A DNA stretch of 64,000 nt from the human T2T-CHM13v2.0 reference genome, Homo sapiens. How positions within the stretch are numbered: the stretch's first letter is position 1; each line of letters begins with the position of its first letter. A model generated the notes under the pieces. It did no database searches, was not told the origin of the DNA, and saw nothing but the letters and a program-made list of their open reading frames with translations. The position numbers and the translations under genes were made by a program. Of this stretch, positions 1 to 64,000 are shown in pieces. The DNA is taken from NCBI RefSeq assembly GCF_009914755.1, contig NC_060934.1, one strand, 5' to 3'.

Positions 1-78
1 CCGGGGCTCCCACAGTGGGAGGTGCCGTCCTCCTCCAGAAGGTGGCAGTGACCCCCCCACCACTGTGCTTCTGCCTAG

Positions 79-12381
<12,303 letters not shown>

Positions 12382-13882
12382 CCGAGCTCGGGCCTGGTGT
12401 GGAATTCCAGATCCGAATCCGACTGTGGGGGGCGGGCTGGGAGGTGGGAGCCGCGTCTCAGGCCCGGCCGTTATCAAGGCCCCTCCGCCCCCGAACCCTG
12501 GGGAGCTGGACCAGGAGGTGGAGGCTCAGGGGACCCCATGGGGACAGGCAGAGCTGGTCTCCTCCCAGCAGACGGAGCCAGGACGGGCACAAGAGTCTTG
12601 GAGGTTTGCGTGTTTCTGCTAGAATTAAAAAGTTAAATTTAAAAATGAAAATGAAAGACAGCTTCCCAGGAGTTTTGTGCCTGTCTGCGCCTCTCACACA
12701 CAGATAAGTGGCTCTTACCCAGCTCTCAGTGACTCCCCCACAAAACAGCAACAGCCTCCACCGCCAACTCAACAAACTTCAGAGTAGCTCCTCCCTGAGC
12801 AGGTTTCTGAGCCAGCCTCGGTTGGCTGAGCAACGAAGGGCCAAAGCTGACCTCTGAGTGGCCAACTGCAGCTCCCAGGGACTCCGAGACCTCCGGTCCG
12901 AGACCCTGCCTGGGTTCACCCCCCACAACCCAGACCCAGAACCGCTCTCCCCTTCCCTGCCCAGTGCCCCTCTTCCCCAGCCCAGACCCCCAGGTGCCCA
13001 AGGCCTGCTGCTGGAGCAGGCACCTTGGGCTGGGCCTGCTCCCCCAGGGCCCAGGGCCCCCCAGCTTAGAACAGCCCTTGGTGAGGTGGTCATGCCCGGG
13101 CAAAGGCCCTGCTTCCTGGAAAGGACACTCAGAGCAGCTCCAAGACAGAGGCTCTGTGGCGGGGGTCCCTGAGAGTGCCCCCACCCATCTCATGCCCCAG
13201 GGACCGCCACTGCCCACCGCCTCCAGCAGCCATGCATGTGCGCCCGCAGCCCTGCCTCCACAGCTCGCCACACACTCACGCTTCGCCAGAGACAGGAAGT
13301 GCGCTGCCTCCACGGCCCCTTGCCCTTGCTCAGGTTCTTGGACCCCAGGCAGCTGGTGTGGAGCCCCTTGGCCAGGGCCATGGGAGTCCCGCGCAGTCAG
13401 CTCCACATTGGCCTCTGCAGCTGGGTGACCAGAGCCCCGGGCACGGCCCCAGCTCCGTGGGGCTCTCACGGTGCCAATCACAAGACCCAGGGTTGTGCTT
13501 TTGAGTTTTAGAATTAGTCATTCTTTAGAGCAGCCAGCTAGTGGCATTTCTAGGAAAACTGTGACCTGTGACAAATCGCTGCATTTTTAATGTCAAGATG
13601 TGTTTTCCCACATAAATTCACCGGAGACATCCGGGCCCCGCTTCGATGTAACATGAGAGGAAGTCGGCGTCCTGGCCACGAAATGCAGTTCACTTTTTTT
13701 TAGGCTTTTATATGGATTATGTTTTGCTGACCCACGCCCGCATTTTCAGATTTTGTATCTAACAGACAGTGCTCAGTGCAAATCAACATTCCAGCGGTCA
13801 GGACTGACCCCGGGGCAGCACTGGGCTCAGGCTTCAGCGCGACTGTCCGCATGGCTCCCTCCCGTCCTGGCACCAATTTCTG

Positions 13883-13888
13883 AATAAA
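13883..13888 (+). terminator. Probable KNDC1 poly(A) signal AATAAA
   Basis: First AATAAA after the stop, about 1.5 kb 3'UTR, followed by GT-rich TGTGTGGTC. Alternatives: ATTAAA at about 12624 and AATAAA at 14895. Confidence 0.7.
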
Positions 13889-14974
13889 GTCCTTTCTACC
13901 AGCTGCTGCTGTGTGGTCACTCTGCGGGTCCCCACGGTGACCTCTGCAGGTCGACACGTTTTCCTTCATGGCCGCACGAAGGCCCCTTACAGGTGCTCAC
14001 AAGGACTCCAGGTGCGAGATGTGCTCAACCCAGGACTGAAAACGAATCTGCCGGTCCACAGCGACGCCCTCTGATGCCGCAGAGAAAGGCCCGGGCCTGC
14101 CAGACGTGTGTCACAACTCAGGCCCCACCAGGAGAAAAGCTGCCGCCAGAACTCCCAGGCCGTGGGAACAAGCAAACGCACCGGCTGGGGCAGGAAACAC
14201 TTGCTTCTGGTTGTGACTGCAAACAGCCTAAAAGAACGGACTCCCGTAACCACGCTCCTGTGTGCGCACGTCCAGGCTCGCCCTCCATTGACAAAAAGGA
14301 CGTCCCTCATGCTGGATGTGCAGTGTCTTCATCCAAGATCAGGACGGGCGTCTGTCCATCAGTTCTTACAGGCTATTTGCACAGACCCACGGCTGTTCTT
14401 GGGTCAATCTGCGCTAAACTCTGCCCAACCCAGCCAGTTCCCACCTGGCAGCCCTGTGGGCAAGACAGAGCTGGGTCCCCCGTCATCACGGTGCAAGCTC
14501 GCCGTAACTCTGACCACAGTGGAGCAGGAGGCCAGGACGGGGAGCTCCTGCAGGTGGGGCTTGTGGCCCGGGAAAGGACACTCTCACGGTTGTCACAGGG
14601 TAAGACTGGTGGACACCACTCAGGGAGGGGCTCACAGCCAGGGCTTCCAATGGTTTTGGGGTTGTAAACTGTGGATGCTTTTGGGAAAAGAGCTGATGGG
14701 TCTTTCGGGAAGTTCCCGTGATGAACGGTGCGGTTATCCGCCTGGAGGGAGGCCCAGGAGAAGCCGAGAAGACAAGATGGTGGAGTCCAATTGTGCTGGA
14801 CAGGAGCTGCCCGAGACAGGGGGCCCTGGTCCTGGTCATGTGTGCGTCCTCGCCCCCACGCCATGCAGGCCGGACCCCTCACTGCAGTGGCTCCAATAAA
14901 TTCAGCTCCGCTGAGCACAGGACTTTTCTCTTAGAGAGCTGACAGCCAGCAACCTCATGAGCCTCGCTTCTCGG

Positions 14975-15096
14975 CGCCATCCACTCCCCGGCTCTGTCCC
15001 CCACGCCGCCATCCACTCCCCGGCTCTGTCCCCCACGCCGCCATCCACTCCCCGGCTCTGTCCCCCACGCCGCCATCCACTCCCCGGCTCTGTCCC
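14975..15096. repeat. 32-bp minisatellite, about 4 copies (CGCCATCCACTCCCCGGCTCTGTCCCCCACGC)
   Basis: Unit starts at 14975, 15007, 15039, 15071. Confidence 0.9.
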
Positions 15097-15233
15097 AGAC
15101 GGGTTCAAGGCAGGCTGTGCTGTGCACTGCAGTGCCACTGTGGGCTAGACAGTCTGCGCTGGCGTCCTGTGCACCATCATCTCTGATCTCCACCCATCAG
15201 ATGCCCCCAGCACCCCCAACCCTCAGTTATTAA

Positions 15234-17105
<1,872 letters not shown>

Positions 17106-17189
17106 AAGGAGGAAGAGCATTTAATAGGAAGAGAATTTCCTCCTCCCAGGGATGCTGGCTGCAGACGCGCTGCAGATGGAAGAAGTTCA

Positions 17190-17780
17190 GATTTTAAAAG
17201 CTACTTCTGCGAGCGCGTGAATTCCGACACCCATTCCCGCGGCTGGCGTGGCTTCTCCTCGGACCCATCCCCTGGCCTGGCGACTCCCCCTGGGACCCGG
17301 GTCGGTCCTCCGGACCCCTCGCGTGCAGGTGCTGAGCCCGGGCGGGGGCGGCGGGGGCGGGGGCAGCACTGGGGGCCGGACAAGGGGGCGCCAGCGCCTT
17401 CCGGAGCGGGAGGGGCTCCGCACACACCTCGACGGGGGCGGGGGTAGGCTCGGCACAGGCTAAAAACGAGCGGAGCCGCCGGGGCTTAGGCATCGCGGCA
17501 CCTCCGTTGAACGGGTCTAAGAACAGAACTCCTGAGGACCCTCCGTTTCCAACCGAAGCCAGTCTTTGCTCTGCGTCTTCCCGGCCGCAGCGCCAGGACC
17601 GACCCCTTAGGACCCGGCGGGCGGGGCGGGGCGCGCGGGGCGGGGCGGGGATGGTGGGAGGGTCGCGTAGACCCGGCTGGGACGGAGGGACGGCGGCGCG
17701 GGATGCTCAGAACGCGTGTGGGCGGCCCGGGCGGCGTCTGGCCCTCTCCCCATCCTCGCGCGCCGCGCCCCAGCCCCGGG
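17190..17780 (+). promoter_or_regulatory. UTF1 CpG-island, TATA-less promoter with clustered GC boxes
   Basis: Very high CpG density. GGGCGGGGCGGGG runs at about 17617-17650 and 17340-17360. Confidence 0.8.
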
Positions 17781-18934
17781 ATGCTGCTCAGGCCCCGCAG
17801 GCCGCCCCCGCTCGCGCCCCCCGCGCCGCCCTCGCCCGCCAGCCCCGACCCCGAGCCGCGGACACCCGGAGACGCCCCGGGGACCCCGCCCCGGAGGCCC
17901 GCCTCGCCCAGCGCGCTGGGGGAACTCGGGTTGCCGGTGTCCCCGGGCTCGGCGCAGCGCACGCCCTGGAGCGCCCGGGAGACGGAGCTGCTGCTGAGGA
18001 CGCTGCTGCAACCGGCCGTGTGGCGCGCGCTGCTCCTGGACCGCCGCCAGGCCCTGCCCACCTACCGCCGCGTGTCGGCCGCGCTGGCCCAGCAGCAGGT
18101 GCGCCGCACCCCCGCGCAGTGCCGCCGCCGCTACAAGTTCCTTAAAGACAAGTTTCGCGAGGCGCACGGCCAGCCGCCCGGGCCCTTCGACGAGCAGATC
18201 CGGAAGCTCATGGGGCTGCTGGGCGACAACGGGCGCAAACGGCCTCGCCGCCGCTCCCCGGGGTCCGGGCGCCCCCAGCGCGCCCGCCGCCCGGTCCCCA
18301 ACGCGCACGCGCCGGCTCCCAGCGAACCAGGTAGGCGGGGGACTGGGGGGCCAGGTGGGGCCGAGGACTGCGGAGGAACCGGGGGCTGCCGAGGGCTGCG
18401 GGGGAGGGGCGGGCGCGCCCCGCGAAAATCCGCCCGACCGCCTGCTCCGCGTTCCCAGACGCCACCCCGCTGCCCACCGCCCGCGACCGCGACGCGGACC
18501 CCACCTGGACGCTCCGCTTCAGCCCGTCCCCACCGAAGTCTGCGGACGCCTCCCCCGCCCCCGGCTCCCCGCCAGCTCCCGCCCCGACCGCCCTCGCCAC
18601 CTGCATCCCCGAGGACCGCGCGCCCGTCCGCGGCCCCGGGTCCCCGCCGCCACCCCCGGCCCGCGAAGACCCCGACTCGCCGCCCGGCCGCCCCGAGGAC
18701 TGCGCGCCCCCTCCGGCCGCGCCCCCGTCGCTGAACACCGCCCTGCTGCAGACCCTGGGGCACCTGGGCGACATCGCGAACATCCTGGGCCCGCTGCGCG
18801 ACCAGCTGCTGACCTTGAACCAGCACGTGGAGCAGCTGCGCGGCGCCTTCGACCAGACAGTGTCCCTGGCCGTGGGCTTCATTCTGGGCAGCGCGGCCGC
18901 CGAGCGAGGGGTCCTCAGGGACCCGTGCCAGTGA
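17781..18934 (+). CDS. UTF1: UTF1, undifferentiated embryonic cell transcription factor 1 (Myb/SANT-like CD1, leucine-zipper CD2), 341 aa
   Basis: Exon 1 CDS 17781-18330 ([37 protein letters not shown]), intron 18331-18458 GT..AG, exon 2 18459-18934 (..[24 protein letters not shown]). 550+476=1026 nt. Confidence 0.97.
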
Positions 18935-19027
18935 GTCCCGGCTGCGGCCAGTCTCCCCTCTCCAGGCCGAGGCCCCTCCGCCCTGACCCCTCCTGCTGCC
19001 TTCCCACCCTCGTTCTTGGGTACGTTC

Positions 19028-19033
19028 AATAAA
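19028..19033 (+). terminator. UTF1 poly(A) signal AATAAA
   Basis: About 95 nt after the stop codon. Confidence 0.85.
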
Positions 19034-19835
19034 AGGATTGTTTTCCTAGAGTCCGGGCTGTGTAGGAGTGCGGGTCTGGAGACGGGGAGGGAGTGGCGCC
19101 CTGCAGTGCTGGGGCTGCAAAGGTCAGGGCAGGGTTGCGACGCTCTCATCACAGAGAGGGGCTCCCACTCGCTCCTAAGGTGTAGACAGAGCTCCGTGGG
19201 GCGCACCCAAATGTAGGCCGAGGAGGCCAGGCTCGAGGGTGGTGGGCGTGGTGCCTGCTGCCGGGTCCTGGTCACACACTCGGTTCTCAAGGCCACACCA
19301 GACTCTCCCTGCCCCTCCCGGGGAGCCCCACTGAGTAAAACGAAGTGAACGGGTGGGCTCCGCTGGGGGTCCGGAGAGAACCTGAGGCTGACCCCACCTC
19401 TTCACTCAATGCAGGGGTAGGGGTTAGAGTGGTCGCCTCCACACTGCCCAGCAGAGAACCCCCTTTGACCCAGGAGTAGCATGGGGGGTTCCGAAGGTCC
19501 TCCCATGGCCTCGGGCAGCCTTGGACCACCCGGCTGAACTCTCCCAGGTCCTGGGAAACAAAAGGGGAAGAGAAGCCACAGAGCTCCAGGGAGGATGCTG
19601 GTTTTGTCTCCAGGGAGGTGGCTCTGGTCTGGGTGGGCCTAGGGAGGCGCTGAGCGTCTGGGGTGTGATCCTTGGGCAGAGGCTGAGGGCAGGGTCCTTG
19701 CAATTTTGAGAAAACCGAAGCAAACCTGCCCAGGAAGTATTTTCCAAGTAGCAATAGAGGGCCCCACCCTGGACCCCTGAGTCAGAAGAGGGATTGGCTG
19801 GAGCCGGAGATACAAATGTAGCCTGGAGGAGTTCC

Positions 19836-19850
19836 GCTAGCATAACAATG
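19836..19850 (-). promoter_or_regulatory. SOX2/OCT4 composite element of the UTF1 3' enhancer (CATTGTT-ATGCTAGC)
   Basis: Plus strand reads GCTAGCATAACAATG. This matches the known UTF1 downstream Sox-Oct element with a variant octamer. Confidence 0.9.
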
Positions 19851-20147
19851 CCTGCAAATTAGTGGGCCCATCCAGAAAGACAAGTGGTTTGCCCAGGGCC
19901 ATGCAGCTAAATGGGGCTGGGGGGGTCCCCGCTGGCCCAGCACCCAGCAGTCCTGAGGGGTTCCCTGTGGGTGGTACGGTTGCAGCCCCTCCTGCACATG
20001 CTTTTCTGGGGATCCAGAAGAATAGTTCCCGCTAGTGCTAAAGGCTGCTCCTGGGGAAATGAACGGCTTGCCCAGGTCTGAGGGGGAGGCCTGTGAGACC
20101 ACGCCTGCAAGAACTGACTCCAAGCCTCACCTCATTTAAGAAACTGA

Positions 20148-22049
<1,902 letters not shown>

Positions 22050-22104
22050 GCTTAGCGTTTCTTTATCGGCCATGCACCAGACCAGCCCCACTTCCTAGTG
22101 GACG

Positions 22105-22340
22105 TGTCGGGGAGCGGGGAACATGGGGGAGTCGGGGAGCGGGGAGTGTGGGGGAGTCGGGGAGGGGAGCGTGGGGGTGTCAGGGAAGGGGGCGTGGGGT
22201 GTCGGTGAGGGGGGCATGGAGGTGTCGGGGAGGGGGGCGTGGAGGTGTTGGGGAGCGGGGATCGTGGGGCGTCGGGGAAGGGGGCACGTGGGATGTCAGG
22301 GAGGCCGAGGCCACAGGGGTGGGTGTTGGGGAGGGGTTGG
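22105..22340 (+). repeat. G-rich low-complexity tract (G-quadruplex-prone)
   Basis: Many GGGG runs with short loops. Confidence 0.8.
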
Positions 22341-22354
22341 GGAATCTCTACAAA

Positions 22355-22755
<401 letters not shown>

Positions 22756-22759
22756 CCTC

Positions 22760-25404
22760 CCCCTCAGGTGGTCCCAGAGTGCTCGGAGGAGGCTCGGGCG
22801 AGTCGCGACGGGGCCGGCAGCACGCGCTGGGCCCGGTGTCTGTCCTCAGGCCCTGGACTCGGGGGGAGCGCGTTTCGGGGACTAGCTGGACTCCGGGCTG
22901 TGCGTGGGGGCGGTGCTGTCGGCCTGGGAGTGACGCGGGACTTCCTGCCCAGCGCAACCCGGCCTGGCCCCCGAGGGTGGGGGACAGGGCGACGCCCGCG
23001 GGGACCACGCTCTGGGGCGTGCGGGGCGCAATTCACGGGGCTGGGCTGCCCCAGGGGCTGGGAGGAAGGAGGCGGGGGGGCGCCCAAGTCTCCTACCCAT
23101 GGCAGCGCATCAGGGCGCGTCCCAGAGCCGGGGGTGGACGGAGGCTTGGAGGCGGAGGCTTTGGGGACCCCCAAGCCTGGGCTAGAGCAGCCTCGGCGGG
23201 CTCTAGAGGGAGGGTGGAGGGAGGGGCCCGGGCTGCAGGAGGCGGGGAGGCCTGAGCCACGGTGGTGGGGCCGCTGGGCAGGAGAGAGGGGCTGCCTGAC
23301 CCTGCCGTGTGAAGGTGAGGTTGTCTTCGGGCTTGGGGGGATCGGAGGGGGCGGTTCAGGTGGAGGTGGTGGCGGGGGGCTGGGAAACCGGCAGGAGGGG
23401 CTCTATGTAGAGCTGGGGGTGGGGGTGCTGAACCACGTACAGAAGGGGGCTGAGACACCGGGGCCCTGGGCCCCGGAAATTAGAAATGGAGAAATGGAAG
23501 GCTGGGTGCTGGCGTTTCGGAAATGCATGCTCGTGGTGTTCCTCTTTATGTAAGGGAAGCTTCTGGGCCTTTTCCCTGCCTGTCGAACGTTCTGTATGTT
23601 TTTGCGGGATGTGTGAGGTGTGCTGTCTTGCTCCACTTTGAGGCACCGCCCCCACTGCGGGAGTGCTGGGGACCTGCCCCATGGGGCATCCTCGGGGCCA
23701 GCCCTGTGGCCACAGGCATCTGGGCCCTCGCTGCCCCTGGCCGGGACACACTGCCGGTCCTGTGCAGTGGCTCAAAGCCCCTCTACCGGGGGTGACCCGG
23801 TCTCTCCGGAGATGAAGTGCAGCGGGGGTCTAGGCCGGCTTCCTGGCCCCCCACCCCTCCTGGCTTTACCCCCGAGGCCACGTCCAAAGCCCCCAGCGCC
23901 CCACCCCCGCCAGCCTCCCCCTTGAGGGCCCAGTGACCTAACTGGGCCGGCAGGGTCCGAGGAAGACCAGGGTCAGCGGCGGCACGGTCCGTTCCGCGAC
24001 CCCTCTCCTGTGACCCCAGGTAGGCCGCCGATCGGTTCCCGGCTGAGGTCCCGCCCCAGCGCCCGCCTCCCGGGCTCCAACCTCTTTGCTCAGCCCGGGA
24101 GGCTCGGCTGGCTGGGGCGGGCGTAACCGTGGGGCGAGGCCCGCCGGTCTTTCTGATTTCCGCGGGCGGCGTGGGCGCTGAGGCAGCCGCGGTCAGGACC
24201 TGGCCGGGAGTCGGGGCTGCTCCGTGGACCCCGCGTCTGCGCCGAAACCCCGCATGGCTTCGGGGGCCGGACCTGCGCCTCCGCCTAACTCCGGCCGCCG
24301 GAGACGCCGTGCGGACCCCAAGCCAGTGCGCGGAAGACACCGTCCTACCCTCGGCATGGCTGCCTCCCACCCGGTCACGTCGGTCCCCGCGCCCCACGCC
24401 GACGCGCAGGCGACCCGGGGACGCGGAGACGCAGACAGCTCGGGACTCAGGTTCGTGGGAGCAGCGGCCGCGCGTGGCTATGACCGTCCCGGGGGCCCGT
24501 GCTCAGGGCGTCCCCGTGAGGTTTGGGCGCCACAGTCACCGGCGGCTCTGCCCGCGCCCTGGCCACAGTGGGGACAGCCTGGCTTGGCGGGGACGCACCA
24601 GTCCCGCCGCCGACGCGGAGTTCCTACCCCGCCGTGCGAGGCAGTGGCTCCGGCCCTTCCAGCTCGGGATGGAGTCAGGGAGCCGCCCGCGCCCGAATGC
24701 AGAGGCTCCTGCGATGGCCCCGGAGTGAGTCCCCCAGAGGAGCCGGATTAGGGCTGGAGGCGGCCGAGTCCCCCGAGAGGCCCCTCCCGACATTCCCGCC
24801 CCCGCGCGCCGCTCCCCGGGTCCTCCGCGTCTCTTTCCCGGGAAAGCCTCCCTCGGTTCCTGCGCGGCCGCACAGCCTGGACGCAGCGCACGCGGGCACC
24901 GGCCTGACTCTCCCACCCCGAAGCCTGCTCCCAACCTAAGTCCGCCCTGACTCTCCCAGCCTGAAGCCTGCTCGCCCTCGGGTGTCCGGGCTGGGCACAG
25001 GCGCCAGCGTCCCCCTGGAGAGGAGAGGTCGCCCGGCACCTCCCAGGACAGGCCCAAGTGGGAGTGGGACCCTCCTACCTTCCTGCAGCCTCGGCCCGCG
25101 GGGTGGGGGGTTGGGAGAGATGAAAGGAGGTGACCGATCCCGAACCATCGCCTCTCCATTAACCAGGGCCCGCAGCCCCGCCCCTCCCCCAGACATCGAG
25201 GAGCCGGGGAGGTGTGAACGGCCTCCTTTGTGCCTCTGAATCGAAGGCAATTAGGCGCTGCTTATCTGGGCATTAGCCGTGTATGCAAACCGGGCTCCCG
25301 CCCCCTCCTCCTGGGCTTATAAACGCCGCCGCCTGGCGAGGCCCGAGGTGGATCCTGCGCCTGGCCAGCCCCGCCTGGCCTTCCCTCCGGCCCACCTGGC
25401 CGCC
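22760..25404 (+). promoter_or_regulatory. Large CpG island and VENTX promoter, TATAAA at 25318-25323
   Basis: CpG-dense region. The TATA box lies about 85 nt upstream of GCCGCCATG. Confidence 0.75.
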
Positions 25405-27796
25405 ATGCGCCTCTCCTCCTCCCCACCTCGTGGCCCGCAGCAGCTCTCCAGCTTTGGCTCCGTGGACTGGCTCTCCCAGAGCAGCTGCTCAGGGCCGACC
25501 CACACCCCCAGGCCTGCCGACTTCTCCCTGGGGAGCCTCCCTGGCCCGGGCCAGACATCCGGCGCCCGGGAGCCCCCTCAGGCCGTCAGCATCAAGGAGG
25601 CCGCCGGGTCCTCAAATCTGCCTGCGCCGGAGAGGACCATGGCCGGTAGGTCCGGGTGGGGGGGGTCCCTTCCTTCCCAGGTGGAGATGGGAGTGGGGGA
25701 GAGGCCAGGAGCCCGGCGGCTGCACTCCCCGCGGTGCCCTGCCCACTAGGTCAGGGCCGGGGGCGTTTCCATGAGGGCCGGCGGAGGCCTTGCCGGCGCC
25801 CTCACTGGAGCGCAGCTTCCCTCGGAACCAAAGCCTTGACGGGGATTTCCTCTCCTTGAGCCCCCGGTGGGCTCCTCTGCCTCCTTTTGTCACCCCGTTC
25901 CTCAGCTGTGTCTTCGTCCCCCACCCCGGCCTGGTGCCGAGGGACCGTCCAAGGGGTCCCCGTCCGCACCTCCCTGCCCTGATTCCGGGCGCTCACTGAA
26001 AGTCTCGATGATTTGCCAAGCCCCCCGCCCCCGCCCCCCAGCACAGCCGGTGCCTGCTCAGCGTCTAGGCTCAAGCCCATTCCGGGTCACCTGGAGCACA
26101 GCTGTCTTTAAAGAGCCTGCAGGTTCGCTGCAGGGGTGGCGGTGACCCCGATGCCTGCAGAAACTCTGAAGTTCCCTCTGTGGCCGCCCAGATGCTCTGT
26201 TGTCTGCTGAGAACAAAGGTTCTCTGCGTTTGTGTTTTAGTCTTTGTGACATCATCACCACTTTTAGGTTTAAGGTAGTACTTGGTCAAAAGTGGGGTTG
26301 ACATCATCTACAAGTTTTCATTTTTAAAAATTTGACTGATCCTTATGGAGTGACTTTGTACTTAAGGGAAATGAAAATTTAAATGTATTCTCCCCAGCTA
26401 GCTATCCTGCCCCACCCCAAAAAAGCCAGCCATCCCTGTCCCGCAACCCCCTTTCTGATGCCAGTCCTACAGCCCTCCCTGCCAGAAGGCATTTGCTTTT
26501 TGGGTCTACCATGTGCTTTCAGGCTAACGTTAAGACAGATTTTGTAAAATACGCTTCCTTCCGCAGAAACTCCAGCGAGCATTTTGGTCAGACTTGCATT
26601 TAATGTCGAGCTCGATTGGCCACGTTGGCCTTTCCTGGGACCCAGACCCAGCTCCACAGACCACCTCGTGGGGCCGTTTGGTGCCAGCCCCCATTCCTTA
26701 ACTTAGAAATTAGGAAACAGACTTGACCACAGTGGGCCTGGGGATTAACTGAGTTGGCCTCCGCTGGCTGAGGAGACGGAGCCCGGGACAGGGATGGGTG
26801 CCCCTGGGTGGGTCGCCAGGCCTTTGCATATAATGGATTCTTACCTTACCGGCCTGGAAGGCTGTGGGAAGGGCATCCTGGGAACTGGCTTCTGGAAGGG
26901 AAGTGTGGGATGGGGCGGAACTGAGTGGACTGAGCGGAGGGCAGGCCCAAGCTGCTGTTAACATTCCCTCCCCTCTTGAGCCCCCTCTCTGAGCCCCCTT
27001 TCCGCATGTGACCTGGGAGGCGGCGGGGGTGCTGCTGGTCACTGTCAGGTGAGAAGATCTGCCCTGCCCAGCCCCCAGCATGGCTGTCTTCACCTGTTAC
27101 CCGTGGGCACGAGCTTGCCCCATGGGGTGGCATGTTGAGCCAAATGCCCTTACCCTCTATGTCAGGGTTGAGTAAGGAGCCAAATACCTTGCGGGCCCCC
27201 CGTGTCCGCACAGCCTTCACCATGGAGCAGGTCCGCACCTTGGAGGGCGTCTTCCAGCACCACCAGTACCTGAGCCCTCTGGAGCGGAAGAGGCTGGCCA
27301 GGGAGATGCAGCTCTCAGAGGTCCAGGTGAGGTGGGCCGGGCAGGCTGGGGTGGGCAGGGGTGGGCAAGGGTGGGCTGGTGGCCTAGTCTCACCCCTGTT
27401 CTGATCTTGCTTTTCCTACAGATAAAAACCTGGTTTCAGAATCGCCGCATGAAACACAAACGGCAAATGCAGGACCCCCAGCTGCACAGCCCCTTCTCGG
27501 GGTCTCTCCATGCGCCCCCAGCTTTCTACTCAACGTCTTCTGGCCTTGCCAATGGCCTGCAGCTGCTGTGCCCTTGGGCACCCCTGTCCGGGCCCCAGGC
27601 TCTGATGCTGCCCCCTGGCTCCTTCTGGGGTCTCTGCCAAGTGGCACAAGAGGCCCTGGCATCTGCGGGAGCTTCCTGCTGCGGGCAGCCTCTGGCGTCC
27701 CACCCCCCTACCCCAGGCCGGCCTTCGCTGGGACCAGCCCTGTCCACGGGGCCCCGGGGCCTGTGTGCTATGCCACAGACGGGGGATGCATTTTGA
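25405..27796 (+). CDS. VENTX: VENTX, Vent-family (NKL) homeobox protein, 258 aa
   Basis: Exons 25405-25645 (MRLSSSPPRG..FGSVDWLSQS), 27166-27326 (PRVRTAFTMEQVRTLE..LSEVQ), 27422-27796 (IKTWFQNRRMKHKRQ..GDAF*). 241+161+375=777 nt, with homeodomain WFQNRR. Confidence 0.97.
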
Positions 27797-27932
27797 GGAG
27801 GCACCTCTGACTCCCACACTCGCGGTCTTGCTGATCGCACCTGGCTCCTACCTGGAGGACTCAGTTGTTCTGTTTACATCCTGGTGGCACCTCTCACCCT
27901 GACCCACACAAAGGTTCTGGAGATTACTGGAG

Positions 27933-28421
<489 letters not shown>

Positions 28422-29949
28422 TCAAATGCAGAAGTGGGCTTGTCATGGGTAGGGCTTTCGGCGTACGATAAAAGGATCATTTGTTTTTTAAAAGGGGTTG
28501 GAAAAACTGGTTTTCCAGTTGGAAACAGTAAAGGTTGTAAGCTTTGTGTGTACAAAAGAAAACAGGGAATGCAGGTGTGTTTATAGCGTTGTGGTTCAAG
28601 TCCCTCTTAACAAGAACTCCAAAGCTGGAAAGCAGGAGGGAACAAAGGTGAACATGAAGGCGAGGATGCTGGGGCCCTGCAGTGCGCTCTAGGCTGTGCG
28701 TGAGCCGGGACTGTACCCACAGCTTGCTGAGGGCTGCTCTTCTTGGGCCAGGGAAAGCAGGGCAGCCGGGACCTGCGGCTGTGCCTGGACTGAAGCTGTC
28801 CCGCAGGTCCCCACCCTCCAACACGTGCTCACCTGTCCCCCTCCTCGCAGCAGCCTCGGGACAAAACAATGACTCAAGGACAGCACTTCTTGCAGAAGGT
28901 CTGGAAGTGCCCAGAATGGGAGGCACGGAAGCCCCTCCCGGGGAGGACTCCCGCGTTGATGGACCGTTCTTGGTGCAGACTCCTGACTGCGTGCATGAAA
29001 CCTGAGACAAGTGCAATTCCTTCCATGTCGCCCCAGAGTGCCCAGGAGGCAGGCAGTGCGGGGTGCCCAGGCAGACGGGTTCAGCCTGCAGAACTGGAGG
29101 CGACCTGTGAAACCCACCCGGGCACCCCAACAGGAACAGAAGCGTGGTCCTGCGGCTGCGTCCCCAGCGAGTTTCACTTTCCCCTTGCTCGTTTCTCCCT
29201 TGTTGTAAGTGTTTACAACTGGCATGTGCTTTTAAACGTCAGGTAAGAGGGGAACAGCTGCTGTACATCGTCCTGGCGAGTGACAATGTGACAGAAGCCT
29301 GGGCGAGGCCCTCGGAGGGCAGCAGCTGGACAGGGACTACTGGGTTTGGCCTGGACAGCACTGATTTGTGGATGTGGATGGGGGCACGTTGTCCGTGATA
29401 AAAGTACAAGTGCCCCTCACCGCCCGTGGAGATTGCTTTCTGGTCCCCTGTGTGGCCCCAGGCCACAAACCACACCGTCTTGGTCCTGAACTCTCCCGGT
29501 GAGTAAGGGCCCTGGCCTGGTGGTGTCTCGAGGTCCTGCCAGCACACTGGGCCCTACAAGGTGGGCAGCCCCTTGGGGCTGAGCTGTGCCTGTTCGGAGG
29601 CACACCTGGGCCTCCTTAGGGCCCTGGCTCCATCCTGCAGATGAGGAGCTCTGGAAAAGGGCAAAGTCCCGGAGGCTGAGGAGTGGGGCGGGCTCCAAGT
29701 GTCCAGCAGGGACCTAGACCCTGAGTTCTGGGGGATCCACAAGGCCCTCAGGCCCAGGGAAGGCTCTGCCACCCACGACTTCCAAACTTCTCTCCCTGTC
29801 CCCCATCCGGGGCTGCAGAGTGAGTTGGCCCAGGCCTCATGGGCTGCTGGTATCTGGGTGGACCTTGAAGACCAAGATGCCCCCAAGCCCTACTCCACCC
29901 ACCTGCTGCGTCACAGCTGGCCGGGATGCAGTGACCACTCCGCTGGCCT

Positions 29950-31412
29950 CAGCCTGTTTCCGCTCTCCCCTGGGGGCCTTCCTCACATCCCCACAGCCTG
30001 TTTCCGCTCTCCCCTGGGGACCTTCCTCACATCCCCGCAGCCTGTTTCCCACTCTCTTCTGGGGTCCTCTGGCTGACAGCTGGACGTCAGTCCCAGAGTT
30101 TGGCAAGTCCTCTGCTCCTGGATGCCCCCAGCTGCCCCCACAAGCACAGTGCCCCAGGTGCTCTTGGCCCCACCCCACTCAACATCCCCATGTGGACATC
30201 TTACAAGCACTGGGGGTCCTGACCTGACTGGGGGCGCAGGGCGGCGGGGCAGAGACACCTACACATCCCGGGCAGAGGAAGGCGGTCAGAAGCTGCAGCT
30301 GTGAGGAGGTCTCAGCACAGCTGGGCACGAGGGGTGCAGCCTGGACGCGCCGGAGGGCAGGGGTCAGGGCGTAGGACAGGGCCCCTCAGGGTCCAGCTCT
30401 CTGCGAGACAGAAAGTCTTGGGGTCCAGCCAAGATGCATCCGGAAACAACAGTCTTTAGATGCCAGAACTCCTGAGCTCCACGGTGATTCCTGCCGAAGC
30501 TGAGTCACGTGTGGGTGTGTCACCCGTGCTGCACGTGGCGTGTGAGTGGGTGTGTCACGTGTGATGTGTGTGGTGTGAGTGCGTACATGTCATGGATGTG
30601 AGAATTCCGTGTTGTGCTCTGGATGTGGGGTGTATATGTGTTTGTGCATGTGTAGTGTATGCACGCGTGTTACTGTATCTTGTATGCTGTGCATGTGTAA
30701 TGTGTGCTGTGCCGTGTGTGGCGTGTGCATGTCCTGTGTGCATGTGTAATGTGTGTGCTGTGTATGTGTTGTGTGCACCACGTGTGTGTCATGTCTGTGC
30801 TGTGTGTGTAGTGAACGTGTGTGCTGTGTGGGTGTGTAGTGAGCGTGTGTGCTGTGTGTGGGTCGTGTGTAGTGAACGTGTGTACTGTGCATATGTTGTG
30901 TGTCTCTCCCAAGCCCCGGACACACTTTGTCAACTCTGCCTTGTCCTCTCTGTAACCGGAGTGGCTGTCAGGGCAGGGAGGCTGTGGGGCCGGGTGTGGA
31001 CGCCGGGGACTGAGGCTGCCGATGGGCCCTGGGCCTGCGATGCCGCCGGGCTTCCTGCTCACCCTCCTTTCCCTCTGAGCTGCCCAGCTGCATGGGGCCG
31101 AGGGCTATGCCGGCTCCTTCCTGCTCACCCTCCTTTCCCTCTGAGCTGCCCAGCTGCATGGGGCCGAGGGCTATGCCGGCTCCTTCCCCACGGGATCAGG
31201 TGGGAGGTGCAGTCGCTATGAAATAGTCCTGCCAAGAATCTCTGGGAACCTGCACATCTAACTTCCAGTGGACAGGAACCCTCGGGGGCTCCCAGGGCGC
31301 CCAGCTGGGCTCCTGCAGAAGCCTCTGTGAGAGAAGGTGGGGTGCCCTCGGGGGCTCCCAGGGTGATCAGCTGGGCTCCTGCAGAAGCCTCTGTGAGAGA
31401 GGGCGGGGTGCC
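29950..31412. repeat. Local tandem duplications (44-bp x2.3 at 29950; 66-bp x2 at 31051; 66-bp x2 at 31279) and a TG-rich tract at 30505-30903
   Basis: Periods read directly from the sequence. Confidence 0.85.
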
Positions 31413-31990
31413 CTTGATGCAGAGGCTGGGGAGACGCAGCCGCAGGTGCACACATGAGCCCTGACAAAGAAGTGTGGGAAAGCACAGCCCTGCACAGCTG
31501 GTGGGGATGATTCCGAGGGGCTCGGGACGGTGCTGGGGAGTGGTCCGTGCCCTCAGGTGTGGAGAACACCCTGTCTCCAGAGGCAGCGCTCAGGGCCTCA
31601 GATCTGAAACTGACATTCAAAGGGTTCAAGACATAGCATGACGTAAATATGGCAGAATATCCACTCCCCTCTCCGTGGGGAGTCCACGGGGCTCGTGCAC
31701 TTCTCTTTTCAATTCTGCACCTGAGACTATCCAGGAAACTGCAGGGAAGAGGCTGCTTGGACTCGGCCCCTAGCCGGCCCCAGCGTCTCTTCCGAGGCCC
31801 AGCACTCACTCCCATTCTGAGCCCAGACTTGTCGGCTTCCAGGCCGTGAGGAAGTGGCAGAGTGCTCAGGGCCTCCTAGGCCACGCCAGGACCTCTGGAG
31901 CAAAGTGGGCTCACTGAACAAAAGCAGGCCTTGGCCTCCTTTAGGGGTGTTTGGTGGGGCCCTGCACAGCCCCCAGTCAAAGAAAAATCA

Positions 31991-32362
<372 letters not shown>

Positions 32363-34177
32363 TCAGAAAGGTTCCGTTCATGCCCCAGAGTGGCGGTCAG
32401 CTTCTCAGGGGACTCCTGGGGCTCCTGAGTACTCCCCAAGGCAGGGTCTCAGAGGGCTTCCTCTTGTTCCCAGGCCAGGAGGACCCTCGTTCCCAGCCTG
32501 GCTGTCCACAGAAGCCACAGTGAGCCACTCCCCCATGGTGCCCCTCAGCCCCCACCTACCATTCACAGGACAACGGCCTCAGGACCGGGGGGCTGTGGCC
32601 AGGAGGCCTCCGTTTCTGGGACGCCTTCCAGCCCCGTCCTGGCCCCTGTGCTCCTTCCAATGCCCTCAGCAGGGTCTCAGTGGCTGGACCTGATACGTGG
32701 GCATGTCTTGGCAAGCCTGGACAGCCACCTTGGTGGGGTCTTGGCAGGAGCCCTGCCCATCTTCCTGGGGGAATTCATCCCTCTCCCTGCCCAGCAAGCC
32801 GCCCACCCTGCAGTACAGGTGAGGGCACACGGCCCAGCTCACCCAGCCCAGATCCCAGGGAGGGCATAGCCCTCAGAACCACAGCTCTTCTGGGGAAATG
32901 GGCACCATACTGGAGAGTGGGGCCTCTCCTTTCACAGCCCAGCAGGTGCTGTTAATTACACCGCAGCCTTGCAGGGACAGAGCTGGGCAGGGTACGAGCG
33001 CAGAGTGAGGCGGAGGGACGGAGCCAGGCGGGGTACGAGCGCAGAGTGAGGCAGAGCCTTTGGCTCCCTGGATCCAGCCGTGCCTGCATCCCCATTCTGC
33101 CGACACTGTCTGGAGTAACAGCTGCTGCTGCATGTCCGCACAGCACAGCGAGGTAATACCTGCTTTATCTGTGCAGCTTTAAAGCCCTATGTTCAGGTGT
33201 CCTGTGGAGAGTGACTCGAAGGCCTGCAAGAGACTCCCCAGCAGGGCCGACCTCCACCGTTCCCTAGGGGGCAGGGGGAGCAGCCGAGCTCGTTGGGGTG
33301 GGGGGCGTGGCTGCCCTTCCACATGTGGCCTGCGGCCCCCCGGCCGGAAGCACCCCACCCCTCTGCCTGCTGCCTGATCTTTCCCCTCGGACACCCCAGC
33401 TGCGGGCTGTGAGGGAGGTGGGAGGTGACTATCAGATGAGATTAGTGCTAGGCTTGGAGAGGAGGCGCAGCCTGGGGAGGCAGCCCCTGATAACCGGCCT
33501 GGGGGCCTCTCAGCCAGCTCATTGCTCCATTTGCTGGGCTCATTGGTGATAAAGGCTGTGGCCTTCAAAGACCTGGGCGTGGCCCTGCCGGCTGACGAGG
33601 ACTCTGGCTGAAGGGTGGGGCCTCCCCGACTCCCGTTCAGGCCTCCTTTTAAGACAGCAGCCGACTGTCATTCTTTAAACAGGGCTGATGAGGGACCCCC
33701 TGTCCATTTTTCTTCAGTGGGAAGTCAAGACCGCAGTCCCACCCTGGCCATTGTGGAGGCCTGGAAGCTGCGGGGCCCCCGCCCAGGACAGACCAGTGCC
33801 CCCCACCCTCACAAGCCGTCCCTCTGGGCTCTCCCAACACTGCCGGCCGGTCCCAGGCTCTGGTCATCAGAAGGGTGGCCCCAGACCGGTGCCCAGCCCA
33901 GGCCCCCAACCGAGGCCCCAGGAGCCGTTTCATCCCCCCGTGTTTATGCATTTTTAACTAAGTTCCCCCAAGTCCACACGTGACTAATGTGACGTCCAAC
34001 CACCGTGAACGAGAGGAGACCAGCACGACAGAGCTGCTTTGTCAAAATTTGTATTTATTGTCAAAACTTTACCACATCTCACACATTTAAATGAAATTAG
34101 CTCTACTGAAATTTCTGACCAGAAAATCAACTCATACCCATGATTACAAAAGTAATAAAGGTGTTAAGAAGCAACAG

Positions 34178-34763
<586 letters not shown>

Positions 34764-35068
34764 TCAGACTGGTCACAGAGCACCGCCCAGCTCCAGCCCT
34801 CCTCTCTGCATCCTGGGTCCCAGCTCAGGGGCTGCAGAGATCAACCCAGGGCAGAGGCCTGGACCACGTCCTCCCCAGACACTTCCAGAACCCACACAAA
34901 AGCACACATCCACGTTTCCCTTGTTCTAGAATATTTGGCCCCTTTCTGCCCCAAGGATGTGGGGGTCAAAGCCCCGGGGCTCCCGGCCGAGGAGAAAGGA
35001 AGCAGGTGGAGTCCCAAGTCAGGAGGCAGGTGCTGCTGGAGCAGGTGCAGGTGCACTGGTGCAGGTGC

Positions 35069-35178
35069 CGCTGGGGAGGACCCGACCGCCCCGTTTTCCC
35101 ATGCCCTATACCTCTTTAGGCCAGATCCTCAAAGAAGTATATGCATAGGAAAAAGGAACGGCGGGTGGCTCTGAGGCG
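35069..35178 (-). ncRNA. MIR202: pre-miR-202 hairpin; 5p at 35130-35151 (UUCCUAUGCAUAUACUUCUUUG), 3p at 35096-35115 (AGAGGUAUAGGGCAUGGGAA)
   Basis: Both mature arms recognised and mutually complementary. Confidence 0.97.
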
Positions 35179-36553
35179 GGCCGGCTCTTCAGCACTGGGA
35201 GGTGGCTGTCCTGGGGGAGGGTCCCGTGCCGGGCAGCAGGGAGAAGTCGGGACTGAGGCCTGGTGGGCACGGAGATCCTGTGGGAGTGAGGAGGGCAGAG
35301 CCAAGCCAGGGCCGAGTTCCCAGAGGCAGGCCTTGGGCCTCGTCTTACCTGTGGTCCAGCCTCCTGGGCCGCTGGCGCTGGGTAGCCCGTGAGCCTCGTG
35401 AGCCTGGGAGGAGCGGTGGAGAACTCTCTGAGCCGGGAGTTCTGCTGCTGCCGAGCGAGCTCCACATTTATGCGCAGGGGAGACCTTGGCCGCCGCTGTC
35501 ACATGCAACCAGAGGGCTGCTCTGTGCCAAGGACCCCGTCGCACCCCCGCACCTGCCAGATTGGGGCACAAAGACCTGCTGTGAGAAGAGTGCTGAGCCA
35601 GGGCCCGCCGGGCGGGCGGGCGGCGAGGGCTGTGGGCCGGGGGCTGCTGGCCCGGGAGCTGGGATGGGGCCAGCCTGTCCCCCCGCCTCCTCCAACCCTT
35701 ATCTCCCCACGCGCTTCTGCTTGCGTCAGGGGCCCGGAAAGCACACGTGAGCAAGAATCGCTTGTCCAGGGAAGGGGCCGACTCTCCTTCCTGGGCCTGC
35801 CCAGCTCAGCAATAAGCAGCACCTTGGGCTGCACCCGCAGCCTCCTGGCTCACAGGGGCTCTCAGAACCCCCAGCCAGCGTGTCCAACACTGTCCTGGCC
35901 ACTGGGAACCAGACCCCACCCCCAGGGTAGGTGGCCCTGCTTGGCCTGGGGCGGCCTCCACAGCTGGGGCTCCCTGAGGATTCACGGCATCAGGCGGACA
36001 CTGGTCCAGTGAGGCCCAGAGCCTTCCCCGGGCCACAGAGCCCGCGAGCACGTGGAGAGGGGCCACGCTCTGCAGCCTTGGGGGCAAGAGTGCAGGGTCG
36101 GAGGGAGAGGGCCCCTCAGGGACAGCTGGCCAGACCCACAGCTGCCCACACAGAGCGAGACCACACAGGCAGGCAGACACCCTCTCCTAGGGCCAGGGAG
36201 CCCCCGGCCGAAGGGCCCAGGCAGGCAGCAGAACTCCTGCAGGTCTGGGGCTGTCCCTGTGTCCCAGGCTCAGGACACAAGGAAGAGGCCCAGAGGAGGC
36301 CAGGGCACAGGGCTTCCACAGGTGGCCAGGGACAGGGCTTCTGAACCCCAGCCAGCGGTCTCTCCCCAGGACGTAGGCAAGTGGAGGCTGGAGAAGGAAC
36401 AAGGCTGAGGCCTCAGAGGCCTCTTCAGTGACCATGTCCTCGGGGAGACTCAACGTCGCTAGGCAGGCCCGTGCGGGCGCCTGGCCCCAGCACCTGTGAT
36501 CTGTAGGGCCAGAGTCTCAGGACTGACCCGACGCAGCACCCACATGCGGCAGG

Positions 36554-38330
36554 GACACACAGAGACCCCCATAGACACACGTAGACACATACAGACTCAC
36601 ATAGACACACACAGAGACACACACAGACACACATAGACACACACAGAGACACAGACATGTAGACAGAGACACACTCAGACATGTAGACACACAGAGACAC
36701 AGATGTACACAGAGACACACACAGACACGCACACAATGGACCCACACACCCCCCAGGTGCAGCGGGCCTTGACTGTTGTACGCGAGAGTCTCCTGTCCCC
36801 TGAGTGGGGAGGGGCGTGGGGGGCATGAGGGGCCAGGTGGGGCTGCAAGACTGTCCAGCGCCCTCCTGATGGCCCCCGAGGCGGCCAGGAGCCCCGTCTG
36901 GGGAAGGACGAGTGGGCCCTGCTGGGCAGGAGGAGCCATAGGGACCATGGGGATGATGGACGATGGATGATGACCCAGCCACCTGCCAGGCCACTCTGCA
37001 GACCCCCCATGGGAGCAGCCTCTGCCCCCACCTTGTGCAAACCGTTGATCTGCACGCCAGGCCAAGCAGGTGATTGTCACTACCAGCGATGGCCACAGAG
37101 GGGTGGGGGGGAGCACATCAGTCGGTCACAAGCCCTCCTGGTGGGGACATGGGGCTGGGGACAGGCCCTGCTCAGGGCTGGTCCCCCACAACGAGGCCCA
37201 GAGTGGGCACGGGGGGCTGCTGGGCTCCATCCACCTGCTGGCAGGCTGAGGGTTGCCTTCTGGGGGAGGAGGGAACGTGGAGCTCAGACACACGCATGCT
37301 CACACTCAGGCTCATGCACACTCCTGCAGGCATGCTCACATCCACACACACGTGCATGCACAATTCACACACTCAGGCTCACCCACACTCACTCCTGCAG
37401 CACGCTCACATCCGCACACGCATGCACAATTCACACACTTATGCTTACCCTCACTCACACACGCCCATGGTCCCCCACCTCCATGAGGTCCGAGGATCCG
37501 AGGAAGAGTCCTTGGGGGGCTAGCAGGGGAGGGGCCCCACTCCTCCAGACACCTAGAACCTACACAGAGAGCCCCAGCATCACACTTCGGGGGCCTGGGC
37601 TCAAAAGGCCCCTGCAGAGCCCCCCATCCTGGGCCTCCGCCCAGCATCAGCCCTCCCCGTTTCTCCCCGTTGTTTCTCCCCGTTTCTCCCCGTTTACAGC
37701 TGCCCGGCGAGGCTTCTGGGAAACACATAATGCAAACCCTGACCTTGGGCTCCTGACCTCGGTTCTGCAAGAGGGAAGGAGGAGACAGGCAGAGGGCCAG
37801 AGAGACAGAGACAGAGAGACCAACAGACACAGAGAGAGACACACACAGAGTCAGAGAGAGAGAGAGAGGCAGACACAGAGAGAGACACAGACAGAGACAG
37901 AGAGAGAGAGATCAGCAGACACAGAGAGGGACACAGACATAGAGGGACAGAGACAGAGACAGTGGGGAAACAGAGACCAAGAGACAGAGACAGTGGGGAG
38001 ACAGAGAGAGAGACAGACACAGAGAGACAAAGAGAGAGAGACACGGACAGAGATAGAGAGACACAGTGGGGAGACAGAGACCGAGAGACAAAGACACAGA
38101 GACAAAGAGACAAACAAAGAGACAGAGACAGTGGGGAGACAGAGAGTAGGGAGATAGAGACAGAGACACAGAGACAGTGGGGAGACAGAGAGGCAGAGAC
38201 AGAGAGACACATACAGAGAGAAAGAGCAGGGAGACAGACAGACACACACAGAGAGACACATACAGAGAGACAGAGACAGCGGGGAAGCAGGGAGACAGAG
38301 ACAGAGAGACACACACAGAGAGACAGAGAC
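36554..38330. repeat. CA/GA-rich simple repeats (36554-36735, 37285-37460, and GAGACA-rich 37783-38330)
   Basis: Directly visible low complexity. Confidence 0.88.
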
Positions 38331-38926
38331 AGCAGGGAGGCTCTGGGCTATTCTAGGGCATCGCCCAGTCCCTCACTTGGTTTCCCTAACTTTTTTCTGG
38401 ATTATAAACCCACACCTGCTAATCAGGAAGACTTTCATCATCCACACGGGTTTAAAGGGGCTTCCAGGGACCGGAGGGTCGGGCTGCGCACAGGTGTGGG
38501 GACGGCCACCCTCTGCTGCCTCTGCAGGTGGAGGAGCCCAGGGCCCGTCTTCCTGCTGGCCCCATCGGCTGGAGCCTGGGAGCTGGGGTGACAACTGGGT
38601 GGGGGCCCAGACCCCCCTCTGTTTCCCCCTAGGCCTCAAGGAGCCACAGAAGGCTGTGGGCCAGGCAGTGGGCAGAGGGTGGCCGTCCCCACACCTGTGC
38701 GCAGCCCGACCCTCCGGTCCCTGGAAGCCCCTTTAAACCCGTGTGGATGATGAAAGTCTTCCTGATCAGCAGGTGTGGGTTTATAATCCAGAAAAAAGTT
38801 AGGGAAACCAAGTGAGGGACTGGGCGATGCCCTAGAATAGCCCAGAGCCTCCCTGCTGTCTCTGTCTCTCTGTGTGTGTCTCTCTGTCTCTGTCTCCCTG
38901 CTTCCCCGCTGTCTCTGTCTCTCTGT
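38262..38926. repeat. Inverted repeat: 255-bp arms (38262-38516 / 38672-38926), 155-bp spacer, one mismatch
   Basis: Arms compared by eye. The mismatch is at 38421/38767. ORFs 38377+ and 38811- translate identically over the arm. Confidence 0.95.
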
Positions 38927-39914
38927 CTTGTGCTGTCTTGGGCTCGGGCTGCCGGGTGGAACTGGTCAGAGGGGCGGCAGCCGAGGGACCAGGTGTCAGT
39001 GTCGCCTGGCCATCCTGGCTACGAGCCCTGGAGGTCCTGAGACCCCTCAGGGGATTCTGTGAGGTGACAGGAGGGACTCAGAGCAAACCCCAGCCCCTGA
39101 GGGCCGAGGGACCACCCGCAGGTGGACCCCAGGCTTCCCGACAGGCACACCCCACACACCTGCCCCCGTCCCGAGCTCCCTGTGGCTCCCCAGTGCTTTG
39201 AATGAAACCCAGCCTGTGAGCAGGAGGACAGGGACCCACCTCACCCACTGGAGGCCGCACAGCCTGGCTCCCACCCATCCTGGGGACCTCCTGCCGGAGA
39301 TTTGCAGAGTAGGGGTGGAAGGGCCTGAAAGCAGAGGAGCCCCACCCGGGCATCCTTCCCACCATCCCGGGGCCTCCTGCTGCACCGCCAACCCCGAGAA
39401 GGCCTCAGCAGTCCAGCCAGCACCAGCCGGGGACTGTGTCCTGGTCCTTCCCCCATCAGCAGGGGTCAGGATGACCACCTGGGCAGGGGCCCTGCTGTGG
39501 GTCCAGACACTCCCTGGGTGCCTCAGACCCCAATAGCAGCCCCTCCACACCAAACACACCGGCCACCCTCCCTCCCTCCACCAGAAACAGAAAGGATCTC
39601 TGTGGGTCTGGCAGACGTGCTTGGCACGGAGCTGGCGGTGATAACGGGTGGCCTTCAGGCGGCTCCACTCCCTCCATTCCATTCCTTGTGGGGCCCGGTG
39701 GAGGCGGGTGGCGGGGGTGTCCCTGCAGCTGTCTCTGGCCAAAGGCAGCCCACTGTTAACCCTTGGTGGACTCTCCCTGCTGAAGTTCCCAAAGAGGGTG
39801 GCCTGCTCCTCCTGCATCGCATGTGGAGACCTCAGTCTACACTGGCCACACCCTGAGGCTGGGCCCAACCCTGCCCAGCAGCCCGTCCTGCCCCACACCT
39901 CATCTTGCCCTATC

Positions 39915-40190
39915 CCACCCTGCACCCCACCGTGCCCCGCTCTGCACCCCGGCCCGCCCTGCACCCCATCCCTCCCTGCACCCCAGCCCGCCCTGCACCC
40001 CGCCCCACCCTGCACCCCAGCCCACCCTGCACCCCGGCCCGCCCTGCACCCTATCCCTCCCTGCACCCCAGCTCTCCCTGCACCCCGTCCTGCCCTGCAC
40101 CCCGTCCTGCCCTGTACCCCATCCCTCTCTGCACCCTGTCCTGCCCTGCACCCTGTCCCACTCTGCTCCTGACCCTGCCCTGCAGCCCCC
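39915..40190. repeat. C-rich minisatellite (CCCTGCACCCC core)
   Basis: More than 10 degenerate units of about 18-20 bp. Confidence 0.85.
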
Positions 40191-40281
40191 ACCCCATAGG
40201 TCCAGTGTCCCGGGAGTCAGCACTTCCCTCAGGTTATGTGCTGGTCCCACCGACCCCTGAGTTGCAGGCCGGGCGATGTCA

Positions 40282-44695
<4,414 letters not shown>

Positions 44696-47600
44696 CAGAA
44701 GCTTTAAGAGATTTTTAAATTCATTTTTACTTTTTTTCTCCTTCATCTACCCAAGATTGTACTCCGTGAGGGGGTTTTTGAAGTAAATTTCATGACAGCA
44801 CATTATTCAGCAGTGAGTTTCGGACCATATGTTCCCATTTTTACAACTTTTGTGCACCCTAGGGTGTTTTCCCCTAGGAAATTGTTGTTATATTTCACAC
44901 ATGCAAAAATAAACGCCAGGTGATGTGAGGGGCACCCACACCCACCTTCCCGCTGAGAAATGCAGGCCGCCCCCAAGGGGAGCCCTCATCCTGCAGGTTT
45001 CCTCCCGAGTCCTGGAATTCTAAAATGCGCTCCTTGCACCTGGGACTCTTCCTGCCAGCTTCACTGGGGAAAGCTCCTCTCCACCTCCCCTGCTCCCTCC
45101 GGGCCTCTCACGGCTCCCCCCGCCCCTCCTCTGCCCCAGGGCCTGTGCTCCTACATCCCGGCAAGCCGCAGCCCCGACACTTCCTCCTAATTTCCTGACA
45201 CTCCCCACTCCCTGGCGGGACGTTTTACTCCTTGCTCTCCTTCCCACTGGAGGGCGCGCGCTTTCTAGCTGGCCGCGTGGGCAGGCAGAGGACCAGGTGC
45301 AGGCGGGCGCCAGAGGACAGAAGGTGGAAGTCAAGCGGTGTCTTGGCCGTCCAAGGTCCCAGCACAGGCACTCAGAACCCCTGAGCCCAGGGAGCTCCCA
45401 AGGGTCTCACTCTCCTCTGCGGTCTTTGCTGGCCGAGGGCAAGGCCGGGTGAGGACGGAGAGAAGCAGCTCCTCCCCACCACACACCCAGAGCTGGGAGG
45501 GGCCAGGATTCAGCACCCTCTAGGGGTGGGCACGGCAGACGCGGTGGGGACCTGGCGCTGAGGTCCTGGCTCCCACTCCAGCGTGGCCTGGTGGCTTCTC
45601 CCCGGTTGGGGTACCCTGCACAGGGGTTGTGGTGCCTCCCAAGGGCCAGCCCCGCCCTGACAACCTCTCCTCCAGCCAGGATGGGGTCCATACTCCATCG
45701 AGAGGGTTCCTGGCTTCAACACCCTCCACCAGCCTCATGCCACCAGGGCCCTGGTCATCCTGGGGACCCTGCAGAGGGCCTCCTGGGCCTGTCTTCCGGC
45801 GGGTGAGCCGGCCCTGCCTGTGGGTGTCTGGGGTGTGGCCTCCAGGCACCAAGCACCCGCTGGCTCCTGATACCTGCCTTTCTGGCTGTGGTGTGTCTCT
45901 GGCCTGGCGCCTGTTTCTGAGTCCCTGGAGAGAGCAGGTTCCTCGCAGGTGGCAGGCAGCCCTGTTTGTGTGTGCATGAGCCTGTGGGGGCACCTGGAGC
46001 TGAGCGGTGGCCTGTGCTGTCACCACCCGGGGTGGCAGGGCAGGGTCTGGCACTGCCACAGCTCCTGACAGAAGCTGCCTAGGCCTGGGTTGGCTCGGGC
46101 TTCTCGGCCAGGCCCTTCCCCAGCACTTCCTGCCCAGCCCCAGCTGCAGGACCTGCTGAAATCTGTGCTGTGGGAGCCCTGTCTCTGAGGGGTCACTGCA
46201 GTGACTCCAGAAAACCTGAGTCTCCTGATTCCAGGAGCACCGCTTGCAGCCTGCCACGTGCATGACCCAGCATGACCCGGACTCCTGAGCCAGGACCGAG
46301 TCCCCCTGACAGCGGGGAAGCGGCGGACCCTGGGGGCTGGCACCCGCCGTGGCCCTCCCCAGCCCACTGTGGCACTGAGGGGCTGCTCCCCTGGGAATGG
46401 CCCCTTCCTAGAGGCAGCCCTGGCCTGGCTTCGAGAGGGGCTCTGGGAACAGGCGGCCCCGGGTAGCTGACCACACCTGACCAGGCCAGTCTTTGGGAAG
46501 CCGCCCTCTCAGCCTATGCACTGCAGGGACACTGGGTGGAGAGGGCTGTGCCTCAGTGCCCCTGCAGGGCGGTGCAGCAGCTGGCCGTGCAGGGGGAGGG
46601 GGCCTTGCCTTCTGGCTCAGGGAGGAAGCGGCTGCTCTCAGCTGCCTTCGCCTCGCCTCCTGAGGCGGCTTTGGAACCCTCCTGAGGTTTGTGGCCCTGA
46701 AGTTCCTTCCTGAGACCCCGCAGGGGACTAAGCCCTCGGCCCAGGGGCACCGGGGAGGGCAGAACCTCAAGACAGGGGCCCGGGACACAGGACAGAGTGT
46801 GTGGGGCAGGTGTGCAGGCTGTGCCCAAGGGGCCTCGGGGTTGAAGGGGCTCTTGGAGATGATGTCGACATCGCGGTTCCTGAGCGGGTGCCCAGATCTG
46901 GATGAGCTGTTTTCTGGAGAAAGCAGGAAAGTGACGTCATTTTGTGGCTTCAGATTGACCGCAGCCTGGCAGAGAGGGAGTGGTGGCAGGAAGTGAGGCT
47001 GCTGGCTTCCCAGTCACGGCCTCCATGATCCACGTGTGGCAGCATGAATCACAGCTGCATCATGACACCCAGAGGGAAAGCAGCTCAAGCTGCAGTTTAA
47101 GGCGACTCCACGGAGGGCCCTGGCTTAGTTGTTGCACAGCATGGGGTCAGATGGATGCCCTGGAAGAGTCAGCAGAGACCCCCTGGCCTTTGGAGTTTGT
47201 CTCTGAGCGAGAGACACTGTTGGGATGACCGGCGAGTGGCGTTGGGTCCACATGGGGGCCCTGGTCCGGCTGAGTCTACTGAGCACAGGCCTGCCCCTTG
47301 CCACCCAGCTCTGCCCATATGTGGCCGTCATTCCTGGGCTTCACCTGGGAAACGTCCTTTGAGGCAGCTCAGCTTTTCCACAGTGGGTCACGTTGTTTGC
47401 TGCTGGAGACTGGCTGAGTCTGTGCTTCCAGTATAGGAAGGTTTAGGAGGCAGTCAGCAGGCCTCTCCTGTGGCCACTGTGCCCGAGGCAGGTGCCTGGG
47501 GTGAGAGGGATTCTTCCGGATGTGGCCGTGCACTGCCCAGCAGGCCTGGAGTGAACGTCTGTGTGGAGTCCGGGCTCCCATCCAGCATCCCTTAAGGGTC

Positions 47601-47744
47601 CTGATGGCTGGAGCTGGGGGAGGCAGGTATGGCAAGGGGCTTCCTGCACGCAGGAAAACTGGAGACCCCTGGTGAAAGAGCCAGGTGTGCACCTGCAGAG
47701 CCAGGCATGGGTCCACAGAGCCTGTCAAGCCTGGTTTACACCAC

Positions 47745-48297
47745 AGAGCTGGGTATGCGCTGAGAACCAGGTGTGCACGGAGAGCCAGGTGTACACTGCA
47801 GAGCCGCGTGTGCACTGAGAGCAGGTGTGCGCTGAGAACCAGGTGTGCAGAGAGAGCCAGGTGTGCACGGAGAATCAGGTCTGCAGAGAGAGCCAGGTGT
47901 GCACTGAGAACCAGGTGTGCACGGAGAATCAGGTCTGCAGAGAGAGCCAGGTGTGCACTGAGAACCAAGTGTGCAGAGTCAGGTGTGCGCTGCAGAGCCG
48001 GGTGTGCACTGAGAACCAGCTGTGCAGAGAGAGTCAGGTGTGCGCTGCAGAGCCGGGTGTGCACTGAGAACCAGGTGTGCAGAGAGAGTCAGGTGTGCGC
48101 TGCAGAGCCGGGTGTGCACTGAGAACCAGGTGTGCAGAGAGAGTCAGGTGTGCGCTGCAGAGCCGGGTGTGCACTGAGTCAGGTGTGCAGAGAGTCAGGT
48201 GTACACTGCAGAGCCGCGTGTGCACTGAGAGCAGGTGTGCATGGAGAGCCAGGTGTCTGTTGAGAACCAGGTGTGTGCAGAGAGCCAGGTGTGCACT
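47745..48297. repeat. Minisatellite of about 18-bp subunits (GAGAACCAGGTGTGCA) with a 55-bp higher-order unit
   Basis: Directly visible. It produces the TENQVC/RESQVC artefact ORFs. Confidence 0.9.
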
Positions 48298-48613
48298 GCA
48301 TATCTAAGTGCTCATGTGGAGTCTTGGGCTGGGCAGGTGCTGCCCAGGACCCTGGCTCTCTGGCTGTCTTCTGTGCATTTGGGGATGGGAGAAGGGGCTC
48401 GGCTCTGGCTGGAGGGCAGCCAGGCAGACTTGCCAGCCAGCACCGCCAGGTGATAAGAGCTGGTGCCCACAGGTACTCAGCAAATGTCTGCATTTTGGGG
48501 AGGGCTGGAGAAAATGAAGGCCATGCCCTCTCTGCAAGGCTCCGCACAGGCCCTGTTTCCCAGTCCTTCAGCCACAGGGTGTCCCGGCAACAAGGGTGCC
48601 AGGTCGCCTGCAC

Positions 48614-49551
48614 CCTGACTGTCTCCTGCGGAAAGGACAGCGCCTGCTCCTTGTCCTCCAGTAGCTGCTGGACTCCGGGGTCTGGGTGCTCTGGCGCCCG
48701 GCGGCTGGGTCCCCACTACAAGGTAGACACCAGCCTTGAATCCAACTGTCGAGGAAATGGGGTGGGCGGCGGAGGCTGGGGAGATCGGGAGGAAGGGAGG
48801 TATGGGCGGTTGGAGGGCTTGAGAGACAGGAACCCACCCTCTGCAAGTGCAGTGGCCTGTCCCCTCCAGAACGCTCTCATTCTTCGTGCTGAAGGGAGCT
48901 GGGGGCGTGGCAGGCCTGCGAGACGAATGGGCGCTATCAGCTCAGGGCTCTGCCTCGGAGGAGCCACCCGGAGGCAGCACCCATGGGTGTGGGGGCTTGG
49001 CCACAGGGGACGTCAGGCCTCCTCGGTGCAGCACCAGATGCGTCTAACAGCCTCCGCCCCGTGGGCGCCCACTCAGACTTGCTGCTCAGGTGCCTAGAGC
49101 AGAAGCCACCTCCTCAGAGGCCAGCGCGCCAGCCTGGCACCACGGGGACGCTCCCAGGGGGTGCCCAGAGGGAACGTGCGCATCGGGCGGGGTACTGCGG
49201 CGCGTGTGGGCCGTGAGCCCCGCCCTGTAGTCGGACACTGGAGTCCCGGATCCTACAGATCTGAAAGGCTGAGTCGGATGCAGCAAAGGCGAAGCGGGGT
49301 TCGCAGCCCCAGACTCTTGGGGGGGGGGGGGGGTCAGCGAGCAACCGGGAGGGGCGCCGCGGGCCATTCGCCGCTTCTCCTGGGCCGAGGGCGCAGGCCC
49401 CTGCCGCGGGGGCCCCTCGGACTCCACGACTTCGCGGACGCGCGCCCACCGCCATAGCTGAGGTCCCGGGCCAGGCGGCGCGTGGGTGGCTGAGCGGGAG
49501 CGCGTCCAGCCAGGCGTGGAGGCCGCGCGGGGCCGGGGTCGAGCCCAGCAT
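48614..49551 (-). pseudogene. Decayed SPEF1-like (sperm flagellar 1-like, CH domain plus coiled coil) unprocessed pseudogene
   Basis: Exon 1 49551-49450: MLGSTPAPRGLHAWLDALPLSH(P)-frameshift-TRRLARDLSYG|GT, compared with SPEF1 LYLWVDNIPLSRPKRNLSRDFSDG. Exon 48745-48614: ..TAG..DPGVQQLLEDKEQALSFPQETVR|GT, compared with SPEF1 AEKEQELLASQETVQ. SPEF1 sequence is from memory. Confidence 0.8.
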
Positions 49552-49900
49552 GGCGGGGGGGGTGCGGGGCAGTGGCCCGGACAAGGGCATGGGGCCGGAA
49601 GAGGCGGGGCCGTTGCCGGGAGACGAGACGGAATGGGCGGGGCGCGGGCGGGGCCGTTGCCGGGAGACGAGACGGAATGGGCGGGGCGCGGGCGGGGCCG
49701 TTGCCGGGAGACGAGACGGAATGGGCGGGGCGCGGGCGGGGCCGTTGCCGGGAGACGGGGCGGGGGCGGGGCCGGGCCATTGCCCGGAGACGGGGCGGGG
49801 CGGGGGTAGCGCGGGCTCCTCCGTGCATCGCGGCGAAGTCTTCTTGGGCGTGGGTTCCTGGATCGGATCGTCTGCCCGCGGGAGGGGCGGGACTGCTTAG
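49130..49900 (-). promoter_or_regulatory. CpG island with a 44-bp tandem repeat carrying X-box-like GTTGCCGGGAGAC and GC boxes
   Basis: GTTGCCGGGAGAC at 49612, 49656, 49700, 49744, with a degenerate copy at 49779. GGGCGGGG lies between them. Confidence 0.75.
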
Positions 49901-50064
49901 TTACGCTGGGGAGGGCCTGAGAAATCCAGGGAGAAAAGAAGGTGGCTTGACCTCATCTATTCGCAGTCTGCATTTTACCAAGCGCCGACCCTTGTATCTC
50001 GTGAACTGAAGCCCTCCATCCTTCCCCGCTGATCTAACAAGAATCTACAGAACTCGGTCAATAA

Positions 50065-50070
50065 TTTATT
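50065..50070 (-). terminator. ADAM8 poly(A) signal AATAAA
   Basis: TTTATT on the plus strand, about 715 nt past the stop, in the only AT-rich patch nearby. Confidence 0.85.
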
Positions 50071-50785
50071 AGTAAAATATACATTTCTCATTATTAAAGA
50101 ATAAAAGCTTTCAGCCCTGCTGAACACACATCTGAGGTCTCAAGAAAACCAGACAAGATAGCTGACTCTCCCACATAGCCCTTTCCATAAAGGCGATTCC
50201 TAAGCTTAAACACACACAAAGCTGGGGCTGTCCCTCTTGAATCCCATGGGAAACAGGCCCCAAGATCAGGGGACCTGGAGTCGGGAGCTTGGGGTGCAGT
50301 CTGCTCACTGACACCCTCTCGAAGAGCACGCAGGGGAACCTGGTCCTGGGATGGAGTCTTTCTGGGGATGCCCCACGTCTGTGCTGCCTGGAACCGGGTG
50401 CCCAGGGCAGCCGGCTCAGCAGGCCCCAGAGCAGGGGCAGGTGTGGCTGGGAGGGGCTGTATATGTGGCCTCCTGAACACAGCGGGAGACCAGCGGCCAC
50501 CTGGAGACACGTACACACACACGCACCCGCAAGCACACAGCTCATCCCAGCCTGGTGCCTGCAGACAGCTGGGGCTACACGTGGCCAAGGCGGGGAGAAG
50601 GAATTGGCTGAGGGCGTGGACAGCAGGAGCCTCTCAGGTAGATGCATTACTGAGGTTAGAACAGCAGCTGAGCCTGCAAAGTCAGGGTCTAGGGCTGAGC
50701 GGCACTAGCTGGACCGTGGAACGCTGGAACGCATGGCTTCTCTGCCGCAACTTCTCCAAATTTCCACACAGGCGCAGGTGCCCCC

Positions 50786-63208
<12,423 letters not shown>

Positions 63209-64000
63209 CTGCAGGAGGGAGGGTCAGCAGGCATGAGGGGCCGGGGGGCAGGTTTCCTTCCCAGAGGCCTCCTGGGCCCTCAGATTCTGTCTCTTGCTGG
63301 GCTTGACCCTCCCCTGGGGAACTCACCAGATAGCTCTGGGACAAAGACTCAAGTGAGGGTTCTGTGCCTAAAAGACCCCAGGAGCGCCCCCAGGCATGGC
63401 CGGTGGGCCTGTGTCCTGCAGCACCCACACACAGTGCTCAGAGACGCTGTGGGTGCCAGCGGGTGCCAGTGACTCCACAGGTCTCCAGGCTGTCTCAGAT
63501 CTCTGGAGGGGCCTGAGGGCAAGGATGAACCTTCCCCCCAGGGAGGAGGACTCGGGCCGCCGACCTGCCCGTTTCCATTCTCCTCCTCCATTCTTCTGAT
63601 CATCTGATCGCATCTAACTGGGGAGCAGGAAGTGCCTCCCGGAGGCTGTTCACCTCCCAAGAACTGGAAACTCCCTGGTATCCGAGAGCAGAGGGCAGGG
63701 TCCCAGCATGCAATGGGCAGGGTTTCGGAGACCACCAACCCCAGGACCCTTTGCTCCCATTAAAACACAATAGTGGACGTGTCTCCATGACCACATCTCC
63801 AACCTGGAGAGGCAGCAGGGGAGCAGCCAGCCCCTATCTGCCCAGGAAACTGGCGGGAAGCAACCCGGCCTCCAGCCTGAAGCTCCTCAGCACACCCCAG
63901 CCCAAGTCACTCCAGGAGCAGGGGTGGGATCCAGGGTCAGCAGCCCCATGTCCTCCCCCAGGCAGGAGACGGGTCCCCTCAGCCCACACCCCTGCACTCC

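What the first reader, a model, noticed from the sequence alone, without database searches (positions are those of the whole stretch)
48614..49551. Hidden SPEF1-like ciliary/flagellar gene, inactivated in place (candidate unitary pseudogene)
Seen: a good-Kozak ATG (CCCGCCATGC, 49551, minus strand) opens MLGSTPAPRGLHAWLDALPLSH. Adding one base at about 49485 continues PTRRLARDLSYG to a phase-1 GT donor at 49449. A second AG/GT-bounded exon (48745-48614) encodes QQLLEDKEQALSFPQETVR behind an in-frame TAG (48718-48716). Knowledge (from memory): these match the N-terminal CH domain (WVDNIPLSRPKRNLSRDFSDG) and C-terminal coiled coil (EKEQELLASQETVQ) of SPEF1/CLAMP, a microtubule-bundling ciliary protein. 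I also recall a Spef1-like gene beside Adam8 in mouse. Inference: an intron-containing gene was lost in our lineage by frameshift, nonsense change, SDG-to-SYG and apparent loss of the remaining CH exons, which I cannot find in the 700 bp between. The ORF track splits it over different frames and misses it.
Basis: partly seen in the sequence, partly recalled or inferred. Interest (0 to 1): 0.85.

Follow-up and report, generated by a model that had tools for sequence, protein, structure and literature searches.

The report
Dead SPEF1-like gene beside ADAM8
Just downstream of human ADAM8 lie two decayed exons of a second SPEF1-type cilia gene that no longer encodes a protein, so this is an ordinary but apparently unannotated gene relic.

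Summary

**Homology.** A profile built from SPEF1-family proteins, aligned with tolerance for frameshifts, scores 66.8 at 49551-49451 (minus strand). The next best score in the window is 32.3, and the permutation null is 32.1±3.1 (0 of 600 reach it). A second profile scores 39.1 at 48715-48614, against a next best of 24.5 and a null of 23.2±2.1 (0 of 600).

**Gene structure.** Both matches end exactly at SPEF1 exon ends and are followed by GT. The intron after exon 1 has the same phase 1 as in SPEF1.

**Decay.**
- Exon 1 carries a 1-nt deletion and substitutions at residues that are otherwise invariant.
- The exons for three quarters of the CH domain and the last coiled-coil exon cannot be found.

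So this is an unprocessed pseudogene relic, not a gene.

**New evidence.** An intronless SPEF1-family fragment on chr4 has a 5' part that matches this relic's exon 1 but not SPEF1's. It is probably an old retrocopy of the chr10 gene.

**Not shown.**
- Orthology to mouse Spef1l.
- The date of the loss.
- Whether the TAG is a lesion; it may simply be the splice acceptor.

Interest is modest.

The parts
49450..49551 (-). Relic of coding exon 1 of a SPEF1-like gene. It holds the start codon, a variable N-terminus and the first 24 of 96 positions of the CH_2 domain (motif W.D..PLS.P...ARD.S.G).
   Evidence: The family profile with frameshift-tolerant alignment scores 66.8, ending at 49451. The next best score in the window is 32.3 and the null is 32.1±3.1, with 0 of 600 reaching the observed score. 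With human SPEF1 exon 1 alone the score is 63 against a null of 37.4±3.1, 0 of 300. SPEF1 exon 1 covers CH_2 positions 1-24.
49478..49488 (-). Site of a 1-nt deletion (frameshift) in a C/G-rich run. It most likely lies in the Pro codon at 49485-49484.
   Evidence: Frame A must be left for the frame one base back to keep the family motif. An ungapped DNA alignment to SPEF1 exon 1 runs from that Pro codon to the donor, with 29 of 40 bases matching.
49448..49449 (-). GT donor after exon 1, phase 1.
   Evidence: The window reads GGC G|gtgggc and SPEF1 reads GGA G|gtgtgt. SPEF1 exon 2 begins with TC, which completes the split Val codon.
48716..49447 (-). About 730 bp of spacer where the exons for the rest of the CH domain and the linker (SPEF1 exons 2-5) should lie. 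Nothing recognisable is left.
   Evidence: Profiles for exons 2 and 3 score at null level on the minus strand of 44000-49450: 25.7 against a null of 25.4±3.2, and 27.5 against 22.6±2.6, the latter inside the minisatellite and out of order. Probes taken from the chr4 copy's exons 2-3 also find nothing. Exons 4-5 were sought only with the human SPEF1 exon 4 and 5 peptides, which scored at null level and not in this spacer.
48614..48715 (-). Relic of the penultimate coding exon (SPEF1 exon 6), with the coiled-coil core LLEDKEQALSFPQETVR.
   Evidence: The family profile scores 39.1, ending at 48614. The next best score in the window is 24.5 and the null is 23.2±2.1, 0 of 600. The DNA alignment to SPEF1 exon 6 scores 30 against 17.5±2.3, 0 of 500.
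48716..48718 (-). TAG directly before the W codon. It is either an in-frame stop, if the exon starts at 48745, or simply the acceptor AG.
   Evidence: The SPEF1 acceptor is cag|C TGG and the window reads tag|TGG. This is not resolved.
48612..48613 (-). GT donor after the penultimate exon, at the same codon as in SPEF1 (after ETVQ in SPEF1, ETVR here).
49300..49900 (.). CpG island over exon 1 and its upstream flank. It includes 3.5 perfect copies of a 44-bp tandem repeat at 49603-49757 that carries GC boxes.
   Evidence: GC is 0.78 and CpG observed/expected is 0.99 over 601 bp, with 11 GGGCGG/CCGCCC motifs in 49560-49900. The tandem-repeat finder reports 100% matches. The hub table lists a RefSeq 'silencer' at 49305-49638.
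47745..48298 (.). Minisatellite with periods of 18, 36 and 55 bp and about 30 copies of the 18-mer. It lies roughly 320-870 bp downstream of the last relic exon, where the final coding exon would be expected.
   Evidence: for the repeat. No exon 7 signal appears anywhere in 44000-49450 or in the read-through frame.

Best explanation
This is the in-place wreck of an intron-containing paralog of SPEF1 (CLAMP), the ciliary microtubule-binding protein built from an N-terminal CH_2 domain and a C-terminal coiled coil. It lies about 500 bp downstream of the 3' end of ADAM8, on the same strand.

Two exons are still recognisable:
- exon 1, with the start codon and the first quarter of the CH domain;
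- the penultimate exon, with the core of the coiled coil.

Both keep SPEF1's exon boundaries and GT donors.

The gene is dead. Exon 1 has a 1-nt deletion and substitutions at residues that do not vary in the family. The exons for the remaining three quarters of the CH domain and the linker are gone from the ~730 bp between the two relics. The last coiled-coil exon cannot be found either. No protein of this family can be made from the locus.

It is best called an unprocessed, probably unitary, pseudogene. I infer that it is the human remnant of the gene that mouse keeps as Spef1l.

**Shown:** homology, shared intron positions, the frameshift, the missing exons, and uniqueness of the DNA in the genome.

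**Inferred:** the paralog was once functional and spliced (supported by a probable retrocopy on chr4), orthology to mouse Spef1l, and an old date for the loss.
For: **1. Family profiles**
- The profiles were built from proteins found with human SPEF1 exon 3, so they are independent of the window.
- I chose 19 of the 73 proteins for exon 1 and 15 of 73 for exon 6, picking those with an intact N- or C-terminus in the alignment.
- Exon 1 scores 66.8 at 49451 (next best 32.3); 0 of 600 column permutations reach it. The Gumbel P is about 2.6e-7 per 64-kb window.
- Exon 6 scores 39.1 at 48614 (next best 24.5); 0 of 600. P is about 3.9e-5 per window, and about 1.6e-6 for the 3 kb downstream on the same strand.
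- Without the bird sequences the scores are still 62.6 and 35.9, with 0 of 150 each.

**2. Single proteins**
- Human SPEF1 exon 1 alone scores 63 against a null of 37.4±3.1, 0 of 300.
- tblastn of all 73 family proteins against the whole window gives its best hit at 49545-49480: 64% identity over 22 aa, E 5e-4.

**3. Gene structure**
- Both alignments end on the last residue of the SPEF1 exon and are followed by GT.
- Intron 1 is phase 1 in both genes.

**4. DNA-level alignments to SPEF1 exons 1 and 6**
- Each scores 30 against a null of 17.5±2.4, 0 of 500.

**5. Decay**
- In the non-forced columns of the 136 of 184 family proteins that carry the N-terminal motif, the window has H where 135 have Y, H where 136 have R, L where 136 have F, and Y where 136 have D.
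- In the coiled coil it has F, P and R at positions where 0 of 97 family members do.

**6. Missing exons**
- Exons 2, 3 and 7 are not detectable.
- Pfam CH_2 finds nothing in 9 minus-strand frames, nor at chr10 in the genome-wide scan.

**7. Not a repeat**
- The 1-kb stretch is single-copy in the assembly.

**8. Probable retrocopy on chr4 (L004)**
- Exon-2 and exon-3 homology abut there without an intron: 50.6 and 63.2 against nulls of 25.9±3.1 and 23.4±2.7.
- Its 5' part aligns with window 49581-49467: 83 matches in 105 ungapped columns, 0 of 1000 shuffles reaching the score.
- That match is the best blastn hit in the window, E 1.4e-4 against 0.053 for the next.
- Human SPEF1 exon 1 does not align there: 9.5 against a null of 9.9.
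Against: - A full-length family HMM run with HMMER against 2352 stop-to-stop pieces of the window puts the two relic pieces only at ranks 2 and 6, with E 2.3 and 6.1. That is not significant.
- With human SPEF1 exon 6 alone the relic scores 42, below the window's best chance hit of 49. The exon 6 case therefore rests on the family profile.
- Genome-wide searches with SPEF1 exons 1 and 6 returned only SPEF1 itself.
- The genome-wide significance is an extrapolation from Gumbel fits to permutations within one window.
- No mammalian SPEF1-like protein was retrieved. Two word-index searches with the relic peptides found nothing, and the HMMER search found only SPEF1-type proteins.
- The sequences I first took for a SPEF1-like clade are avian SPEF1 by the names their sources give them. 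Orthology to mouse Spef1l, synteny and the date of loss are therefore untested.
- The relic resembles bird SPEF1 more than human SPEF1: combined scores up to 148 against 90-109. This may only reflect shared GC-rich composition.
- The chr4-chr10 link rests on about 70-115 nt of GC-rich DNA.
Confidence: 0.85

Rival explanations
1. Chance resemblance. Two short peptides in GC-rich, CpG-island DNA happen to look like SPEF1.
For: - The segments are short (about 25 and 20 informative residues) and the DNA is 65-80% GC.
- HMMER with a full-length family model is not significant.
- Pfam finds nothing.
- SPEF1 exon 6 alone does not beat the window noise.
Against: - Family-profile scores lie 11 and 7.5 null standard deviations above the permutation null, and the runner-up hits sit at null level.
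- The two hits are on the same strand, in the right order and 733 bp apart.
- Each ends exactly at a SPEF1 exon end followed by GT, and the intron phase is the same.
- DNA-level alignments are also significant.
- By extrapolation, the joint genome-wide expectation is about 1e-8.
Confidence: 0.02
2. A partial genomic duplicate of SPEF1 itself, copied from chr20 and then decayed. On this reading it is a duplicated pseudogene and not the remnant of a distinct, once-functional paralog with a living ortholog in other mammals.
For: - It keeps SPEF1's intron positions.
- No independent SPEF1-like protein from any mammal could be retrieved here.
- Only exons 1 and 6 are present, as a fragmentary copy might be.
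Against: - Identity to human SPEF1 is only about 52% in protein over the exon 1 motif (my count from the peptides printed).
- DNA identity is about 67-72% in the best-conserved stretches: 29 of 40 in exon 1, and my hand count of 33 of 49 for exon 6 from the sequences.
- The relic scores higher against non-mammalian SPEF1 than against mammalian SPEF1.
- The N-terminus (MLGS...) is unrelated to SPEF1's (MASSVDEE...).
- The chr4 retrocopy matches this exon 1 and not SPEF1's, which implies that the chr10 gene was transcribed and spliced to CH-domain exons.
- A mouse gene named Spef1l exists. Its position next to Adam8 is recalled, not tested.
Confidence: 0.08
3. The locus is still in use, though not as a SPEF1-type protein. 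The preserved CpG island would act as a promoter of an unannotated transcript or as a regulatory element for neighbours such as ADAM8, and the coding relics would be incidental.
For: - The island keeps CpG observed/expected at 0.99 over 601 bp. Methylated dead DNA normally loses its CpGs.
- It holds 11 GC-box motifs and a perfect 44-bp repeat.
- The hub's RefSeq table lists a 'silencer' at 49305-49638.
Against: - No RefSeq gene or transcript is listed between MIR202 and ADAM8.
- No RNA family matches, and no Pfam domain matches on either strand.
- High CpG content can also be maintained by GC-biased gene conversion near a chromosome end.
- No expression or methylation data can be consulted here.
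- This reading is compatible with the pseudogene explanation and does not replace it.
Confidence: 0.25

Closest known systems
SPEF1 / CLAMP (human chr20p13): Pfam CH_2 (PF06294) plus a C-terminal coiled coil. PDB 2EE7 holds the CH domain; 9NTM and 9NW3 are the other 'sperm flagellar protein' entries listed.
   Same: - The exon 1 motif W.D..PLS.P.R.L.RD.S.G.
- The coiled-coil core (E/D)KEQ.L...QETV.
- A phase-1 intron after the ...DG codon and an intron after ETV(Q/R).
- SPEF1 exon 1 corresponds to CH_2 positions 1-24.
   Different: - Only 2 of 7 coding exons are recognisable.
- Exon 1 has a frameshift, and 4 residues that are invariant or nearly so in the family have changed in it.
- About 52% protein identity over the exon 1 motif.
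- A different N-terminus.
- No CH-domain core and no last exon, so no microtubule-binding protein can be made.
Mouse Spef1l (formerly 6430531B16Rik)
   Same: The name marks it as a SPEF1-like gene. One paper places it in the same >1 Mb contact region as Fuom in mouse ES cells (passage read). From memory, the human FUOM gene lies near ADAM8 at 10q26.3.
   Different: Nothing could be compared.
Unitary (unprocessed) pseudogenes of the human genome, as catalogued by Zhang et al. 2010 (PMC2864566)
   Same: Disabled in place, keeps its intron-exon structure, and has no intact copy of the same gene elsewhere in the genome.
   Different: It is far more eroded than typical catalogued cases, since most exons are missing. 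The main text of that paper does not mention it: 0 occurrences of 6 search terms. Its supplementary tables could not be opened.
Processed pseudogene on chr4 (G000:C4, about 60,032,650-60,033,090; L004 1345-1790)
   Same: It belongs to the same gene family, and its 5' part matches the chr10 exon 1 relic.
   Different: It is intronless, with exons 2 and 3 abutting. It forms a GC-rich island in AT-rich DNA. It keeps the CH-domain core that chr10 has lost but lacks the coiled-coil part.

Membership tests
SPEF1/CLAMP protein family | A complete CH_2 domain (PF06294, 96 positions) | tested here: not met
   Only the stretch equivalent to positions 1-24 is present (for SPEF1 exon 1). Pfam finds no CH_2 hit in 9 minus-strand frames. 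The genome-wide PF06294 scan lists 12 matches, none on chr10. The exon 2 and 3 profiles score at null level.
SPEF1/CLAMP protein family | The N-terminal motif L(Y).W.D..PLSRP(K/R)R..(A/S)RDFSDG | tested here: inconclusive
   It is clearly homologous (66.8 against a null of 32.1±3.1). But Y, R, F and D, which are present in 135-136 of the 136 family proteins that carry the motif, are H, H, L and Y here, and the frame is broken. The columns L, W, D, P, D and S were fixed by my search pattern and say nothing.
SPEF1/CLAMP protein family | The C-terminal coiled coil, encoded by the penultimate and last exons | tested here: not met
   The penultimate exon is present and homologous (39.1 against 23.2±2.1), but carries F, P and R where 0 of 97 family members do. 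The last exon is not detectable.
SPEF1/CLAMP gene lineage (homology of the locus, not of a product) | Intron positions and phases shared with SPEF1 | tested here: met
   A phase-1 GT donor follows the ...G codon of exon 1 in both genes, and a GT donor follows ETV(Q/R) in both.
Unprocessed / unitary pseudogene | Disabling lesions in a copy that keeps its introns | tested here: met
   A 1-nt deletion in exon 1. 733 bp of unrelated sequence between the two relic exons, flanked by a GT donor and an AG acceptor. Exons 2-3 and 7 are missing.
Unprocessed / unitary pseudogene | No intact copy of the same gene in the genome | tested here: met
   The CH_2 scan of the whole assembly finds matches over the cut-off only at chr4:179.53 Mb, chr20:3.81 Mb (SPEF1) and chr5:35.89 Mb. 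The relic's DNA is single-copy. The scan scores only the best candidates, so the check is not exhaustive.
Unprocessed / unitary pseudogene | A functional ortholog at the syntenic position in another species | not testable with these tools
   No other eukaryotic genome is held here. Mouse Spef1l is known only from one passage and from memory.
Processed pseudogene (as an alternative label for the chr10 relic) | Exons joined without introns | tested here: not met
   The relic exons are separated by 733 bp and each is followed by GT.

The most novel reading that the evidence does not exclude
Human ancestors had a second, germline-expressed SPEF1-type microtubule-binding gene next to ADAM8. Its mRNA left a retrocopy on chr4, which now preserves the CH-domain exons that the parent locus has since lost. 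After the gene died, its promoter CpG island was kept unmethylated and reused as a regulatory element (the RefSeq 'silencer') for neighbouring genes. Mouse would then have two SPEF1-type genes where humans have one, which bears on how mouse Spef1 phenotypes transfer to human ciliopathy.
Probability: 0.25. Interest if true: 0.5.

Novelty: new member of a known kind. Interest (0 to 1): 0.38.

Why it matters
- **An unlisted gene loss.** This adds a lost cilia-related gene that the RefSeq table for this window does not list and that none of my literature searches turned up. Searches for Spef1l, 6430531B16Rik, SPEF1-like and related names gave 2, 2 and 5 papers, none about a human relic.
- **Relevance to mouse models.** SPEF1 is needed for central-pair microtubules of motile cilia (abstracts listed). 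If mouse keeps a working paralog, Spef1l, that humans lack, redundancy could differ between the two species.
- **A rare pairing.** The chr10 relic and the chr4 retrocopy form a parent and fossil pair in which the retrocopy preserves exons the parent has lost.
- **What the finding does not do.** It reveals no new mechanism and no new kind of element.

Tried and rejected
- **Pfam.** Pfam on 9 minus-strand frames gave no CH_2 hit. Pfam on 5 plus-strand frames gave nothing relevant.
- **PDB.** A search with the 22-aa peptide gave one irrelevant hit at E 0.93. The 17-aa peptide was too short.
- **Whole-genome searches.** Searches with SPEF1 exons 1 and 6 found only SPEF1 itself. The tool's first-look stage is too coarse for this divergence.
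- **tblastn of the raw SPEF1 locus.** Running its frames against the window was swamped by Alu and low-complexity hits.
- **blastn of SPEF1 exons.** The relic exon 1 came out at E 0.015, among similar noise. A hit of exon 7 to 48348-48322 (24 of 28 bases, E 0.06) has no protein-level support, and I dropped it.
- **Full-length family HMM with HMMER.** The relic pieces ranked 2 and 6 but were not significant.
- **Word-index protein searches.** Searches with the relic exon 6 and exon 1 regions found no usable homolog. This says only that no very close annotated protein of 97-455 aa is in that database.
- **A mistaken clade.** I first read the 'LYRWLD.VPLSRPRRNIARD' group as a SPEF1-like clade. 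One search showed by source names that these are bird SPEF1 proteins, some fused to the C20orf27 homolog, so I withdrew that idea. The relic's greater likeness to them may reflect GC-rich composition.
- **Reading through the 48613 donor.** I tested whether exon 7 is fused in frame. The profile score falls from 41.2 to 24.5 and recovers to 38.2, a net loss, so this is rejected.
- **Other searches that gave nothing.** The language-model atlas search with the chr4 peptide gave no usable hit. Rfam found nothing in 44000-50100.
- **Other weak CH_2 hits.** At the chr6, chr12, chr22 and chr3 sites, exons 1, 3, 6 and 7 score at the null level measured on L004. The exon 2 profile reaches 34.6 on chr6 and 40.5 on chr22, with no null run for these loci. 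I did not pursue them.
- One script returned no answer and was rerun smaller. Earlier findings of this scan and supplementary files were closed.
Full report
**What is in the sequence**

The window is human chr10q26.3 (T2T).
- ATG lies at 49551, followed by MLGSTPAPRGLHAWLDALPLSH in one frame.
- PTRRLARDLSYG follows in the frame one base back, ending G|GT with the donor at 49449-49448.
- Further on come AG at 48747-48746, TAG at 48718-48716 and the W codon at 48715.
- ...QQLLEDKEQALSFPQETVR ends at 48614, followed by GT.

**Reference material**

The window's own assembly is held, so I located human SPEF1 in it with Pfam CH_2 and fetched the locus as L009. They also give the intron positions:
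- Exon 1 ends ...RDFSDG with a phase-1 donor (GGA G|gtgtgt; exon 2 starts with TC).
- Exon 6 ends ...SQETVQ|gt.
- Exon 7 encodes the rest of the coiled coil.

A HMMER search of 1.84 billion representative proteins with SPEF1 exon 3 returned 73 family proteins. A word-index search with one of them added named relatives, mostly bird and reptile 'sperm flagellar protein 1'. Pfam and PDB confirm the family: CH_2 plus CAMSAP_CH domains, and PDB entries 2EE7, 9NTM and 9NW3.

**Is the resemblance more than chance?**

Standard tools are too blunt for two short, frameshifted pieces.
- Pfam finds nothing.
- The genome-wide CH_2 scan does not report chr10.
- A full-length family HMM ranks the pieces 2nd and 6th of 2352, but at E 2.3 and 6.1.
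- Whole-genome searches with SPEF1 exons find only SPEF1.

I therefore wrote a frameshift-tolerant local alignment of protein or profile against DNA, and scanned both strands of the whole window.

With human SPEF1 exon 1 alone:
- The best score is 63, ending at 49451.
- The null from 300 shuffled queries is 37.4±3.1, with a maximum of 54.

With average-BLOSUM profiles of the family, using the 19 of 73 and 15 of 73 proteins that have intact termini in the alignment:
- Exon 1 scores 66.8 at 49451. The next best score anywhere is 32.3, the null is 32.1±3.1, and 0 of 600 permutations reach the observed score.
- Exon 6 scores 39.1 at 48614. The next best is 24.5, the null is 23.2±2.1, and 0 of 600 reach it.
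- Leaving out the bird sequences gives 62.6 and 35.9, with 0 of 150 each.

Gumbel fits give about 2.6e-7 per window for exon 1. For exon 6 within 3 kb downstream on the same strand they give about 1.6e-6. Over roughly 48,700 windows of this size, the joint expectation is of the order of 1e-8. This figure is an extrapolation.

Human SPEF1 exon 6 on its own does not beat the window noise (42 here against 49 elsewhere), so that exon's case rests on the family profile.

DNA-level local alignments to SPEF1 exons 1 and 6 are also significant: 30 against 17.5±2.4, 0 of 500 each.

**Gene structure**

- Both alignments end on the last residue of the corresponding SPEF1 exon, and both are followed by GT.
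- The exon 1 donor has the same phase 1.
- The two relics are in the right order on one strand, 733 bp apart.

The relic therefore comes from an intron-containing gene. A retrocopy would lack these junctions.

**State of decay**

An ungapped 40-nt alignment to SPEF1 (29 matches) runs from the Pro codon through the donor.

Among the 136 of 184 family proteins that carry the N-terminal motif, the window differs at four columns my search pattern did not fix: H for Y (135 of 136), H for R (136), L for F (136) and Y for D (136). In the coiled coil, F, P and R stand where 0 of 97 members have them.

The other exons could not be found:
- Profiles for exons 2, 3 and 7 score at null level across 44000-49450.
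- The human SPEF1 exon 4 and 5 peptides scored at null level window-wide.
- Reading through the 48613 donor adds nothing.
- A minisatellite (47745-48298) occupies the region where the last exon would be expected.

Whether the TAG at 48718 is a lesion is open. SPEF1's acceptor is cag|C TGG and the window reads tag|TGG, so the TAG may be the old acceptor with a one-base offset.

**An unexpected witness on chr4**

One weak CH_2 hit, at chr4:60.03 Mb (L004), turned out to be an intronless SPEF1-family fragment.
- Exon-2 and exon-3 homology abut directly: 50.6 ending at L004:1596 and 63.2 ending at 1686, against nulls of 25.9±3.1 and 23.4±2.7.
- It sits in a ~450-nt GC-rich island within 30-35% GC DNA, with an A-rich stretch at its 3' side.
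- Its 5' part aligns with the chr10 relic's exon 1 and 5' flank, window 49581-49467: 83 matches in 105 ungapped columns plus 18 gap columns, with 0 of 1000 shuffles reaching the score.
- That match is the best blastn hit of the chr4 fragment in the whole window: E 1.4e-4, against 0.053 for the next.
- Human SPEF1 exon 1 does not align there at all: 9.5 against a null of 9.9±1.6.

I read this as a processed pseudogene made from the chr10 gene's mRNA while that gene still spliced exon 1 to CH-domain exons. My confidence is about 0.7, because the link rests on 70-115 nt of GC-rich DNA. Probes from its exons 2-3 and its 3' part find nothing in the window, which fits real loss of those exons at chr10.

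**Surroundings**

- Exon 1 lies in a CpG island at 49300-49900: GC 0.78, CpG observed/expected 0.99.
- The island holds 3.5 perfect copies of a 44-bp GC-box repeat just upstream of the ATG. It overlaps the RefSeq 'silencer' of the hub table.
- No RNA family and no plus-strand protein domain offers another reading.
- The 1-kb stretch is single-copy in the genome.
- A reprolysin-type (ADAM) exon lies about 105 kb from SPEF1 on chr20, on the same strand. From memory, 10q25-q26 and 20p13 share many old paralog pairs, which would suit an ancient SPEF1 duplicate here. That is a recollection, not a test.

**What remains open**

No mammalian SPEF1-like protein could be retrieved. Orthology to mouse Spef1l, its position by Adam8 and the date of loss are therefore untested. 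The only support is one passage that places Spef1l and Fuom in one >1 Mb contact region.

The group I first took for a SPEF1-like clade is avian SPEF1. The relic's higher scores against birds than against mammal-type SPEF1 (148 against 90-109) may reflect GC-rich composition or retained ancestral residues.

On the literature:
- Searches for Spef1l, 6430531B16Rik and SPEF1-like names found nothing on a human relic.
- The main text of the 2010 unitary-pseudogene catalogue has none of 6 search terms.
- GENCODE could not be consulted.

**Verdict**

This is a real, heavily eroded, unprocessed pseudogene of a SPEF1 paralog. It is a new member of a known kind, of modest interest.

Noticed in passing
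L004 1345-1790 (G000:C4, about 60,032,650-60,033,090, + strand): An intronless, frameshifted SPEF1-family fragment with exon-1-like, exon-2 and exon-3 homology contiguous. It ends at a stop after ...PGAIEPVLYH and forms a GC-rich island in AT-rich DNA. Its 5' part matches the chr10 relic and not SPEF1, so it is probably a processed pseudogene of the lost chr10 gene.
   Followed up: yes
window 49603-49757: 3.5 perfectly identical copies of a 44-bp GC-box-bearing tandem repeat, directly upstream of the relic start codon and inside the CpG island. Perfect identity suggests recent expansion or a variable-number repeat.
   Followed up: partly
window 47745-48298: A minisatellite with nested periods of 18, 36 and 55 bp (about 30, 15 and 10 copies, 71-85% matches). 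It gives long open frames on both strands.
   Followed up: partly
L011 (G000:C22:34489000-34493000), minus strand, ending near L011:1850: The SPEF1-family exon 2 profile scores 40.5 here. That is above the null maximum of about 37 seen on a locus of similar size, with no support from any other exon. It could be an exon of another CH-type gene or chance.
   Followed up: no
G000:C20:3704664-3704852 (minus strand): A reprolysin-domain (ADAM-type) exon about 105 kb from SPEF1 on chr20. This echoes the ADAM8 and SPEF1-like adjacency on chr10 and is compatible with an old paralogous block.
   Followed up: no
P0005 (393 aa): One 'representative protein' in the public library is an artificial SPEF1-GFP fusion construct. 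It matches PDB 9NTM, named there as 'Sperm flagellar protein 1,G protein/GFP fusion protein'. The library therefore contains engineered sequences.
   Followed up: partly

What the first reader, a model, noticed from the sequence alone, without database searches (positions are those of the whole stretch)
49603..49800. Promoter of the dead gene is a tandem array of RFX X-box-like plus GC-box units
Seen: a 44-bp unit places GTTGCCGGGAGAC four times (49612, 49656, 49700, 49744; degenerate at 49779) 60-240 bp upstream of the SPEF1-like ATG, in an uneroded CpG island. Knowledge: GTTGCC-N-GGAGAC resembles the X-box bound by RFX2/3, the regulators of ciliary and flagellar genes. This independently supports the SPEF1-like call. 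Inference: the promoter has outlived its ORF and recently amplified, since the units are identical. It may drive a non-coding RNA or act as a copy-number-variable enhancer for ADAM8 or MIR202.
Basis: partly seen in the sequence, partly recalled or inferred. Interest (0 to 1): 0.7.

Follow-up and report, generated by a model that had tools for sequence, protein, structure and literature searches.

The report
Repeated cilia switch outliving dead gene
A short DNA repeat has copied a match to the cilia-gene (RFX) control motif four times in front of a broken human gene that many other mammals keep intact; the motif likely still binds its factor, but the extra copies are likely an ordinary by-product of repeat instability, with no function shown.

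Summary
Observation confirmed: 3.5 identical 44-bp units (49603-49757) put GTTGCCGGGAGAC at 49612/49656/49700/49744, with a variant at 49779, 61-228 bp upstream of a minus-strand ATG (49551) in a CpG island (o/e 0.96; 0.88 with the array collapsed). The gene is not a SPEF1 copy but the remnant of its paralogue SPEF1L: exon 1 is frameshifted, exon 6 survives, and exons 2, 3 and 7 are undetectable. The 13-mer fits a published restricted X-box consensus (chance 0.002 in the collapsed promoter). The syntenic mouse gene 6430531B16Rik has RFX1/2/3 peaks at -36/-54/+10 and falls in Rfx2 and Rfx3 knockouts, so an ancestral RFX promoter is well supported. The functional extras are not. Identical units bound the age only to about 10-40 My. 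The window holds 15 comparable tandem arrays. No RefSeq transcript starts here, RefSeq marks a silencer, and Adam8 and Mir202 are absent from the mouse knockout tables. A live FAM183-family promoter carries a similar X-box repeat. Verdict: a relic RFX/GC-box promoter whose module was duplicated, probably neutrally; a new member of known kinds. Human binding, transcription and polymorphism are untested.

The parts
49603..49757 (.). 44-bp minisatellite, 3.5 identical copies; each unit holds one X-box-type 13-mer, two GGGCGG boxes and a G4 motif
49612..49624 (+). X-box-type 13-mer, copy 1 (61 bp from the ATG)
49656..49668 (+). X-box-type 13-mer, copy 2
49700..49712 (+). X-box-type 13-mer, copy 3
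49744..49756 (+). X-box-type 13-mer, copy 4
49779..49791 (+). fifth, diverged X-box; fits only the loose consensus RYYNYY N1-3 RRNRAC
49723..49792 (.). older 35-bp duplication of the same X-box + GC-box module (6 differences in 35 bases)
48951..50200 (.). CpG island covering exon 1, the array and the ADAM8 3' end
49450..49551 (-). SPEF1L pseudo-exon 1: ATG at 49551, frameshift near 49482, GT donor at 49449-49448 in the same place as SPEF1 intron 1; a second in-frame ATG lies at 49590
48614..48715 (-). SPEF1L pseudo-exon 6 (start of the C-terminal coiled coil), AG/GT flanked
48838..48915 (-). possible pseudo-exon 5, AG/GT flanked; tentative
   Evidence: tblastn E 0.007 with P0030; the middle segment scores at background
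49305..49638 (.). RefSeq 'silencer' element overlapping exon 1 and the first unit; assay and cell type not given
   Evidence: hub annotation table

Best explanation
This is a GC-rich minisatellite made of 3.5 identical copies of an X-box-plus-GC-box module, lying in the CpG-island promoter of the broken SPEF1L gene; the sites likely still bind RFX and SP/KLF factors, which likely keeps the island unmethylated, and the extra copies likely arose by neutral repeat instability. Shown: the array, the motif fit, the island, the SPEF1L remnant (exon 1 frameshifted, exon 6 kept, exons 2, 3 and 7 undetectable), and RFX1/2/3 binding and RFX2/3 dependence at the syntenic mouse promoter. Inferred: (1) the module is the ancestral ciliary/germ-line promoter, first doubled as a 35-bp unit and later expanded as a 44-bp unit by slippage or unequal exchange, helped by G-tracts and the subtelomeric setting; (2) RFX and SP binding protect the island from germ-line methylation, so its CpGs persist without selection on any product; (3) any remaining output is weak non-coding transcription in ciliated or germ cells and reporter repression elsewhere, without a selected role.
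For: SPEF1L identity: exon 1 retrieves 'sperm flagellar protein 1-like' (P0003, 77% over 73% of a 40-aa query, E 0.015). With four mammalian SPEF1L proteins, exon 1 scores 67-101 (background max 49-63) and exon 6 scores 76-83 (max 42-49; SPEF1 locus only 32-43), while exons 2, 3 and 7 stay at background over 35500-50050 although the control loci score 61-128. The exon-6 core is 18/23 identical to the best SPEF1L and 10/23 to SPEF1. Synteny: one mouse peak is +8408 from Utf1 and +26558 from 6430531B16Rik, so the two genes converge with TSSs 35.0 kb apart; human UTF1 to the ATG is 31.8 kb, convergent. Mouse promoter peaks: RFX1 -36, RFX2 -54, RFX3 +10; log2FC -1.12 in Rfx3-/- and -0.77 in Rfx2-/- ependymal cells (PMC7498320 supplement); RFX2 ChIP-positive in testis (PMC4498915 Table S1). 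Genome-wide the 13-mer sits in CpG-island context in 7 of 15 independent places other than this one, against 0 of 9 for the reversed control (Fisher p 0.022). The paralogue SPATA4 has a strict X-box next to GC boxes just before its ATG. Mutating SP1, CTCF or RFX motifs raises methylation of the Gtf2a1l island (PMC8286816 passage). The window holds 15 arrays of period 14 or more, 3 or more copies and 80% or more identity, one other 100% identical.
Against: No human ChIP, ATAC, CAGE or methylation data were seen. That 6430531B16Rik is Spef1l is recalled; the tools gave synteny only, and no mouse protein was among the 77 hits. The 13-mer fails the strictest consensus, and human SPEF1 has no restricted-consensus match within the 600 bp scanned. 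In testis the mouse gene is bound but not differentially expressed in Rfx2-/-. The amplified unit is exactly the factor-binding module, and X-box tandem repeats are rare (2 of 10 loci with paired X-boxes), which selection would also explain. The single-strand DNA fold is no stronger than shuffles (z 1.35; G4 not modelled), so hairpin-driven instability is not supported.
Confidence: 0.68

Rival explanations
1. Exapted activator: the amplified X-boxes drive a non-coding RNA from the dead gene, or act as an RFX-dependent enhancer of ADAM8 (TSS 14.7 kb away) or MIR202HG (TSS 14.2 kb away), with strength set by unit number.
For: The island is intact while most coding exons are gone. The amplified unit is the binding module. 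A live FAM183-family promoter has 3 X-boxes in a 24-bp tandem repeat. Orphan CpG islands can act as enhancers (PMC8286816 passages).
Against: No RefSeq transcript, and a silencer rather than an enhancer is listed (hub table). Adam8, Mir202 and Gm2044: 0 occurrences in the searched supplements of both mouse Rfx studies (one file was cut when stored, and these genes may not be expressed or measurable there). Polymorphism is not shown.
Confidence: 0.14
2. Silencer or boundary: ubiquitous RFX1 on the array represses or insulates at the ADAM8 3' end (238 bp away), limiting read-through or antisense transcription.
For: RefSeq silencer 49305-49638 covers the first unit (hub table). RFX1 represses MAP1A through two X-boxes in non-neuronal cells (PMC3245922 passage). 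RFX1 binds the mouse promoter.
Against: The silencer interval covers only one X-box and mostly exon 1/intron 1; its assay is unknown; reporter repression by GC-rich promoters is common (own knowledge).
Confidence: 0.1
3. Chance: a subtelomeric GC-rich repeat whose 13-mer is not bound by RFX in humans; the island persists through GC-biased conversion or ADAM8-related constraint.
For: The loose consensus matches 100 times in the window; a near-identical 13-mer lies at 48579 away from any promoter; the strict consensus is not met. PMC2375033 notes that a single-species X-box is not predictive.
Against: Restricted-consensus chance 0.002; position 61-228 bp from the ATG; RFX1/2/3 peaks within 54 bp of the syntenic mouse TSS; flanks have CpG o/e 0.29-0.35, so the island is local. 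The 48579 site fails even the loose consensus.
Confidence: 0.08

Closest known systems
RFX X-box promoters of motile-cilia genes (mouse 6430531B16Rik, recalled as Spef1l; PMC7498320, PMC4498915)
   Same: X-box close to the start inside a GC-rich promoter; syntenic position and orientation; SPEF1-family gene
   Different: The human gene is broken, and the module is present as 4 identical copies plus 1 diverged one; the mouse promoter sequence was not seen
X-box tandem repeat at a human FAM183-family promoter (L042, chr1:43.018 Mb; CFAP144/FAM183A by recall)
   Same: Three 13-bp X-boxes of the same half-sites in a tandem repeat 42-107 bp before the ATG
   Different: 24-bp period, 88% identity, no GC box in the unit, gene with an open first exon
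Unitary pseudogenes with retained CpG islands; orphan CpG islands (PMC2864566, PMC8286816)
   Same: No working copy of the gene found in the genome; the island persists without an annotated transcript
   Different: Not named in the four gene-loss papers checked; the island holds a motif-bearing minisatellite
GC-rich promoter VNTRs that affect expression (eVNTRs; PMC8024321, PMC8275641)
   Same: GC-rich tandem unit carrying factor motifs in a CpG island
   Different: Length polymorphism and expression effect are not shown; the locus was not found in either supplement search

Membership tests
RFX X-box | Fits a published X-box consensus | tested here: met
   Matches GYTRYY N1-3 RRHRAC and RYYNYY N1-3 RRNRAC without mismatch
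RFX X-box | Fits the strictest consensus RTNRCC N1-3 RGYAAC | tested here: not met
   0 matches in the window; one mismatch on the minus strand to a similar recalled consensus
RFX X-box | Close to the start of a ciliary gene | tested here: met
   61-228 bp from the SPEF1L ATG; the human TSS is unknown
RFX X-box | RFX bound at the orthologous promoter, gene RFX-dependent | tested here: met
   Mouse supplements; orthology by synteny, gene renaming recalled
RFX X-box | RFX occupancy of the human site | not testable with these tools
   No human ChIP data on hand
RFX X-box | Motif conserved in aligned orthologous DNA | not testable with these tools
   No related genomes held
SPEF1L unitary pseudogene | Closer to SPEF1L than to SPEF1 | tested here: met
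   Exon 6 scores 76-83 against 32-43 for the SPEF1 locus; 18/23 against 10/23 identity
SPEF1L unitary pseudogene | Disabled ORF at the syntenic, intron-bearing locus | tested here: met
   Frameshift in exon 1, donor kept, exons 2, 3, 7 at background
SPEF1L unitary pseudogene | No working copy elsewhere in the genome | tested here: inconclusive
   Own-genome searches found only SPEF1, two other CH_2 loci and a frameshifted spliced copy on chr4; these searches score only the best candidates and missed the window locus itself
Minisatellite / VNTR | Head-to-tail units of 10-60 bp | tested here: met
   44 bp x 3.5
Minisatellite / VNTR | Variable number among people | tested here: inconclusive
   One haplotype only; no row found in two catalogues' supplements, searched with estimated coordinates
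Enhancer or eVNTR of ADAM8/MIR202 | Perturbation or genotype changes target expression | not testable with these tools
   Only indirect negative evidence from mouse tables

The most novel reading that the evidence does not exclude
After SPEF1L died in primates, its RFX promoter was kept and strengthened into a five-site RFX/SP cluster that is length-polymorphic in people and now tunes a ciliated-cell or testis non-coding RNA, MIR202HG or ADAM8: a dead gene's promoter turned into a copy-number rheostat for its neighbours.
Probability: 0.12. Interest if true: 0.6.

Novelty: new member of a known kind. Interest (0 to 1): 0.3.

Why it matters
It marks an unannotated human gene loss: SPEF1L is annotated in bats, carnivores, rodents, tree shrew, afrotherians, a sloth and a marsupial, and its syntenic mouse counterpart is an RFX target in motile-ciliated cells. 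The relic promoter is a clean natural case for asking whether RFX and SP sites alone keep a CpG island after its gene is gone. If unit number varied and changed ADAM8 or MIR202HG, it would be a functional variant that short reads miss. Without that, it is one of many subtelomeric minisatellites that happened to capture a real motif.

Tried and rejected
Pfam scans of four window frames found nothing, and a PDB sequence search gave one chance hit. A word-index protein search with the exon-6 frame gave no hit. The representative-protein search gave only P0001, a wrong-frame gene model from similar DNA in another genome, with no SPEF1 similarity. A DNA-level 'exon 3' at 49197-49064 and by-eye readings of exons 2 and 7 were rejected once real SPEF1L proteins scored at background there. 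The array has no paralogue; the one other hit is a 71% GC-rich match on chr16. A hairpin role is rejected (z 1.35). The sigma-70 scan is irrelevant for human DNA and was empty. I considered reading a GRCh38-CHM13 copy-number difference from the 334-bp length of the RefSeq silencer and dropped it: a poly-G tract inside the interval explains it as well. Earlier findings and the protein atlas gave no data. Paper searches without a relevant hit: SPEF1L, 6430531B16Rik (9), ADAM8+VNTR (28), ADAM8+CpG island+methylation+MIR202HG (41), six-term RFX minisatellite search (42), SPEF1+paralog+pseudogene+SPATA4 (71).

Full report
Observation. The array is real: 49603-49757, period 44, 3.5 copies, 100% matches, with the three full units letter-identical. 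GTTGCCGGGAGAC lies at 49612, 49656, 49700 and 49744, and a variant at 49779. The last two sites belong to an older 35-bp duplication with 6 differences in 35 bases. Each full unit has two GGGCGG boxes and a four-tract G4 motif. The CpG island runs 48951-50200. Its o/e is 0.96 over 49130-49900 and 0.88 when the array is collapsed to one unit, against 0.29-0.35 in five flanking stretches, so the island does not depend on the repeat.

The gene. I assembled human SPEF1 from the genome. Its first exon aligns to 49534-49450 on the minus strand with a one-base gap and the intron donor in the same place; the frameshift-aware score is 61 against a background maximum of 42 in 100 shuffles. The window's exon-1 frame retrieved one protein among 35 candidates, a mole 'sperm flagellar protein 1-like', which led to 77 hits, nearly all mammalian SPEF1L models. 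With 4 of these as queries, exon 1 (ending 49451) and exon 6 (48715-48614) score well above 40 shuffles, while exons 2, 3 and 7 stay at background across 35500-50050; the SPEF1 locus (all three exons) and a chr4 copy (exons 2 and 3) serve as positive controls. The exon-6 core is 18 of 23 identical to the best SPEF1L and 10 of 23 to SPEF1. So this is the intron-bearing SPEF1L locus, frameshifted and lacking the core of its CH domain. None of the 77 hits is labelled as a primate and tree shrew is present, which suggests loss in primates. That list is incomplete: only 7985 candidates were scored, mouse and rat are missing too, and one hit is unnamed.

Is the motif an X-box? It matches the restricted consensus GYTRYY N1-3 RRHRAC of PMC2375033 (passages). 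The window has 10 such matches, 4 of them in the array, and the chance of at least one in the collapsed 217-bp promoter is 0.002; it is 0.16 under the loose consensus, and the strict consensus is not met. A C. elegans proximal X-box used in PMC3245922 has the same two half-sites (primer table passage). In the genome the 13-mer occurs 25 times against 9 for the reversed control. I collapsed 7 near-identical duplicated copies and the 4 array copies to one each, leaving 16 places. Eight of the 16 (7 of 15 without this one) are in CpG-island context, against 0 of 9 controls (p 0.022), and two of them lie next to other X-box-like sites.

Mouse evidence. In PMC7498320 (passages and supplement searches) 6430531B16Rik has promoter peaks of RFX1 (-36), RFX2 (-54) and RFX3 (+10) and falls by log2 1.12 in Rfx3-/- and 0.77 in Rfx2-/- ependymal cells. 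In PMC4498915 Table S1 it is RFX2-bound in testis, high-stringency in CilDB and not differentially expressed. One distal peak is +8408 from Utf1 and +26558 from this gene, which makes the two convergent and 35.0 kb apart; in human the figure is 31.8 kb, also convergent. Kndc1 is the row before it in two promoter tables. That the gene is now called Spef1l is my recall; PMC12222873 (one passage) only places Spef1l within about 1 Mb of Fuom.

How it likely works. The module is the ancestral RFX/GC-box promoter. Mutating SP1, CTCF or RFX motifs raises methylation of the Gtf2a1l island (PMC8286816 passage; SP1 also in PMC6923324), so continued binding would keep this island unmethylated and slow CpG loss with no selection on a product. 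This step is inference. The expansion fits the setting: 15 arrays of period 14 or more, 3 or more copies and 80% or more identity in 64 kb, one other perfect. Perfect identity over 154 bp bounds the age at 10-39 My for assumed rates of 2 to 0.5 x 1e-9 per site and year, so 'recent' need not mean human-specific or polymorphic.

Against neutrality. Paired X-boxes 15-45 bp apart are rare: 4 loci for the 13-bp pattern and 6 for the 14-bp pattern, with 1 and 0 control matches. Two of the 10 are tandem repeats, this one and L042; TRF was run on these two only, and the rest were judged from the matched text. L042 has three X-boxes in a 24-bp repeat before an open FAM183-family exon (Pfam E 1e-5, below the cut-off with one exon), and mouse Fam183b is an RFX target. 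So X-box multiplication also occurs at a live ciliary promoter, where it could be selected.

Against an enhancer or RNA role. The hub's RefSeq table shows no transcript and a silencer at 49305-49638. Adam8, Mir202 and Gm2044 have 0 occurrences in the searched supplements of both knockout studies; one file was cut when stored, and these genes may not be measurable in those tissues. Supplement searches of PMC8275641 (0 hits in 11 files) and PMC8024321 (one other ADAM8 repeat, not this one; one scanned file unread) found no row for the array. I used estimated GRCh38/hg19 coordinate prefixes, so this is no evidence that it is fixed.

Novelty. The locus was not named in the main text of PMC2864566, PMC7555810 or PMC2134963 (term searches; their supplements were not searched and could list it) or in the supplement of PMC10195156. 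Six paper searches gave no description of the human locus or the array (listings only). GENCODE and HGNC could not be checked. Every ingredient is of a known kind: unitary pseudogene, orphan CpG island, X-box promoter, GC-rich minisatellite. Verdict: new member of a known kind, interest 0.3; the exaptation reading has probability about 0.12 and would merit 0.6.

Noticed in passing
L055 about 1295-1715 (chr4:60,032,650-60,033,070, + strand): Spliced, frameshifted retrocopy of SPEF1L exons 1-3, holding the exons 2-3 that the parent locus has lost; CpG o/e 0.70 amid AT-rich flanks. It implies germ-line transcription of SPEF1L in an ancestor of humans.
   Followed up: partly
L042 1497-1561 (chr1:43.018 Mb): Three X-boxes in a 24-bp tandem repeat (88% identity) 42-107 bp before the ATG of a FAM183-family gene, CFAP144 by recall.
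   Followed up: partly
L010, L011, L012, L017, L018, L025, L027: The same 13-mer with GC boxes in seven near-identical CpG-island copies on chr3, 4, 8, 11 and 12, a duplicated promoter family.
   Followed up: no
L029 1466-1513 (chr16:713.9 kb): Three X-box-like sites packed within 50 bp, not a tandem repeat.
   Followed up: no
window 47745-48298: A 36/55-bp minisatellite just downstream of pseudo-exon 6; the similar unnamed model P0001 aligns with large gaps here, suggesting a shorter array in that genome.
   Followed up: partly
window 46790-46912, minus strand: By eye, an exon-like stretch with a polypyrimidine-AG start and a GT end that matches no SPEF1L segment.
   Followed up: no
mouse peak RFX1_1311 / RFX2_1094 / RFX3_2503, 8.4 kb past the Utf1 TSS: A second site bound by all three RFX factors lies between Utf1 and 6430531B16Rik; its human counterpart, somewhere between UTF1 and MIR202HG, was not sought.
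   Followed up: no
window 49320-49334: A 15-base poly-G run inside the island and the RefSeq silencer; likely length-variable.
   Followed up: no
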